A DNA stretch of 64,000 nucleotides from Deltaproteobacteria bacterium (GCA_027028245.1 JALVJO010000136.1:1362-65361); one strand, 5' to 3'; counted from the stretch's first letter, positions 1 to 64,000 are shown. Made by a program: numbers and translations. The notes: generated from the letters alone by a model not told the origin.

Positions 1-433
1 CTACCTTTATCTTTAATGTGGCCGTTACGTCAGGGCTGAGCTTGACAGGTACTTCATATTCTCCCAGGGCCTTTATAGGTTCTCCCAGCAGGATTTTCTT
101 TCTGTCAATCTGAAACCCTTTTTCTTCCACGGCCTTTGCGATGTCAAGATTGGTTACGGAGCCGTAGAGCTTGTCCTCCTCGCCTACCTTGACAGGTATC
201 TCTATGTCAAGGGCTGCCAGCTGTGATGCAAGGGCTTCGTATTCTTCCTGCATCTTGGCTGCCCTTTTTAATATCGCCTCCCTCTGCTTCTCGATCTTGG
301 TCAGGTTTTTCTTGTCGGCAGTTATGGCAAGACCCTTGGGTAAAAGGTAGTTTCTGGCATAGCCGTTGGCGACGCTCACAATATCGCCGGCTTTTCCAAG
401 GCTTTCTATACTCTCATTTAGAATAACTTCCAT
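1..433 (-). CDS. rplI: 50S ribosomal protein L9 (C-terminal end cut by window edge)
   Basis: Minus-strand ATG at 433-431. Translation reads MEVILNESIESLGKAGDIVSVANGYARNYLLPKGLA..., the canonical L9 N-terminus. Last gene of the rpsF-rpsR-DUF2232-rplI string. Confidence 0.9.
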   Translation of the reverse strand, partial: MEVILNESIESLGKAGDIVSVANGYARNYLLPKGLAITADKKNLTKIEKQREAILKRAAKMQEEYEALASQLAALDIEIPVKVGEEDKLYGSVTNLDIAKAVEEKGFQIDRKKILLGEPIKALGEYEVPVKLSPDVTATLKIKV

Positions 434-513
434 TTTTTATGCCCTCCAAGGAAATTTAACTATTTAATACGCCGGATAAAATCACGCGAAAAACAAGCAA
501 GTTTGCTTGCCGG

Positions 514-1518
514 TTATTCAGAATCCTTATTTTTTCTGTTTTTTTCAAGCCGGTTTCGGAAATCAAACCAGTTATCCATCAGACCGGTAAATACTACCAT
601 AAGTAGACCATACCACTGGATGCCGATCAACAGATAAACCAGCCACCTGACAAATGCCGGGGTCTTCATGGTATTGAAAAAAAATTTCATCACTGCAAAT
701 CCCTGAATCAGGTAAAAAATACTTACTGCCGTAACAATATTCTTGCCCGCTGCAGATATCTGCTCCCCTGGATAAATGGCCATAAACCCCGAGACAATAA
801 AGGCCCATATCAGCCAGGGCGGCATCCTCCACTGGTCAAATTCCGGGCCGATCAGTTCCCTGTTGTATCGGATTTTTGAGCACATGTTACAGACATAAAT
901 ATTGACCAGGCTGAGAAAGATAAAGAGGCTTCCAAGGATGCCGGGGAAAAATGAGATCATGGTTTCCTTGATCTGGCCCATGATGGTGTCGATCTGCGAC
1001 GTCACCTGATCTCCTGCATTCTGCTTGTATATTTCAACTCCCTTGTCAAATTCTTTTGACAATTCCTCAACCATGGCATGATAGGCTGCCATGGGCTTGC
1101 CGCCGGTAGCCAGCAGGATAACGGTTGCCGAAAGGACAACCAGACATAGGGAACAGGCTGCAAGTGCTTCCGGGGATGTCCTGCCGGCCCATGAGTACAC
1201 TACAAGAATAACGGCAATGCATACACTCTGGGCAAGAACCAGTACCCCTTCCGGAATACCTAGAAATAACAGAATAAGACTGCCCAGGATGAAAACACCA
1301 GAAGCAGCGAAAAGTTTCTGCCGGATATCTTGAGACTGCTCTAAAAAACAGGCTGCTATGCCTGGGGCAAAAAACTGCAGGCCTGAACTAAGGCCCGGCA
1401 CCAGGCTGGGAAGCATGAGTGCAGCTGCTGCCACAATAATGCCCCCGAACGTGGGCATCCTGCCCCGTTTCCTCAGCCGGTCATTTTGCAGTCCCTGGCT
1501 CACTCCATCAATGGACAA
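514..1518 (-). CDS. DUF2232 (YybS-like) polytopic membrane protein
   Basis: 334-aa ORF with many hydrophobic helices. It sits between rpsR and rplI, as yybS does in other bacteria. An internal Met at 1458 (MPTFGG...) is an alternative start. Confidence 0.7.
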   Translation of the reverse strand: MSIDGVSQGLQNDRLRKRGRMPTFGGIIVAAAALMLPSLVPGLSSGLQFFAPGIAACFLEQSQDIRQKLFAASGVFILGSLILLFLGIPEGVLVLAQSVCIAVILVVYSWAGRTSPEALAACSLCLVVLSATVILLATGGKPMAAYHAMVEELSKEFDKGVEIYKQNAGDQVTSQIDTIMGQIKETMISFFPGILGSLFIFLSLVNIYVCNMCSKIRYNRELIGPEFDQWRMPPWLIWAFIVSGFMAIYPGEQISAAGKNIVTAVSIFYLIQGFAVMKFFFNTMKTPAFVRWLVYLLIGIQWYGLLMVVFTGLMDNWFDFRNRLEKNRKNKDSE

Positions 1519-1756
1519 ATTCCAAGTTATGCACTTCAGACATCTGGATAAGTAATTTATTCCGAATGTGTTTCATAGGGCTTGATCTTTTGCCAGAAGA
1601 ATTCGGTGTCAAATCCTGTTTTACAGGGGCGCTGGAAACTGCAGGACTGGGAATTTTAGGTTTGTTTCTTCTGCAGAGGCTCGGCAATACCATGTTTTGG
1701 GAGTGCCTGTTGTCCTTCCCGCATGCTGGACACATCCTGCGAGTGCATAATCCAGC

Positions 1757-2020
1757 TCAGTCCTTCAGGGCATGGCCTGAGGTAAAGGGTATAAGTGCCA
1801 TGATTCTAGCCTTTTTGACTGCATTGGTCAGCCTGCGCTGATGCTTTGCACAGGTTCCTGTAACTCTTCTGGGCAGGATCTTTCCTCGCTCCGTGATAAA
1901 ATGTTTCAGAAGATCCGCATCCTTGAAATCCAGTGTTATGGATTTGTCTGCACAAAAACGGCAGATTTTCCTTCTTACATATATTCTACGGCGTCTGTAT
2001 CTTTGTTGCGGGCGCTGCAT
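1757..2020 (-). CDS. rpsR: 30S ribosomal protein S18
   Basis: 87 aa. Contains [49 protein letters not shown], the hallmark S18 sequence. Confidence 0.95.
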
Positions 2021-2422
2021 TTATTCCTCCTCCTTTCCCTCGGTGCTGCTCTCGGATGATGGTTCAGCTTCTGATTCGCCTTCTTTTTCAGCCTCGGCAT
2101 ATTTCTTGGCTGCTTCTTCGGGATTGAATTCGTCATCAAGTTTTGTGGTGATGAATTTCATCACCCGTTCATCGAGTCTGAAATTCCTCGTCAGTTCTTG
2201 GATAGTAGATGACTTTGCACCGAAATCCATGACTACATAATAGCCGTGGGTTTGTTTCTGGACTTTATATGCCAGTTTCTTAAGAGGCCATTTATCCGTG
2301 TGGACTACCTGACCGCCGTCATGGGTTATGATGCTGGAGAATTTTTCAATTGCGTCATCCCGATCGTCACTGCTCAGCTCGGGATGCAGAAGGAACATGG
2401 TTTCGTAATGGCGCAATTTCAT
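2021..2422 (-). CDS. rpsF: 30S ribosomal protein S6
   Basis: MKLRHYETMFLLHPELS... is a typical S6 N-terminus, followed by an acidic C-terminal tail. Start chosen at the internal Met of the 157-aa ORF. The stop abuts the rpsR start. Confidence 0.93.
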   Translation of the reverse strand: MKLRHYETMFLLHPELSSDDRDDAIEKFSSIITHDGGQVVHTDKWPLKKLAYKVQKQTHGYYVVMDFGAKSSTIQELTRNFRLDERVMKFITTKLDDEFNPEEAAKKYAEAEKEGESEAEPSSESSTEGKEEE

Positions 2423-2727
2423 TAAAGTGCCCCCTTTCGGTCTTTTCTCTGGCCCTGGTGTTCCTGAACCAGGGCAAGGAGGATTTGTAAACATGCTTGT
2501 TTAACTCATTTGGCATGCCTGCGTCAAGGAAAATGTAGGACCCATGCAGATATGAGTCCGGGGCTCTTGTCAGGAAGGTTTTCAATACCTATTTTCTGAA
2601 AAAGAGATGGTTGCAGGCGGCATAAAGTGTTTGTCCCTGTATTTCTGAGTTCTTATTAGCGCCTGGAGCATCGCCGGTTTCACCGCGGAGGTGCATTTCC
2701 GGCTTGTTTTTATGAAAGGATATAAGG

Positions 2728-3162
2728 ATGCCAGTTATTAAATTGACAATTTCCAAGGACCTGAGGGAACTCAGCCGGGATTTTCATCGATTATTGGATG
2801 AATCTTTCACCATACCCCGGCCTTCCCTTATGTCCGGTACGGCCTGGATGCCGGCCATGGACATATATGAAGACGGTCAATTCTTATACATTGTTGCCGA
2901 CCTTGCCGGCGTAGACGTGGAAAATCTGGAGCTTGCAATGGAAGGCCGTTTTCTAAGGGTATCCGGCCAGAGACAGCCGCCGGCAGCCATTGCCAGAAAA
3001 AGATTTTTCCAGATGGAAGTGGAGTATGGGCCTTTTGAGAGGGTGGTCAGGATCCCTTTTCCTATCATGCCGGATAAGGTGGAAGCAAGGCTGGAAAACG
3101 GCCTGCTTCTGGTCCGGCTTCGAAAGGAACGGCCCGGAAAGGTGAGCATTCAGGTGAAGTGA
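2728..3162 (+). CDS. Hsp20/alpha-crystallin family small heat-shock protein
   Basis: 144 aa. Alpha-crystallin-like core (PAMDIYEDGQFLYIVADLAGV...LENGLLLVRL). Lies immediately upstream of lon. Confidence 0.88.
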   Translation: MPVIKLTISKDLRELSRDFHRLLDESFTIPRPSLMSGTAWMPAMDIYEDGQFLYIVADLAGVDVENLELAMEGRFLRVSGQRQPPAAIARKRFFQMEVEYGPFERVVRIPFPIMPDKVEARLENGLLLVRLRKERPGKVSIQVK

Positions 3163-3211
3163 TGCCCTTTGGCTTGTGTGCCGCTTCATTTCGGGAATGA
3201 CAGGAGTAGTT

Positions 3212-5620
3212 ATGGATATAAAAAATGAAATGGAAATAAAGGAAAGGGCTGAACATTTGAACCAGCCGAATACCATACGGGAACTGCCGGTACTGCCCAG
3301 CAAGGACGTGGTTTTGTTCCCGCATATGGTTGTACCGTGGATCGTGGAGCCTCCTCATCTTGTCAAGATGATAGATGACGCCCTTGCCGGAGACAGGACC
3401 ATTGCAGTGGTCTCGGTGGACGGGCCCGTGGAAAACGACGAAGAGCTTCCCAGGAAACTGCACAAGATGGGTACCATGGGCCTGATACTGCGGATGGCCA
3501 AAAACGAGGAGGGGCATGCGCGCCTGGTTGTTCAGGGTGTTACGCGCGTGAGGATAAAGGAAATAACAGCCACTTCCCCTTATATCAAGGCGAGGGTGGA
3601 ATCCGTGCAGGACAATGTGACCCAGAGCGTGGCCCTGGAGGCCATGGTGGTCAATGTCCGCCAGGCATTCACCAAGGTGCTCGACCTGTCTCCCAATCTG
3701 CCCGGGGAATTAAAGGCTGTGGTCATGAATGTGGATGATCCGGGAGTTTTGGCTGACATAGTTATAAGCCACCTGAATATTCCGGTAGTTCAAAAGCAGG
3801 AAATTCTTGATGAGCTTGATGTCATGGCGCGTCTCAACAAGGCCCTGAGGATCCTTTCGGAGCAGCTGGAAATTCTGGAACTGGGCCACAAGATCCAGAG
3901 CCAGGTCAGGGATCAGGTGGACAAGAGCCAGAGAGAGTATTTTCTCCGTGAACAGCTCAAGGCCATAAAGAAGGAATTGGGCGAGGGAGAAGAAGGATCT
4001 GATGAGGTGGAAGAACTCAGGCAGAAGCTCAAGGAGAAGGAGCTGCCTGAAGAGGCCAGAAAGGAGGCCGAGCGCGAACTTGAGCGTCTCAGCCGCATGC
4101 ACCCGTCTTCTTCCGAATATACAGTGGCCAGGACGTATCTGGACTGGATACTGGAACTTCCCTGGAATGAATCCACAGAGGATCATCTGGACCTGGAGGA
4201 GGCCCAGAAAATCTTGGACGAGGACCACTATGACCTGGAAAAGATAAAAAAGCGCATCATAGAATTCCTGGCAGTGAGGAAATTGAAACCAGATGCCAAG
4301 GGGACGATATTGTGCTTTGCAGGTCCTCCAGGCACCGGTAAGACCTCCCTTGGGAGAAGCATTGCCAGGGCCATGGGCAGGAAATTTCACAGGATAGCCC
4401 TTGGCGGGGTAAGGGATGAAGCAGAGATACGGGGGCACAGGCGCACCTATGTGGGTGCCATGCCCGGCAGGATTATACAGGGACTCAGAAAGGTTGGAGT
4501 CAACAACCCTGTGATGATGCTTGACGAGGTGGACAAGCTTGGAGCAGATTTCAGGGGCGATCCTGCCTCTGCCCTCCTTGAAGTCCTGGATCCGGAGCAG
4601 AATTCCAGGTTTACTGATCACTACCTGGGTGTGGAATTTGACCTTTCCAGGGTGATATTTATCGCCACGGCAAATATGCTTGATACCATACCTGCACCAT
4701 TGCTGGACAGGATGGAAGTGCTTGAATTATCGGGATACACTATTGAAGAAAAGGTGGAAATCGCCAGGCGCTATCTTATCCCTCGACAGCTTGAAGCCCA
4801 TGGGCTGACAAAGAAGGATCTCTCCATTGAAAAGAGGGCCCTTTTAAAGATAATCAGTGCCTATACCCGTGAGGCAGGGGTAAGGAATCTGGAACGTCAG
4901 ATAGGCGCTGTCTGCCGGGGAGTAGCCAGGCAGGTTGCGGCCGGCCGCCAGGAAAAGATAGTCCTCAAGGTAAAAAATCTTGAGGAATATCTTGGAAAGC
5001 CCAAGTTCGTATCCGATGTTGCAGAAAGAACTTCTGTCCCCGGGGTAGCCACTGGTCTTGCCTGGACACCTTCGGGAGGGGACATACTCTTCATAGAGGC
5101 GACCAGGATGCCAGGCTCCGGTAAACTCACCCTTACCGGGCAGCTCGGTGACGTCATGAAGGAATCTGCTCAGACAGCCCTGAGCTATATCCGTTCCAAG
5201 GCATGTGAGTTCAATATATCCCAGGATGTGTTCAAGAGCGAAGACGTGCACATTCACGTGCCTGCAGGGGCAGTTCCAAAAGACGGCCCTTCAGCCGGTA
5301 TTACCATTGCGATAGCCCTTGTCTCCCTGTTTACCGACAGGCCGGTCAGGCCTGATGTGGCAATGACCGGAGAAATTACCCTTCGAGGTTTAATTCTTCC
5401 TGTTGGAGGAATAAAGGAAAAGGTCCTGGCAGCTCACAGGGCGCGTATCAAGGAAGTCATTCTTCCCAAGAGAAATGCAGATGATCTTGATGAGCTTCCT
5501 GAACAGGTGAGAGAGAGCCTCAAGTTTCACCTGGTCTCCAGGCTGGACGAGGCCGTAAAGATAGTGTTTAGAAAGGGGAAGAGAAAGGGGAAAAAGACCA
5601 AGACTGCCGAATGCAGGTGA
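3212..5620 (+). CDS. lon: ATP-dependent Lon protease
   Basis: LON N-domain, Walker [10 protein letters not shown], and a protease domain with PKDGPSAG around the catalytic Ser. The ORF opens at 3176, but the Met at 3212 (MDIKNEM) is the more likely start. Confidence 0.95.
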
Positions 5621-5666
5621 AAAAGATGCTGCATTTTATTCAGCCGGGTACCCGTTAGTTTATAAG

Positions 5667-5890
5667 AGGAGCATTCCCAGTTTGTCCCTGGACGAAGAAG
5701 GGCAAGGAAGGTGCATTTCTTTCAAGGTTCACCAAGCCGCTGTGCAAGTTTCAAATTCTTCTCGAATGCAGACATGGCCAATCTCGGCGGCCTGACTGCG
5801 GCTGAAGTTGGCTTCCTTGTGGTGAGACCTTTCAAGAAACACACCTTCCTTGCCAGTGGCAAAAATGGGGGACAAACTGGGAATACTCGC
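5667..5890 (+). repeat. Copy A of a ~224-nt palindromic intergenic element (MITE-like, or a candidate structured RNA)
   Basis: Roughly 90 percent identical by eye to 36442-36665 and 53317-53542. The terminal arms 5669-5688 and 5869-5888 pair over 20 nt with 1 mismatch. The inner arms GGCAAGGAAGGTG (5701-5713) and CACCTTCCTTGCC (5842-5854) pair perfectly. Flanked by TTTATAAG (5659-5666) and TTTGATAAG (5891-5899). Confidence 0.8.
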
Positions 5891-6058
5891 TTTGATAAGT
5901 GTAATGAGACAGTACGGCCTGGTCTGGATGTGTCTTCAGCAGGCCTCTGACAGGGCATAATCCGGCCTGCTGAATTCAGATACAGCACATTAGCGTCAAG
6001 TCAGCCTTGAAATTGACTGGTTTTCTGTTATCTTTTTTCAAGATAAATCAATTAATGT

Positions 6059-6094
6059 AAAGACTGCCTGTTTTTTTGCATGGCGGTCTTTTTT
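6059..6094 (+). terminator. Intrinsic terminator-like hairpin in the greA leader
   Basis: AGACTGCC (6061-6068) pairs with GGCGGTCT (6082-6089), 8 bp including one G-U. It is followed by TTTTT, and lies 30 nt upstream of the greA ATG. Confidence 0.55.
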
Positions 6095-6123
6095 AATGAT
6101 TTGAATAGATTCTTGAGGAATTA

Positions 6124-6600
6124 ATGATGGAGCGTACACCTTTTACACCCGAAGGCTATGAACGGTTAAAAAATGAACTTGAACATCTGGAGCGGGTTGA
6201 GCGCTATCAGGTGATAAAGGCAATCGAAGAAGCCAGGGCACATGGAGATCTGTCTGAGAACGCGGAATATCACGCTGCCAAGGAAAGGCAAGGGCAGCTT
6301 GAGGCCAGGATACAGTATCTCAACAGCAAACTGGCTGCTGCCGAGATCATAGACTGCAAGACCCAGTCATGCGACAGGGTGGTTTTCGGAGTAAAGGTGC
6401 GTCTTGAAAACGTTGATACAGGCGAAGAAGTGGTTTATCAGCTGGTAGGCCCGGATGAATCCGAGATAAAGGATGGAAAGATTTCCATAATGTCACCCCT
6501 GGGACGGGCCCTTCTTGGAAAGGAAGAAGGAGATGAAGTAGAATTCCAGTCGCCTTCGGGTACCAGGACCTATGAGGTACTCGAAATCTTCACCGATTGA
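6124..6600 (+). CDS. greA: Transcription elongation factor GreA
   Basis: 158 aa. Contains PFTPEGYERLKNELEHL...AIEEARAHGDLSENAEYHAAKE, the GreA coiled-coil signature. Confidence 0.95.
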   Translation: MMERTPFTPEGYERLKNELEHLERVERYQVIKAIEEARAHGDLSENAEYHAAKERQGQLEARIQYLNSKLAAAEIIDCKTQSCDRVVFGVKVRLENVDTGEEVVYQLVGPDESEIKDGKISIMSPLGRALLGKEEGDEVEFQSPSGTRTYEVLEIFTD

Positions 6601-7796
6601 TCTTTATCGGCATCAGCAGCCAGAGGCCCTTTGTCTTCAGCGGCGGCAAGAATTTGTACTCCAGCCTCCTTGAGCAGCGCTTCGGCAGTGCCTCCATGTT
6701 TTCTGGCAATGATCACCTGGTCAGGTTTCAAGGAAAGAAGCCATTTTCCCACCAGGAACCCCCTTTTTCTTTCAACATCCTTGTAGGGATTTTCAATAAT
6801 CCGCCGTCCTTTTACCTTCCAGGTTTCAGGATTCAGGGTTTCCACAAGAAACCAGGGGGCCCTGGCGAAGTGCTCGGCTACTTGGCCTTCAGGGCCTGTA
6901 ACCGGTGTAATTCGCACGAAATCTCCTGATTCTGCAAAATGAGGCCGTATCCTGGCCATTACGACCCTGGGAAAATTGGCTATAATTTCATTTTCTATCC
7001 TGTCAGCCACCTTGTCGGCGACCGTGCTTGATTTCGTCTTGAGGACAACATCCATATCCACTATAAATCTTCCCCCTGCAGTCCTGCTCATGGTCTTCTT
7101 AACTCTGACGACGGCAGGATCTGATTCCACCAGCTTGATAATTTCCCTCTCAGTTTCCCTGTCTATGGAGGCATCAAGCAGTTCACGGATTGCCTCTATC
7201 AAGAGCAATCCTCCTGCACGGAATACAAAGAGTGCCACCAGGGCTGCTGCCCACCTGTCAACATTGAAGCCGAGATAATTTATGGCCAGTCCGAGAATAA
7301 CAATGCCGGTGGACAGGCTGTCTGCCAGATAATCTTTTCCGTCGGCCACCAGCGCAGGTGATCCCAGTTTCCGGCCTGCCCTTATCTGCATGAGCCCGAA
7401 ACCAAGGGATACGGCAAGACAGAACAGGGTGACAGGCAGTGCCACAGCCACATCCGGCTGAATTACAGGTCCAAGGAGTGCGCGTCTGGCGATTTCATAG
7501 CCGGCAAGGAGTATGGCCGTGGAACTAACAAGGGTTGCCAGGGTTTCCGCCTTGTAAAGGCCGTAGGGAAATGAAGGATGTTTCTTGCCGGCAACCCATA
7601 TGCCGATCAGGGCCGCCAGGGAGCTTACCACGTCTGTTGCTGAGTGAATCGCATCGCTCAAAAGGGCCCGGCTGCCTGAAATGACGCCGTAATAACCCTT
7701 AATCACTGCCAAAAAAAGGTTGACTGAAACCGAAAGCGCGGCAAGAAGTTTTGCCCGTTTCAGCTCTGAATAAGCCCTGTTGATATTGTCGTTCAC
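6570..7796 (-). CDS. Cation diffusion facilitator (CDF) transporter fused to a C-terminal NifX/NifB-like domain
   Basis: CDF motifs SDAIHSATDVVSS and DYLADSLST, six TM helices and a cytoplasmic CTD. These are followed by ~110 aa resembling the dinitrogenase FeMo-cofactor-binding fold (VAEHFARAPWFLV...GGTAEALLKEAGVQI). Its 3-prime end overlaps the greA 3-prime end by 31 nt. Confidence 0.82.
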   Translation of the reverse strand: MNDNINRAYSELKRAKLLAALSVSVNLFLAVIKGYYGVISGSRALLSDAIHSATDVVSSLAALIGIWVAGKKHPSFPYGLYKAETLATLVSSTAILLAGYEIARRALLGPVIQPDVAVALPVTLFCLAVSLGFGLMQIRAGRKLGSPALVADGKDYLADSLSTGIVILGLAINYLGFNVDRWAAALVALFVFRAGGLLLIEAIRELLDASIDRETEREIIKLVESDPAVVRVKKTMSRTAGGRFIVDMDVVLKTKSSTVADKVADRIENEIIANFPRVVMARIRPHFAESGDFVRITPVTGPEGQVAEHFARAPWFLVETLNPETWKVKGRRIIENPYKDVERKRGFLVGKWLLSLKPDQVIIARKHGGTAEALLKEAGVQILAAAEDKGPLAADADKDQSVKISSTS

Positions 7797-8057
7797 TTTA
7801 AGTTCCCGTTTTACTTTCTTTTTATTGATAACGGATCAACGGATCGTTTGATAATTTTTATAATAGCATGTTTTGGTCATTTTTATATAAATTTGTGGGT
7901 GGCCCTTTTGCAGGAGGCTTTTGGCTTTTCAAGCAAAGGAGCCTGGATTAATATGCCTTCTTATTTGAATTGAACCCTCCAGCTACGGGTTCCAGTAGTC
8001 AGCAGCCGGGGATAAAGGGCATTTTGTGAAATTGGAATCAGGACACGAATAAATGCA

Positions 8058-8504
8058 ATGAAAGTACTTGCCGCATCAAGAATTGAGCGCTGCATAGGCT
8101 GCCATATCTGTTCACTGGCCTGTGCCCGTCTCGTTCACAAGTGTACTTCCTGGGATACTTCCGGTATCAGGATTCACAGTTCCGGAGGGCTGTCCACAGG
8201 CTTTGAGGCAGTCTACTGCCTGGCCTGCGATCCGGCTCCCTGTGCCAGAGCCTGCCCCACAGGGGCCTTCATTCAGCGCAAGGGCGGAGGTGTCAAGGTT
8301 AAAAGGGATGCCTGCATACGTTGCGGCAATTGTGCAGATGCATGCCCGGTCAATGCAGTCTTTCTGGATTCGTCAGGGATGCCCTATGTCTGTATCCATT
8401 GCGGCCGCTGCGCAGCATTTTGCCCGCACGATTGCCTGGAGATGATAGAGGCTGGCGGAGGAAAGGACTTATCCGCATCTAAATTGGAGGGGCCAAAATC
8501 ATGA
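8058..8504 (+). CDS. 4Fe-4S dicluster ferredoxin-domain protein (AOR partner)
   Basis: Multiple CxxCxxCxxxCP motifs (CIGCHICSLAC, CIRCGNCADACP, CIHCGRCAAFCP). Its stop overlaps the AOR start. Confidence 0.85.
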   Translation: MKVLAASRIERCIGCHICSLACARLVHKCTSWDTSGIRIHSSGGLSTGFEAVYCLACDPAPCARACPTGAFIQRKGGGVKVKRDACIRCGNCADACPVNAVFLDSSGMPYVCIHCGRCAAFCPHDCLEMIEAGGGKDLSASKLEGPKS

Positions 8505-10252
8505 GAGATCATTTCAAGATATTGAAGGTCGATCTCTCAGCGGGAAAGGCAGAGGTCATCAGGCTTGAAGGAAGGAATGAGGTTGCCGGCGGGAGCGGGC
8601 TTGCCGCCGTTGTTTTCAACCGCTACGGTTATTTCAGCAGGCCCTGGAACCATCCGGAACAGCCCCTTATATTTGCCATAGGTCCCTTGACGGGCTATTT
8701 CCCTCTGATGAGTAAGACAGTATGCGCCTTCAAGTCCCCCTATCATGATCAATATACAGAAAGCCACGCAGGCGGACGCTCTGCTCTTTCCCTGGCATTT
8801 GCAGGTATTGATGCATTGGTAATAACCGGCCGGTCCCGGGAGCCTTGCTGCCTGGCAGTCGGTTCCAGGAATCTTGAGATACGTCCTGCTGGTTTCTTGT
8901 GGGGCCTGGACGTTATCCGCTCGGGAAAGATTCTCAGGAACATGTTCAAGACATCCAGCGGTCACAGGAGCATTCTCCGGATAGGTCAGGCAGGTGAAAA
9001 ACAGCTGGCCATGGCCGGGATAAATGCAGACACGTATCGGCATTTCGGAAGGCTCGGCGGCGGGGCAGTGATGGGTGCCAAGAATCTCAAGGCCGTGGTC
9101 ATAAACGGGGATGCAGTTCTGGACCAGCCTGATTCAAGGGGGTACGCAGATCTTTACAAGAGGGTTTTTAAGCAGGTCATTGATACAGGAATGATGAAAA
9201 AATATCATGACCTTGGGACTCCTGCAAACATCATGACCCTGAACAGCTTGCAGGCCCTCCCGTGGAGGAATCTGCAAGCAAGTTCTGATCCCGGGGCGGA
9301 AGGTATTTCGGGTGAGCGTTTTGCAAAGGACGCCCTTCTCAGAAACATTGCCTGTGCGGGATGCCCGGTGGGATGTATTCACGTGGGTTTTGTCAGGGAA
9401 AAGTTTATGAAAGACAACCGCTACATGTATAAGCAGGTTGCCTATGACTATGAGCCTATATTTGCAGCAGGCAGCATGCTGGGGGTATCGGACTGTTTTT
9501 CTGTTCTCAATATCATGGACGTTATGGAAAGGGTAGGGCTGGATGTAATTTCCGGCGGTGTAGCCATTGCCTGGGCAACCGAGGCCTTTGAAAGGGGGCT
9601 TATAGGGCCAGAGGAGACGATCATTCCCTTGGGCTTTGGCAACGTCGATGCCTGCAAAAAGGCTGCATTTTATCTGGGTACAGCGGCCAATGATTTTTAT
9701 AGGCTACTGGGCCAGGGGACCTTGAAGGCCGCCGAGAGGTACGGAGGCAGTGAATTTGCCTGTGTCCTGGGCCAGGAGATGGCAGGCTATGCAACCGGGG
9801 AGCTCTTTTTTGCAGCTCAGTCCCTTGGCTTCAGGCATTCACACCTGGACAGCGGGGCATATTCATTTGAACAGAAACATGCCGAAAAAGACGTGGAAAA
9901 GATGGTTGATTTTCTTATGGAAGACGAAGTACCCAGGGCCTTCCTGACATCCATGGTTGCATGTCTTTTTGCAAGGGGCGTCTACAGGCCGGAGGTACTT
10001 TCCGAATGCCTCAATGTGCTGGGGTATGAGAAGCTATCCATGAACGTGGAGCAAACAGCACATAAGATCCGCAGCCTTCGGTGGAAGACCAGGTTTGCCT
10101 GCGGCTTTGACCCGGATTCCATCACTATCCCCAAGCGTTTTTACAAGGTGAAATCCTGGAAGGGACCGGTGGATCCTGCCTATCTGAATGCCCTGAGAAG
10201 CAGATATGCCGAAAGGCTGAAGGCCCTGGCGGACGAATCCCAAACCCCGTGA
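8501..10252 (+). CDS. aor: Aldehyde:ferredoxin oxidoreductase family (tungsten/molybdopterin) enzyme
   Basis: 583 aa. The N-terminal AFOR_N-like part (KVDLSAGK...GGSGLAAVVF...GPLTG) and the C-terminal AFOR_C-like part match the AOR family pattern. Confidence 0.88.
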   Translation: MRDHFKILKVDLSAGKAEVIRLEGRNEVAGGSGLAAVVFNRYGYFSRPWNHPEQPLIFAIGPLTGYFPLMSKTVCAFKSPYHDQYTESHAGGRSALSLAFAGIDALVITGRSREPCCLAVGSRNLEIRPAGFLWGLDVIRSGKILRNMFKTSSGHRSILRIGQAGEKQLAMAGINADTYRHFGRLGGGAVMGAKNLKAVVINGDAVLDQPDSRGYADLYKRVFKQVIDTGMMKKYHDLGTPANIMTLNSLQALPWRNLQASSDPGAEGISGERFAKDALLRNIACAGCPVGCIHVGFVREKFMKDNRYMYKQVAYDYEPIFAAGSMLGVSDCFSVLNIMDVMERVGLDVISGGVAIAWATEAFERGLIGPEETIIPLGFGNVDACKKAAFYLGTAANDFYRLLGQGTLKAAERYGGSEFACVLGQEMAGYATGELFFAAQSLGFRHSHLDSGAYSFEQKHAEKDVEKMVDFLMEDEVPRAFLTSMVACLFARGVYRPEVLSECLNVLGYEKLSMNVEQTAHKIRSLRWKTRFACGFDPDSITIPKRFYKVKSWKGPVDPAYLNALRSRYAERLKALADESQTP

Positions 10253-10304
10253 CCTGTGCCTTCTTGCCACACGACTGTATGAATGATTCAGGGAGATAAT
10301 GCCG

Positions 10305-12038
10305 TCACGTACCAGCTTCGGCTTCGACCCCTTCGGGAGCTGCCGGGGGATTGTCTTCAACTGTAATGGTCAGTGATTTCTTTGTGCTTGAACCGTTTTC
10401 ATCTGTAGCTGTCAGTATGGCGGTATAACTGCCCTTAACTTTGTACGAATGGGTTACAGGTACTGCATCGGATCCTTGTCCGTCTCCAAAATCAAGCGTA
10501 AGAGTTACGGTGTCTCCGTCAGGGTCAGAGACATCGGCATTAAAGGTTATTGGTGTCAGGGGATTTTCCGCTATGGTTTTATCAGCCGCAAATGACAGGA
10601 TAACCGGGGGATGATTTGCCGGCCCGGTGGCTTGATATTCAAAGGCTCCTATGTCCAGACAGTTGTCAGCGGGTCTGGTTCGGCTCTGCAGGTGTTTGAC
10701 ATATTCCTCATTCACTGGAAAACTTCCGGAAATATCAGCAGGAAGAGCAGTGCCTGCGTCTCTGCAGACAGAATCGGATGCCAGCTGGAAGTCTTCTCCG
10801 GAAAAGTTGGCAAAACCCGGGGAATAACCTGCCAGATTGCCTCCCATGTCCAGCACAGTGCCGCTGAAACTTGAACCTTCATGCGAATTTACCCAGCCTG
10901 CCTTAATCCAGTTGTTCCTCAGGCTGATGGTGCCTTCCCTGTTCAAAATTGCAAGGCGGTTTCCGGCATCTGTAGCATAAATAATGTTGTTGGCAGCCCA
11001 GCATGACTCGTCCGGGCTTGAAAGCCTTAGAAGAGTGGTGTTGCCGTTTCTTTTGGATATCACGGTATTATTGTAAAAATAGAGGGTTCCCTTCCTGTAA
11101 CGGGACGTGTCGCCGCTGTCTCCGCCATAGTGTAGAATCTGGCTGTTTCCCTCATTGCTTTTTTCTACAATGATATTGCCGTAAACGTAGGTCTTCCTGT
11201 ATGAAGGAAGTCTTATCAATTCCTGGTAGTCTGAATCCACCAGGTCCAACTGTCTGTTTCCGCCTTCGATCCAGTTATATCTTATGATTGTACCTGCAGA
11301 ACGGTCTTTGAGGTTGTTTCCTCCGCATCCTTCCCGGAGAGGACCAAAGTGGTTGAACTGGAATGTTATCCCCTTTGCTTCTGTGTAGTTATTATGCTGG
11401 TAATAGCTTCCCTCCATGCCGTTATCGAAGATGTAGCAGCCTTCGACCAGGATGTTTCCCGAGGCATGACACGCAAAGAAGCCGTTGGCACAATCATGCA
11501 GCCGGCAGTTTTTGATGGTGATGTGATCGCCCTGGATTACGTAAATTGATGCGGCGTTTCTGGAATAATATTTTACCTGGCCATGATCATCCCTGAACCA
11601 GTAAGGCGGCCGTGCATTTCTTATATCAAGTCCTTCGATAACTATATAGGCAGGTGTCTGGCTGGAAAGGTTGGAGCCGCCAATGTTTATGATTCCTCTT
11701 TCCTCAGACCAGAAATTCAATTTCATGCTGGTTGCAGCCATGTTGCCGTCTATTACCGGAAGCTGGCCCTCTGGTCCCGGAATACCCTTCACGGTTATGG
11801 GCGATGACGGTGTACCTGCCCTGTCCATAACCCATTTTTCCCTATAGGGCTGCGGCCTGTAATATATGAGGACGGTGTCTCCGGGAGACAGATCCTCCCA
11901 GGGGACATCCTTGATATTTTCCAGGGTCTTGCCGGGACCAACCTCAAAGACAGCAGCTGAAACTGAAACTGCGGATAATATAGAGATAAAACCGAAAAAA
12001 AAGACAAAGGGTATGGAAAAAGTTTTTCTCATGGCCAT
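10305..12038 (-). CDS. Secreted right-handed beta-helix (pectate-lyase fold) protein with C-terminal PKD domain
   Basis: Signal peptide MAMRKTFSIPFVFFFGFISILSAVSVSAA. Repeated beta-helix turns of the NxxIxxC/N type. C-terminal PKD signature FNADVSDPDGDTVTLTLDFGDGQG...HSYKVKGSYTAILTATDENG. Confidence 0.75.
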   Translation of the reverse strand: MAMRKTFSIPFVFFFGFISILSAVSVSAAVFEVGPGKTLENIKDVPWEDLSPGDTVLIYYRPQPYREKWVMDRAGTPSSPITVKGIPGPEGQLPVIDGNMAATSMKLNFWSEERGIINIGGSNLSSQTPAYIVIEGLDIRNARPPYWFRDDHGQVKYYSRNAASIYVIQGDHITIKNCRLHDCANGFFACHASGNILVEGCYIFDNGMEGSYYQHNNYTEAKGITFQFNHFGPLREGCGGNNLKDRSAGTIIRYNWIEGGNRQLDLVDSDYQELIRLPSYRKTYVYGNIIVEKSNEGNSQILHYGGDSGDTSRYRKGTLYFYNNTVISKRNGNTTLLRLSSPDESCWAANNIIYATDAGNRLAILNREGTISLRNNWIKAGWVNSHEGSSFSGTVLDMGGNLAGYSPGFANFSGEDFQLASDSVCRDAGTALPADISGSFPVNEEYVKHLQSRTRPADNCLDIGAFEYQATGPANHPPVILSFAADKTIAENPLTPITFNADVSDPDGDTVTLTLDFGDGQGSDAVPVTHSYKVKGSYTAILTATDENGSSTKKSLTITVEDNPPAAPEGVEAEAGT

Positions 12039-12182
12039 CTCCTCATGGCGATTTTGAAGGAAAAAGCAGGCAAAACCAAAAAAATTTCATCCTCTGAGCA
12101 GAGATTATCTCAGATTATGCATTGTTCATGCCGCCGGTAACCGGTGCCTTGGGAAAAAGTAGATGAATAGAACCTCAGGAAT

Positions 12183-12671
12183 TCAAGCTCTGCAAACAAG
12201 AACCGGAATCCCCGGACTTTTCATTTCGAGCCTGGAGGGCAGGTTCCATGAGGTGATCTTTTTTATGCCGGTGAGAAGCTTGCCGCCTGTGATGAGAAGG
12301 TCGTAAGGTTTGGCGTTCAGCTCTTTGAGTATCTCCTGTTCCGGGTCTCCATAGGATTTTAAGAACAGGAATTTTGAAGCTGCTGGTTCAAAGATATCCT
12401 TCAGTCTCTTTTCCAGCCTGTCTGCATCTGTTCTAAGGCAGGTATCTATGTGTTCCAGGTATTCCTTTCTGCCTTGTGCATAAATTTCGTTGTAAAACTG
12501 TTTCAGATAGGGGTCCATTACATGGATCACGGTTACGTATGCATCAAACATCCGGGCCAATTCCAGGCAGACATCAGTGGCCTTCTCTGTGTGGGGTTCG
12601 CCGTCTGAGGCCAATAGGATCTGACTGAACATCTTAAAAAAGGAGGAAAAGGCGCAGGAGTGTCGATTCAC
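12183..12671 (-). CDS. Universal stress protein (UspA family)
   Basis: ILLASDGEPHTEKA...VTVIHVMDP...LLITGGK fits the Usp fold. The Met at 12632 (MFSQILLA) is an alternative start. Confidence 0.78.
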   Translation of the reverse strand: MNRHSCAFSSFFKMFSQILLASDGEPHTEKATDVCLELARMFDAYVTVIHVMDPYLKQFYNEIYAQGRKEYLEHIDTCLRTDADRLEKRLKDIFEPAASKFLFLKSYGDPEQEILKELNAKPYDLLITGGKLLTGIKKITSWNLPSRLEMKSPGIPVLVCRA

Positions 12672-12702
12672 TCCCGCACCTTTCGTGGAGTTTTCATCCC
12701 GG

Positions 12703-13971
12703 TCAATGTCCGCCAGTGACCTTCAGAAGCTCCGAGCCAATGATCATTACGGCGATCAGGCCCAGGATCATCTTGGCTGTTGCAGCGCCCGAGCCTATTA
12801 AAAAGGCAAGTCCGCCGCTTTTTTTCATGTCGTCTATACTGATGGACAGGCCGATACCGGCAAATCCAAGGGCAAAGAACCATTTGTAGACTGCATTCAT
12901 GGCCCAGAAAGGCGTGCCCGCTGCCTTGGGACCTCCAAGGGCGGAAATATGGAGGCTGTTCAAGAGCACCAGAGCAAAAAAACCGAGAATGAATACCGGG
13001 AACTTGTTTTTTATGGTGTTCCAAACGCCGGTTGATTCCTTGTTGACATCCTTCAGACCGTAAAACCAGACAGTGTACATTACAATAAAGGGTATCAGCA
13101 TTATCCGTGCTGCATTTATCAGCACAGCAGTATTTCGGGCCTCGTCTCCGTACCATTCAGCAGCAGCTATAAGCTGCGCGGTGTTCAGTATCGCAATGGC
13201 AGCCCAGGCACCAAACTGGGGCTGAGATACGTGAAGCCACTGTCCAAGATAGGGCATAACGAAGAGCATCAGTGTTCCGAACAGGAGTATAGTCCCGATG
13301 GCATAGGCCATCTCAAGGGGTCTGGCCCTGACAACAGGGGCAGTGGCAATTATTGCACTTACTCCGCAGACCCCGGTCCCGGCCCCCATGATGCCGCCAA
13401 GGCCGTCTGACACGCCCTTTTTTCTGCAGATATACATTACAGTAAGGGCTGTGCCGAAGATGAAAAAGGCGGTAAGGATCAGCCCTGTACCACCTACCTT
13501 TACCACATCAGACCATACGTAGTGCACGCCCAGTATTATTATCCCGGGCTTGATAAGGGGTCTGGCAATGCCGATACCGGGCAGAAATACCTTGGGGATG
13601 CCTATGGTGTTCCTGATTATGATGCCGCCTATCAGCAGCATGGCAACATATTTGAACTGACAGGTCTCGTAAAGAAATGTTGCCCATTTCCAGCGCTGTC
13701 CGACCTTGCCGTTTACCTTTTTCAGGGCCTTTTGATACTTGTGGAGCTGGTGCTCAAGGGATGCAATTTCTCCAGGTGCCCCTCTCGCACTCTTAAGGTC
13801 AGCTATCTTCTTCTCTATCTTTGGTATTTTTATTGAGGCTGCATCTGCCTTGTGGTAGGTGGCAAGAAGATGATGAATGTTCATTACTACAAAGGCAAAG
13901 ACTGCACATAATAAAAGGCCGGGAATAAATTTTTTCCAGTCTGGTGCTATCATGGAATTGAAAAATGACAT
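12703..13971 (-). CDS. YeiH/UPF0324-family putative sulfate exporter-type membrane protein
   Basis: 422 aa and polytopic, with overall resemblance to PF03601-type proteins. It carries a ~60-aa charged insert (KADAASIKIPKIEKKIADLK...) after TM1. Confidence 0.65.
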   Translation of the reverse strand: MSFFNSMIAPDWKKFIPGLLLCAVFAFVVMNIHHLLATYHKADAASIKIPKIEKKIADLKSARGAPGEIASLEHQLHKYQKALKKVNGKVGQRWKWATFLYETCQFKYVAMLLIGGIIIRNTIGIPKVFLPGIGIARPLIKPGIIILGVHYVWSDVVKVGGTGLILTAFFIFGTALTVMYICRKKGVSDGLGGIMGAGTGVCGVSAIIATAPVVRARPLEMAYAIGTILLFGTLMLFVMPYLGQWLHVSQPQFGAWAAIAILNTAQLIAAAEWYGDEARNTAVLINAARIMLIPFIVMYTVWFYGLKDVNKESTGVWNTIKNKFPVFILGFFALVLLNSLHISALGGPKAAGTPFWAMNAVYKWFFALGFAGIGLSISIDDMKKSGGLAFLIGSGAATAKMILGLIAVMIIGSELLKVTGGH

Positions 13972-13993
13972 CTATCAGTCCCTCCCTCCCGGT

Positions 13994-14140
13994 TTAAACA
14001 ATGAAAAGATATTTTTTAAAGATGTCGTGGACAACATCCGGGGCCATAATGGAAAAAATAAGCACTGCCAGGGCCAGTAAAATGGCCCACAGATCCTCCC
14101 GTTTTTCAGATGATAGAGATCCGGATTTTTTTTCTTCCAT
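13994..14140 (-). CDS. Possible 48-aa single-TM small protein
   Basis: Not in the ORF track because it is under 60 aa. The ATG at 14140 is preceded by AGGAGG. Translation is MEEKKSGSLSSEKREDLWAILLALAVLIFSIMAPDVVHDIFKKYLFIV. The TAA stop lies 22 nt before the YeiH-like start. Confidence 0.35.
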   Translation of the reverse strand: MEEKKSGSLSSEKREDLWAILLALAVLIFSIMAPDVVHDIFKKYLFIV

Positions 14141-14363
14141 GAACAACCTCCTTTAAGCTTGAAATGGTGTTCGGCTGCTTAGCTGCAGGGCCGTTTTCTG
14201 TGCCTTCATGCAATTCAGTAATACCGGCAGTAAGATGCAACATTATCATTTATGTTTCAAGTTGTTATTATATTCTCAATATAGGCAGAATTATTGTTCA
14301 ATACTGAAACATTCTTAACAAAAAGTTTTATTTTTTGAAACCCTGGTCTCTTTTTTACTGCAA

Positions 14364-14389
14364 ATAAAAAAGCTCCCAGAAGGGAGCTT
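14364..14389 (-). terminator. Intrinsic terminator after the 14422-15285 gene
   Basis: AAGCTCCC (14370-14377) pairs with GGGAGCTT (14382-14389) around a 4-nt loop. On the minus strand it is followed by a T-run. Confidence 0.65.
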
Positions 14390-14421
14390 GAAATAATAAG
14401 CATATTCGGTAGTTTGTGTTT

Positions 14422-15285
14422 TTAATTTCCGAAGACAAACCTCTGCAGATGAAACTGTGTGCCTGACCAATCCAGCACAGCAGTTCCGTCTTGATTAAGT
14501 GTAAAGACCGCTGAACCAACTGATCCGGCCGAGGGTTTTTGGTAATTGTCTGAACCTATGCTGGATCCTCCTTGCCATTCCATCAAGTCGCAAGAAAAGG
14601 ATGTGTCGGAAGGATTAAGTGCAGCAGTACAGGTCCACCAGGAAGGCAGGGTGTCGGAACCGTAATGATACCAAGTCATAAACGTTGTGCCGCCTCTTGT
14701 TTCCATGAAGAATCCCATTCCGTTGTAACTGGGATCATACCACCAGCCGTTTATATCCCTGGCATCCAGGTCGCCGGGGGATACATCCTTCATGAACTTG
14801 GACAGCTTGGCTGTAAAGGTTGCAGGCTCCTTTTCAGTTTTTTTCTTGGCACCGGAAGCGCTTGTAAATCCTTCAATGGTATAAGTGATTTCAGCTTCAT
14901 CGTCTGAGAAGAAGGTTATCTTAATGGATCCGAACCTGTAAGAGGTCGGCTCATAATATGACGTTCCCAGGGGCCATCCCGACCAGTAGTTCAAGGTCCC
15001 TGTGAATACGTCGGTATTGCCTTGCCTGGTTTCTACGTTTTTTTCAATGTTGCCGTACCCTGTCATCCAGAATGGCAGACCGGTATCATCATAATAGGTA
15101 AAAAGAGCTACAAAAACCGTATTGCCTTGTATCTCAACGGACACACCTGTGCCATCTTTTCCGGGGGTATACCACCAGCCTGATTTGCCATCGAAAGCAT
15201 AGGCATTATGAGAAAGAATAAACGATAAACCTATAAAGCAAGATATAATTGATACCGCTATTGAACGTAAGGTAGTATTAAGCAT
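14422..15285 (-). CDS. Secreted protein with two copies of a GWW(Y/D)P...G.G... domain of unknown function
   Basis: Signal peptide present. Internal duplication: GWWYTPGKDGTGVSVEIQGNTVFVALFTYYDDTGLPFWMTG versus GWWYDPSYNGMGFFMETRGGTTFMTWYHYGSDTLPSWWTC. Paralogous to 38412-39503. Confidence 0.75.
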   Translation of the reverse strand: MLNTTLRSIAVSIISCFIGLSFILSHNAYAFDGKSGWWYTPGKDGTGVSVEIQGNTVFVALFTYYDDTGLPFWMTGYGNIEKNVETRQGNTDVFTGTLNYWSGWPLGTSYYEPTSYRFGSIKITFFSDDEAEITYTIEGFTSASGAKKKTEKEPATFTAKLSKFMKDVSPGDLDARDINGWWYDPSYNGMGFFMETRGGTTFMTWYHYGSDTLPSWWTCTAALNPSDTSFSCDLMEWQGGSSIGSDNYQKPSAGSVGSAVFTLNQDGTAVLDWSGTQFHLQRFVFGN

Positions 15286-15321
15286 GATAGATCAGCTCCT
15301 TTATGATGAAACGTGCAGGTT

Positions 15322-16233
15322 CTAATAAAGAATACAATCGCCGTTATCGTATCCGAATTCTGTGCAGTTCAGGTTGATGCCGCCTTGTCCGTAATCGCAG
15401 TACCCATCTCCCAGCCACGACTGGACATAGGAAAGAGGAACTGTATTCCCTGAACAGTCCACTGTGTAATAGCTTCCTCCATTTCCTCCTCCGTAACTGC
15501 AGTCACCGTAATCCCAGTTGTACTGGGCACAGTAAAGTACCATTCCATATGTACCGTCGTCACAGTACCCATCCCCCAGCCATGACTGTAACTGTGCAAC
15601 CGAGACGGTGTTTCCCACGCAGTCTACAGTGTAGGCGCCGGCTGTATTGGACGTCCCTCCTCCATATCCGCAGTCACCGTAGTCCCAGTTGTACTGGGCA
15701 CAGTAAAGTACCATTCCATATGTACCGTCGTCACAGTACCCATCCCCCAGCCATGACTGTAACTGTGCAACCGGGACGGTGTTTCCCACGCAGTCTGTAG
15801 TGTATGAGTTTCCTCCAGTACCCCCGCCATAGTTGCAGTCACCGTAATCCCAGTTGTACTGGGCACAGTTTAATACCAGGCCGTATGTGCCGTCGTCGCA
15901 GTACCCATCTCCCAGCCATGAGTTGATTGTGGCAGCAGAGGCGACATTTCCAACGCAGTCTGTTGAATATCCGCCTCCTAAACCAGTGCTTGAACAATCC
16001 CCGTTATCATAATTAAATGTTGAACAGTTTAGGTCTATTCCCCAGGTGCCGTCATCGCAGAATCCATCTCCCAATGCTGCTTGGACTGTATCACCGGATG
16101 TCAAGTTCCCTGCACAGTCCATCACCGTCATATAGATGGACGCTGCATTTAAAGATTTTGGCGAAGCAAGAAGAACAAGAAATAAAATAGAAACACAGCC
16201 GAATCCCAGCGATTTTTTTAATGTTCCCGACAT
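15322..16233 (-). CDS. Secreted Cys-rich protein with five tandem 4-Cys modules (LGDGYCDDG...YNWDYGDC; Notch/LNR-like flavour)
   Basis: Signal peptide present. Five modules share identical Cys spacing (C-x18-C-x10-C-x9-C), starting at aa 40, 93, 148, 205 and 260. Confidence 0.8.
   Translation of the reverse strand: MSGTLKKSLGFGCVSILFLVLLASPKSLNAASIYMTVMDCAGNLTSGDTVQAALGDGFCDDGTWGIDLNCSTFNYDNGDCSSTGLGGGYSTDCVGNVASAATINSWLGDGYCDDGTYGLVLNCAQYNWDYGDCNYGGGTGGNSYTTDCVGNTVPVAQLQSWLGDGYCDDGTYGMVLYCAQYNWDYGDCGYGGGTSNTAGAYTVDCVGNTVSVAQLQSWLGDGYCDDGTYGMVLYCAQYNWDYGDCSYGGGNGGSYYTVDCSGNTVPLSYVQSWLGDGYCDYGQGGINLNCTEFGYDNGDCILY
15463..15804 (-). repeat. Two near-identical 171-nt in-frame tandem repeats inside the Cys-rich gene
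   Basis: Modules 3 and 4 (aa 144-200 and 201-257) are almost identical at nucleotide level. The same peptide strings recur with a 57-codon period in several frames of the ORF track. Confidence 0.85.
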
Positions 16234-16323
16234 GGTACCCTCCTTATAAGTAACTTTTCGTTTTAAACAAGAAATAGCTTGAATGTTGAACCCTTGCAGA
16301 TATCCTGAACTCGCCTGATGACA

Positions 16324-16343
16324 AATTTTATCATGATAAAATT
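16324..16343. promoter_or_regulatory. Perfect 20-nt palindrome AATTTTATCATGATAAAATT (candidate operator)
   Basis: 10+10 perfect inverted repeat in the divergent promoter region between 16233 (minus-strand gene) and 16500 (plus-strand gene). The TGATAA half-sites recall Fur-family boxes. Confidence 0.35.
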
Positions 16344-16499
16344 GAAATCACAAGAAAATTCAGAAGGATAGGAACCTCGTCTTATCTTTTGACAGCATTG
16401 AAGCCACGCTTTATGCCAGCTAATTCAAGTTGGTTTTTTGTGTTGTATATGGTCAAATTTTCGTGTTTGATAGTGTATTTTCCCGAGAGGTTCATAGAT

Positions 16500-16850
16500 A
16501 TGAATATGGAAAAGATGAGGCAGCGACTGAAAGAAAAGGCCGGTGGAAAGGCAGGGATGATCCTTATTCACAACGGTATCGTAAGAAATACTTCCAGGGC
16601 TGGTGAGCCGGTATCGTCCATAGAAGTAACAGCCGACCGGGACCGCCTTGATGATGTAATGAACGAGGCAAAGGGTTTGCCCGGGGTTATTGCTGTAGAG
16701 GTTGAGATCGCAGAGGGCCGCCTTTCCACTGGTGACGACATCATGCTTCTGGGGATAGCTGGGGATATCAGGGAAAACACCCTTTCTGCCATGGCCCGAG
16801 TCCTTGACAGGATAAAAAAAGAGGTGACTGCAAAAAGGGAATACGCCTAG
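16500..16850 (+). CDS. MoaE-like (molybdopterin synthase large-subunit family) protein
   Basis: 116 aa from the ATG at 16500, preceded by GAGAGG. IHNGIVRN...GDDIMLLGIAGDIRENT...RIKKEV resembles short MoaE proteins. Family assignment is tentative. Confidence 0.5.
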   Translation: MNMEKMRQRLKEKAGGKAGMILIHNGIVRNTSRAGEPVSSIEVTADRDRLDDVMNEAKGLPGVIAVEVEIAEGRLSTGDDIMLLGIAGDIRENTLSAMARVLDRIKKEVTAKREYA

Positions 16851-18028
16851 CTTAATGATTGACCCTCAGAGTAGAGCATCCATTTCTGCCTTTCTGCCCT
16901 GAAGGTCATTTCCTGTTGCTCTAAAATCCTGTCCAATTGTTTTATGTCTGCACCCTGTTCCACGGCCTTTCGGATCATTTTGCTGCCGATTATGAGGTCA
17001 GCCGGCATCTTCTCAAATTCGTATTCATATGGCGGCGGCGTCCAGGAAAAGTCTTCGGGATGGATTCTTGCCACGCATGAAAGCAAGGCGAGAGTAAAGC
17101 GGTACGGCCTGAAGGCATTGGTGTCAGAAACATGTACCTGGAACCCCCTGCACCTTTTGTGATGCCACTTGTTGAAGGTGGGTTCGAAAAACTGCTCCCT
17201 GAGTATGCAGCCCCTGAATCTGCCCAGTTCTTGGCAGATTTTCCTGGTATCCATGTAGGGTGCTCCGAAGATCTCGAAGGGCCGGGTGGTCCCCCTGCCC
17301 TCAGACAGGTTGGTGCCTTCGAGTATTACCTGGCCTGGATATACAAGGGCAGTTTCAAACGCGGGCATATTGGGGGAGGGCAGGACCCATGGAAGCCCGG
17401 TCTCAGGAAACAGCATGTTTCTTTTCCACCCCTTCATGCGGACTACGTGGAGTTCAAGATTCGGACAAAGGAGAGATTTGAACATATTGGCAAGCTCTCC
17501 CATGGTCAGGCCATGACGCATGGGTAACGGGGCCATTCCCACAAAGGAGTGCAGCTGTTCTTCCAGGATATTGCCTTCAACTTCTTTTCCGCCCAGTGGG
17601 TTTGGCCTGTCCAGTACCGCCACTGCCACGCCGTTTTCCATGCACGCCTTCATGGCCAGAAGCATGGTCCATATATAGGTGTAGACCCTGGTGCCCACGT
17701 CCTGCAGGTCAATGACAAACAGGTCAATGAGATCAAGCTGATCCCTGGACGGCGCCCTCTTTCTTTCATAGAGACTGAAAACAGGAATACCCAGATGCAG
17801 GTCCAGCTCGTGGCCGGACTCTTCCATGTTGTCCTGCTTTTCTCCAAACATGCCGTGCTGCGGACTGAAGACGGCCCGGAGCTGACCGGGAAACGCTTCG
17901 TCTACCAGGAACCGGGAATGGATCAGTCTGGAATTTACCGAGGCCTGGTTGCACAGGAGGCCCATCCTTCTCTGTTTGGCCCAGGAAGGCCTTTTTCGGC
18001 AAAATATTTCAATACCGGTTTCTATCAT
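16847..18028 (-). CDS. DUF1343 family protein (NamZ-like exo-beta-N-acetylmuramidase)
   Basis: 393 aa. N-terminal GIEIF...MGLLCNQASV and overall DUF1343 architecture. Confidence 0.82.
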   Translation of the reverse strand: MIETGIEIFCRKRPSWAKQRRMGLLCNQASVNSRLIHSRFLVDEAFPGQLRAVFSPQHGMFGEKQDNMEESGHELDLHLGIPVFSLYERKRAPSRDQLDLIDLFVIDLQDVGTRVYTYIWTMLLAMKACMENGVAVAVLDRPNPLGGKEVEGNILEEQLHSFVGMAPLPMRHGLTMGELANMFKSLLCPNLELHVVRMKGWKRNMLFPETGLPWVLPSPNMPAFETALVYPGQVILEGTNLSEGRGTTRPFEIFGAPYMDTRKICQELGRFRGCILREQFFEPTFNKWHHKRCRGFQVHVSDTNAFRPYRFTLALLSCVARIHPEDFSWTPPPYEYEFEKMPADLIIGSKMIRKAVEQGADIKQLDRILEQQEMTFRAERQKWMLYSEGQSLS

Positions 18029-18152
18029 CTTATTTTTCCGGGTGTCCTGAAATAATTTTTAAATAAAAGCAGGAAACTGTTCAGTAACCTAACCATATTG
18101 TAAAGGATAGGGTATATAGTTACTGATTTTATCCAATTCAGGAAGAGATTAA

Positions 18153-19889
18153 TTGGTGTCACACACATTTTTACCATGCACCAGGGAAGAAATAGCAGCT
18201 CTTGGCTGGAAGTACGTGGACATTGTTCTGGTGACCGGGGATGCTTACATCGATCATCCGTCCTTTGGCACAGCCGTAATAGGTCGGTGGCTTGAGGCTC
18301 ACGGTTTCAAGGTGGCTGTTATTGCACAGCCCAGACATGACAGGCCGGACGATTTTGCCAGATTTGGCAGGCCCAGGCTCTTTTTCGGCATATCCTCCGG
18401 AAATCTCGATTCAATAGTTGCCAATTATACCGGAAATGCCAGGGTAAGAAAAAAAGACATGTACAGTCCCTTCGGAAATCCGTACCGTGGGGACAACAGG
18501 ACAAGAACTTCCAGGCGCAGGCCGGACAGGGCATGCATACGATACGCAAATCTTGCAAGGCAGGCCTGTCCCGGTGTGCCGATCATCCTGGGCGGCATCG
18601 AGGCATCACTCAGGAGATTCATCCATTACGACTACCAACTGGAAAGGTTGAGAAACTCGGTATTGGTGGATGCCAAGGCAGATCTCCTTGTCTTCGGAAT
18701 GGGGGAAAGGGCTGTGCTGGAGATTGCAAGGCGCCTCAGTGCAGGCCGTCAGCTCACAGACATACCAGGCACATGCCAGCGACTCACAGAAAAGGATTTC
18801 AGAGAGGTTCAAGGGAAAGGTCCCGTGGAAATCCTTCCGTCCTGGCATGAGATCCATGAAGAAATTGGAAAATTTCTGGATGCAGAGCTTGAAATCGATA
18901 AACAGAGCCGTTCGGCCAGGCCCAGGGTCCTGGTGCAAAGGCAGCACGGAGGCATGTATGTGCTGCAGAATCTACCTGCAGAGCCCCTGTCTTCAGAGGA
19001 GCTTGACAAGATTTATGAGCTTCCCTTTGAAAGGGCTCCTCATCCGGAATTTCCAGAGGTCCCAGCCTACAAGATGATAAGGCATTCCGTAACCGCGGTC
19101 CGGGGCTGCTGTGGCAACTGTTCTTTTTGTGCCATTACTCGGCACCAGGGGCCTGTGATAGTCTCCCGCAGTCATGAATCCGTTTTGAAAGAGATAAAAA
19201 ACATGGTGGCCATGTCCGATTTTAGGGGTACGGTCACGGATATTGGTGGGCCTACGGCCAACCTGTATGGTGTCAGATGCCGGAAGGCTTACAGGTGCAG
19301 CAAAAAGGACTGCCTCTTTCCAAAAGTTTGCCGTCACCTTGAAATAGATGAGACCTATTTTATTTCCATGCTGGAAAAGGCACAGAAAATTCAAGGTGTC
19401 AGGCACCTTTTTATCTCCTCCGGCCTCAGGATGGAGCTGCTTCTCAAGACGCCGGGTCTTCTAAAAAAGATCTTAAGGGACCATGTACCTGGTGTAATGA
19501 AGATAGCTCCGGAACACACCGAAGACGAAGTGCTTTACCTCATGCACAAACCTGGAAGGGAAATTCTGGAGAAATTTTTGAATACTGCAAGGCAGATGTC
19601 ACATGACATGAAGAAACGCCCGGGAATATCGGCCTACCTTATTACTTCCCATCCCGGCTGCCGTTTGAAGCACATGAAGGCGCTGAAAAGGCGGCTTCTG
19701 AGCTTGGATCTTCCCGTTCGTCAGTTCCAGGACTTCACCCCCACTCCGGGCACCATCTCCACTGCCATGTATGTCACATGCCTTGACCGTTACAAAAAAG
19801 GTCCAATATTTGTTGCAAAAAAGAGAAAGGAAAGGATGGCGCAGAGGAAGATCCTCGAAGATATCATGGGGAAATGGAAAAGATCTTAG
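18153..19889 (+). CDS. ygiQ: YgiQ-family radical SAM protein (UPF0313)
   Basis: VTGDAYIDHPSFGTAVIGRWLEAHGFKVAVIAQP N-terminal signature, and the CGNCSFCAI radical-SAM cluster motif. Confidence 0.9.
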   Translation: MVSHTFLPCTREEIAALGWKYVDIVLVTGDAYIDHPSFGTAVIGRWLEAHGFKVAVIAQPRHDRPDDFARFGRPRLFFGISSGNLDSIVANYTGNARVRKKDMYSPFGNPYRGDNRTRTSRRRPDRACIRYANLARQACPGVPIILGGIEASLRRFIHYDYQLERLRNSVLVDAKADLLVFGMGERAVLEIARRLSAGRQLTDIPGTCQRLTEKDFREVQGKGPVEILPSWHEIHEEIGKFLDAELEIDKQSRSARPRVLVQRQHGGMYVLQNLPAEPLSSEELDKIYELPFERAPHPEFPEVPAYKMIRHSVTAVRGCCGNCSFCAITRHQGPVIVSRSHESVLKEIKNMVAMSDFRGTVTDIGGPTANLYGVRCRKAYRCSKKDCLFPKVCRHLEIDETYFISMLEKAQKIQGVRHLFISSGLRMELLLKTPGLLKKILRDHVPGVMKIAPEHTEDEVLYLMHKPGREILEKFLNTARQMSHDMKKRPGISAYLITSHPGCRLKHMKALKRRLLSLDLPVRQFQDFTPTPGTISTAMYVTCLDRYKKGPIFVAKKRKERMAQRKILEDIMGKWKRS

Positions 19890-20899
19890 AAAAATCTCCT
19901 GGTGGCTCATGGGTTCTTATTGGAAACCTCAAGGTTGAACCGCCCCTTTTCCTGGCTCCAATGGCAGGACTGACCCATTCCGCCCTGAGAAGGGTTATAG
20001 CTGATTTCGGCGGAGTCGGGCTTTTCAGTACCGAGATGCTTTCAGCAAGGAGCCTGGCAGTTGAAAACCCGAAGCTGTCGCCATACCTCATTAAGACGCC
20101 TGAAGAAAGCCCCATGAGCTACCAGCTCCTTGCCGGTAGTCCCCGGGAGATTCCCCCGGCAGTGGAAAGGCTCGGAGAATTAGGGGCTGCGGCAGTGGAT
20201 CTGAACCTCGGGTGCGGCGCCCCCAGGGTAAAAAGGTCAGGAAGCGGCATCGCCCTCTGGAATGACGAGTGCCGACTGAAGGCAGTGGCTGCAGAAATCA
20301 GGAAACGAACCAGTCTGCCGTTTACTGCCAAGATCAGGCTTGGTCCAGGGCCTGATCCTGATGAACTGAGAAGAAGGGTCCTGATCCTGGAAGATCTTGG
20401 TGTGGATGCCCTTTATGTCCATGCCAGGTTTGACAGGGAACCCTTTTCAAGAAATCCCAAGTGGCAGTGGGTCGGTAAGATCAAGGAATGGGTCAATCTT
20501 CCAGTGATTGCAAACGGCGGAATATTTTCCCTTCAGGATGCTCAAAAGTGCCTTGAGCAGTCAGGGGCGGATGGTCTCATGGTGGGCAGGGCCGCTGCCA
20601 TGAAGCCCTGGATATTTTCCATTATTGCTTCGAAATTATATGGAACGGACTCTTGTTGCAGGCAGATCAATCTGCCTGAAATATACAGGGCCTTTTTTGA
20701 GGGGCTTGCATCAAGGTTCCCGGTGGATAGGCAGCTGGGAAGACTGAAGGAATTCACACATTATTTTGCAGGCAACTATCCCTTCGGCAACAGGCTTGCA
20801 ATGGCAGTTCAAAGGGCATCTTCCATGGATGAAGCCATGGAAGCGGCAGTCAAGTTTTTTGAACTAAATGCCGGCACCGAGAGGGAAAAGGCCAATTAG
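19874..20899 (+). CDS. tRNA-dihydrouridine synthase
   Basis: LFLAPMAGLTHSALRRV, DLNLGCGAP and KIRLG motifs of the Dus family. Overlaps the ygiQ end by 16 nt. Confidence 0.88.
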   Translation: MEKILEKSPGGSWVLIGNLKVEPPLFLAPMAGLTHSALRRVIADFGGVGLFSTEMLSARSLAVENPKLSPYLIKTPEESPMSYQLLAGSPREIPPAVERLGELGAAAVDLNLGCGAPRVKRSGSGIALWNDECRLKAVAAEIRKRTSLPFTAKIRLGPGPDPDELRRRVLILEDLGVDALYVHARFDREPFSRNPKWQWVGKIKEWVNLPVIANGGIFSLQDAQKCLEQSGADGLMVGRAAAMKPWIFSIIASKLYGTDSCCRQINLPEIYRAFFEGLASRFPVDRQLGRLKEFTHYFAGNYPFGNRLAMAVQRASSMDEAMEAAVKFFELNAGTEREKAN

Positions 20900-21170
20900 T
20901 GTAATGTTGGCAGAGGACTTGATGTTTACGGACAGGAGAGTCTGTCATGAATTCGAAAAAACACAAGAAGCTGTTGTCAGGTGGAGTGGTAGTAAGAATG
21001 AAGTGCCTTGCCTGATTGTTTGTGACTACTTCTGACCTCCTTAGAAGTGATCTGTTTCAATCATCCGGGAAAAATAATTGTCGTCAGGGAAAAATGACAA
21101 TTGTCACTGATCAGTCTTGATTTTGCAATACACGATCTATGTTGTATGAGCCCTGTTCAGTTCTGACTTT

Positions 21171-22784
21171 TTACGAGTTCATCAAGACTTCGCTGTCAGC
21201 ATATGAGAGGAGGTGTACGTTTTTAGGAGATTCAGGGGCCACATCCTGCGAGCTCAACTTTATAACTGCGAAGGAGCAAGATGGCAGCACAAAACCCAGG
21301 GAGTGCTGTTTGACAGTCACAGGCAGGGAAACTGACCTGACTGCATCAATACCAGCTACTGTTCCATTTTGTTCATAAACCAGGGCCTGTCTGACATTTA
21401 AGTGTTCCGTATGGTTTTTTAACTCCACAGCCATATTAACACTGTCTGCCTGGCTGGTATTTATAACCATTATAGCCATATCCCCGCGATAGTCAGTGCC
21501 TGGTGCTGCCTGGACACTGGAAAATGCTGTGACATGCACTATGGGAATACCCTTCATGGCGGGAACAGAGCCCAGGCCTGTAATATCATATGTAGGGGAA
21601 CTGACATCCACCTTCATGGTATGATTTGATGCAGCATCGGTAACAGCCTTCATGAATACGCCCGATGGCCTGATACGTCCTGTTGCGGCAGACTCGATCA
21701 TGCCGAATACATCATTCCCCAAAATAGACCAGTGATTTGCGAGTAAAACACCTTCCCTCACAAATGTCTGAAGCATTAAGGCTGTGAATAGACCTGATTC
21801 ATAGCCTGCAACCATTGGGTCAAGCGGAGCTTTATCTCCAAATCCGAGATTATATTCAGTAACTGCTATTCTTTTGCCTGCTGGAAACAGACTGCGCAGA
21901 TCCTTGATAGTGTCGGAAAAAAGCACAGGAAGGGCAAAAATAGCATTATGTATCTTTTGCCGGTGGGGTGACGTATCAAAAGGACCATAAAAATGACATG
22001 ATAGAAAATCAATTTCCTTTCCCGCAAGCTGTGCAAGTCTGCTGTTCCACTTAAGCAGGTCAGGCAGTACCGAGGAGGCCCAGGGTGCCTTCTGAAAACA
22101 TATTTCACAGCAGGCCCCAACGGAGATAGAGGCATCAACCGCTCGCATGGCATTACGCATGGCCCTGAATTTAGCCGCATACTTTTCCACGGTACAGTGA
22201 CCGGGCTCTGTGTGGGAATAGATCTCGTTTCCTATCTCAAAATACCTGACACCATAGGGAAGCTTATGCCCGTTTGCAGCCCTTAGCTGCCCCATCTCCG
22301 TCCGGTTGTTTCCATTTACATACTGTACCAGGCTTGCTGCATCATCAGGAGTTATGTTAAAATTCACTGTTAACACTGGTACAATATCTCGTTCCTCACA
22401 AAACCTCAGAAACTCATCAAGACCGAAGTATATCTTTTCGTGCTCACCTGCAAAAGTAATCCCCTCACCGCGTTTATCCATAGGACCTACAGAAGCCCTC
22501 CAGTCAAAAGTATCGGAAAGGGTCCCACCGGGATAGCGCAGAGCAGTAATCCCAAGATGGGATATCAGCGCCTTAATATCCTTTTTGATCGTGGATGAGG
22601 GAATATCATAAAGTCCGTCACCAGCATGTTCCCACTGAACATTACTGCCAAATATAAGATTCTCCACTGGAGGCCCCGGCATATCACAATGTACAGTAAC
22701 AACAGCGTTCAGGGAGGCCGCAGCAACTATACTCTCAGTTGACGGAACCAGTATCAGCAGCATTGCTGCCATGAACAATATCAT
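21171..22784 (-). CDS. Secreted clan GH-A glycoside hydrolase (GH51/GH39-like), likely EPS-processing
   Basis: LRYPGGTLSDTFDWRASVGP and YFEIGNEIY motifs. Start chosen at the Met that opens a signal-like segment (MILFMAAMLLILV). The longest ORF reaches 22880 and overlaps the upstream GT gene. Confidence 0.7.
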   Translation of the reverse strand: MILFMAAMLLILVPSTESIVAAASLNAVVTVHCDMPGPPVENLIFGSNVQWEHAGDGLYDIPSSTIKKDIKALISHLGITALRYPGGTLSDTFDWRASVGPMDKRGEGITFAGEHEKIYFGLDEFLRFCEERDIVPVLTVNFNITPDDAASLVQYVNGNNRTEMGQLRAANGHKLPYGVRYFEIGNEIYSHTEPGHCTVEKYAAKFRAMRNAMRAVDASISVGACCEICFQKAPWASSVLPDLLKWNSRLAQLAGKEIDFLSCHFYGPFDTSPHRQKIHNAIFALPVLFSDTIKDLRSLFPAGKRIAVTEYNLGFGDKAPLDPMVAGYESGLFTALMLQTFVREGVLLANHWSILGNDVFGMIESAATGRIRPSGVFMKAVTDAASNHTMKVDVSSPTYDITGLGSVPAMKGIPIVHVTAFSSVQAAPGTDYRGDMAIMVINTSQADSVNMAVELKNHTEHLNVRQALVYEQNGTVAGIDAVRSVSLPVTVKQHSLGFVLPSCSFAVIKLSSQDVAPESPKNVHLLSYADSEVLMNS

Positions 22785-23889
22785 GCTCGCCTGCAATCGT
22801 TCTGAGTAGTTCGATAAGTTTACCGCCAGTAACCTTTTTTGAATAAAACTTTTCAACCTTTTCGCGCCCCCTGGACCCAAATTCTTTTCTCAGACCCTGA
22901 TCCTCAATGAGTTTACCCAAACACTTCACCCACTCTGCAGGACCAGAAGCCAGAAAACCGTTTTTACCATGCTCAACAACCTGATTATTCATGCCTACAG
23001 GTGAGGCTACCACAGGGATACCCATTCCCATGTATTGAATAAGCTTAAAACCTCCCTTACCCAGATCATAACGACCACCAGATAGAGGCATTATGCCTAT
23101 ATCAAACGAGGCCAGGTCCGCCAAATCATTTGAAAGTTTCCATAGCCTGTAGTCCACGTTCACACCTGACGGCCTGATTTCGTAAATATCATCCCCGCCC
23201 ACGAGTCTCAGCACAAACTTGTGCGTGACGGCAATCTCTGAAAATACAGAAACCAGCTCTTTAAGGTAAATGGCATTGCCCCAGTTTCCTATCCAGCCCA
23301 CCACGGGGAAAGGATTGCCTGAACGGCATTCCGGCCTGTAAATATCGGTGTCAATGGATGTTGGAAAGAAGTAGCAATTACTGTTCCATGAAGATATCTT
23401 GTCCTGAAGATATGGACTCCCCACGGTAACAGCCATGGAAAGCCGCGCAGTTTTGGCAACACGGTCCGGGTCACGCAAAAAACGCCTCTGGTCAAGGCCT
23501 GCCGTGGGAACATGAAATATTGCATCATCTATGTCAAAAACGATTTTGCCGCCCATGCGTCTTAAAACAGACTCTAAAAAAGGGGGACCAATGGGAAATA
23601 TCTCCCTGTGAACAATTATCACATCACTGCCGGCTGCTCTTGCAAGGGCCGGCATCAAACGAATGGAAGATATAAATCCCAGGGTGATTTTCAGGCATGT
23701 CGCAATGGGACCACTTTTGCGTCTGACTTTATAGAAGAAACTGTCCAGGAAGGAATACCACTTAAGATCAATCCCGGCCTTTTGCATCATATCCTTATAC
23801 TGAAGTACACGGTACCTGAATGATGCCCCTTCAACCGGATAAGGACTAAAGGCAAAACAATTGATTTTGTTTGAATTTTTTAAACACAT
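22735..23889 (-). CDS. Glycosyltransferase family 4 (GT-B, group 1)
   Basis: C-terminal GMGIPVVASPVGMNNQVVEHGKNGFL motif (E-x7-E region). Confidence 0.85.
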   Translation of the reverse strand: MCLKNSNKINCFAFSPYPVEGASFRYRVLQYKDMMQKAGIDLKWYSFLDSFFYKVRRKSGPIATCLKITLGFISSIRLMPALARAAGSDVIIVHREIFPIGPPFLESVLRRMGGKIVFDIDDAIFHVPTAGLDQRRFLRDPDRVAKTARLSMAVTVGSPYLQDKISSWNSNCYFFPTSIDTDIYRPECRSGNPFPVVGWIGNWGNAIYLKELVSVFSEIAVTHKFVLRLVGGDDIYEIRPSGVNVDYRLWKLSNDLADLASFDIGIMPLSGGRYDLGKGGFKLIQYMGMGIPVVASPVGMNNQVVEHGKNGFLASGPAEWVKCLGKLIEDQGLRKEFGSRGREKVEKFYSKKVTGGKLIELLRTIAGEHDIVHGSNAADTGSVN

Positions 23890-23900
23890 ATATAAAAAGT

Positions 23901-24971
23901 TTATCGGTGATCGGGACCGATTAAACTGCTCACAGCCTGCATAACCCTGTCAACAGTAATTTCATCCATACAGACATTGTGATGGCAGTCTGCCCTGAAA
24001 CAGGGCGAACACGGTGCAGTTCCCTTGATAACTACAGAAGAGCTTCCAACCGGATACCATACACTGTTATTCTGCTGCCCTCCAAACAGCGCTACCAACG
24101 GGACACCAAGCGCATCAGCCATATGCATGGGGCCGCTGTCAACGCAAACGGCGATCAATGACCGCTGTATAAGCCATGCAGTATCAGCCAGCGAAAGCCT
24201 GCCTGCAAGGTTAAGCACATAACGGTCAGAGCCTTTTGCATTTAAAATCCTTAAACCCTCACGTCTGTCAGCCTCGTCCCCTACCAGAACTGTCTTCAAT
24301 CCATAATTATCTGAGAGGGCCCTTGCAAAACCAGCACCTCTTGCCGTGTTCCATTTTTTCGCGCCCTGCTTGCTTCCAAGGTGCAATACACAGAAGCCCG
24401 AATGGCCAATAAAAGAGCTCAATGCTTTAAAAACAGGTTTTGCCGGCCTGTCAGGAACAAAAACATCCTTGGCCGGAAGAACAGGGGCAACAATTCCGAG
24501 GCCAGCCAGCACCCTGGCTGTAAGGTCTACTATATTCAGGCTGTTCAATTCCTGACCGGACACAGACACCCCTCTATTCAACACATAGCGATTGGCACCT
24601 TCCGCAAATCCGCAACGAAGACGGGCATTTGCAAAGACCGTGAACAGGGCATTTCGTAGAAATACTCTTGAATTAGAGCAGACGGTATTAAATGTAGGTG
24701 TATGAAAATCGACTGACATTAACCATGATGTACGTGCAAGGTTCATGGCAAGGCCGAGTTTGCCGGTTGTTGAAGAAGGATACGAAATTATTTCATCAAC
24801 GATGGTGTCAGGCAGGACTCGGCAGAACGGTTCTCTTCCAAGCACGCTGATCCTGCAATCAGGGAACTCATCCCTGATGCACCGCATGGCAGGAGTACAG
24901 ACAATGGTATCTCCAATCCCTCCAAGCATGATAAACAGGATCCTGCCCCTTTTTTTATGTTGCCTTTCCAT
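23901..24971 (-). CDS. Glycosyltransferase family 9 (heptosyltransferase-like)
   Basis: ILFIMLGGIGDTIVCTPAMRCI and DSGPMHMADALGVPLVALFG motifs. Start chosen at MERQHKK. Confidence 0.85.
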   Translation of the reverse strand: MERQHKKRGRILFIMLGGIGDTIVCTPAMRCIRDEFPDCRISVLGREPFCRVLPDTIVDEIISYPSSTTGKLGLAMNLARTSWLMSVDFHTPTFNTVCSNSRVFLRNALFTVFANARLRCGFAEGANRYVLNRGVSVSGQELNSLNIVDLTARVLAGLGIVAPVLPAKDVFVPDRPAKPVFKALSSFIGHSGFCVLHLGSKQGAKKWNTARGAGFARALSDNYGLKTVLVGDEADRREGLRILNAKGSDRYVLNLAGRLSLADTAWLIQRSLIAVCVDSGPMHMADALGVPLVALFGGQQNNSVWYPVGSSSVVIKGTAPCSPCFRADCHHNVCMDEITVDRVMQAVSSLIGPDHR

Positions 24972-25596
24972 CTTTATCTCGAGAAATACGAATAGAGGAC
25001 TCAGGAGACTCAACCAGGGCGCCGGAAGGAACATCATCAAGCACTACGGCATTAGCTCCGATGATTGCATCATCCCCCACAGAGATGCCACCTGCCACAA
25101 CAGCACCTGCAAATACCTTGACTCCTTTTCCCATGACAGGGCTGCCACGCCCGCTGGCACCAATGGTAACATTCTGAAACAACCATGCGTTTTCACCAAT
25201 CTTGACATCTCTGCCAATACACAGGCCGCTGGCATGAAATATCTCAAGTCCACCCCCGATATCAGCGTGACATGATATATCTGCACCAGATAGCAGCCGG
25301 CCTAACATCTGAACCAATGCACCGCCTGCCCGCAATCCGCCAGAGACCATTGAAGAGGCCATCCTGTGAAAAAAGATTGCCTGAAGCCCGGCATCAAGTG
25401 CAAGACCTGCCATCAGGAGCCACGGGGATAAAGACTCCTTTGCGTGCCTCTTCATGAACGCATCTACGTCTTCCCTGAACCTGCCTCCGCGGCCTGTTAC
25501 AAGAACGGCCCATGTACATGCACAGAAAACCAGGTATGACAGGAGCAAAAGGCCCGGCAAGGCTAAAAAACACATTAAAACATTCATTTCATGCAC
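24955..25596 (-). CDS. Serine O-acetyltransferase-like hexapeptide-repeat acyltransferase
   Basis: Left-handed beta-helix hexapeptide repeats (IGENAWLFQNVTIG...GKGVKVFAGAVVAGGISVGDDAIIGANAVV), with an N-terminal membrane segment. Confidence 0.8.
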   Translation of the reverse strand: MHEMNVLMCFLALPGLLLLSYLVFCACTWAVLVTGRGGRFREDVDAFMKRHAKESLSPWLLMAGLALDAGLQAIFFHRMASSMVSGGLRAGGALVQMLGRLLSGADISCHADIGGGLEIFHASGLCIGRDVKIGENAWLFQNVTIGASGRGSPVMGKGVKVFAGAVVAGGISVGDDAIIGANAVVLDDVPSGALVESPESSIRISRDKDGKAT

Positions 25597-26995
25597 TCAC
25601 ACCGCGCCAATCCTTCAATGTCTTTAAAAAAAGCAAGGTAAAGGCTGGCAATGAGGCTGTCACAAGGGCTGCAAGGGTTATTACAGCCCCCCAATTCTTG
25701 TCATCAACAGCATAAGCAGTAATAAGAATCGGACATGACATTAAAAGCGCCTTTGGAAAAGAAGAAACCTCAATATCAGCCCCAGCCTGTCTTGTGAAAT
25801 AAAAGGAGGCCATGAAAACCATTGCCTGTAGAAAGACCGTTGCCCATGCTGCCCCTTCAGGCCCGAATTTCCCTATGGCAAACCAGTATAAAAAGATGGA
25901 ACCAACTGCCGTTGAGGCATGAATAAGCATCAGCCTTCTGTCCTGACCTGCTACTATCAGGGCCTGGCACAGTATGGCTGCCGGATAGAGAAATATCATT
26001 GACAGACATAAAATGCCCAGAAACCTGGCTGTAAGCCAGAATTCTGCACCGTATGTAAGCTCTACAACCGCGTTTCGAGCGCAGAACAACAGTACGGCGA
26101 AAGGAACGGCAAAACCAACGAGAATATCCATGGCCCTTTGTCCGCTGCCCCAGCCAGCCGGTTCCTTACTGCTCCTTCTGAGCATTTCCGGGTATATCAT
26201 TGCCGCTACTGCCATGGGCACAAACATTGAAACGTCCAGGAGCCTGTAAGCGGCATTATACAGTCCCAGGACCTCCTTACCCCTGAACACTTCAATAAGA
26301 AGGGTATCTATCTTATAATAAAATACTACAAACGCATTCATGACAGAAAAAAAAAGGCCCTCGGCGGCCATTTCCCTGACGACCCTAAAATCTAAGGCCA
26401 GCTTTACTGGAACAAAATAACTGCAAAGCCACAGCGCCATAAGTGATTCCACAATGAATAAAGCGCCATAACACATCAAGAAAAGGGGTACACTTGCTGT
26501 CCCGCAAAGCATCAGTCCCAAAACGCTGCAAAGAAAAAAGATGCCTGCAACTGCCCTGGTCATAGAAAATTTTTCAAGTACTCCATGAATCTGAAAAATA
26601 GTGCGCGTAAAACTGGTTATTTGCCAGAGCAGCAGTGCTATTGCAGTACAGGCAAGGTGTATCAAGCCCTCATATGAATGGTCAAACAACAAAAAGAGAG
26701 GAAAGGAAAAACACAAAACAACCAAACCGGCAATCACCTTGATGGCAAGTCCATTGCTGAAGGCTGTCTTCTCAGAGATTTTGCCCAGTGTGACCTGGCG
26801 GACCATTCCGGGTTCAAGCTTGAAGTCAGCGATTACATTCATGATTTCCACAAATGTCACCACAAGGATAAAAGTCCCGAATCCTGAGGCGCCCAGAAAA
26901 CGAGCTACCAGGATAATAGCTAGAAAACGGCAGGCTTTACCTGCAATTTCCCAGAAGGTCTGGCCGGCAAGGCTTTTAAAAAAAAGGCCGGACAT
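25589..26995 (-). CDS. wzx: Wzx-type polysaccharide flippase (MOP superfamily)
   Basis: 468 aa with about 12-14 TM helices and a typical polysaccharide-biosynthesis-protein layout, located inside the EPS locus. Confidence 0.82.
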   Translation of the reverse strand: MSGLFFKSLAGQTFWEIAGKACRFLAIILVARFLGASGFGTFILVVTFVEIMNVIADFKLEPGMVRQVTLGKISEKTAFSNGLAIKVIAGLVVLCFSFPLFLLFDHSYEGLIHLACTAIALLLWQITSFTRTIFQIHGVLEKFSMTRAVAGIFFLCSVLGLMLCGTASVPLFLMCYGALFIVESLMALWLCSYFVPVKLALDFRVVREMAAEGLFFSVMNAFVVFYYKIDTLLIEVFRGKEVLGLYNAAYRLLDVSMFVPMAVAAMIYPEMLRRSSKEPAGWGSGQRAMDILVGFAVPFAVLLFCARNAVVELTYGAEFWLTARFLGILCLSMIFLYPAAILCQALIVAGQDRRLMLIHASTAVGSIFLYWFAIGKFGPEGAAWATVFLQAMVFMASFYFTRQAGADIEVSSFPKALLMSCPILITAYAVDDKNWGAVITLAALVTASLPAFTLLFLKTLKDWRGVSA

Positions 26996-27400
26996 TATAT
27001 AAAATTAAAATGCATATATCTAAGATAGCCGCTTTCTATGCCAGTTACATTGGCCCCCATTGTTCGGGCCACATTCATAAACCCTCCTGTGTCGCAACCT
27101 ATGTCCAGAAGTTGCATCCCTGAAATAGTGCAACCCATGCTCCTGCTGATCCAGGACAGATAGCGCTTGAAAAGATATACGCTGGCATGGCTGTATCCCT
27201 CTGACAACCGTACAGGGTCCGTCACATCACGCTCTGCCCAGTAATGCAGTTTTCCGGCAGAACATGGGTTGGAAGCCTTGGATTGACAAATTTATGTCCA
27301 CAATATTGGCATTGAACAATCCATGTACTTTGTAATTATTCTGCCATGTTCAACAAAACCACACAGGTCACAGCATACTTGCACGGGACTTCCAACATCA
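26995..27400 (-). pseudogene. Degenerate SAM-dependent methyltransferase remnant (frameshifted, 3-prime truncated)
   Basis: A zinc-ribbon-like CCDLCGFVEH lies in one frame (within ORF 27292-27486). A second frame continues without a start codon through ...LLDIGCDTGGFMNVARTMGANVTGIE (SAM motif I) and then stops after ~10 more codons. The rest of the MTase fold is absent. Confidence 0.55.
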
Positions 27401-27430
27401 GAAATATGCCTTTGAGTGCAACAATCTTTT

Positions 27431-28315
27431 TTAGTCACCTTTCCGTCCAACGATATAGAATCCGCCTGCCAGCATATGTGCATCACTTCTTCTGTTCAGC
27501 CACAGATCAAGATACTTGAAGGGAAAAATGAGCCATCTCAAAACGAAACTGGTAAATTTCCTCACTGTTACGCGTTTATTCAAACCAAGAAAAAATATTA
27601 TATACATAACAAACTGCTGCAAAAGCGCACCAGTAGGTCCTTGGGTAACGCCTATTTCAACATGGTTAAACTCTCCCATGAGCCTTTTGAAACCATCTCT
27701 GGTAAACCTCCAGAAATCAGAAGGATATCCATGGTAAAACCACATAAACGGTACCTCTGCGTAGACCTGTCCCCCGGGCTTCAAAAGTCTGTAGATCTCA
27801 GATACCACCCTGTGAGGATCAAAAACGTGTTCCAACACGGCATTGCAAATGACTGTATCAAAGGATGCGTCAGGCAGGGGAACATCATGTGCATCAGCTA
27901 CGATATCAACATTTGGAAAAAGGCCGATATTCAGGGTTATCTCCTGTTCCCTGAATCGCATTGGCCCGCCACCCAGGTTCAGCACAAGCGCACCTGGCCC
28001 GTAGAACCTGTCCCCGCCAGGCCCGGAAAGATCAATTCCCGCATTAAAATGCACCTCTGGCGGTCGGAGCAGATTATAGAGCATGGAACTGCCACTGTTG
28101 TACTCGTCAACCATCTCTGCGCCCGTTTCCATGTTCAGAAGGTCGCTTACCTGCTTTCGAACATCAGGAAGCAACATGACAGGTACGTCATTGACCACCT
28201 CGAAATTCTCTCCGCAAACACTGCAAACAAGCCGGTCATCCTTACGATCCAGCCCTGTCTTGCAAAGTGGACAGCGAATGAGGGAAAGAATGCGGGCTGT
28301 CTTTTCATGCTGCAT
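27431..28315 (-). CDS. Class I SAM-dependent methyltransferase with N-terminal Trm112-like zinc ribbon
   Basis: CPLCKTGL...CSVCGENF ribbon. VLNLGGGP motif I and LKPGGQVY post-I region. Start chosen at MQHEKT. Confidence 0.85.
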   Translation of the reverse strand: MQHEKTARILSLIRCPLCKTGLDRKDDRLVCSVCGENFEVVNDVPVMLLPDVRKQVSDLLNMETGAEMVDEYNSGSSMLYNLLRPPEVHFNAGIDLSGPGGDRFYGPGALVLNLGGGPMRFREQEITLNIGLFPNVDIVADAHDVPLPDASFDTVICNAVLEHVFDPHRVVSEIYRLLKPGGQVYAEVPFMWFYHGYPSDFWRFTRDGFKRLMGEFNHVEIGVTQGPTGALLQQFVMYIIFFLGLNKRVTVRKFTSFVLRWLIFPFKYLDLWLNRRSDAHMLAGGFYIVGRKGD

Positions 28316-29825
28316 GATTGCTCTCCTGCAGCGCAATGATTTCTGAAACCCCCCTGAACGCAGCCAGACGCTCCACAATGGCTACAAGCAAGCCCATAGC
28401 CACCATGAAACGTACCATGCCATAAACAGGGAAAAATGCTGCTGTAATCAGGAAACCGCTCATTCCGTACATGGCAGCAAGCACTACGGCCCTGTCAGCC
28501 TTTGATGCCTCAGGATCCTGGAAGACCATCACGCCCTGTCTGTAAAAATGCCACAATATCCACACGAAGCCAATGAACCCCACAATTCCCCAGCGGAATA
28601 ATATCCAGAGGTAGAGGCTGTGTACATTCTCATATGTCTGCCGGAAATGAGCGTGCCTCATCTGGTAGTTCCACAGCGGGGCAATACCATGCCCGAACAC
28701 AGGAGCATCCTTTATAACCTCACCGGCATTGTGATATATCATAAACCTGTAAAGTGTGGATGACTCACCAAGGGTAGTGGAACTGACCCTTTGCTCAACA
28801 CCCTTGGGCACCACAGAAACCCTGGCAAACTCCATTACAAGAAGCAAGGCGGCAATGACGGAAATAATACCAAATATCTTCCTCAAAAACGCTTCTTTGG
28901 AGCCATGTCTGAAAACTAGCCAGCCCACAACTATAAAAGAGCAGAGCCAGACCGTTCTGCGAAAGGACAGTACAATAAGAAATAACAAAAGCAGCGACAT
29001 CAGAACTGCACAAACCTTCCAGAAGGTGGACATATTCAGTTTCAACAGGAAAGCTACTGCCACAGAGACTATAAAAAGCAGGAATGCCATGCTTGAGGCT
29101 GTGTCATAAAAAAGAGGAACCCCCTGTTGTAGTTGAAGGGAAGGATCATGGAAAAATCTGTATATTCCTACAAAGGCGGCAATGACAATAGAAAACGCCA
29201 TCACGCCTATAATATCGAAAACCCTGTCATGATCACGCATAAGCACATAAAAGAAAAAGGCGGTTATGAAAAGATAGAGGAATGTCTTTGTCTGGGCAAA
29301 ACCTATCAAATAGATGGCGGCCCCATGAAAGGCAAAACCCACTGTACTGACATCATAGTGCAATACGGGAAGTGAGAGAAACTGCCGAATAATGGAAACC
29401 GCTGCAGAAACCATGAGGACTGAAAGAAAAAAAGAGACGGGAATCACAAACTGATGGGGAAATTCCATTCTGCTGCGTCTGCTGGCAAATGAGACAAATA
29501 GCATGAGGAGAGCAAACAAAAAAAACAGATCATATGCGTACAGTCCGGGGATACCGATAGATTTTGCGTAAAAAGGCGTTCGTATCCATCTTTTGGTCGC
29601 TATGGAGGCCGCGGGATACTCCTCCACGAGAAAAATTATGCCTGCAAAGATATACATAAACCATGCAGGTCTGAACAACGCTAAAGTCATTATGAATAAG
29701 GCTGCAGATATTGTAATGACAGCCATACGCCAAGGCATCATGGCCACGGTATAACCAACCAGCCCACCGATAAGCAGTACTGCAATAAGCTGCCTGAAAC
29801 CGGTTTTTAAGCAGGTACTGCTCAT
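28305..29825 (-). CDS. wzy: O-antigen ligase/Wzy-family polymerase membrane protein
   Basis: About 12 TM helices with a large loop containing ...YENVHSLYLWILFRWGIVGF. The ATG at 29825 overlaps the TAA of the upstream gene (TAATG). Confidence 0.72.
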   Translation of the reverse strand: MSSTCLKTGFRQLIAVLLIGGLVGYTVAMMPWRMAVITISAALFIMTLALFRPAWFMYIFAGIIFLVEEYPAASIATKRWIRTPFYAKSIGIPGLYAYDLFFLFALLMLFVSFASRRSRMEFPHQFVIPVSFFLSVLMVSAAVSIIRQFLSLPVLHYDVSTVGFAFHGAAIYLIGFAQTKTFLYLFITAFFFYVLMRDHDRVFDIIGVMAFSIVIAAFVGIYRFFHDPSLQLQQGVPLFYDTASSMAFLLFIVSVAVAFLLKLNMSTFWKVCAVLMSLLLLFLIVLSFRRTVWLCSFIVVGWLVFRHGSKEAFLRKIFGIISVIAALLLVMEFARVSVVPKGVEQRVSSTTLGESSTLYRFMIYHNAGEVIKDAPVFGHGIAPLWNYQMRHAHFRQTYENVHSLYLWILFRWGIVGFIGFVWILWHFYRQGVMVFQDPEASKADRAVVLAAMYGMSGFLITAAFFPVYGMVRFMVAMGLLVAIVERLAAFRGVSEIIALQESNHAA

Positions 29826-31864
29826 TAAATATACCTGTAGACAGCCTTTGGAATAAACTGACGCCGCTTGTTTATAACAGCTCCAAGGAACCTGGAACAT
29901 ACCTTCTCTATCCTGACCACAGCATATTCCACAACCTCAGCCTTGGTAACCTCAGCCTCAACCACCAGTATTACACCATGTGCAACACCTGCAAAACTGG
30001 CAAAGTCCGGGTAAGCGGCAGCAGGCGCAGTATCAAAAATAACAACATCAAATTTCTTTTTAAGATCAGCCATCCTGCGGTCAAAATTTGCGACATGATA
30101 AACCCGTCCCGGTTTATTGACCCGACCGCCTGCCGGCATAAAATAAAGACCTGCCCGATCTGATTTCCGAACAACATTTTCAATATCAACTTGTTCCACA
30201 AGCATATCCCTGAGCCCAGGCATATTTTCCTGCCCATACCTGCGTGTAAGCTCTGACGTGCGCAGGTCAGCATCCACCAGCAACACCCGGCAGCCCACGT
30301 TATCAGCAAGATAACGCGCGAACAAATCTGCCACGGTGGAAGTTCCTTCACCATGGCGGGCAGAGGTAAACATTAACGCTGTTCCACCAGAATGTTTGAT
30401 CTGTGGTTTCAAGGCAAAATACAGCCCTTCACAGGATACAGACATATCAGCGCCCTCTTCCTGATGGGGGAATGATGCAAGAAAAGGGATGCCGCGATTT
30501 TCCAGGTCCTCAGGGAAAGATATGGTGCGCCTGAGATATTCATACATCATGGCAGCCCAGATTCCGCCAAAAAGTCCGAATACCACGGCAAGCAGAATAT
30601 TACGCATCCGCTTTGGTGTTACAGGGGCTGGCTTCACAGAGGGAGGCTCGGTTACCGTAACATTGGCAATCTTCGCATGATTCATTGCCTGAAGCATAAC
30701 GGATTCCTCATATTTACCCAACAGGAACTCATATCTTTTCCGCTTTAGATCGATTTCCTGATTCATCTTTCTGATAGTGTCAGCGGTTTTGGATACCAGC
30801 GTCAATCTCTCTTTCAACGACTCAAGCATATTCCTGGCTACTGCCCCGGACTTACTAATTTCACTGCTAAGCCTCTTTCTGAGCCTTGATATTTTCCTCT
30901 TAATATCCCTGTACGGTTTATACTCATCAGTGTACTGCGCACTCATGGAATCACGCAGTACCTCCATATCTATTAGTTTCATGGCCAGCGAGGAAAGAAC
31001 TGGATTCTCGGCAGCACGGGACAGTATATCCAGACTGTTCATTGTTTGTTTGTTCATTTTTTCAGTATTTATGTTGCCTGCAGTCTTTAGGGCCATTTCT
31101 ATGTTGGATATCCTGGATATGAGTTCCTTCTGTTCTATTTCAGGCGCTGTTATGTTCCATTTCTGCTTGTATGCTTCAAGGTCTCGTATCGCCCTTTGCC
31201 ATTCTTTCAATGCCTTATGCATCTCCTCATAGAACAGTTTGCTTTCATTATCATAACTGTAAGCCTCAAGATGGGCCTCCAGATACAGAGGCAGCAGTGT
31301 ATTCAGAAATTTTACTCCCTGCTCAGGATTCTTGCTGAAGAAATGAACAGTTATCATGCGTGAATCATTTTCAGGAACTATTTCAAGATTTTTCCTGAGT
31401 TTTAAGATCACCTTCTCCTTCCTGTCCAATGGATAAAGGAGCCCTGTTGTTTCAAGAAGCCAACGCCCAAGACGTATTGAGGAATGAATAAATTTTTCAG
31501 ACAATGTTTCAGGCTCTGAAAGAAAGTACTCAATACCAAGCCTCTCAACGGCCTGCTTTATCAGCTTCTCGCTTGATAGTAGATTTACCTCGTTGTTGAG
31601 TTGGGTCATGACAGGGTCTGCCACAACCATCTCTGATCTGATTACCGATGCAGGAAGATTCAGTGTCTCTCTCCCCATCCTTACAAATATTCCCGCATCC
31701 GTCTCATAGACAGGGCTGAACAGGTAACTCATGGCCAGCGCAACCAGCACCGAACCTGCGAGAAAGAAAAGAATAAGCACCTTGCGCTTAAAAAGGATAT
31801 GAAATATTTTCTTCAGACTGATTGCCTCGGAGTATGAACTCAGGCCCCTGATTTTTTTTGCCAT
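29825..31864 (-). CDS. Polysaccharide co-polymerase (Wzz domain) fused to BY-kinase-like P-loop ATPase (Wzc/GumC-like)
   Basis: N-terminal TM plus a long coiled-coil periplasmic region and a second TM. The C-terminal part has SARHGEGTSTV (Walker A-like), LLVDADLR and VVIFDTAP. Confidence 0.85.
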   Translation of the reverse strand: MAKKIRGLSSYSEAISLKKIFHILFKRKVLILFFLAGSVLVALAMSYLFSPVYETDAGIFVRMGRETLNLPASVIRSEMVVADPVMTQLNNEVNLLSSEKLIKQAVERLGIEYFLSEPETLSEKFIHSSIRLGRWLLETTGLLYPLDRKEKVILKLRKNLEIVPENDSRMITVHFFSKNPEQGVKFLNTLLPLYLEAHLEAYSYDNESKLFYEEMHKALKEWQRAIRDLEAYKQKWNITAPEIEQKELISRISNIEMALKTAGNINTEKMNKQTMNSLDILSRAAENPVLSSLAMKLIDMEVLRDSMSAQYTDEYKPYRDIKRKISRLRKRLSSEISKSGAVARNMLESLKERLTLVSKTADTIRKMNQEIDLKRKRYEFLLGKYEESVMLQAMNHAKIANVTVTEPPSVKPAPVTPKRMRNILLAVVFGLFGGIWAAMMYEYLRRTISFPEDLENRGIPFLASFPHQEEGADMSVSCEGLYFALKPQIKHSGGTALMFTSARHGEGTSTVADLFARYLADNVGCRVLLVDADLRTSELTRRYGQENMPGLRDMLVEQVDIENVVRKSDRAGLYFMPAGGRVNKPGRVYHVANFDRRMADLKKKFDVVIFDTAPAAAYPDFASFAGVAHGVILVVEAEVTKAEVVEYAVVRIEKVCSRFLGAVINKRRQFIPKAVYRYI

Positions 31865-31873
31865 ACCATCACC

Positions 31874-32878
31874 TTAGAAATTCACTTTCTGTAACTCTTT
31901 AGTGTAATAAAAACCCATAGTTGTAGAGAGGTGCAGAAGATCAAACAGGTAATCATCAAGAAACTGACGCAGGCTGGCTATATTGGTTTTGGGCACAAAT
32001 ATTATATCATAAGGATGTACTTCCACGTCCTGCATGAAATCATTGCTGAGAAGAGCGTCAGTAATATTTAGGACTCTTACCTGTGGAATATCATCAGAAA
32101 TACGCCTTATAAGCACCACCTGTTCCAGGTTCCCACCGGGTTTTACATCTCCGGCCTTTACGATTGCCTGAAGAACTGAAAGTCTGGATTCAATATTGTA
32201 AATGCCGGGTTTATTAACCTCTCCGGCTATGTAAAATCTATTATTTGCGCAATGGGTGAGCGTTGCCTGGACATCCAGCCTGTCAAAATAGATCCTGGAA
32301 AGATATTTTTCGACTTCATGGGATAGCTGCTCAAGGGTCTCTCCGCTTGCCTTTACCCTGCCAATCTTGGGAAGCTGTATTGATCCGTTGTTCTGAACAA
32401 CATACTCCCCTTCTAAGTCCTTGAATCTCTGCGAGTTGAGAAGGTAAAGATTCACCGTTACCTTTGGTGATTGAAGGATGCTGGAATAGCACTTTGCAAT
32501 ATCTGCGGCAAGCTGCTCATTGGTCATTCCTCTTGCCTTAATATCCCCGCAATAAGGTATTGTGATAAAACCATCCGGTCTGACAGTGCGAGTCACATTG
32601 AATTCCCAGTGATTGAAAAAATTAATCTCCAGGATATCTCCTACTTCAAGCTGGTAAACATCTTTGCAGACCTCGTCTACAGGCACAACCTCATTGGACA
32701 GTGACAGTCTCACCTTATCCCCCTCACCCAGAAGATAGTTGTCGGGAACAGCAAGAAACGCCTGCCTCTCTTGTACGGTTTCACTGCCCAGATGGGGCAA
32801 CTTAGCCACCTGGGCAGGAACACACCCAGCAACCAGCGAAACCAGTAATAAAACAAAAATTACTCGTCCATCTCTCAT
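31874..32878 (-). CDS. wza: Polysaccharide export outer-membrane protein (Wza family)
   Basis: Lipoprotein-type signal (LVAGC). PDNYLLGEGDKVRLSL Poly_export motif. SLBB-like repeats. Confidence 0.85.
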   Translation of the reverse strand: MRDGRVIFVLLLVSLVAGCVPAQVAKLPHLGSETVQERQAFLAVPDNYLLGEGDKVRLSLSNEVVPVDEVCKDVYQLEVGDILEINFFNHWEFNVTRTVRPDGFITIPYCGDIKARGMTNEQLAADIAKCYSSILQSPKVTVNLYLLNSQRFKDLEGEYVVQNNGSIQLPKIGRVKASGETLEQLSHEVEKYLSRIYFDRLDVQATLTHCANNRFYIAGEVNKPGIYNIESRLSVLQAIVKAGDVKPGGNLEQVVLIRRISDDIPQVRVLNITDALLSNDFMQDVEVHPYDIIFVPKTNIASLRQFLDDYLFDLLHLSTTMGFYYTKELQKVNF

Positions 32879-33402
32879 CGCTCTGCTCCATTTTTAAAAA
32901 TATGGAAATTCATTCTTGGAACCTCGCCAGTGAGTTCATACAGAAACAGCACAACTCCCTTGGACATTAAAATAATATTGCGCTCCGGATATCCACACAG
33001 ATCGGCGAGCCTTGTGATATGTTCTGTAAGCACATCACGCACACTTACGCCGTCTGCACGCTGAAAGACTTTGTATCTGCCATCAGGCCTTTTATCCATG
33101 ATCTTTACATTGTATTCCCTGTATTTTCTGTTAAGGAAGCCGGGGTCCCTCACGCCGCGGTGTTCTATAAATACGGAATACAGAGGTTTCGGATGGGAAA
33201 TTCTCCCCTGATGAGTTCTGGTCCATGACACATCAATGTATTCCGCCCTTTGCCTGAAAATCACTTGAATTGACTCGTCAAAAGGCACGCTTACAACCCT
33301 GTACTGCAAACTGGCGGCTGCAGAGGCTGTGACGTAGCCCTCTATCAGTACCTGGATAATCATAAGCAGTAACAGAGTCACGCGTGGAATTTTCAATGTC
33401 AT
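32875..33402 (-). CDS. Hypothetical protein (signal/TM anchor), EPS-locus specific
   Basis: 175 aa from MTLKIPRVTLLLLMIIQ. Both ends are translationally coupled by ATGA overlaps (33402/33399 and 32878/32875). I recognise no family. Confidence 0.6.
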   Translation of the reverse strand: MTLKIPRVTLLLLMIIQVLIEGYVTASAAASLQYRVVSVPFDESIQVIFRQRAEYIDVSWTRTHQGRISHPKPLYSVFIEHRGVRDPGFLNRKYREYNVKIMDKRPDGRYKVFQRADGVSVRDVLTEHITRLADLCGYPERNIILMSKGVVLFLYELTGEVPRMNFHIFKNGAER

Positions 33403-34541
33403 AATTTCCTGCAGTTCAACCCTGATTTGTTCAGGCAGCATCTCAAAAATTCTTCATACTGTGACAGTACTATTGCCCATGTAAAATTTTTTCGAAACCT
33501 GTCAATACATGCCTGTTTCATGGCGCTTTCATTCAAGCTGTCAGAAAAAAGCAATGTTATTTTCTCCTCAAGATCATGGAGTGTACTGAAAAAAAGTGCA
33601 CCATCATTACCTGTAACCCACCTGTTAAACCTGTTGTCATTGGCAATGATAAAATTTGATGCTCCCATGGCTTCCACCAGTGAAGGATTTGTTCCCCCAA
33701 CGGTATGCCCATGGAGATAGCACCTGCAATGATATCTAAGCGCATCAAGAACAGGCTTTTCATAAACTGGACCGGGGAACAGCACTTCGTCCCCTGCATG
33801 TTCCAACACTGCCTCGGTATAGGGTGTCCTGTTATCCGAATAATCACCCAAAACCACGAGAGGTGCTCCTCGCTGCCGGGCACTGTAGGCCCTCACAATT
33901 TCGAGTATGGAATTTTCCGGCTCTGGCCTGGCTATGACCAGGCAGTACCTGCCTGGCTCCAATCCGAAACGGGCCAGAGGAGATGCATCAACATCACGCA
34001 GAAAATCAGCTCCATAGAACAGTTCAGCAATATCACTGCCGCTGTTTATGCCTGAAAGTCTTGCAGATATCTCAGGATGATCGGCAATAAGCACATTACC
34101 TGCCTTGACTGCAAGGCGCTCATTAAACTTGAACCATAGCCGCAAAAGCCCGTTCCACTTGGCTCTCTTCCATTCGATTCCATCCATGTGAATGACATTA
34201 AATCTGCGAAGCATGCGCACAAACACATTAAAAATTGCTGTATTGTAACCCAGCGTGAGAATAATCCCCCTGCGCCTTGCAGCATCCAGCAATGACAGCA
34301 TGTCAAACAGGATAGAACCATAAGGATTTTTTAAAACAGAAGGAATATGAACCAGCCGCACCCCTCTCCAAGTATCTTCCCACATGGCCCCCCTGCCGGA
34401 TTCCTGACAATACACGGTTACATCCCATCCCCTGTTTGCAAGGTAGGGGGCAAGATTTTGAACAAGGGTCTCGAACCCGCCATGTCTGGCTGGAATACCG
34501 CGGGAGCCGGTTATTAAAATAGAGGATCCATCCCTATTCAT
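33399..34541 (-). CDS. Glycosyltransferase (DUF1972 N-terminus plus GT4 C-terminus)
   Basis: MNRDGSSILITGSRGIPARHGGFETLVQNLAPYL is the DUF1972 signature. Start chosen at 34541, which is downstream of the upstream gene stop. The longest ORF reaches 34775. Confidence 0.85.
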   Translation of the reverse strand: MNRDGSSILITGSRGIPARHGGFETLVQNLAPYLANRGWDVTVYCQESGRGAMWEDTWRGVRLVHIPSVLKNPYGSILFDMLSLLDAARRRGIILTLGYNTAIFNVFVRMLRRFNVIHMDGIEWKRAKWNGLLRLWFKFNERLAVKAGNVLIADHPEISARLSGINSGSDIAELFYGADFLRDVDASPLARFGLEPGRYCLVIARPEPENSILEIVRAYSARQRGAPLVVLGDYSDNRTPYTEAVLEHAGDEVLFPGPVYEKPVLDALRYHCRCYLHGHTVGGTNPSLVEAMGASNFIIANDNRFNRWVTGNDGALFFSTLHDLEEKITLLFSDSLNESAMKQACIDRFRKNFTWAIVLSQYEEFLRCCLNKSGLNCRKL

Positions 34542-34585
34542 TTGCAGCCTTATATTTTTCCAAGGACATACAACAGCATCGGCTA

Positions 34586-35998
34586 TTATCGACCGGTAAG
34601 TTTGAATATTACCGGTATTGTCTTGATGATCAGTTTGACATCGAGAAAATATGACCAGTTGTCTATATACATCAGGTCCAGCTTCATCCATGTGTTGAAA
34701 TCTACCCTGTTGCGGGCATAGACTTGCCATAAACAGGTCAAACCCGGTTTCATAGCCAGCCTTCTCCTTTGCCATGGCTTGTATAGATCAACTTCTTCAG
34801 GCAGGGGGGGACGGGGTCCAACAAGGCTCATCTCACCCTTCAATACATTAAATAGCTGGGGCAGTTCATCTAAGCTCGTCTTCCTGAGAAATTTACCAAA
34901 CTTAGTAATTCTCGGATCACTTTCGATTTTAAAGGCAGGCCCGTCTTCCTCGTTAAGAAATTGAAGGTCTTCCTTCGCAGCTTCTGCGTTTTGAACCATG
35001 GTCCTGAATTTATAAATGGTAAACTTTCTTCCATTAAGTCCCAGCCTGGTTTGTTTGAAGAATACCGGACCTGGGGAAGTTATTTTTATTAAAAAGGCAA
35101 TGGTTGCCATTAAGGGTGAAAGGAGTAACAGGAGGCAGAGTGAGCCTGCAATGTCAGTAGCCTCTTTCAGCATAAGCTGGACGGCCTTTTGTGGAGTGGA
35201 CGACAAGGAAAGACTGGGAATGTCGGTGGTGGTATCGAGGATCATGACTGCATTTCTGGGATGATATGCCATTTCGAAAAGCTGCCAGTTGGGTAGCACC
35301 CTGACATTAATGCCCAGGTCGTCTGCAAACGAAAGGTAATCCAGTGAATTATCTATAAGTGAAAGTGGCATGGCAAATATAATTTCATCTATCACATTAT
35401 TTAATAATAATTCATGATAATCATCCATTGTTCCTATAACTTTGACATCACCATAAACTGTCGCGCCGATTCGTTCTTTATCCACTTCAAGACATCCCAT
35501 GATTTTATAGTCGGCAAATTTATTTGCCGATAGAATCTCAATGACTTCCCTTGCCCTGGTAAGACTTCCAACAATAAGAATGTTCCTGTAATTATTCCTG
35601 CGGTCCCTTATGAATAAGACTGCATAGTAGATACTGAGCCGGTAAATGAGCAAGAGTGAAGTTGATGAAAAAATGAATAATAAAGCCTGCACTCTCGATA
35701 GAAGGCATAGGTCCAATAAAAAAGCAAGAGATAAATAGATGAGAGCGGATAAAAGACAGGCACTAAAAATGGCACTAAATAATCCAAGTCTAGTCCATCG
35801 TGAATAAGATGCATATAATCCCATCTTATAAAATACTGCAATATAAATGGATGCTAGAAGGACAAAATCAGAAAAGTGAATTGTGGGACAAGCTAATTCC
35901 AGGCGTAGAATTTCCGGGCAGTAAAATGTTCCCTTTGATATCATGACAGCTATCAAAAGGATCAGCAGGTCTCCTATGGGTACCAGAATTCTTTCCAT
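34586..35998 (-). CDS. Polyprenyl-phosphate glycosyl-1-phosphate transferase (WbaP/WcaJ/EpsB-like priming enzyme)
   Basis: Five N-terminal TM helices, and a C-terminal bacterial sugar transferase domain with DELPQLFNVLKGEMSLVGPRPP. Confidence 0.9.
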   Translation of the reverse strand: MERILVPIGDLLILLIAVMISKGTFYCPEILRLELACPTIHFSDFVLLASIYIAVFYKMGLYASYSRWTRLGLFSAIFSACLLSALIYLSLAFLLDLCLLSRVQALLFIFSSTSLLLIYRLSIYYAVLFIRDRRNNYRNILIVGSLTRAREVIEILSANKFADYKIMGCLEVDKERIGATVYGDVKVIGTMDDYHELLLNNVIDEIIFAMPLSLIDNSLDYLSFADDLGINVRVLPNWQLFEMAYHPRNAVMILDTTTDIPSLSLSSTPQKAVQLMLKEATDIAGSLCLLLLLSPLMATIAFLIKITSPGPVFFKQTRLGLNGRKFTIYKFRTMVQNAEAAKEDLQFLNEEDGPAFKIESDPRITKFGKFLRKTSLDELPQLFNVLKGEMSLVGPRPPLPEEVDLYKPWQRRRLAMKPGLTCLWQVYARNRVDFNTWMKLDLMYIDNWSYFLDVKLIIKTIPVIFKLTGR

Positions 35999-36441
35999 AT
36001 TCTCATATCGTCGTCATCATGCTGGTTGAGTGAAAAGAATAACAGCATTGCATTAAAAGATGTAACAGGTTACAAGGCATCCTATTTTGCTCCAATTTGT
36101 TTTTGAATTCGAGTCGACATTGCTTATGAGACTCTATATCATCATCAGCCCTTTTTGACAGCTCATCATGCAATTTGAATATCCCGTATTATCAGATTGT
36201 CCGAGTTTTTTTAGTTTTTAATGAAAATTATATAAGTCTTTTCGAATTTTTATCTTAAAAACTCAACTTTCAGAGTTGGTGTTTGAGAAAATTTAAGGGA
36301 TGATCCCGGATAATATATTGAGACCTCTTAAAAAGGGTTCATAATTTGTCGCTGTACGAATTTCCACCCGGCCTGTTTCCATTGGCTTTTTTTCGAGCAT
36401 TCCTTGACACTCCTGCTGCCTTCGTGTCATATTCGCTGAAC

Positions 36442-36665
36442 TGTGAGCATTCCCAGTTTGACCCTGGACGAAGAAGGGCAAGGAAGGTGCATTTCTTTCA
36501 AGGTTCACCAAGCCGCTGTGCAGATTTCAAATTCTTCTCGAATACAGACATCGCCAATCTCATCGACCTGGCTGCGGCTGAAGTTGGCTTCCTTGTGGTG
36601 AAACCTTTCAAGAAATACCTCTTCCTTGCCAGTGGTACAAATGTGGGACAAACTGGGCATACTCC
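36442..36665 (+). repeat. Copy B of the ~224-nt palindromic intergenic element
   Basis: Aligns along its full length with copies A and C. Flanked by the perfect 8-nt direct repeat CGCTGAAC (36434-36441 and 36666-36673). Confidence 0.8.
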
Positions 36666-36788
36666 CGCTGAACTTTTCAGGGGCAATGAAGTCTGCCTGA
36701 ACCACTGTACCAGCAGTTGATGACTTCTGTTTGATTAAAACGCTGTATCAGCGGCGTCTTGGGCAAGCAGAATAAGGTTTGTGTGGAT

Positions 36789-36817
36789 CCTGCCTGAGTT
36801 ATCAGGCAGGTTTTTTT
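36789..36817 (+). terminator. Strong intrinsic terminator 13 nt upstream of the antiporter ATG
   Basis: CCTGCCTGA (36789-36797) pairs with TCAGGCAGG (36802-36810) around a 4-nt loop, followed by TTTTTTT (36811-36817). Then come the RBS GGAGGG and the ATG at 36831. Confidence 0.7.
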
Positions 36818-36830
36818 GTTTGGAGGGCAA

Positions 36831-38306
36831 ATGGATCTCAGTATTGCTCTAATCATATTATTGGGACTTGGAGCAGATTACCTCTTCAAGAGGATCAAGC
36901 TGCCAGGCCTCATAGGCATGCTGATTATCGGCGTTTTGGCCGGTCCCTACGTATTGAACCTCATGTCTCCGGATATGATGAAGGTTTCCGGGGACTTCAG
37001 GAAGATTGCCCTGATCGTTATCCTTTTGAGGGCCGGCTTTGAGCTCAGAAGGGATACCTTGAACCGGGTGGGCCGCACTGCACTTCTACTGAGCGCGGTA
37101 CCTGCAGTCTTTGAGATAGCAGCAGTTACCTGGTTTGCTCCCAGGCTGCTTGGTATCAGCTACATAGAGGCTGCTATCCTCGGTTCCATCCTCGGCGCTG
37201 TCTCTCCGGCCGTGGTGGTGCCTCTCATGATCGACTTCATGGACCGGGGCAGAGGGGCAAAGAAGGGGATTCCAACCCTGATACTTGCTGCGTCTTCGGT
37301 AGATGATGTTTTTGTAATAGTACTGTTCACCATCTTTCTAGGCATGTACGGTGGCGGCCAGGTAAATATCTGGGCGAAGCTTGCCGAGATCCCGGTATCC
37401 ATAACCTTAGGCATTCTCATAGGCCTGATCCCGGGCTATTTTCTTTACAGGCTTTTTGAAAAGTACGACTGGCGCCCTCCGAAGAGAACGCTCATTGTCC
37501 TGGGAGTCTCCATAGTCCTTACCTGGATCGAAAAAAAATGCGAAGGCCATGTGCCCATAGCCAGCCTGCTGGGGGTTATGGCCATTGGTTTTATCATCCT
37601 GGAGAAATCAGAGCCCATCGCCCATATAATGTCCCAGAAGCTCAAGAAGCTATGGGTCTTTGCAGAACTTCTGCTCTTCGTGCTGGTAGGAGCCCAGGTA
37701 AACATCCACGTTGCCCTGGATGCAGGGTTCATGGGAAGCCTGGTGATCCTCATAGGCTTGGTGTTCAGAAGCATCGGCACTTATCTCTGCCTTATGGGCA
37801 CTCCACTGACCCAGAAGGAAAGGCTGTTTACCATTGTTTCCTATATTCCCAAGGCCACTGTTCAGGCTGCCATAGGTGCCGTGCCTTTGGCATATGGAGT
37901 TGCCTCGGGGGATGTCATCCTCGCCGTGGCTGTTCTGTCCATTCTGCTTACTGCCCCCATAGGCGCCGTGGGTATCATGTTTCTGGGAGAAAGAATCCTG
38001 GATTATGGCGCCAAGTCTCCTTACAAGTTCAAGGAACTCAGGCGCAAGCTGGAACTTCCCAGGGTAGGTGAGCGCATACGGTGCAGGAAGGATGGTTCTT
38101 TGTGGAAGGTGATTGAAGAAAGGGAAATATGGCTGGAAGAGCAAAATGGAAAAAAAGGATTGGAACATCCTGTGCCCGCAATAGAACTAAGGCTGTGGCG
38201 TGAAGAAAAAGATATCGAACCCGGCAGGGGTCAGACCACGTACAGAATTTACAAGCAGGGAGATCCCCCTTTTACCGCAGAATGGGAGATCATTTACGAC
38301 TGGTAG
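36831..38306 (+). CDS. Cation:proton antiporter (Na+/H+ exchanger family, NhaP/CPA1-like) with C-terminal soluble extension
   Basis: MDLSIALIILLGLGADYLFKRIKLPGLIGMLIIGVLAGP... is a typical N-terminus. About 12 TM helices plus a ~90-aa hydrophilic tail. ATG at 36831 chosen because it follows GGAGGG; the track ORF starts at a TTG at 36816. Confidence 0.85.
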   Translation: MDLSIALIILLGLGADYLFKRIKLPGLIGMLIIGVLAGPYVLNLMSPDMMKVSGDFRKIALIVILLRAGFELRRDTLNRVGRTALLLSAVPAVFEIAAVTWFAPRLLGISYIEAAILGSILGAVSPAVVVPLMIDFMDRGRGAKKGIPTLILAASSVDDVFVIVLFTIFLGMYGGGQVNIWAKLAEIPVSITLGILIGLIPGYFLYRLFEKYDWRPPKRTLIVLGVSIVLTWIEKKCEGHVPIASLLGVMAIGFIILEKSEPIAHIMSQKLKKLWVFAELLLFVLVGAQVNIHVALDAGFMGSLVILIGLVFRSIGTYLCLMGTPLTQKERLFTIVSYIPKATVQAAIGAVPLAYGVASGDVILAVAVLSILLTAPIGAVGIMFLGERILDYGAKSPYKFKELRRKLELPRVGERIRCRKDGSLWKVIEEREIWLEEQNGKKGLEHPVPAIELRLWREEKDIEPGRGQTTYRIYKQGDPPFTAEWEIIYDW

Positions 38307-38411
38307 GAATGTACGTCTTTCAAATCAGATGCCTGCTGTCAATATTGGAAGGGAAGACTATTTTTTTGTCCCCCCTTTTGGCATTGTCAGGGGTCAACGC
38401 CTCACGACTTC

Positions 38412-39503
38412 TCAAGGCGTAGGAGTCTTTTCAAGATTGAAGGTGCCGTAACATCCCCATTCACTCTGCCATAAACCGCTCACGGTGTTGCCTGTCAGTG
38501 TACCAGTAAAGGTCCCTATTGGTTCTTCCTCTTGGAAATCATCTTCTTCGTAAAAAGTGCCGGAAACATTTCCGGAATCGTCAACGGTGCCCTGTAAGAA
38601 GTAGCTGTTGGCAAAACTGTCTACAGCCTCTCCTGATATAGATTTGTCACAAATTACTATGGTCAGCTGGACAAAATGACCGCATTGGTCATCATCTGAA
38701 TTGGTCACCGGAGCAGTACCTTCGTATGTGGCGGATTTCGTGCCGGCGCACTGGGATACATTGCAGACAAAGGGCACAAGATTCAGCTGTCCCGATACGC
38801 CCTCTATATTGTACGTAAAAGGAATCTCTTCTGAATTTGAAAGGGCTATGGAGCCGTTTCCAACTATGGAAGATGTTACTTCAGAGGAATCCCAGGCACT
38901 TCCAAGGGCGGGACCGCTGAACTTGTATAAATTTCCGGAGGTTGAAGTGATGTCCAAATCCGTACCTGATGTTACCCATATATTATGTCCATTCTTATCG
39001 TAAAGATACCACACCACGTAAACGCTGAGTCCCTCCATAAAAAATCCCATTCCCTGTCCCGGTTTGTCAAGGTCCCAGTACATGACTGCAGCATCGTTGG
39101 CAAAGGGTTCAAGGTTCATAGTGCCGCTGATGTTGCCGATGTTGTAGTGCATTGAAGCACTTTCGGGGCCGTTGAATGTAAGGGTCATGGTCCCTCTCGA
39201 AATTGCCTTGAGTTTGCTTAAGTCCCATGAAGTACCCAACGGAGGTCCGGTATACTGGAAAAGTTCGGTGGTCAAGGAGTTGGCAGAGGCTAGGACACCA
39301 GTAAAGACAAGCCACATGTCCTGGCCGGATTCGTCATAAAGATACCAGGCCCCGCAGATAGAGTCTTGAGTTTGGATAATCGAGATCCCTTGCCCGCCCT
39401 TTGAGGGGTCCCACCATAGACCAGAATAGTTGGCTGCCATGGAGTCAGCAGCGGCAAGTAGAAGAAATAAGCTCAGGGCGATAAAAAGGGATGCCTTATG
39501 CAT
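38412..39503 (-). CDS. Secreted protein, paralog of 14422-15285 (two WWDP-type domains) plus a C-terminal Cys-containing domain
   Basis: The start MHKASLFIALSLFLLLAAADSMA follows AGGAGG. Contains LWWDPSKGGQGISIIQ...WYLYDESGQDMWLVFTG and MYWDLDKPGQGMGFFME...WYLYDKNGHNIWVTSG. Confidence 0.75.
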   Translation of the reverse strand: MHKASLFIALSLFLLLAAADSMAANYSGLWWDPSKGGQGISIIQTQDSICGAWYLYDESGQDMWLVFTGVLASANSLTTELFQYTGPPLGTSWDLSKLKAISRGTMTLTFNGPESASMHYNIGNISGTMNLEPFANDAAVMYWDLDKPGQGMGFFMEGLSVYVVWYLYDKNGHNIWVTSGTDLDITSTSGNLYKFSGPALGSAWDSSEVTSSIVGNGSIALSNSEEIPFTYNIEGVSGQLNLVPFVCNVSQCAGTKSATYEGTAPVTNSDDDQCGHFVQLTIVICDKSISGEAVDSFANSYFLQGTVDDSGNVSGTFYEEDDFQEEEPIGTFTGTLTGNTVSGLWQSEWGCYGTFNLEKTPTP

Positions 39504-39800
39504 TTTTACAGCCTCCTGGAATGATTTGTAAGCCTCGCCATGTCTTTTTCGACCAATTTCATTACCAACTTCAAAAAGACCTAAAGGTTGATGAGGTAGA
39601 TAGGTCTTTTTTCCCGCCATGATGTGAGATTACGTCTGCCTTTGCGCCAAAGATTAACCCTTGCTTTCACCCCTGAATTTACTTGTTCCGATAATAATAT
39701 TGTCTTTCATTCATGTGGAATCGACATCATGGGAGAAGGGATCCAATGTAGTAAAACTTACAGAAGCCCGAGCTACAATGCCAGAACTATTTGTGTCTTC

Positions 39801-41306
39801 ATGAAAAAAACTAAGAAAGATTTCTCAGCTCAGAAGCTGACCAGGTTGAAAAAGGATTTAATCTCGTTCTTTTCAGGGGGGCTGAAGAAAGATGTCGATA
39901 TCGGATACCGTCGTAGGGTCATTCTGCTCAATTTGGTGTGCATTGTGGGAATCATTATACTCATTCCCATGGCTGTGCTTGCCTTTGTTCAGTCTGATCC
40001 TCATCTGGGAACAAGTGATCTTGTAATGGCTGGACTGCTTATTTCTAATATCCTTTATCTTCAAAAGACAGGTTATTATAAGCAGTTTATCTTTTCCAGT
40101 GCTATTCTGGCCATGATCTTTTACATGTATCTTTTCTTTTCCGGCGGGGTAAACAGCACGGCCTTTGTCTGGTATTATACATTTCCTCTGTTTTCACTAT
40201 TTATTCTTGGCACATTTACAGGCAGCATACTGACCTTTATTCTGTTTATGTCAGCATTGATATTTTTCATTATTGATCCGCATAAGCCGTATCTTGCAAA
40301 TTATCCTCTGGATCTGAAATTGCGTTTTATTCCCTCATTTATAACCGTCTATCTATTTGCATACGGCTTTGAATACCTCCGTCAGCAAACAGAAAACAAA
40401 CTCGAAACCTCAAGAAATCATCTGGCCGAAGAAAAGAGAAGGGCAGAAAAGGCCAACCAGGCCAAAAGCGAATTTTTGGCCAACATGAGCCATGAACTGA
40501 GGACACCTTTGAACCATATTATAGGTTTTACTGAACTGGTTCTAGACAAAAACTTTGGTGACTTGAATAAAAAACAGGAAGAATTCCTAACCCATGTGCT
40601 TGACAGCAGCCGCCATCTGCTCTCCTTAATCAATGATATCCTGGATCTTTCCAAGATAGAGGCCGGGAAGCTTGAACTGCATCCATCTAAGGTGCCCATT
40701 AGGATCATTTTGGAAAACAGTCTCATAATGATAAAAGAAAAGTGCCTGAAGCACAGCATAAAGGTTTCCCTTGATATGGAAGCTGTTCCAGAGACCATTC
40801 AAGCTGATGAGCGCAAGCTGAAACAGATTATGTATAATCTGCTTTCAAATGCAGTGAAATTTACACCAGACGGGGGGCAGATACATATCAAGGCCGATCT
40901 GGTTGAATGCTCCAAGTTTGGTTCAAAGGGGGAAAACTGCAAGGGTGACGTAGAGGCACGAGTTTTAGTTGACCAACTATCAGTCATCAAACAATGCATA
41001 CGGGTTTCAGTAGCGGATACCGGTATAGGGCTTAGGCAGGAAGACCTCCAGAAAATTTTCAGGCCCTTTGAACAGGTTGAAAACTCCAAAAGCCGCAAAT
41101 ATCAAGGAACTGGGCTGGGACTTTCCCTTACGAAGCGTCTGGTGGAACTTCACGGGGGATGCATCTGGGCAGAAAGCCGGGGAGAAGGCAAGGGCTGTGT
41201 ATTTTCCTTTTTGATTCCAGTGAGAGATTTTGGGAAGAAGTCAAGGAAGAAAGACTATCAAGACCATCCATTACAACATTCCAATTACCAGAGCCATGAC
41301 TTTTGA
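39801..41306 (+). CDS. Membrane sensor histidine kinase
   Basis: About 6 TM helices. HisKA H-box [14 protein letters not shown]. HATPase_c N, G1 and G2 boxes ([24 protein letters not shown]). Start chosen at MKKTKKD. Confidence 0.9.
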
Positions 41307-41520
41307 GCTCCACAACTTATCCCTGCTCTTTTTCCCAAGTATTAAAGATCACACCCCCCGGGCCTTTTCAAATACACAAAATTTTTGACGCAAGTTTGCT
41401 GATAATAATCGCGCAGTCTTGCTGGAATGGCATTAATTTTTTTCATCCCTCGAACTTGAAAAATGTCAAATCTGACCAATGTTTAACCGATAAAAAAATT
41501 ATATAAAACAGGAGAAATCC

Positions 41521-42684
41521 ATGGAAACCAAGAATATTTTGGTCGTTGATGACGAACCGGTAAATATCAAGATATTGAAGGCCATGTTGTCTTCGGAAAG
41601 CTTCAATGTCATCCAGTCTTCCAGTGGCTCGGAGACCCTAAAATTAATTGAACAGGATCTGCCTGATCTGATCTTGCTAGACGTGATGATGCCGGACATG
41701 GACGGTTTCGAAGTCTGCAGCATTATCAAAAGCCAGCAAGACATGCGCAGAGTCCCTATTCTCATGGTGACTGCTCTTCGAGACAAGATTCATCGGCAGA
41801 AGGCCATGGAGGCAGGTGCAGATGATTTCCTTTCTAAACCCATTGACCGAATAGAGCTATTGATAAGGGTAAAATCTCTCCTGAGGATAAAGCAGTATTC
41901 TGATGAGCAGCTGGAACATCTGAAAATCCTGCAGCAAAAGAATCAGAAGCTTAAAGAACTCGAAAGGATTAAGGACGGACTTACCCACATGATCATTCAT
42001 GATCTGCGGGGTCCGCTTACGAGCATATCCATGAATATCGAGCTTTGCCTTATGAAACTAGAGGAAGATCTTCCCATAAGAAAATACCTGGAAAACACAG
42101 GTAATCTATGCCTTTATCTCAATGAAATGATAGGGGGCCTGCTTGATGTCCACAGGATGGAAAAAGGCCAGCTCAAGCTCGAAATCGGCCCCATAGACCC
42201 CAAGGAGCTTGTTTCAGATGCATTGGAGCAGTTCAAGCCCCAACTGGAGGCCAAGCAGATAGATTTGTCATTGGCCATAGCTGGAGACACCCCTCCCTTT
42301 GACGCGGATTACCGCCTCATAAAAAGGGTAATCGGCAACTTGCTGGATAACGCCATCCGGCATACACCTGTCCAGGGGAAAATAGTGGTTTATGCCGGGC
42401 CTGATCAGGTCCAAAAAAGAATAATGATAAAGGTGTCTGACAACGGACGAGGAATTGAAAAAAAATATCGGGCCAAAATTTTTGATAAATTTGAACAGGT
42501 GAAGTTGAAAAAGGAAGGCATTTCCACCGGAAGTGCAGGACTTGGGCTTGCCTTTTGCAAGATGGCTGTAGAAATGCATGGGGGGGACATAATAGTAGGA
42601 GAGGGAATCGGGGGCAGAGGTTGTTCCTTTTCTTGTATCCTTCCCATTCGGCCCGATTTGAACCAAGTAACTGTGGACCATTAA
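41521..42684 (+). CDS. Hybrid response regulator-histidine kinase (REC-HisKA-HATPase)
   Basis: REC domain (ILVVDDEP...LLDVMMPDMDG...K). H-box HMIIHDLRGPL. ATPase boxes (LLDNAIRHTP, DNGRGI, GLGLAFC). Confidence 0.9.
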   Translation: METKNILVVDDEPVNIKILKAMLSSESFNVIQSSSGSETLKLIEQDLPDLILLDVMMPDMDGFEVCSIIKSQQDMRRVPILMVTALRDKIHRQKAMEAGADDFLSKPIDRIELLIRVKSLLRIKQYSDEQLEHLKILQQKNQKLKELERIKDGLTHMIIHDLRGPLTSISMNIELCLMKLEEDLPIRKYLENTGNLCLYLNEMIGGLLDVHRMEKGQLKLEIGPIDPKELVSDALEQFKPQLEAKQIDLSLAIAGDTPPFDADYRLIKRVIGNLLDNAIRHTPVQGKIVVYAGPDQVQKRIMIKVSDNGRGIEKKYRAKIFDKFEQVKLKKEGISTGSAGLGLAFCKMAVEMHGGDIIVGEGIGGRGCSFSCILPIRPDLNQVTVDH

Positions 42685-42708
42685 TGGGGATCTGGGAGGT
42701 TAAAAAAT

Positions 42709-43098
42709 ATGAACCAGAAAACCGTTTTAGTTATCGAAGATAACCACGTAAATATGAAGCTTGTGCGGACGCTTCTCAAAATAGGAAACTACCAAGTACT
42801 AGAGGCAATCGATGCTGAAACAGGCATTGAGATGGCAAAGAAGCACAGGCCCGATCTTATCCTCATGGATATCCAGCTGCCGGGAATCGACGGCTTTGAG
42901 GCAACTTCCATCCTTAAATCCAGTGAAGATACCAGGTATATTCCAATAGTCGCACTTACTTCCTATGCAATGGACGGTGATAAAAAAAAGGCAGAGGAAG
43001 CAGGGTGTGACGGGTACGCCTGCAAGCCCATCAATACAAGGACATTTCTGGATGAACTTACTCCTTTTTTCCAGGACAGTACTATAAAGGACTTGTAA
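42709..43098 (+). CDS. Single-domain CheY-like response regulator
   Basis: 129 aa. VLVIEDNHVN...ILMDIQLPGIDG...ALTSYAM...KP. Confidence 0.9.
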   Translation: MNQKTVLVIEDNHVNMKLVRTLLKIGNYQVLEAIDAETGIEMAKKHRPDLILMDIQLPGIDGFEATSILKSSEDTRYIPIVALTSYAMDGDKKKAEEAGCDGYACKPINTRTFLDELTPFFQDSTIKDL

Positions 43099-43103
43099 TA
43101 GGC

Positions 43104-45128
43104 ATGAATCGAGATATGTATAGAGTGCTTAAGTCGTTGTTCCTGGCTGTTTTTCTGGCACTGGGCTTCCCTGTTGACGTACTTTCCCAGCCAGAGGACA
43201 ATACCCTTCGTTACTTGAAAAACCTCTCCATTGAACAGCTGGCATCCATTGAAGTTACTACTGTTTCCAAGACCGAAGAGAAGCTGTCTGATGTGGATGC
43301 AGCAGTTTATGTCATAACATCTGAAGATATACGCAGAAGCGGACTTACATCCATTCCGGAAATACTTCGCATGGCGCCCGGTCTGCAGGTGGCCAGGATA
43401 GACTCAAACCAGTGGGCCATAAGTGCCCGGGGATTCAATGCCTGGTTCGCGGACAAGCTCCTGGTCCTGATAGATGGAAGAAGTGTGTATACTCCACTTT
43501 TTTCAGGCGTCTCCTGGAATATCCAAGATACCCTCCTGGATGATATAGAGCGTATAGAAGTGATTCGCGGCCCCGGTGCTGCTCTCTGGGGTGCAAACGC
43601 TGTAAATGGGGTGATCAATATCATAACCAAGAAGGCCCAGGAGACCCAGGGCGGCCTTATAAAGGCAGGAGGAGGAAGTATAGAGCAAGGCTTCGGGGCA
43701 GTGCGCTACGGAGGCAGGATAGGAGATAAAGGTTATTACCGGGCCTATGCCAAGTATTTCAACAGGGGGCCATTCAAAAAAAGAAACGGACACGATGCGG
43801 ATGACGACTGGGACATGGCAAGGGTTGGATTCCGCATGGACCTTGACCTGTCATCGCGTTCTTATCTCACTCTGGATGGTGATATTTATGACAGCCGGAC
43901 CCATGATACCCTAGACATGGAGTCCGTTCCGGCAAGTGTTCAAACGGGTGAAAGGTTGACGGAAGACTTTACTGGAGGACACCTGCTGGGGCGCTTGACA
44001 CGAAGATTACAAGATGAATCTTTGATGACCTTCCAATGGTATTATGACCGAACCGACTGGGATTCCGATTTCATTAAAGAAACCAGGGACACAATAGATC
44101 TGGACTTTCAGCATTCCTTCAAGGCATTCGACAGGCACAATGTTGTCTGGGGCCTTGAATACCGCATGTATCATGACAACCTTCCCGAGACTGTAGCTTT
44201 TAAATTCCAGCCCAAAAGCCGCATTGAAAACATGTTCTCTGGTTTTTTGCAGGATCAGATCTCCATCATCCCGGGGAAGCTGGATTTTACTCTGGGGACC
44301 AAACTCGAGCATAATTATTTCAGTGGATTTGAAGTGCAGCCAAGCGGCAGGCTGAGATTCAAGCCCACCAAAACCCAGACCTTTTGGGCAGCCGTTTCCA
44401 GGGCGGTGAGGACCCCTTCCCGGGCCGATCGCGATATGAATTTGCTGCTCAATGAAATTAAAATAGGCCCAATAGACAACATATTTGTTATCAAGGGAAG
44501 TGATGATTTTGATTCTGAAGAATTAATTTCCTATGAGGCAGGATACAGGATAACGCCCCGGGAGCGTTTCTCCTTTGATATATCCACTTTTTATAATGTT
44601 TATCGGGATCTTAGGGCTACCATACCGGCTGAACCCACGCAAAAGAAGGATTATGAAACACAGAATATCGTTCGCGTTATCCCATTGGAGATAAAAAACC
44701 AGTTCCACGAGGACAGTTACGGCCTTGAAGCGTCCGGTACCATGCAGTTGACGAGGTGGTGGAAGGCAAGCATTAACTATTCATGGCTGAAGATGAGAAT
44801 TCATACAGATAAAGAGATGGTTGGTTTTGAACTTGATGAAGGCAATATCCCAAGGAATCAGTTTTCCATGCGCAGTTACATGGATCTGCCGTACAACGTG
44901 CAGTTCGATACCCTGCTCTTTTATGTTGATTCCCTGCCGGAAATGGACATTCCAAGCTATACTCGTCTGGATTTCAGGCTTGGATATCATCCCTTTAAAC
45001 ATTTATCAGTTGATCTGAAACTGCAGAACATGCTGGACAATCGTCATCCTGAATATGTTAATATCGGAGGAATTGCTTCATCGGAGGTTCCGCGAAGCTT
45101 TTACGGAAAAATAACGTGGCACTTTTAG
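43104..45128 (+). CDS. TonB-dependent outer-membrane receptor
   Basis: Signal peptide. Plug domain (VYVITSEDIRRSGLTSIPEILRMAPGLQV). Beta-barrel ending in ...KITWHF. Confidence 0.9.
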   Translation: MNRDMYRVLKSLFLAVFLALGFPVDVLSQPEDNTLRYLKNLSIEQLASIEVTTVSKTEEKLSDVDAAVYVITSEDIRRSGLTSIPEILRMAPGLQVARIDSNQWAISARGFNAWFADKLLVLIDGRSVYTPLFSGVSWNIQDTLLDDIERIEVIRGPGAALWGANAVNGVINIITKKAQETQGGLIKAGGGSIEQGFGAVRYGGRIGDKGYYRAYAKYFNRGPFKKRNGHDADDDWDMARVGFRMDLDLSSRSYLTLDGDIYDSRTHDTLDMESVPASVQTGERLTEDFTGGHLLGRLTRRLQDESLMTFQWYYDRTDWDSDFIKETRDTIDLDFQHSFKAFDRHNVVWGLEYRMYHDNLPETVAFKFQPKSRIENMFSGFLQDQISIIPGKLDFTLGTKLEHNYFSGFEVQPSGRLRFKPTKTQTFWAAVSRAVRTPSRADRDMNLLLNEIKIGPIDNIFVIKGSDDFDSEELISYEAGYRITPRERFSFDISTFYNVYRDLRATIPAEPTQKKDYETQNIVRVIPLEIKNQFHEDSYGLEASGTMQLTRWWKASINYSWLKMRIHTDKEMVGFELDEGNIPRNQFSMRSYMDLPYNVQFDTLLFYVDSLPEMDIPSYTRLDFRLGYHPFKHLSVDLKLQNMLDNRHPEYVNIGGIASSEVPRSFYGKITWHF

Positions 45129-45718
45129 TGTTCAAAGAGAAAAGAGAAAGTTTTTTTTCTTTTTGGGCCATTGAGCTACTGGTCTTTTCTGGCCTTTTTT
45201 TTACCCTCTGTCTTTCAGTTTCCTCGGGCCTTACAGTCAAGGCGGATCAGGTAAGGGCAGCTTTCATTTACAATCTGACCAGTTTCATCAAGTGGTCAAA
45301 TGCCTATGAACAAAACACGGATAACCAATTCTTGATTGTTGTTCTTGGTGACCGTGAGGTGGCACGTAATCTGGAACTTCTGACCGAGGGCGACGAATTA
45401 AAAGGCAGATTTTTCAAAATAAGATATACCAGATTTCCTGGGGACGTGAATTACTGCAACGTGCTTTACGCAGATAAATCCGTTGCCGATCAACTAAGTA
45501 CAGAATTTTTAAAAAGACTCAATGATCATCGGGTCCTCACCATAGGGGATTCGTTTTCCTTCCTGAAAAAGGGGGGTATCGTAGCTTTAATCCAGGCAGA
45601 AAAGCGCATAAAAATATTTATCAATATGACGGCAGCAAAACAGGCCGGGCTGTCCTTTAATGCTCAGCTGCTCAAGGTTGCCGGGATATTTTCTGAAAAA
45701 GAAGGGGGAGTTAGATGA
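45116..45718 (+). CDS. YfiR-like periplasmic protein (DUF4154)
   Basis: VRAAFIYNLTSFIKWSN and VLTIGD...GGIVALI motifs. GTG start overlaps the TBDR end. Confidence 0.78.
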   Translation: MALLVFKEKRESFFSFWAIELLVFSGLFFTLCLSVSSGLTVKADQVRAAFIYNLTSFIKWSNAYEQNTDNQFLIVVLGDREVARNLELLTEGDELKGRFFKIRYTRFPGDVNYCNVLYADKSVADQLSTEFLKRLNDHRVLTIGDSFSFLKKGGIVALIQAEKRIKIFINMTAAKQAGLSFNAQLLKVAGIFSEKEGGVR

Positions 45719-47883
45719 TGCTGATAGATTATCGGAAACTCCCTCTTAAAAAGAAGCTGACCATTATTATCCTTGCTACGTCAGGCCTCATGATAATGGT
45801 AGTTTCTGCGATTCTTCTGGCAAATGAAGCGTTTTCTATAAAAAGGTCCGTACTGCACAACCTTTCCACAATAGCAGAAATCACGGCGATAAACAGTACT
45901 GCTGCCCTGAGCTTTGAATCTCCGGAAACGGCTGAGGAACTCCTCCATGCTCTAAAGGCAGAACCTCATATTGTTGCAGCGGCCATTTATTCCCGAGACG
46001 GCAGGTTATTTTCCAAATATTCGGTGTCTTCCAAGGAAAAGCTGCCTGAAAAAATAGATATAGAAAGGCTCTTTGGAAAACCTCAGATAGGTTCTGGTGC
46101 TTATCTGTACCAACCAGACAGGGCGGAATCCAGGGGCTTTATTCTAGTGGCCGTTCCAGTCAAAATAAATAACAAATTGATAGGGGCATTTTTGGTACAG
46201 GCAGACCGAAGCTGGATATACAGGCATATCAAGCTTTTCACCTTAATTGTTTTTTTCATAATGGCAGGCCTTATTGTTATTTCTTACTTCATATCTGCCA
46301 GGTTGCAGAGGATCGTTTCAGAGCCCATTGAACAACTTGCAGCTGCAATGCAAAAGGTGAAGAAGAAGCAGGATTTTTCGCTGCGCGTCAATACTCATGG
46401 AAGTAGCGACGAATTAGGATTGTTGATGGATGGCTTCAACAACATGCTTGAACAGCTGCAAAACAGAGATAAAGAGCTGGAAGAAAAAAGGCAAGAGCTG
46501 GAAAGGCAGGTGAAACTTCGGACAGAGGCGTTGAAATTAAGCGAAGCTCAAAAACAAAAGCTTTGGCTCCAGAAGAAGATTCAGCAGGCTTACAGTGAAC
46601 TTGTCACTCAAATGAATACCATAGATGTAAGCGCAATGTTGGCAACATGCCTTTTTCAAATGTCAGAGGTATCAGGAATGTTATGGGGTGCGGTCTTCTT
46701 GAGGGAAAAAGGAGGCCGGGGCTTAACCTTGAAGGGAGTTTATAAGGACGCCATGACCGAGGAATGGCAGAGGCAGAATGCAGCGTATCTGTCTCAAATG
46801 GAGCGAATCGGGATGAAGGAGGCGAAAAGGGTCGTCTGCAGCGGAAAGCCTTCCATAGAAAAACTAGACCATGATCCAGAAAGGGGTATGTTTGTCCCCC
46901 TGGTGATTGTAGCCTTTCCCCTGGAATTTCAAACCAAGAGGATCGGGGCCTTGGTCCTTCTCGGCCCAAGGCAGCCAAACGATTATACCTTGACCTTCTT
47001 GAGCAATTCCACCAAGCAACTAGGCGTAGCAATTCACAATGCCATGATATTTGAAGACCTTTCGAAGAAATCGGCGGAACTTGAACACAGCAATTTGGAA
47101 CTTCAAAGGGCATCGAGGATGAAGAGTGACTTTCTGGCCAACATGAGCCACGAACTTCGAACTCCTTTAAATGCGATATTGGGTTTTTCAGAGCTGCTTC
47201 TTGACGAGCACCTGGGCAAGCTCACCGATGAGCAGAAAGATTATCTTAAAGACATATTTGAAAGCGGAAAGCATCTTCTCGGTCTGATCAACGACATCCT
47301 GGATCTTTCCAAGATAGAGGCGGGGAAGGCCGAGCTTATAGTGGAAACTCTCAGGGTGAAGGACATCCTGGAGTCCAGCCTTACCATGATTCGCTATAAG
47401 GCCATTAAACACAATATCAATCTTTCGCTTCATATAGATGAATCTGTTCCTGAGGTCATAAAGGCCGATCAACAAAAATTCAAGCAGATTGCATACAACC
47501 TGGTTTCAAATGCAGTGAAATTTACTCCGGACAATGGGGAAATAGCATTGAAAGCCAAGGTTGTAACCAGGTCCTGGATGAAAGAAAATGTTCCCAAAGA
47601 CTTCTGTAATGATAACATTATGGACAAGGGCCATCCCAATGACAAATTTTTGGCTGTTTCGGTAAAAGACACCGGCATCGGAATAGATGAAAGTCATCTC
47701 CACAAGATTTTTGACGCTTTTGAACAGGTCGATTCATCGCGTGCAAAAAGATATAAGGGTACAGGTCTTGGGCTTGCGTTGTGCAAAAACCTGGTGGAAC
47801 TTCATGGAGGTGTAATTTGGGCGGAGAGTGTTCCTGGTGAGGGAAGTATTTTTTCCTTCACTATTGCTTTGCCTGCCGACTGA
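45715..47883 (+). CDS. Sensor histidine kinase with CHASE8-like periplasmic domain, HAMP, coiled coil, GAF-like region, HisKA and HATPase
   Basis: The N-terminal TM-sensor-TM region has ALKAEPHIVAAAIYSRDGRLFSKY. H-box [14 protein letters not shown]. ATPase boxes [16 protein letters not shown] and GTGLGLAL. Confidence 0.85.
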   Translation: MMLIDYRKLPLKKKLTIIILATSGLMIMVVSAILLANEAFSIKRSVLHNLSTIAEITAINSTAALSFESPETAEELLHALKAEPHIVAAAIYSRDGRLFSKYSVSSKEKLPEKIDIERLFGKPQIGSGAYLYQPDRAESRGFILVAVPVKINNKLIGAFLVQADRSWIYRHIKLFTLIVFFIMAGLIVISYFISARLQRIVSEPIEQLAAAMQKVKKKQDFSLRVNTHGSSDELGLLMDGFNNMLEQLQNRDKELEEKRQELERQVKLRTEALKLSEAQKQKLWLQKKIQQAYSELVTQMNTIDVSAMLATCLFQMSEVSGMLWGAVFLREKGGRGLTLKGVYKDAMTEEWQRQNAAYLSQMERIGMKEAKRVVCSGKPSIEKLDHDPERGMFVPLVIVAFPLEFQTKRIGALVLLGPRQPNDYTLTFLSNSTKQLGVAIHNAMIFEDLSKKSAELEHSNLELQRASRMKSDFLANMSHELRTPLNAILGFSELLLDEHLGKLTDEQKDYLKDIFESGKHLLGLINDILDLSKIEAGKAELIVETLRVKDILESSLTMIRYKAIKHNINLSLHIDESVPEVIKADQQKFKQIAYNLVSNAVKFTPDNGEIALKAKVVTRSWMKENVPKDFCNDNIMDKGHPNDKFLAVSVKDTGIGIDESHLHKIFDAFEQVDSSRAKRYKGTGLGLALCKNLVELHGGVIWAESVPGEGSIFSFTIALPAD

Positions 47884-48098
47884 TTCTTACAATCAGTACA
47901 GCATATAAAATTCTTGCACCCAGAAGACAAACTCATCTTTGTCTACACTGTCTTAATCTTCTTGACTTTCTTGCAATTTTGTTGCAATAACAATTGGTTT
48001 GTTTCCGGCCTGCGTTAAAAGAATGCAATAAGGCAGGATTTTTGTCCATTCCAGGACATCTACAGGGCAAATCTGGGCAGGGGAGAAAGGGCCTTCTT

Positions 48099-49028
48099 AT
48101 GAAAAACCATATCACCTTTTATAACCGTTTGAGGCTTTTCAAAGCAGGTCTCTTACCCTTTGTGCTTCTGTGCGCGGTATTTTGGTGCAGTCAGCTCCAG
48201 GCCTTCCAGAAAGTGGATGCTGTGGTAAGTATTCTGCCGCAGAAGTTTTTCGTTGAGAAAATAGGCGGGGACAGGGTGAATGTGTCCGTCATGGTTGAAC
48301 CAGGTGCTGACCCTGCCTCTTATGAACCAAGACCGAGGCAGATGGTCATGCTTGGCAGGGCAGAGGTCTATTTTGCAGTGGGGGTGCCGTTTGAAAAGAG
48401 CTGGCTGCCTCGGTTTAAGGAAATAAATCCGAGGCTTGATATAGTTCCAACCCAGGAAGGGATCAGGCTTTTTCCCATGGGCCATGAAAAAGGCAGGGGT
48501 AAAGCCCGGCACCCTTCTGACAAAGAGATCATGGATCCCCATGTATGGCTTTCTCCCCCCCTGGTCATGATCCAAGCCAGGAATATAGTGACGGCACTTA
48601 TAAAGAAAAGGCCGGAAGATGCCGAATATTTCCGAAGGCGATACCTTTCTTTCGTTCAGTCCGTTGCAGGGCTGGATCTCGAGATCTTCAAGATGTTTCA
48701 GGCCTCAGGCGTCGGGCAGGCAAGGAAGGGGATATTCATGGTTTATCATCCCTGCTGGGGATATTTTGCCAGGGCATACGGCTTGAAGCAGATAGCCATT
48801 GAGCAGGAGGGCAAGGAACCCAAGCCGGCATATCTGGCAAAGCTTGCAGGCATTGCAAAAAAACTGGGTATAGAATCAATCTTGATACAGCCTCAATATT
48901 CAAAAAGAAGTGCCCAGGCTGTTGCCGATTCCATAGGGGCTGTACTGGTTACGGCAGATCCCTTGGCCTACGACTGGGCAGCCAATCTGCTTTCCGTTGC
49001 CGGAAAGATCAAAAAGGCCCTCAAATGA
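48099..49028 (+). CDS. znuA: Metal (Zn/Mn-type, cluster A-I) ABC transporter substrate-binding protein
   Basis: ZnuA/TroA-like pattern (DPHVWLSP, YHPCWGYFARAYGL) with a His-containing loop. Start chosen at MKNHITF. Confidence 0.82.
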   Translation: MKNHITFYNRLRLFKAGLLPFVLLCAVFWCSQLQAFQKVDAVVSILPQKFFVEKIGGDRVNVSVMVEPGADPASYEPRPRQMVMLGRAEVYFAVGVPFEKSWLPRFKEINPRLDIVPTQEGIRLFPMGHEKGRGKARHPSDKEIMDPHVWLSPPLVMIQARNIVTALIKKRPEDAEYFRRRYLSFVQSVAGLDLEIFKMFQASGVGQARKGIFMVYHPCWGYFARAYGLKQIAIEQEGKEPKPAYLAKLAGIAKKLGIESILIQPQYSKRSAQAVADSIGAVLVTADPLAYDWAANLLSVAGKIKKALK

Positions 49029-49849
49029 AGATTCCCATGGCAGATGACCTTCCTGGAAAGCTGTCTCCAGACCCTGGACAACCGCCTGACATAGAAATAG
49101 AAGAGTGCTCTTTTTCTTTCAACAAAGCCCCTGTTCTAAGAGATGTAAACGTACGTGTCGAACACGGTGATTTTGTGGCCATAATCGGTCCGAACGGAGG
49201 TGGCAAGACCACCCTGGTCAAGCTGATGCTGGGGCTTTTAAGGCCTGATACCGGCACCGTGAGGTTGCTTGGTGATGATCCGGAAAAGACGCGCCGTCGT
49301 GCAGGATACATGCCACAGTACAGCACTGGCGAAAAGGGGTTCCCGATTACCGTCATGGAGACTGCACTTCTTGGCAGACTGGGGCTTTCCGGCTTAGGGT
49401 GCAGGTTCTCCAGCAAAGACCAGGATGCGGCCAGGAGGGTCTTGAAGCTGGTGGGCATGGAGGAGCACGCGAACAAGAGAATGGGGGATCTTTCCGGAGG
49501 GCAGATTCAGCGAACCCTTTTGGCCAGGGCCCTAGTCTCTGATCCAGAGGTGCTCTTTCTGGACGAGCCCATGGCCAGCATAGATATAGACGGCCAGACC
49601 AGGCTCTTTGACCTGCTCGGAAGACTCAACGAGATGATGACCATTCTCTTTGTAACCCATGATGTGGGCCTGCTGTCTCGTTACGTAAAATCTGTCATCT
49701 GCGTAAACGAAACCGTCTTCTTTCATCATCAGCCCAAGATTACCCCAGACATGGCAGAACTCTTGATGGGAAAAGGAGAAACGTGCCCGGTGGAAATGGT
49801 TGCCCACGGTCTGCCGCACAGGGTCCTGGGCAGGCACGACGGGCATTAG
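49025..49849 (+). CDS. znuC: Metal ABC transporter ATP-binding protein
   Basis: Walker A GPNGGGKTT, signature LSGGQ, Walker B LFLDEP. Confidence 0.9.
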   Translation: MKIPMADDLPGKLSPDPGQPPDIEIEECSFSFNKAPVLRDVNVRVEHGDFVAIIGPNGGGKTTLVKLMLGLLRPDTGTVRLLGDDPEKTRRRAGYMPQYSTGEKGFPITVMETALLGRLGLSGLGCRFSSKDQDAARRVLKLVGMEEHANKRMGDLSGGQIQRTLLARALVSDPEVLFLDEPMASIDIDGQTRLFDLLGRLNEMMTILFVTHDVGLLSRYVKSVICVNETVFFHHQPKITPDMAELLMGKGETCPVEMVAHGLPHRVLGRHDGH

Positions 49850-49852
49850 GCC

Positions 49853-50665
49853 ATGGATATCCTCTCATTGCCATTTATCCAGCATGCCGTTATTGCAGGC
49901 CTTTTGGCCGCTGCGGCATGCGGAATGATAGGCAGCCTTGTTGTGGTGAACAGGGCCGTTTTCCTGGCAGGTGGTATAGCCCACGCAGCCTACGGCGGGG
50001 TAGGGCTTGCCTTTTTTCTGAACCTGCCGCCCCTTCCCTGCATTATAGGTTTTTCTCTTTTCTTCGCCCTTATCATGGCATCCCTTACGGCAGAACGCAG
50101 GGAAAGAATGGATACATTTATAGGGGTCCTATGGGCAGTAGGAATGGCCATAGGCATCATACTCATAGATTTAAGCCCGGGTTACAACGTTGACCTGATG
50201 AGTTTCCTGTTCGGCAGCATACTGACAGTGCCGGGATCGGATATAAAGATCATGGCCGGTGTGGATGCGGCAACCATCGCACTTGTGTGTGCCTTCTACA
50301 AGGAATTCCTGGCCATGAGCTATGATATGGAATTTGCAAGGGTGAGAGGTGTCCCCGTAAGGCTGTTCCATTTCATCTTTCTGGCCCTGGTGGCCCTGGC
50401 AGTGGTCATGACAATACGCGTGGTGGGTCTGATCCTTGTAATGGCGCTTTTTACCATTGCCCCTTATCTTACCGAGAGATTTTCCAGGAGCCTGGCAGGG
50501 ATGATGGCATACTCGTGCCTTGCAAATATCTTCTTTGTTTTTACAGGCCTTTGGCTGTCTTACAGATATAATCTTACCAGCGGTGCCACCATAATACTCG
50601 TGGCCGCGGTCTTTTTCCTGATCTTTACATTCGGGGAAAAACTCTTTTCAAGAAGCATGAAGTGA
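49853..50665 (+). CDS. znuB: Metal ABC transporter permease
   Basis: 270 aa with 8-9 TM helices, ABC-3 family pattern. Confidence 0.88.
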   Translation: MDILSLPFIQHAVIAGLLAAAACGMIGSLVVVNRAVFLAGGIAHAAYGGVGLAFFLNLPPLPCIIGFSLFFALIMASLTAERRERMDTFIGVLWAVGMAIGIILIDLSPGYNVDLMSFLFGSILTVPGSDIKIMAGVDAATIALVCAFYKEFLAMSYDMEFARVRGVPVRLFHFIFLALVALAVVMTIRVVGLILVMALFTIAPYLTERFSRSLAGMMAYSCLANIFFVFTGLWLSYRYNLTSGATIILVAAVFFLIFTFGEKLFSRSMK

Positions 50666-50678
50666 CAGGAGAGGCAGG

Positions 50679-51110
50679 ATGGATACAGTTGCCAAGGTAA
50701 CAGAACATATCAGGGAGAATGACAGGCTTATCCCTCTGTTCAACATGGAGATAGAAGAAACTGCTCCGGGAAAGGCGCGGGTCTCCATGAAAGTAGGCCC
50801 TGATCATTTGAACGCCGCAAGGCTCTGCCACGGGGCAGCCCTTTTTGCACTGGCCGATGTGGCCTTTGCCCTGGCCGCAAACTGCCATGGCAGGATGGCC
50901 CTGGCCATAGAGGCCTCCATGAACTATTTCAGGCCGGTCAGGGAGGGTGCAAGGGTTACTGTGGTATGCAGGGAAGAATTTCAGGGCAGGAGGACAGGGA
51001 CCTACTATGCTGTCATAACCGACCATGAGGACAAAAAGATAGCCATCTTCAAGGCCACTGCGTTCCGGGTGGATGATATCCCGGTGTCCACCTACGGCAG
51101 ACCGGAGTGA
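50679..51110 (+). CDS. PaaI/hotdog-fold thioesterase
   Basis: 143 aa. NAARLCHGAALFALADVAFALA and the hotdog core. Confidence 0.8.
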   Translation: MDTVAKVTEHIRENDRLIPLFNMEIEETAPGKARVSMKVGPDHLNAARLCHGAALFALADVAFALAANCHGRMALAIEASMNYFRPVREGARVTVVCREEFQGRRTGTYYAVITDHEDKKIAIFKATAFRVDDIPVSTYGRPE

Positions 51111-53299
51111 TAATGGGATCAGCAGCAGAACAAATAACCATTGCACTTGCCGGCAACCCGAATGCTGGAAAGACCACCATTTTCAACCAGCTCACAGGCG
51201 CCAGGCAGAAGGTAGGCAACTGGTCAGGTGTCACAGTTGAAAAAAAGGAAGGCCATCTGGTGCACAGGGGCAGGAAGATTACAGTTGTGGACCTGCCGGG
51301 CATCTACTCCCTCACTGCCTATTCCGTGGAAGAGGTGGTGGCCAGAAACTTCATACTTGAAGAACATCCGGACGTTGTGGTGGATATCCTCGATGCCTCC
51401 AACCTGGAAAGGAACCTCTATCTGGCCGTCCAGCTCATAGAGCTCAATATCCCCCTGGTCTTTGCCATGAATATGGTGGATGTGGCCCGGGCAAGGGGCA
51501 TAAAAATAGACTACCAGCAGCTTTCCAGGTTGCTGGGCGTGCCCATTGTGGAAACAGTAGGGACCAGGGGCCAAGGGATAGAAGAGCTCCTGGATACCGT
51601 CCTGGAGGTAGTAGAAGGAAAGGACCCCACCTCCAGGCACATCCACATCAATTACGGCAGGGAGATAGAAGAGGAAGTCCAAAAGATTCGTCAATGCCTC
51701 AAAGAGGACCCAGAGCTGAACAGCAGTTACTATCCCAGGTGGATTGCAGTAAAGCTCCTTGAAAAGGACCGGATAGTAGAAGAAAGGGTGATGAGATCCC
51801 CTGCCGCCCATCTTATCATGTCCCAGGTGGAAAAGAGCCGCAGCCACATCCTTTCTATCTTTCAGGAGGATGCGGAGACCGTTATAGCAGAGGCCCGCTA
51901 CGGTTTCATTTCAGGTGCCCTCAAGGAGACCATGCGCCTTTCACCCGTGGCCAAGAAGACCATCTCGGACAAGATAGACCAGGTGCTCACAAACAGGGTC
52001 CTGGGCTTTCCAATACTTCTTTTTTTCATGTATTTCCTGTTCCAGGCCACATTCACCCTGGGGGCCTATCCTGTGGAGTGGATAGAAAAGGGGGTGGATG
52101 TCCTGGCCAGGCTGGCTGCCGCCATCCTGCCTGATGGACTTTTCAGGGATATGATAGTGGAGGGCGTCATAGGAGGCGTTGGGGGAGTTATAGTCTTTCT
52201 GCCCAATATCCTGCTCCTGTTCCTGGGAATAAGCCTCTTTGAGGATACCGGCTACATGGCAAGGGCTGCATTTATCATGGACAGGATTATGCACACCCTC
52301 GGCCTTCACGGCAAATCCTTCATCCCCCTCCTCATGGGCTTCGGGTGCAACGTGCCTGCCATAATGGCAGCCCGTACCCTGGAGACCAGGCGCGACAGGC
52401 TCCTGACCATACTCATAAATCCCCTCATGAGCTGCTCGGCCAGGCTTCCTGTATACGTGTTGATCGCCGGCGCCTTTTTCCCTGAAACTGCCGGAAACGT
52501 GATATTCGGCATTTACATACTGGGGGTAGTTCTTGCCATACTTGTGGGCCAGCTGTTCAGCCATACCATATTCAAGGGGCAAAGTGCGCCTTTTGTACTG
52601 GAGCTTCCGCCCTACAGGCTGCCTACACTCAAGAGTGTGCTGATTCACATGTGGGAGAAGGGGAAGGTCTATCTCCAGAAGATGGGAGGCGTGGTGCTGG
52701 CCTTTTCCATTGTTATATGGTTTCTCGGTGCCTTTCCAAGGCATATTGATTATTCAAGGGACTATGATCAGAAGATCAGGCAGACGGTTTCAGAAATAAA
52801 TGGTCTAAGGGGCAGCGGAGGGGCCACAGCTGTCAACTCATCCAGGATGGCAGCCCTTGAGAAAGAACTTAAAAGGCTCAGGAATGCCATGGAGGAGGAG
52901 CGGCTTTCAAAGAGCTATATCGGCAGGATAGGTCACAGCATCGAACCCCTTATAGCCCCCCTTGGGTTTGACTGGAAGCTTGGGGTGAGCCTGGTGACAG
53001 GTTTTGTGGCCAAGGAGGTGGTGGTGAGTACCATGGGGGTCTTGTATCAGACAGGGCAGGAAGACTCGGCCAGCCTCAAAAAGGCCCTGAAGGCCAGCGG
53101 TATTGACAGGGCAACTGCCCTTGCCTTCATGGCCTTTGTGCTTATTTATGTGCCTTGTCTGGTGACAGTTGTTACCATATGGCGTGAAACCGGTTCTGTG
53201 GGATGGACAATCTTCAGCGTAAGCTACCTGATGGTGCTGGCCTGGGTCGTAGCCTTTATCATCAGGCAGGGATGCGTCCTGCTGTTTCATTGCGTGTGA
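51107..53299 (+). CDS. feoB: Ferrous iron transport protein B
   Basis: N-terminal G-domain (GNPNAGKTTIFNQLTG, DLPGIYSL, NMVD) plus a polytopic C-terminal permease. 730 aa. Confidence 0.95.
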   Translation: MIMGSAAEQITIALAGNPNAGKTTIFNQLTGARQKVGNWSGVTVEKKEGHLVHRGRKITVVDLPGIYSLTAYSVEEVVARNFILEEHPDVVVDILDASNLERNLYLAVQLIELNIPLVFAMNMVDVARARGIKIDYQQLSRLLGVPIVETVGTRGQGIEELLDTVLEVVEGKDPTSRHIHINYGREIEEEVQKIRQCLKEDPELNSSYYPRWIAVKLLEKDRIVEERVMRSPAAHLIMSQVEKSRSHILSIFQEDAETVIAEARYGFISGALKETMRLSPVAKKTISDKIDQVLTNRVLGFPILLFFMYFLFQATFTLGAYPVEWIEKGVDVLARLAAAILPDGLFRDMIVEGVIGGVGGVIVFLPNILLLFLGISLFEDTGYMARAAFIMDRIMHTLGLHGKSFIPLLMGFGCNVPAIMAARTLETRRDRLLTILINPLMSCSARLPVYVLIAGAFFPETAGNVIFGIYILGVVLAILVGQLFSHTIFKGQSAPFVLELPPYRLPTLKSVLIHMWEKGKVYLQKMGGVVLAFSIVIWFLGAFPRHIDYSRDYDQKIRQTVSEINGLRGSGGATAVNSSRMAALEKELKRLRNAMEEERLSKSYIGRIGHSIEPLIAPLGFDWKLGVSLVTGFVAKEVVVSTMGVLYQTGQEDSASLKKALKASGIDRATALAFMAFVLIYVPCLVTVVTIWRETGSVGWTIFSVSYLMVLAWVVAFIIRQGCVLLFHCV

Positions 53300-53316
53300 A
53301 TGTGGCAGGCGCTGCC

Positions 53317-53542
53317 GGGAGCATTCCCCGTTTGTCCCTGGACGAAGAATGGCAAGGATCGGTGCATTTCTTTCAAGGTTCACCAAGCCGCTGTGCAGAT
53401 TTCAAATTCTTCTCGAATGCAGACATCGCCAATCTCAGCGGCTTGACTGCGGCTGAAGTTGGCTTCCTTGTGGTGAAACCTTTCAAGAAACACCCCTCCC
53501 TTGCCGGTGCCACAAATGGGGGACAAACTGGGAACGCTCCCA
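53317..53542 (+). repeat. Copy C of the ~224-nt palindromic intergenic element
   Basis: Starts 18 nt after the feoB stop. Aligns along its full length with copies A and B. Flanked by GCGCTGCC (53309-53316) and GCGCTGAC (53543-53550). Confidence 0.8.
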
Positions 53543-53630
53543 GCGCTGACTGGCTGAAAAAATAATATGCCGAATGCCTTTGGTGCTTCCCTAGGGCAGG
53601 AGAAAATTTTCGCCTAAGAACAGAATGATA

Positions 53631-53662
53631 AAAAGGCCGCCTGTTTTTGCAGACGGCCTTTT
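53631..53662. terminator. Bidirectional intrinsic terminator between feoB/copy C and the TSUP gene
   Basis: AAGGCCGCCTG (53633-53643) pairs with CAGACGGCCTT (53650-53660) with 1 mismatch. Flanked by AAAA on one side and TTTT on the other. Confidence 0.65.
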
Positions 53663-53691
53663 CAGTTGATCCCTATTTACAGGATTTATGT

Positions 53692-55371
53692 TTACCTCAT
53701 GAAGGGCAGAAGCTTCGTGTACTTCATGAAGACGATGATAAGTGCAAGGGCCAGCATCCTTTTCAGGAAGATCTCAGGAAGCTTCTTCTGGATCTTCGGG
53801 CCTACCATACCGCCAGCAATGGCGCCGCCGGCAATACATGCTGCCATGATCCAGTCAGGCTGGTAACCCATGAGGATGTACTTGGAAATACCACCCAGGG
53901 ATGTGGCAAAGGTCCCTGCCAGTGCGATAGGAACGGCCAGGTACATGGGATATCCCATGAATGTGGTCATAAATGGCATGAACATGAATCCACCGCCTAC
54001 GCCGAAGGAGGATGCGATCATTCCCATGATGATACCGCCGAGGAGCATGGTCAGAGGCTTGGCAACAAATGTCTCTCCCCAGAACCTCATGTCAAACTTG
54101 ATGAAGTTGAACTTATCGAATTCAACCTTTCCAAGCTCTGCGGCCTTTCCTGTCTTCTTGGCTTCTTCAACAGCCTTGTTGAACTTCTGGATAATGGCCT
54201 TGAGGGCCTTTTTCTTCTCAATGGTGCTGGGCAGACTTTCGTGATACAGCTTGAAGCCGATGAGCAGACAGATAATTCCAAGGTAGAACTTGTAGGCCTT
54301 CAGTGGCAGGTACTTGGCTGAAAACGTTGGTCCAATGAAGAAGGCGCCGATGAGAATACCGATGGCAAAGAATATGGCCACCGGCCAGGCGAAACGCTTG
54401 GACTTGAAGTAGCTGATAAGGCCTGTAAGAGGTGAACAAAGGGTCAGGAACAGGTTAGTAGGTTTGATGGTGTTGGCGGCATTGATACCGATTGGTCCCT
54501 TTGTTCCAATGACTGTAATCTGGTATGCAGCTGTGAAAAGACCGCCTGCAGCACCCATGATGACAAAGAGGACGCCGATGACAAATGCTCCGCCGAGAAC
54601 CACCAGGGGATTCATGTAGCAGCCGCCTGTCTTGAAGTAAAAGGTGGACGGCTCAATGGAGAACGCAGTAGCCTTCTGGCCGTTTACCCAGACTGCAAGC
54701 TTGGTTTCTGGTGCAAGGTTCTTGTAGGGAGTCATGGTCAGTTCGAACTCGCCTGTAGCCTTGTCAAACTTGAGAGTAGTACCCTTGTTCCAGTCTTCTC
54801 TCTGGGCATTGTAATCTGTGAGGACCATCCTGGCAGTTCCGCCGCCCAGGGGTTTTTCCTTAACAACGGTGTTGATGCCGAATTTCTTTTCATGGGTGAA
54901 GGTGAGGAACTTCCACTGGGCTTCGGTATTGATGGGCCCCAGGAGGCTCTTTGCATATTCAGGGATATCAGCCCATTTCTTGATCTTGTTGATCCTGACC
55001 ATGAACTTGAACGGCGGGAAGGCGAAGGGGCCGCTTGTCTGGCCCATTGCCACGCTCTTGGGGGTGGCAAGGTCTTCAGGCTTGTTGGTGATTACGTAAT
55101 ATGTGGTTGGGATTGCAGTGTCGCCGAATTTCTTCTGGAGCTTCTTTCTCTCCTTTGCGCCAGGGGAGTCAGCCGGCTTGAACATCTTGTCCGTGCATAT
55201 CACAACGAAAAGATCCTGACCCGGATCGATCTTGCCTTTTACAGTAACAGGGTTTCCGGCCTTTACCCTGTCTCCCGATGCAACAGTAGCCTCAATGGCA
55301 AAGGAACTGACTGCGGAAAACGCCAGGACCACGAGGACAGATAGTAACTGGATAAAAAACTTTCTCTTCAT
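53692..55371 (-). CDS. TSUP (TauE/SafE) family anion-exporter-type membrane protein fused to an N-terminal ~240-aa extracytoplasmic domain
   Basis: Signal peptide plus a soluble domain. Then two 4-TM TSUP halves (GAAGGLFTAAY... and FGVGGGFMFMPF...), separated by a ~60-aa charged loop. Confidence 0.8.
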   Translation of the reverse strand: MKRKFFIQLLSVLVVLAFSAVSSFAIEATVASGDRVKAGNPVTVKGKIDPGQDLFVVICTDKMFKPADSPGAKERKKLQKKFGDTAIPTTYYVITNKPEDLATPKSVAMGQTSGPFAFPPFKFMVRINKIKKWADIPEYAKSLLGPINTEAQWKFLTFTHEKKFGINTVVKEKPLGGGTARMVLTDYNAQREDWNKGTTLKFDKATGEFELTMTPYKNLAPETKLAVWVNGQKATAFSIEPSTFYFKTGGCYMNPLVVLGGAFVIGVLFVIMGAAGGLFTAAYQITVIGTKGPIGINAANTIKPTNLFLTLCSPLTGLISYFKSKRFAWPVAIFFAIGILIGAFFIGPTFSAKYLPLKAYKFYLGIICLLIGFKLYHESLPSTIEKKKALKAIIQKFNKAVEEAKKTGKAAELGKVEFDKFNFIKFDMRFWGETFVAKPLTMLLGGIIMGMIASSFGVGGGFMFMPFMTTFMGYPMYLAVPIALAGTFATSLGGISKYILMGYQPDWIMAACIAGGAIAGGMVGPKIQKKLPEIFLKRMLALALIIVFMKYTKLLPFMR

Positions 55372-55406
55372 AATCTTTCTCCTCTCTCTTTTATTGAAAA
55401 ATTACA

Positions 55407-55424
55407 TGCAACATTTTTGCTGCA
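55407..55424. promoter_or_regulatory. Palindrome TGCAAC-N6-GCTGCA (site 1 of 3 around rex)
   Basis: Lies between the rex stop (55426) and the TSUP start (55371). One mismatch to the perfect sites at 56318 and 56495. Confidence 0.4.
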
Positions 55425-55425
55425 C

Positions 55426-56169
55426 CTAACTACTCAAACCCACTTCCTGTCCGTGAATATTGGACTGCACAACCGGCCAGCTGTGTTCTCTTCCCCACTT
55501 GGGCTTTGATGCCTCTGCGCTGGTATCAAGTGCCTGGCCCCTGTTTCTGGAGATATTGTAGGTAAGGCTGTCCAGCAGGATGGTGAAATCCACATACTGC
55601 ACGCTGACTCCGCGAGGCACCTTGATCCGTGTAGGCGAAAAGTTCAAAATGCCCCTTATTCCGTATTCAACCAGTTTATCTGCAACCTCCTGTGCCCTGT
55701 CAGAAGGAACAGCGAGAACAGCCAGTTGAATGGAGTTTTCTTCCACTATTCCAGGAAGTTCTTCCATATCCCTGACCTTGAGGCCGTTTTCCAATTCCTT
55801 GCCCACGTTTGATTCATCTATGTCAAACACGGCCTGGAAATGATAGCCTTGCTTGGCAAATTGCGGGTGCCGCAACAGGGCCTGGCCTATGGGACCCGTC
55901 CCGATAAGGACAACTCTCCATTCATCTACAAGCCCCAGGATGCTGGAGATGGTGCTGGAAAGAGAGGCAACGTCATAGCCCACCCCCCTTACGCCGAACC
56001 TTCCGAAATAGGACAGGTCCTTGCGGAGCTGGGCAGGATTGACGCTTGCCTCTGTGGCCAGTTCGTTGGACGAGACCACCTTTACTCCTCTGTTAAGGAG
56101 TCTTTTCAGATAACGCTGGTAAACCGACAACCTTATTATGGTGGCTGCCGGTATCTTATCCTTTTTCAT
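55426..56169 (-). CDS. rex: Redox-sensing transcriptional repressor Rex
   Basis: The N-terminal IPAATIIRLSVYQRYLKRL winged helix, and the Rossmann motif VVLIGTGPIGQAL. Confidence 0.9.
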   Translation of the reverse strand: MKKDKIPAATIIRLSVYQRYLKRLLNRGVKVVSSNELATEASVNPAQLRKDLSYFGRFGVRGVGYDVASLSSTISSILGLVDEWRVVLIGTGPIGQALLRHPQFAKQGYHFQAVFDIDESNVGKELENGLKVRDMEELPGIVEENSIQLAVLAVPSDRAQEVADKLVEYGIRGILNFSPTRIKVPRGVSVQYVDFTILLDSLTYNISRNRGQALDTSAEASKPKWGREHSWPVVQSNIHGQEVGLSS

Positions 56170-56206
56170 TAGAAATACCTCCTAATTTTATAATTGTGTA
56201 CTTATA

Positions 56207-56222
56207 CGCAATTATCATGCCT
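56207..56222 (-). promoter_or_regulatory. Sigma-54-type promoter candidate upstream of rex
   Basis: The minus strand reads AGGCATGATAATTGCG. The GG and GC dinucleotides have the canonical spacing of TGGCACG-N4-TTGCW. It lies ~40-50 nt upstream of the rex ATG. Confidence 0.4.
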
Positions 56223-56317
56223 GATTTCACAAAAGGAGTCTTTTTAAAAAAAATGGTTAAAAATTAATAAGTTATAATCAAGGACGATTTCAGCCTTTGC
56301 AAGCCGCAAAGGAGAAA

Positions 56318-56335
56318 TGCAACTAAGATGTTGCA
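56318..56335. promoter_or_regulatory. Perfect palindrome TGCAAC-TAAGAT-GTTGCA (site 2)
   Basis: About 100 nt upstream of the sigma-54-like promoter, so UAS-like in position. Confidence 0.4.
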
Positions 56336-56494
56336 GTTTTTGACGCTCAAATGAGAGGTGATAGGCCCTTCCGGGAACATGCCCTGGATCTTCATGGATT
56401 AAAATAACTGAATTTTCGGGCTGTTAAACATGATTAATGAGAAAAAAGCGTGTAGAAGGCCCCGGGCGGGCTTGCTGTGAGTTTTATTAAAAGG

Positions 56495-56512
56495 TGCAAC
56501 TTAAATGTTGCA
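56495..56512. promoter_or_regulatory. Perfect palindrome TGCAAC-TTAAAT-GTTGCA (site 3)
   Basis: 177 nt from site 2. The two sites match at 17 of 20 positions when flanking bases are included. Confidence 0.4.
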
Positions 56513-56537
56513 GGCGGTTGCTTCTTTCACCGAAGGT

Positions 56538-57167
56538 TTACTGCTCCTGGTGCTTGGCAAGCTCGGATAATCTTATCCTGGGTTTTTTTCTGAATTTGAA
56601 ATAGGCAGCTATTATTGGGAGGTATACTGCAAGAAAGAGCAGAGGTACGGAAATCCCGGGAATCCCGAGACTGTTGGGCGGAAGATTTATGGCAAAGGGA
56701 GAGCCCGTCTGGGCCTCAAGCAGCCATGCAGGCCTTACGTTGTCCAGCCAGAAAAGCACCAGAAATACGGGCATGAGATAGGTCAGACCATATCTTGAAA
56801 AACGCTGGGCAAGATATGTATTGAATTCCTCGTCCAGCTGCTTGTCGCTGGCATCATACAAGACGGCCTGTTTTTTCCAGTCATCCACGTCCTTTATAAG
56901 CTCCTGGGCCTGTTTCCTGGTGAGAAAGGCCTCCTGGAACGCAGCTTCTTTTTCATCGATTCTCAGGAGTTTCCTGATAAAAAGAGACAAAAGGGCTGTC
57001 AGGGAGGCGATAATCACGATCTCCAGCCAGAATGGAAACCCTGCAGCATCCATTGGCTTGAGTATTACGAGCTCCAGCACATGTGAACTCGTGGAAAACA
57101 CTGGCACTACAATGAAGGCCAGGATCCAGTCAAAAATGTCGGTTATCCAGGTAAGAACATAATCCAT
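56538..57167 (-). CDS. Hypothetical membrane protein
   Basis: 209 aa with 4 predicted TM segments and a central charged helix. No family recognised. Confidence 0.6.
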   Translation of the reverse strand: MDYVLTWITDIFDWILAFIVVPVFSTSSHVLELVILKPMDAAGFPFWLEIVIIASLTALLSLFIRKLLRIDEKEAAFQEAFLTRKQAQELIKDVDDWKKQAVLYDASDKQLDEEFNTYLAQRFSRYGLTYLMPVFLVLFWLDNVRPAWLLEAQTGSPFAINLPPNSLGIPGISVPLLFLAVYLPIIAAYFKFRKKPRIRLSELAKHQEQ

Positions 57168-57319
57168 AAGCTGTCACCATAAAACCGCCCGCCGTGTTTT
57201 TCAAGGACGGTGCTCAACATGGGGCAGCCAATTTTTCCTGGGAAAAGGACCCTGGGGAGATTAGTCTTGAAGGTTGGCTGGAGTTATTTTTTCCGAAAGT
57301 CTATTCCTTTGGAGAAACC

Positions 57320-59287
57320 ATGAACAAGATTTCGTCTTTTTTAGGCCCTTTCAGGACAGTGATCTGTCTGATATTCCTTATTTTGCTCGAAGGCATTTTC
57401 AGTTCTTCCCCATGGTGCGCCTCTTATGATTTCCTAAGGCAGGCAACCAGGGGTTCATATCCCTTTGCCCATTGTGTGCTTGCCAGGGAAGAGGAACACA
57501 TCGAGGTATCGGAAAACGGTACCAGCCTGGACACCGACGAGGTATTCATCACTGTTCTGGATGAAAAGGGCAAGAGAAGGCAGCAGGTACAGCACTTCTA
57601 CCTTAATAAGAACTATTCCAAGCTGGAAGTCAGAAAGATGGAGGTCATCAAGCCAGGCGGCAGAACCATCCAGGTTGATCTTAAAAAAAACAGCAGCCTG
57701 ACAGATCCAGCCTCTGCAAGCAGGATGAATATCTACGACCCCAACCGGAAGGTCATGAATGTCTTTGTGCCTGGTCTTGCCCCTGGAGATACCATCCATT
57801 ACATCGTTGTGGTAAACAGCTTCAAGCCCATGATAAAGGGCCATTTTTTCGGCAGGGGTGTGCTGCAGCAGACATTTCCGGCAAGGTCCATACGCCTTTC
57901 AATCACCCTGCCATCCCACAAGCCGCTGCATCACATGCTGAAGGCCAGGTGCAAGGGCGCCAGGGTAGGATTCAAAAAGGAAACCTCAGGGCAGCGAACC
58001 AGTTACTGCTGGACTTTTGAAGATATACCTGAACTGGTGCCAGAGCCCTTTATGCCTGGAGCCGGACAGGTTGCCATGAGACTCCTGTTTTCCACCCTTT
58101 CTTCCTGGAAGGATGTATCCAAGTGGTACTACAACCTGGTTGAACCCAAGCTCAAGGTGAACCGTGAAATCAGGGCAGAGGTCAGGAAGCTCATTGAGGG
58201 CAAAAAGAGTGAAAGGGAAAGGCTGGATGCACTCTTCTTCTTCGTGGCCAGGAAAATCCGCTATCTCGGCATTATTGAAGAGGCAAACAGGCCGGGATTT
58301 GAGCCCCATGATGTGAGTCTGACTTTCAGCAGGAGATACGGTGTCTGCAGGGACAAGGCAGCACTGCTGGTGGCCATGCTGAGGGAGGCGGGTTTCCAGG
58401 CCGCCCCTGTAATCATGAGCGCGGGCTCAAAACTTGATCCCGAGATCGCAGTTCCCTATTTCAATCATGCAATAGCTGCAGTAATGGACCCTTCGGGAAG
58501 GCCGAAGGTCTACATGGACCCGACTTCGGAGACCAGCAGGCAGTTTCTTCCCGATTACGAACAGGATTCCTCCTGTCTGCCTGCAGTGCCCCAGGGCTCT
58601 GAGCTTCTGCTGACGCCGGTAAAGCCGCCTGGCAGCAATCTTTTTGTCATGGAAATTACAGAAACCCTGGACAGCAGCGGCTTGAAGGGGGTTGTCAAGA
58701 CAAAAACAAGGGGCTTTTCAGACACGGTGTTCAGAAGCATACTCATGAGAAAATCAAGGCAGGAGCAGGAAAAATTCCTGAGGGTGTTTCTCCTGAAGAA
58801 ACAGCCCGGACTCAAGATCAACGAGATATCATGGACGGATCCCGGGGACAACAGCAGGAATTTTTCCTTTGGATGTCGTTTTGAAATCCCGGGGGCTTTC
58901 AAGAAAACAGGTGTCTTCTATCCCTTTTCTTCAACGGGATCGCCCGGACTCATGGACAGCTTTGTGTTTAAAAGGGCCTCTGTTATCCGGAGAATGTATC
59001 CACTTAAGACAGGCTACAGCTTTGAAACATTAATCAAGGAGAACATAAGGCTGAAACTGCCCTTTTGCCGTATTTATCTTCCGGAAACCGTTGATATTGA
59101 TGACGCCTATTTGAAATTCAAAAGGAGTTACTCGGTCCTGAAGGATGGGATTGCCCTGGAGCAACGCCTCGTTGTTAAAAAACTCGAAGTCCCGCCGGAT
59201 GAATACGAAAAGATCCTCCAGGTTCAGGCAATTCTTGGTGCATCCCGCCTGAACTCCATTGTCTTTGCACCCTGCGGCCAGGAGTAG
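57320..59287 (+). CDS. DUF3857 / transglutaminase-like cysteine protease-fold protein (catalytic triad intact)
   Basis: Signal peptide from MNKISSFLGPF. Core YGVCRDKAALLVAMLREAGF (Cys), FNHAIAAV (His) and YMDPT (Asp). Confidence 0.82.
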   Translation: MNKISSFLGPFRTVICLIFLILLEGIFSSSPWCASYDFLRQATRGSYPFAHCVLAREEEHIEVSENGTSLDTDEVFITVLDEKGKRRQQVQHFYLNKNYSKLEVRKMEVIKPGGRTIQVDLKKNSSLTDPASASRMNIYDPNRKVMNVFVPGLAPGDTIHYIVVVNSFKPMIKGHFFGRGVLQQTFPARSIRLSITLPSHKPLHHMLKARCKGARVGFKKETSGQRTSYCWTFEDIPELVPEPFMPGAGQVAMRLLFSTLSSWKDVSKWYYNLVEPKLKVNREIRAEVRKLIEGKKSERERLDALFFFVARKIRYLGIIEEANRPGFEPHDVSLTFSRRYGVCRDKAALLVAMLREAGFQAAPVIMSAGSKLDPEIAVPYFNHAIAAVMDPSGRPKVYMDPTSETSRQFLPDYEQDSSCLPAVPQGSELLLTPVKPPGSNLFVMEITETLDSSGLKGVVKTKTRGFSDTVFRSILMRKSRQEQEKFLRVFLLKKQPGLKINEISWTDPGDNSRNFSFGCRFEIPGAFKKTGVFYPFSSTGSPGLMDSFVFKRASVIRRMYPLKTGYSFETLIKENIRLKLPFCRIYLPETVDIDDAYLKFKRSYSVLKDGIALEQRLVVKKLEVPPDEYEKILQVQAILGASRLNSIVFAPCGQE

Positions 59288-59291
59288 AAAA

Positions 59292-61145
59292 ATGAAGATG
59301 TTTTCCTGTGCTCTAACAAAACTAATGTGCCTTGCAGTATTTCTAGTGTTCTTGGTGTCTTTTTCTTTCCCCTGGGAAAATTCCTGGGCCATGAGCACCG
59401 CCCCCAAGTTACCCAGGCCGGATGCAGTAAATTTGCAGGTGAAAAAGCATTACATCGTAAAGCCAGACGGCAGCTATACCATGACGCTTTTTGTGAAGAC
59501 CCTAATCAATACCTACAAGGGCAAAAAGGATAGAGGCGACTTCCGATTCGGTTATAACAGCGCCTTTGAGACCGTCAAGGTCAAGGGGGCAAGGACCATC
59601 CTGGCAGACGGCCGCGTAGTGGAAGTAGGCCAGAAGGAGATGAATGATATAGCTGATCCCGCCACCCAGAAGGCCTCCATCTTCTCCGGTGCAAGGGTTA
59701 GGATAATAAATTTTCCTGCCGTAGAAAAGGGATGCACCGTTGAGCTTGAAATAGAAAAAGGTTCCCGGCTTGGCTTCTGGGGCATGGAGTCCTTTGCTCT
59801 TCTTGATCCGTGCCTGGAGAAGACCGTTACCATGGAACTGCCTGAAGATATGCCCCTTAATTTCCAGCTCCTGGATAAGAGGATCAAGTTCTCCCAGCAC
59901 AGGGAAAAGGGGCGCAAAATACTTGAATGGAAAGGTGAGCAGCTTGAAAAGGCAGCCGATGATCCCCTCAGTCCGCCCATTGAAAACCTTGATTCCACCC
60001 TTGTTTTTTCAAGCTTTACCTCCTGGAAACAAGTAGGAGCCTGGTTCAGGAACATCCTTGTTGACAAGGAGAACAAAAGGGCTGCTTTTGCGCACGATCT
60101 TGATGCTGCACCAGATCCGGACAGCCTCTACAGCCTGCTTTCAGAAAGGCTTGAAATACTGCCCATAGGGTTCTTCCAGACCAGGCTGCATTTTCAGAAA
60201 CCAGGGCAGACATTTAAAAAACGCTACGGCACTCAGATAGATGCGGCCCTGCTTTTTTACCGCATCCTGGAGTCCAGGGGCTTAAATCCGCTTCTTCTGG
60301 CGGCAAGCTCCAGGGGAATCTGGCTCAAGGGCCTGAAGAACAGTTTTTGTCCACAGCTTTTTGATACCTTTGTGGTGAGGGCGGGAAAGAGATTTTACTC
60401 ATTTGATGCCAAGGACATGTCGCCTGGAGTAACAGGCATGGATGGTCAGCAGGCCCTTGAACTGTCTGGTGGTGAGTTTGAGACCGTGACCGATATTCGA
60501 CCCACAGGTTCTCAAGCATCATACCAGGTTCATCTGGCAGACCCATCAAGGCTGGAGTTCAGTCTCAAGACCCGGCAGTCAGGAACAGATGCCAGGAGTG
60601 TCAGAAAGATGTTCAAGGATCTTACCCCCTCAGAGATGAAGGTGGCAGATTCCATGTTTTTTCATTCTCTTAATCCCCTTGCAGAGCCCCTGAGCCCGCT
60701 GAAAAAGACCGGCCTTGATCCCCGCACCGGCCCCGTTGAGATCAAGGCGTCCTACAGTGCTAGGGAAGTCCATGTTCCAAGGGGGGATTCGTATGTCCTT
60801 GCCGTGCCGAGAATTTCCAAGCTCGACGGCATAGCATCCTGTCCGGAAAAGAGAAAGGCTCCCTTTTTCATACGGAAGAAGGAGTCCTTGAAGGTGGAAT
60901 ATAATCTTAGCCTGCCGGACTCGTGCAAAGTTACGGCAGTTCCTGCTGATATTCAAGGTGAGGCAGGGCCCATTTCCTGGGAAAACAGGTGCCGGACTTC
61001 TGATCACGGGATCTTCTGCGTGCGAAAGGTCACTATTCAAAGGGGCCTTGTATCAGCCGGGGAAGAGTTCCTGGAGCTTAGAAGCCGGATTCTGAAGCTG
61101 ATAGATCCAGAGGAGAACAGCCTGGCATACTGGTGCTCAGACTAA
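59292..61145 (+). CDS. DUF3857 / transglutaminase-like paralog lacking the catalytic Cys and His
   Basis: Signal peptide MKMFSCALTKLMCLAVFLV. The equivalent core reads YGTQIDAALLFYRILESRGL and LFDTFVVRA. Confidence 0.78.
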   Translation: MKMFSCALTKLMCLAVFLVFLVSFSFPWENSWAMSTAPKLPRPDAVNLQVKKHYIVKPDGSYTMTLFVKTLINTYKGKKDRGDFRFGYNSAFETVKVKGARTILADGRVVEVGQKEMNDIADPATQKASIFSGARVRIINFPAVEKGCTVELEIEKGSRLGFWGMESFALLDPCLEKTVTMELPEDMPLNFQLLDKRIKFSQHREKGRKILEWKGEQLEKAADDPLSPPIENLDSTLVFSSFTSWKQVGAWFRNILVDKENKRAAFAHDLDAAPDPDSLYSLLSERLEILPIGFFQTRLHFQKPGQTFKKRYGTQIDAALLFYRILESRGLNPLLLAASSRGIWLKGLKNSFCPQLFDTFVVRAGKRFYSFDAKDMSPGVTGMDGQQALELSGGEFETVTDIRPTGSQASYQVHLADPSRLEFSLKTRQSGTDARSVRKMFKDLTPSEMKVADSMFFHSLNPLAEPLSPLKKTGLDPRTGPVEIKASYSAREVHVPRGDSYVLAVPRISKLDGIASCPEKRKAPFFIRKKESLKVEYNLSLPDSCKVTAVPADIQGEAGPISWENRCRTSDHGIFCVRKVTIQRGLVSAGEEFLELRSRILKLIDPEENSLAYWCSD

Positions 61146-61357
61146 GGCCCAAAAAAAACATAAATAGCGGGTCCAACTTCCAGGATGGCTCACTTTTAAA
61201 CGACCATTTTTGGCTCAGTTTATCGCGACCATTTACAAAAGAGCCGTCTATGGCAGAATGAGTGACCGGATTGCCTTGGAATCGCCGGCCGAATTCATCG
61301 GAATAAGCAACCCGGGACAGCCTACTACCCGGTAGGGTCAAATCAAGCATCTACCTC

Positions 61358-62680
61358 TTAGATGGTGGATGAGGAAGAAAGCAGGAATTTCCATAGCGGC
61401 TGTATGGTTATATTGATACCATCTACGGAAAGTTCTTCCTCCTCCTCTACGGTGATTAGTGTTGCCTGTTTCTGGCCTATCTCATTACAGGCCTCAACCA
61501 GCGAGCGGATTTCCCTCTTGCGGGTGGCAGGCTGTTGCAAGCTTACGCTTACTTGAAAAAGAGCTAAAGGTCCTGAAGAATCAGCTATCAGAAAATCCAC
61601 CTCCCGTCCATTTTGAGTCTTATAATAAAAGCAATGCTTCTGGCCACGCAAGAAATGGAGAAAGATCAGATTTTCCAGATAGCGCCCTAAGTTACGGGAA
61701 AAACCAAAGGCTACGGAGGAGATCATTCCATTGTCTATGCAATATATCTTTTTGGGGCTGCGGAGTTGTTGGCGGATTGAATAGGCATAAGAATCCACGC
61801 TGAAAAGCAGGAAGGCATCTGCAAAATAACTGAGATATTCCTTCACGGTCTTGTCTGAGATCCCGACCGTTTTGCCAAGGCGGTTATAGGTGAAAAGCGA
61901 GGCAATGTTTGAGGCAAGATAGAAGAAAAGTTTTTCTACAAGGTTTGGCTTCTTGATCTTGAAGCGGGGGACAATGTCCTGAAAAAGGATGTTTTTTGCG
62001 TAATTGGCCAGTAGCTCTTTTTTCAGCCGGGTATTATCCGTTAAAACAACTTCCGGGAAGCCGCCCTCGAAGAGATAATCCTCACAAAATCGACGAATTT
62101 TGTGACGTTGCCGTAGAATTTCCAGTTTGTTGTGAGTGTGCTCCATCTGTTTAGCATGAAGGTATTCTGAAAAAGAAAAAGGATGCAAGGTCAGCGGCAG
62201 GGTCCTACCGGAAAGCAGGGTTATCAGATCAGAGGAAAGAAGACGGGAGTTGGAGCCCGAGATTATGAATTTGATGTCTTCTGACAGTTCATATCTTGAT
62301 TTTACAAAGACCTGCCAGTCCTTAAAGTACTGGAGTTCGTCGAGAAGAAGATATATCCGCCCCTTTGGATCGGCAAGCTTCTGGTAATCTGCAAATAGCA
62401 CTTCAAGATTGACCACATCATCCCGGTAGGCTGTGAAAAAAGGATTCTCAAGATTGAGAAAGAGTATATTTGAAGGTGTCACTCCCTTTTCATTTACAAG
62501 GAAGTTGATGGTCTGTCTAAGCAATGTACTCTTCCCGCACCTCCTAACCCCGGTAATGGCTATTATTTGCCGGGCATCCATATATTCCTCGATTGTTCTC
62601 AGGGCCTGACGCGGGATGCCGGCATCAAAGGTTTTACCTTCCCAGTGCGGATTTTGGTCAACTATTACTTCTTCGAACAT
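61358..62680 (-). CDS. AAA-family ATPase with DUF4143 C-terminal domain
   Basis: Walker A GVRRCGKST and Walker B LLLDELQ, then a DUF4143-like region (REVDFLI). Start chosen at MFEEVIVDQNPHW. Confidence 0.82.
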   Translation of the reverse strand: MFEEVIVDQNPHWEGKTFDAGIPRQALRTIEEYMDARQIIAITGVRRCGKSTLLRQTINFLVNEKGVTPSNILFLNLENPFFTAYRDDVVNLEVLFADYQKLADPKGRIYLLLDELQYFKDWQVFVKSRYELSEDIKFIISGSNSRLLSSDLITLLSGRTLPLTLHPFSFSEYLHAKQMEHTHNKLEILRQRHKIRRFCEDYLFEGGFPEVVLTDNTRLKKELLANYAKNILFQDIVPRFKIKKPNLVEKLFFYLASNIASLFTYNRLGKTVGISDKTVKEYLSYFADAFLLFSVDSYAYSIRQQLRSPKKIYCIDNGMISSVAFGFSRNLGRYLENLIFLHFLRGQKHCFYYKTQNGREVDFLIADSSGPLALFQVSVSLQQPATRKREIRSLVEACNEIGQKQATLITVEEEEELSVDGINITIQPLWKFLLSSSSTI

Positions 62681-63174
62681 TATTATCTTATTCCGAATTT
62701 CGTAAATTTTTTTCGGAGCATAAACCGAATAATTCAGAATTTCAAATAATTTTGGGATAGTTATATTTTCAACACAGAGGCATAGAGAACAGGGGCTGAA
62801 AGGCCGCACCCAAGGTGCTGACCATTCATCTTTAACGATTTGGCCCTAAGCCAATATCGACAATCACGCTGGTTTCCTTCAACTATTTAGCACACACAGA
62901 TCCCAGAGGAACAGGCCTATTCCCTACGTTTCAGAGGCGATACGATCTACTTTCATCCAAGGTGTATCATATCCATCACCTTCATCCTGCAAAGTGCGAA
63001 CAATGAACTTACACCCGTTGTCAAGACAAAAAAGTGCCTGGTATTTGGTGCATATCAGGATCCCGCATGGCGCGTATCCATACTTCTCATCTGGACATAT
63101 ACTTCTTCTGGTATCAGATTCTCAAGAGAAGAGTAAAAACATTTTGTCCACTTTTGCCATGCAGGATTCAGGTA

Positions 63175-64000
63175 TCAACTGATTTCTCTGATCTCAATGG
63201 AATTTGCCGCCAGGAAATCCTTAACCTCTTTTATGGAAACCTCTTTCCTGTGAAAGATTCCGGCAGCAAGTGCAGCTTCTGCACTGGTCTTTTGGAAGAC
63301 CTCCAGGAAATGTTCAGGGCTTCCCGCACCGCTTGAAGCAATGACTGGAATGGTCACGGCCTCGGTTACAGCTTCTATGAGCTCCAGGTCAAAGCCCGAG
63401 TTGGTTCCGTCTTTGTCTATGCAGTTGAGGAGGATTTCTCCTGCGCCCAGTTCCTGGCAGGCCTTTGCAAGTGTGACGGCATCAAGGTCCCTGCCTTCCC
63501 TGCCGCCCTTTATGGTGCACTGGTACCAGCAGTATTTCTCCCCGTTGGGTCCTGGAAAGGATGTTTCAATCACGTGGTGCTTGGTTTCAGCCGGCGATTT
63601 TACGTAAACCCTCCTGGGGTCCACTGAGATTACAACTGCCTGGTTGCCGTAAATTCGTGAAATCAGCTCTATGGAGCTTTCTCCCGTTGCCATGCCCGTA
63701 CGCAGGTATTCTTCAACGATCAAGACCGCATCGCTTCCTATGGAGATCTTGTCTGCACCTGAGCGGAAGTATTCTGAAGCAACCTGGAGGGATGAATATC
63801 GTCTTCCTGTCCTGTCCGTATAATCCCTGATCCCCCCGCCTATGGTCAGCGGCACAAATACCTCCCTTGATGTGCGCTTCAAGACCTCCAGCATGGGCAT
63901 ATCCTTGAGCGGAAAATCCCGGAAGGCCGTGATATTCAAAAACGTGATTTCATCAGCTCCCTCCCTGTAATACCTTGCCGCAAGCTCCACTGGTTTCCCA
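63175..64000 (-). CDS. hisF: Imidazole glycerol phosphate synthase cyclase subunit HisF (N-terminus beyond window edge), eukaryote/HIS7-like variant
   Basis: [42 protein letters not shown] and [10 protein letters not shown] motifs. Contains the long insertions typical of the HIS7-type cyclase domain. Confidence 0.88.

Follow-up and report, generated by a model that had tools for sequence, protein, structure and literature searches.

What is the segment of approximately 224 nt that occurs three times in the 64,000-nt stretch of DNA analyzed here (the window)? A preliminary description, made from the sequence alone, had noted three intergenic copies in one orientation with about 90% identity, and had proposed that they might be plain MITEs, hairpins embedded in mRNAs or an RNA family. 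Alignment and repeat finding confirmed three copies in the window, all intergenic and all located on the + strand, and a BLAST search of the whole window identified no fourth copy, full or partial. The pairwise identities of copies A, B and C were approximately 92–93% by BLAST, in agreement with the earlier estimate, and the ungapped identities of copies B and C to copy A were 81–91%. The boundaries of the copies were refined from the 22-nt terminal repeats, and the coordinates given earlier were correct to within 1–2 nt (Table 1).

Copy A starts 46 nt past the lon stop codon, copy C starts 17 nt past the feoB stop codon (53299), and copy B is located upstream of a gene of the Na+/H+-exchanger family. 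The identities of the neighboring genes are those of recorded Pfam hits for identical proteins in related assemblies.

Table 1. Positions in the window of the three copies of the probable MITE, their ends and the features next to them
Feature	Positions	Strand	Description
Copy A, left target-site duplication	5659–5666		TTTATAAG; imperfect against right TTTGATAAG
Copy A	5667–5890	+	224 nt; between lon (stop 5620) and greA (start 6124)
Copy A, left terminal repeat	5667–5688		AGGAGCATTCCCAGTTTGTCCC
Copy A, right terminal repeat	5869–5890		GGGACAAACTGGGAATACTCGC
Copy A, right target-site duplication	5891–5899		TTTGATAAG; one-base indel against TTTATAAG
Sigma-70-like promoter (predicted)	36404–36433	+	TTGACA, 18-nt spacer, CATATT, extended -10 TG; consensus match only
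Copy B, left target-site duplication	36435–36442		GCTGAACT; perfect 8-mer
Copy B	36443–36666	+	224 nt; between predicted promoter and fluoride riboswitch
Copy B, right target-site duplication	36667–36674		GCTGAACT; perfect 8-mer
Fluoride riboswitch aptamer	36673–36736	+	RF01734, 43.2 bits, E=1e-8
Riboswitch expression-platform terminator	36789–36810	+	Upstream of Na+/H+-exchanger-family gene (36831–38306)
Copy C, left target-site duplication	53308–53316		GGCGCTGCC; 9-mer
Copy C	53317–53541	+	225 nt; upstream of bidirectional terminator
Copy C, right target-site duplication	53542–53550		AGCGCTGAC; 7/9 against GGCGCTGCC
Terminator hairpin	53629–53664		Separates feoB and copy C from convergent gene 53692–55371(-)

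The ends of the copies were informative about their origin. Each copy is bounded by 22-nt terminal inverted repeats with the consensus GGGAGCATTCCCAGTTTGTCCC, or, with the variable position written out, GGGAGCATTCCC(A/C)GTTTGTCCC. A parent IS would be expected to be bracketed by GGGAGCATTCCCCGTTTGTCCC, and a degenerate 20-nt end pattern, GAGYRTKCCCMGTTTGWCCC, was used for scans. This end pattern had exactly six matches in the window, corresponding to the six ends of copies A, B and C, as compared to 0.1 matches expected by chance.

The direct repeats that had been described next to each copy are real, but their register had to be corrected. The repeat given earlier for copy B, CGCTGAAC, is GCTGAACT shifted by one base. 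For copy C, the ortholog in a related strain (L100) is flanked by a perfect 9-mer duplication, GGCAGCGCC. Among 39 independent insertions, 10 were flanked by perfect 8-mer and 5 by perfect 9-mer duplications (15/39 together), and another eight displayed near-perfect duplications (at least 6/8 or at least 7/9 identical positions); the chance of a single perfect 8-mer is approximately 1.5e-5. The perfect 8–9-bp duplications at 15 of the 39 insertions strongly support the earlier suggestion of target-site duplication by a DDE-type transposase. A possible target motif, CTGAA/TTCAG, was present in 6 of 41 duplications as compared to a background of 7.7%, which is not significant (p=0.09), and was rejected.

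Scans with the end pattern identified related elements in other genomes. The scanned set consisted of the GTDB species-representative genomes, among which the window's own genome is absent, and yielded 52 loci, most of the real ones in Desulfobacterota-type MAGs. One of these (L019, from 'Deltaproteobacteria bacterium', JALVQQ01) is a copy of the 224-nt element with 94% identity. In the MAG WFRQ01 ('Deltaproteobacteria bacterium S015_17'), a 184-nt element that shares the 22-nt ends but differs in its interior is present in approximately 30 copies, and many WFRQ01 contigs terminate in this element. The same 22-nt ends were also found on two longer elements of 266 nt (L070) and 434 nt (L045, in a Thermodesulfatator MAG), in neither of which coding remnants were seen, as well as on minis of 75–76 nt with unrelated interiors in three MAGs (L014, L025/L061 and L030). 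The minis (L014, 486–560; L025, 3652–3727; L030, 4035–4110) consist of the two 22-nt ends and an unrelated spacer of 31–32 nt, and the one at L030 has a perfect 8-bp duplication. Their common length may represent the minimum size for mobilization.

Additional copies of the 224-nt element were found by utilizing a stop-free frame on the + strand, the 74-aa translation of which served as a handle. The 18 short 'proteins' without Pfam domains recovered in this manner are gene-caller artefacts over further copies. A coding function for the element was rejected: the + strand frame is free of stop codons, but it is displaced by indels between copies and the start codon is not conserved. The contexts of six artefact proteins and the flanks revealed seven more distinct 224-nt loci in the species group of the window, located between fliW and nrdR (the same site as in L019), between a Zn-ribbon gene and spoU, upstream of queF, of a HU gene and of an unnamed gene, and downstream of a PIN-toxin gene and of a napH-like gene. 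The copy at the nrdR site is common to two lineages that are approximately 95% identical to each other. One 56-nt fragment of the element was also found.

In the species group of the window, the 224-nt family occupies a minimum of 10 distinct loci, and the search for further copies that the preliminary description had proposed shows that the three copies are not a mere local duplication. The only argument for an assembly artefact or a segmental duplication of local extent would be that just three copies lie in the window. This possibility is rejected as exceedingly improbable, in that copies are spread over many contigs and unrelated sites, in other genera as well as in several MAGs, and each copy has its own target duplication.

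The related strains used for comparison (MAGs GCA_0540xxxxx and GCA_027027125) were retrieved via identical flanking proteins. Copies A, B and C were present at the same sites in every strain retrieved in this way, with 97–100% identity, and no empty site was observed among them. The strain DNA flanking copies B and C differs in places from that of the window: the left flank in L110 (1–218) is unrelated to the window's, and L100 (4680–5104) contains 31 extra nt together with the perfect 9-bp duplication. These differences are due either to recombination between copies or to chimeric assembly at the repeat. Several short-read contigs terminate within the element (L097, L101–L104 and L112), and the family thus breaks the short-read assemblies of these MAGs.

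Based on these results, we conclude that the element is very probably a MITE, a non-coding element of an ordinary kind that has spread through intergenic spaces in uncultured, sulfate-reducer-like Desulfobacterota. It is 224–225 nt long, which is below the MITE size limit of approximately 600 bp, and contains neither a transposase nor a conserved ORF; the terminal repeats are conserved, and the copies are multiple, dispersed and flanked by duplications of 8–9 bp. The plain-MITE interpretation in the preliminary description is therefore strongly supported by the same ends on unrelated interiors, by the 8–9-bp duplications and by the dispersal of the copies. The finding of one conserved end on many interiors, with a separate duplication at each copy, is characteristic of non-autonomous elements mobilized in trans by one transposase. 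Such a transposase would recognize both ends and cut the target with a stagger of 8–9 bp, after which gap repair would duplicate the target. The enzyme is most likely of the DDE type. A duplication of 8–9 bp is compatible with, for example, IS256-, IS1- and ISAs1-type enzymes; it fits several DDE IS families and does not identify one of them. Copies would persist where they do little harm, that is, after stop codons and before terminators (copies A and C) or in promoter and leader regions (copy B), where they would be passively co-transcribed.

An autonomous element with the same ends was not detected in end-pattern scans of genomes, metagenomes and viral contigs, no transposase ORF or distant partner end was found at any solo end or on any long contig inspected, and BLAST of the end sequence against plasmids gave no match. 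Thus, the full-length IS with the same inverted repeats, which had been named earlier as support for a plain MITE, was not found in the genome, metagenome, viral and plasmid collections scanned. Viral contigs scanned with a pattern for the inner arms of the element likewise gave no match. Literature searches identified nothing relevant to the end sequence and no MITEs in Desulfobulbaceae. Desulfobacterota lineages thus have in common a superfamily of MITEs in which a single 22-bp end is conserved, and this implies a widespread transposase. The family has given rise to 18 clusters of spurious 'hypothetical proteins' in public protein collections, and its annotation would clean up genomes. The current understanding of MITEs remains unchanged.

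The closest described element is Chunjie from Geobacter (Geotalea) uraniireducens Rf4, originally reported by Chen et al. (2008, Genetics 179:2291) as described in PMC3184786 and PMC10969869. Chunjie (for example, NC_009483:2632106–2632324) is described as measuring 178–235 bp, its terminal inverted repeats are 21 bp and its direct repeats 9 bp long, and the RNA is predicted to fold with approximately -98 to -130 kcal/mol; it is A+T-rich, and occupies intergenic sites as well as a site within an operon that it leaves intact, in a host referred to as a 'deltaproteobacterium' (PMC3184786, PMC10969869). The present elements are closely similar in these parameters, with lengths of 176–225 bp, 22-bp repeats, duplications of 8–9 bp and fold energies between -79 and -142 kcal/mol, whereas the G+C content of the 224-nt element is approximately 50%. 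The end-pattern scan of genomes gave no match in Geobacter, showing that the present ends are not identical to those of Chunjie. The family has apparently not yet been described.

QMITE2 of Coxiella burnetii, as described in PMC5896051 and PMC10969869, is approximately 190 bp with terminal repeats of 23–29 bp and direct repeats of 7–9 bp, folds into a rod with approximately -113 kcal/mol, and is intergenic with truncated derivatives. The likeness to the present element lies in these parameters, and the host is an unrelated gammaproteobacterium. Correia elements in Neisseria and ERIC in Enterobacteriaceae are short, palindromic, multicopy and intergenic, and like the present element in these respects; they are co-transcribed with adjacent genes and can alter the processing or stability of mRNAs. 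Correia elements are approximately 104–157 bp and duplicate TA, ERIC is approximately 127 bp and has no 8–9-bp duplication, and the ends of both differ from those of the present element. REP/BIME sequences, which are mobilized by RAYT (IS200/IS605-like) transposases, form intergenic hairpins with an orientation bias and stabilize the 3' ends of mRNAs. REPs are 20–40 nt without long terminal inverted repeats or target duplication, in contrast to the 224 nt, the 22-nt terminal repeats and the 8–9-bp duplication observed here. The present features indicate cut-and-paste or copy-paste chemistry in which the target is cut with a stagger of 8–9 bp.

Copy A is predicted to fold into an end-to-end rod on either strand, with a free energy of -103 kcal/mol (z -7.8) for the + strand and -110.8 kcal/mol (z -9.4) for the - strand, and none of 200 shuffled sequences folded as well on either strand. 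The stems listed in the preliminary description are present in the minimum-free-energy structure of copy A. Such a stable fold, along with interior blocks that are conserved and recognizable also in elements of Thermodesulfatator MAGs, could indicate an independent family of structured non-coding RNA genes or a riboregulator, repeated by chance. We consider this highly improbable, because terminal inverted repeats together with target duplications demonstrate that the element moves as DNA. Furthermore, each half of the element is an inverted copy of the other, and the rod fold can thus be explained without a selected RNA structure.

Sequence comparisons did not favor an RNA gene either. At gathering thresholds, the only Rfam match in the whole window was the fluoride riboswitch, and a permissive scan of the element (E<=10) yielded nothing beyond a chance match of 7 bits. 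RNAalifold analysis of ten paralogous copies predicted 67 pairs, with a double compensatory change in 1/67, and the covariation term was unfavorable (+0.97), a value of limited power given that the copies are 91% identical. The non-consensus stem cells included 16 G-U and 13 A-C combinations, suggesting that mutations that preserve pairing are no better tolerated on the + strand than on the - strand, and the - strand folded better in 8 of the 10 copies. Consensus scans identified no convincing promoter inside the element, and terminator scans no convincing terminator on either of its strands; a weak outward TTGCCA-17-CAAACT was observed by eye only.

The comparison between strains showed that stems decay. 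In the orthologs of copy A in L091, L092 and L094, five clustered changes break the 13-bp inner stem while the partner arm is unchanged, which is the decay without compensation that had been predicted for a plain MITE. Copy A differs by 2.7–3.6% between strains, as compared to 0/233 nt in the flanking intergenic DNA and 0.7–1.4% at third codon positions of lon. This divergence argues against purifying selection, and may partly reflect mis-assembly of repeats in the MAGs. Thus, the proposal of a structured non-coding RNA could not be upheld, with no Rfam match, no covariation, no strand asymmetry of G-U and A-C combinations and uncompensated stem decay.

One copy, L117 (9987–10211), is a perfect palindrome with a predicted free energy of -142 kcal/mol, since its left subterminal arm matches the reverse complement of the right one at every position. 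Repair templated by the hairpin, or template switching, is suggested by this identity. The replacement of one arm by the reverse complement of the other indicates that the palindrome is maintained by events at the DNA level.

The distribution of variable sites among the copies was uneven. Two inner-arm blocks of approximately 50 nt each (alignment columns 47–99 and 137–182) contained 13% variable columns, as compared to 60% in the apex, 44–70% in the subterminal regions and 32–50% in the terminal repeats (Fisher p=1e-9). When only singleton changes were counted, 8/98 columns were variable in the inner arms versus 39/126 in the rest (p=3e-5), which corresponds to an approximately fourfold lower variability. 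The earlier claim of a better conserved center thus holds for the inner arms, but not for the apex. The same conservation architecture was seen in the 184-nt family, and the inner-arm blocks are recognizable in the Thermodesulfatator MAG elements L032 and L045, in which three paired changes restore the stem.

Conservation of the inner arms is not predicted by simple neutral decay after insertion, and counts against a passive MITE. Since the pattern recurs in a sister family with random orientation and in another genus, we interpret the inner arms as serving the element itself. Most likely, they would be needed for mobility, either as extra contacts for the transposase or for the geometry of the hairpin. 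If the constraint on the inner arms is real, most of the 'variation' would represent differences between source lineages.

The orientation of the copies relative to genes was a second feature not expected of a passive MITE. In the 224-nt family, each of the 10 copies that could be scored was co-oriented with the nearest gene (binomial p=0.002), in a small sample for which the 'nearest gene' criterion was chosen after the data had been seen. The scored contexts included three tandem, four divergent and two convergent gene pairs, in addition to the partial copy L004. Half of the scored copies were found via + strand ORFs, which may favor co-oriented copies; all six copies found without ORF calls were also co-oriented (p=0.03). 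For the 184-nt family, 15 copies were co-oriented and 10 anti-oriented (p=0.42), and the difference between the two families was significant (Fisher p=0.034). The random orientation that had been expected of a plain MITE was thus observed in the 184-nt family, but not in the 224-nt family. The locus L113 contains two copies 9.6 kb apart in opposite orientations, each matching its neighboring gene, which suggests that the bias tracks transcription and not replication. Co-orientation of 10/10 copies is not predicted by a purely passive MITE, and the bias is regarded here as no more than a lead.

One explanation, which would add to the MITE interpretation rather than replace it, is that the element has been co-opted, or its copies filtered, as a transcribed cis element with strand specificity. 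The orientation data, including the copies found without ORFs, the contrast with the 184-nt family and the two copies at L113, agree with this idea, as do the conserved inner arms and the location of copy B, which lies where the +1 of a riboswitch leader is predicted and is kept there in all strains. We nevertheless consider it unlikely: the sample is small, the criterion is post hoc, + strand ORFs were the route to half of the copies, there is neither covariation nor a G-U versus A-C asymmetry, the terminator scan gave nothing convincing on either strand of the element, and the 184-nt family has the same conservation of the inner arms without a significant orientation bias. The co-orientation lends weak support to the earlier idea that the element may be an mRNA-embedded hairpin.

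As such a cis element, the + strand rod would be tolerated or useful in mRNAs, blocking exonucleases at the 3' side of lon, feoB and PIN-type genes and forming a protective 5' hairpin in leaders. Both strands fold equally well, and the stability of the hairpin can therefore not explain a strand preference. By eye, a hairpin followed by a pyrimidine/U-rich tract, CUUCUUCGU, was observed only on the - strand, although the terminator scan did not call this tract. The tract might be polar, and could in that case explain the orientation bias, since only + copies would then persist. The 224-nt subfamily may thus persist only when co-directional with transcription, as a strand-specific mRNA element or because the opposite orientation is polar, but we regard this as improbable on the present data. 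In an mRNA, the rod may act as a protective hairpin at the 5' or 3' end or as a processing site. If this were true, the conserved inner arms would represent a functional module that a transposon has carried from genus to genus.

The surroundings of copy B are relevant to how a MITE is tolerated. The predicted promoter stops 1 nt short of the left duplication of copy B, and the fluoride riboswitch aptamer begins inside the right duplication. The predicted transcription start would fall inside the duplicated target, which would make the MITE the 5' end of the leader. From the arrangement of these sequence features, copy B appears to have been inserted at approximately +1 of the riboswitch leader, and would form the first ~232 nt of the mRNA if the promoter is used. 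The riboswitch and its terminator control the Na+/H+-exchanger-family gene, and copy B is present there in all related strains. The location of copy B at the +1 of a riboswitch gene and the possible orientation bias are small leads on the tolerance of MITEs inside transcription units. The preliminary description had placed an intrinsic terminator downstream of each copy. This needs correcting, in that the terminator after copy B is the expression platform of the riboswitch and not the end of a transcription unit.

Between copy A and greA, a promoter-like site (6007–6034) is followed by a hairpin and a T-run (approximately 6060–6098), all located before the start codon (window 6007–6123). This arrangement resembles a leader terminator of the kind described for the E. 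coli greA leader (GraL).

A second insertion was observed in L093 (4730–4990) and L094 (4730–4990), with a length of 258–261 nt. It is located between a cation-efflux gene and a ferredoxin gene and is absent from the window (~7852/7853). The ends are imperfectly inverted, GCCTAAATCCTGCA... and ...TGCAGAATTAAGGC, and are flanked by a 3-bp duplication, GAT. A piece of 65–72 nt recurs with 77–80% identity at eight loci of the MAG WFRQ01. The insertion has no Rfam match. This insertion is a second, unrelated family of mobile repeats that is polymorphic between strains.

Other repeated sequences in the window are located within genes. Three tandem copies of approximately 170 nt with 68–75% identity (15389–15961) lie inside the ORF 15322–16233(-) and are probably internal protein repeats. 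Two genes for sensor kinases, approximately 6.6 kb apart, share stretches with 72–76% identity (40779–40883 versus 47440–47544, and 41139–41176 versus 47791–47828), indicating that they encode paralogous histidine kinases. These two genes flank a TonB-dependent receptor and a DUF4154 gene.
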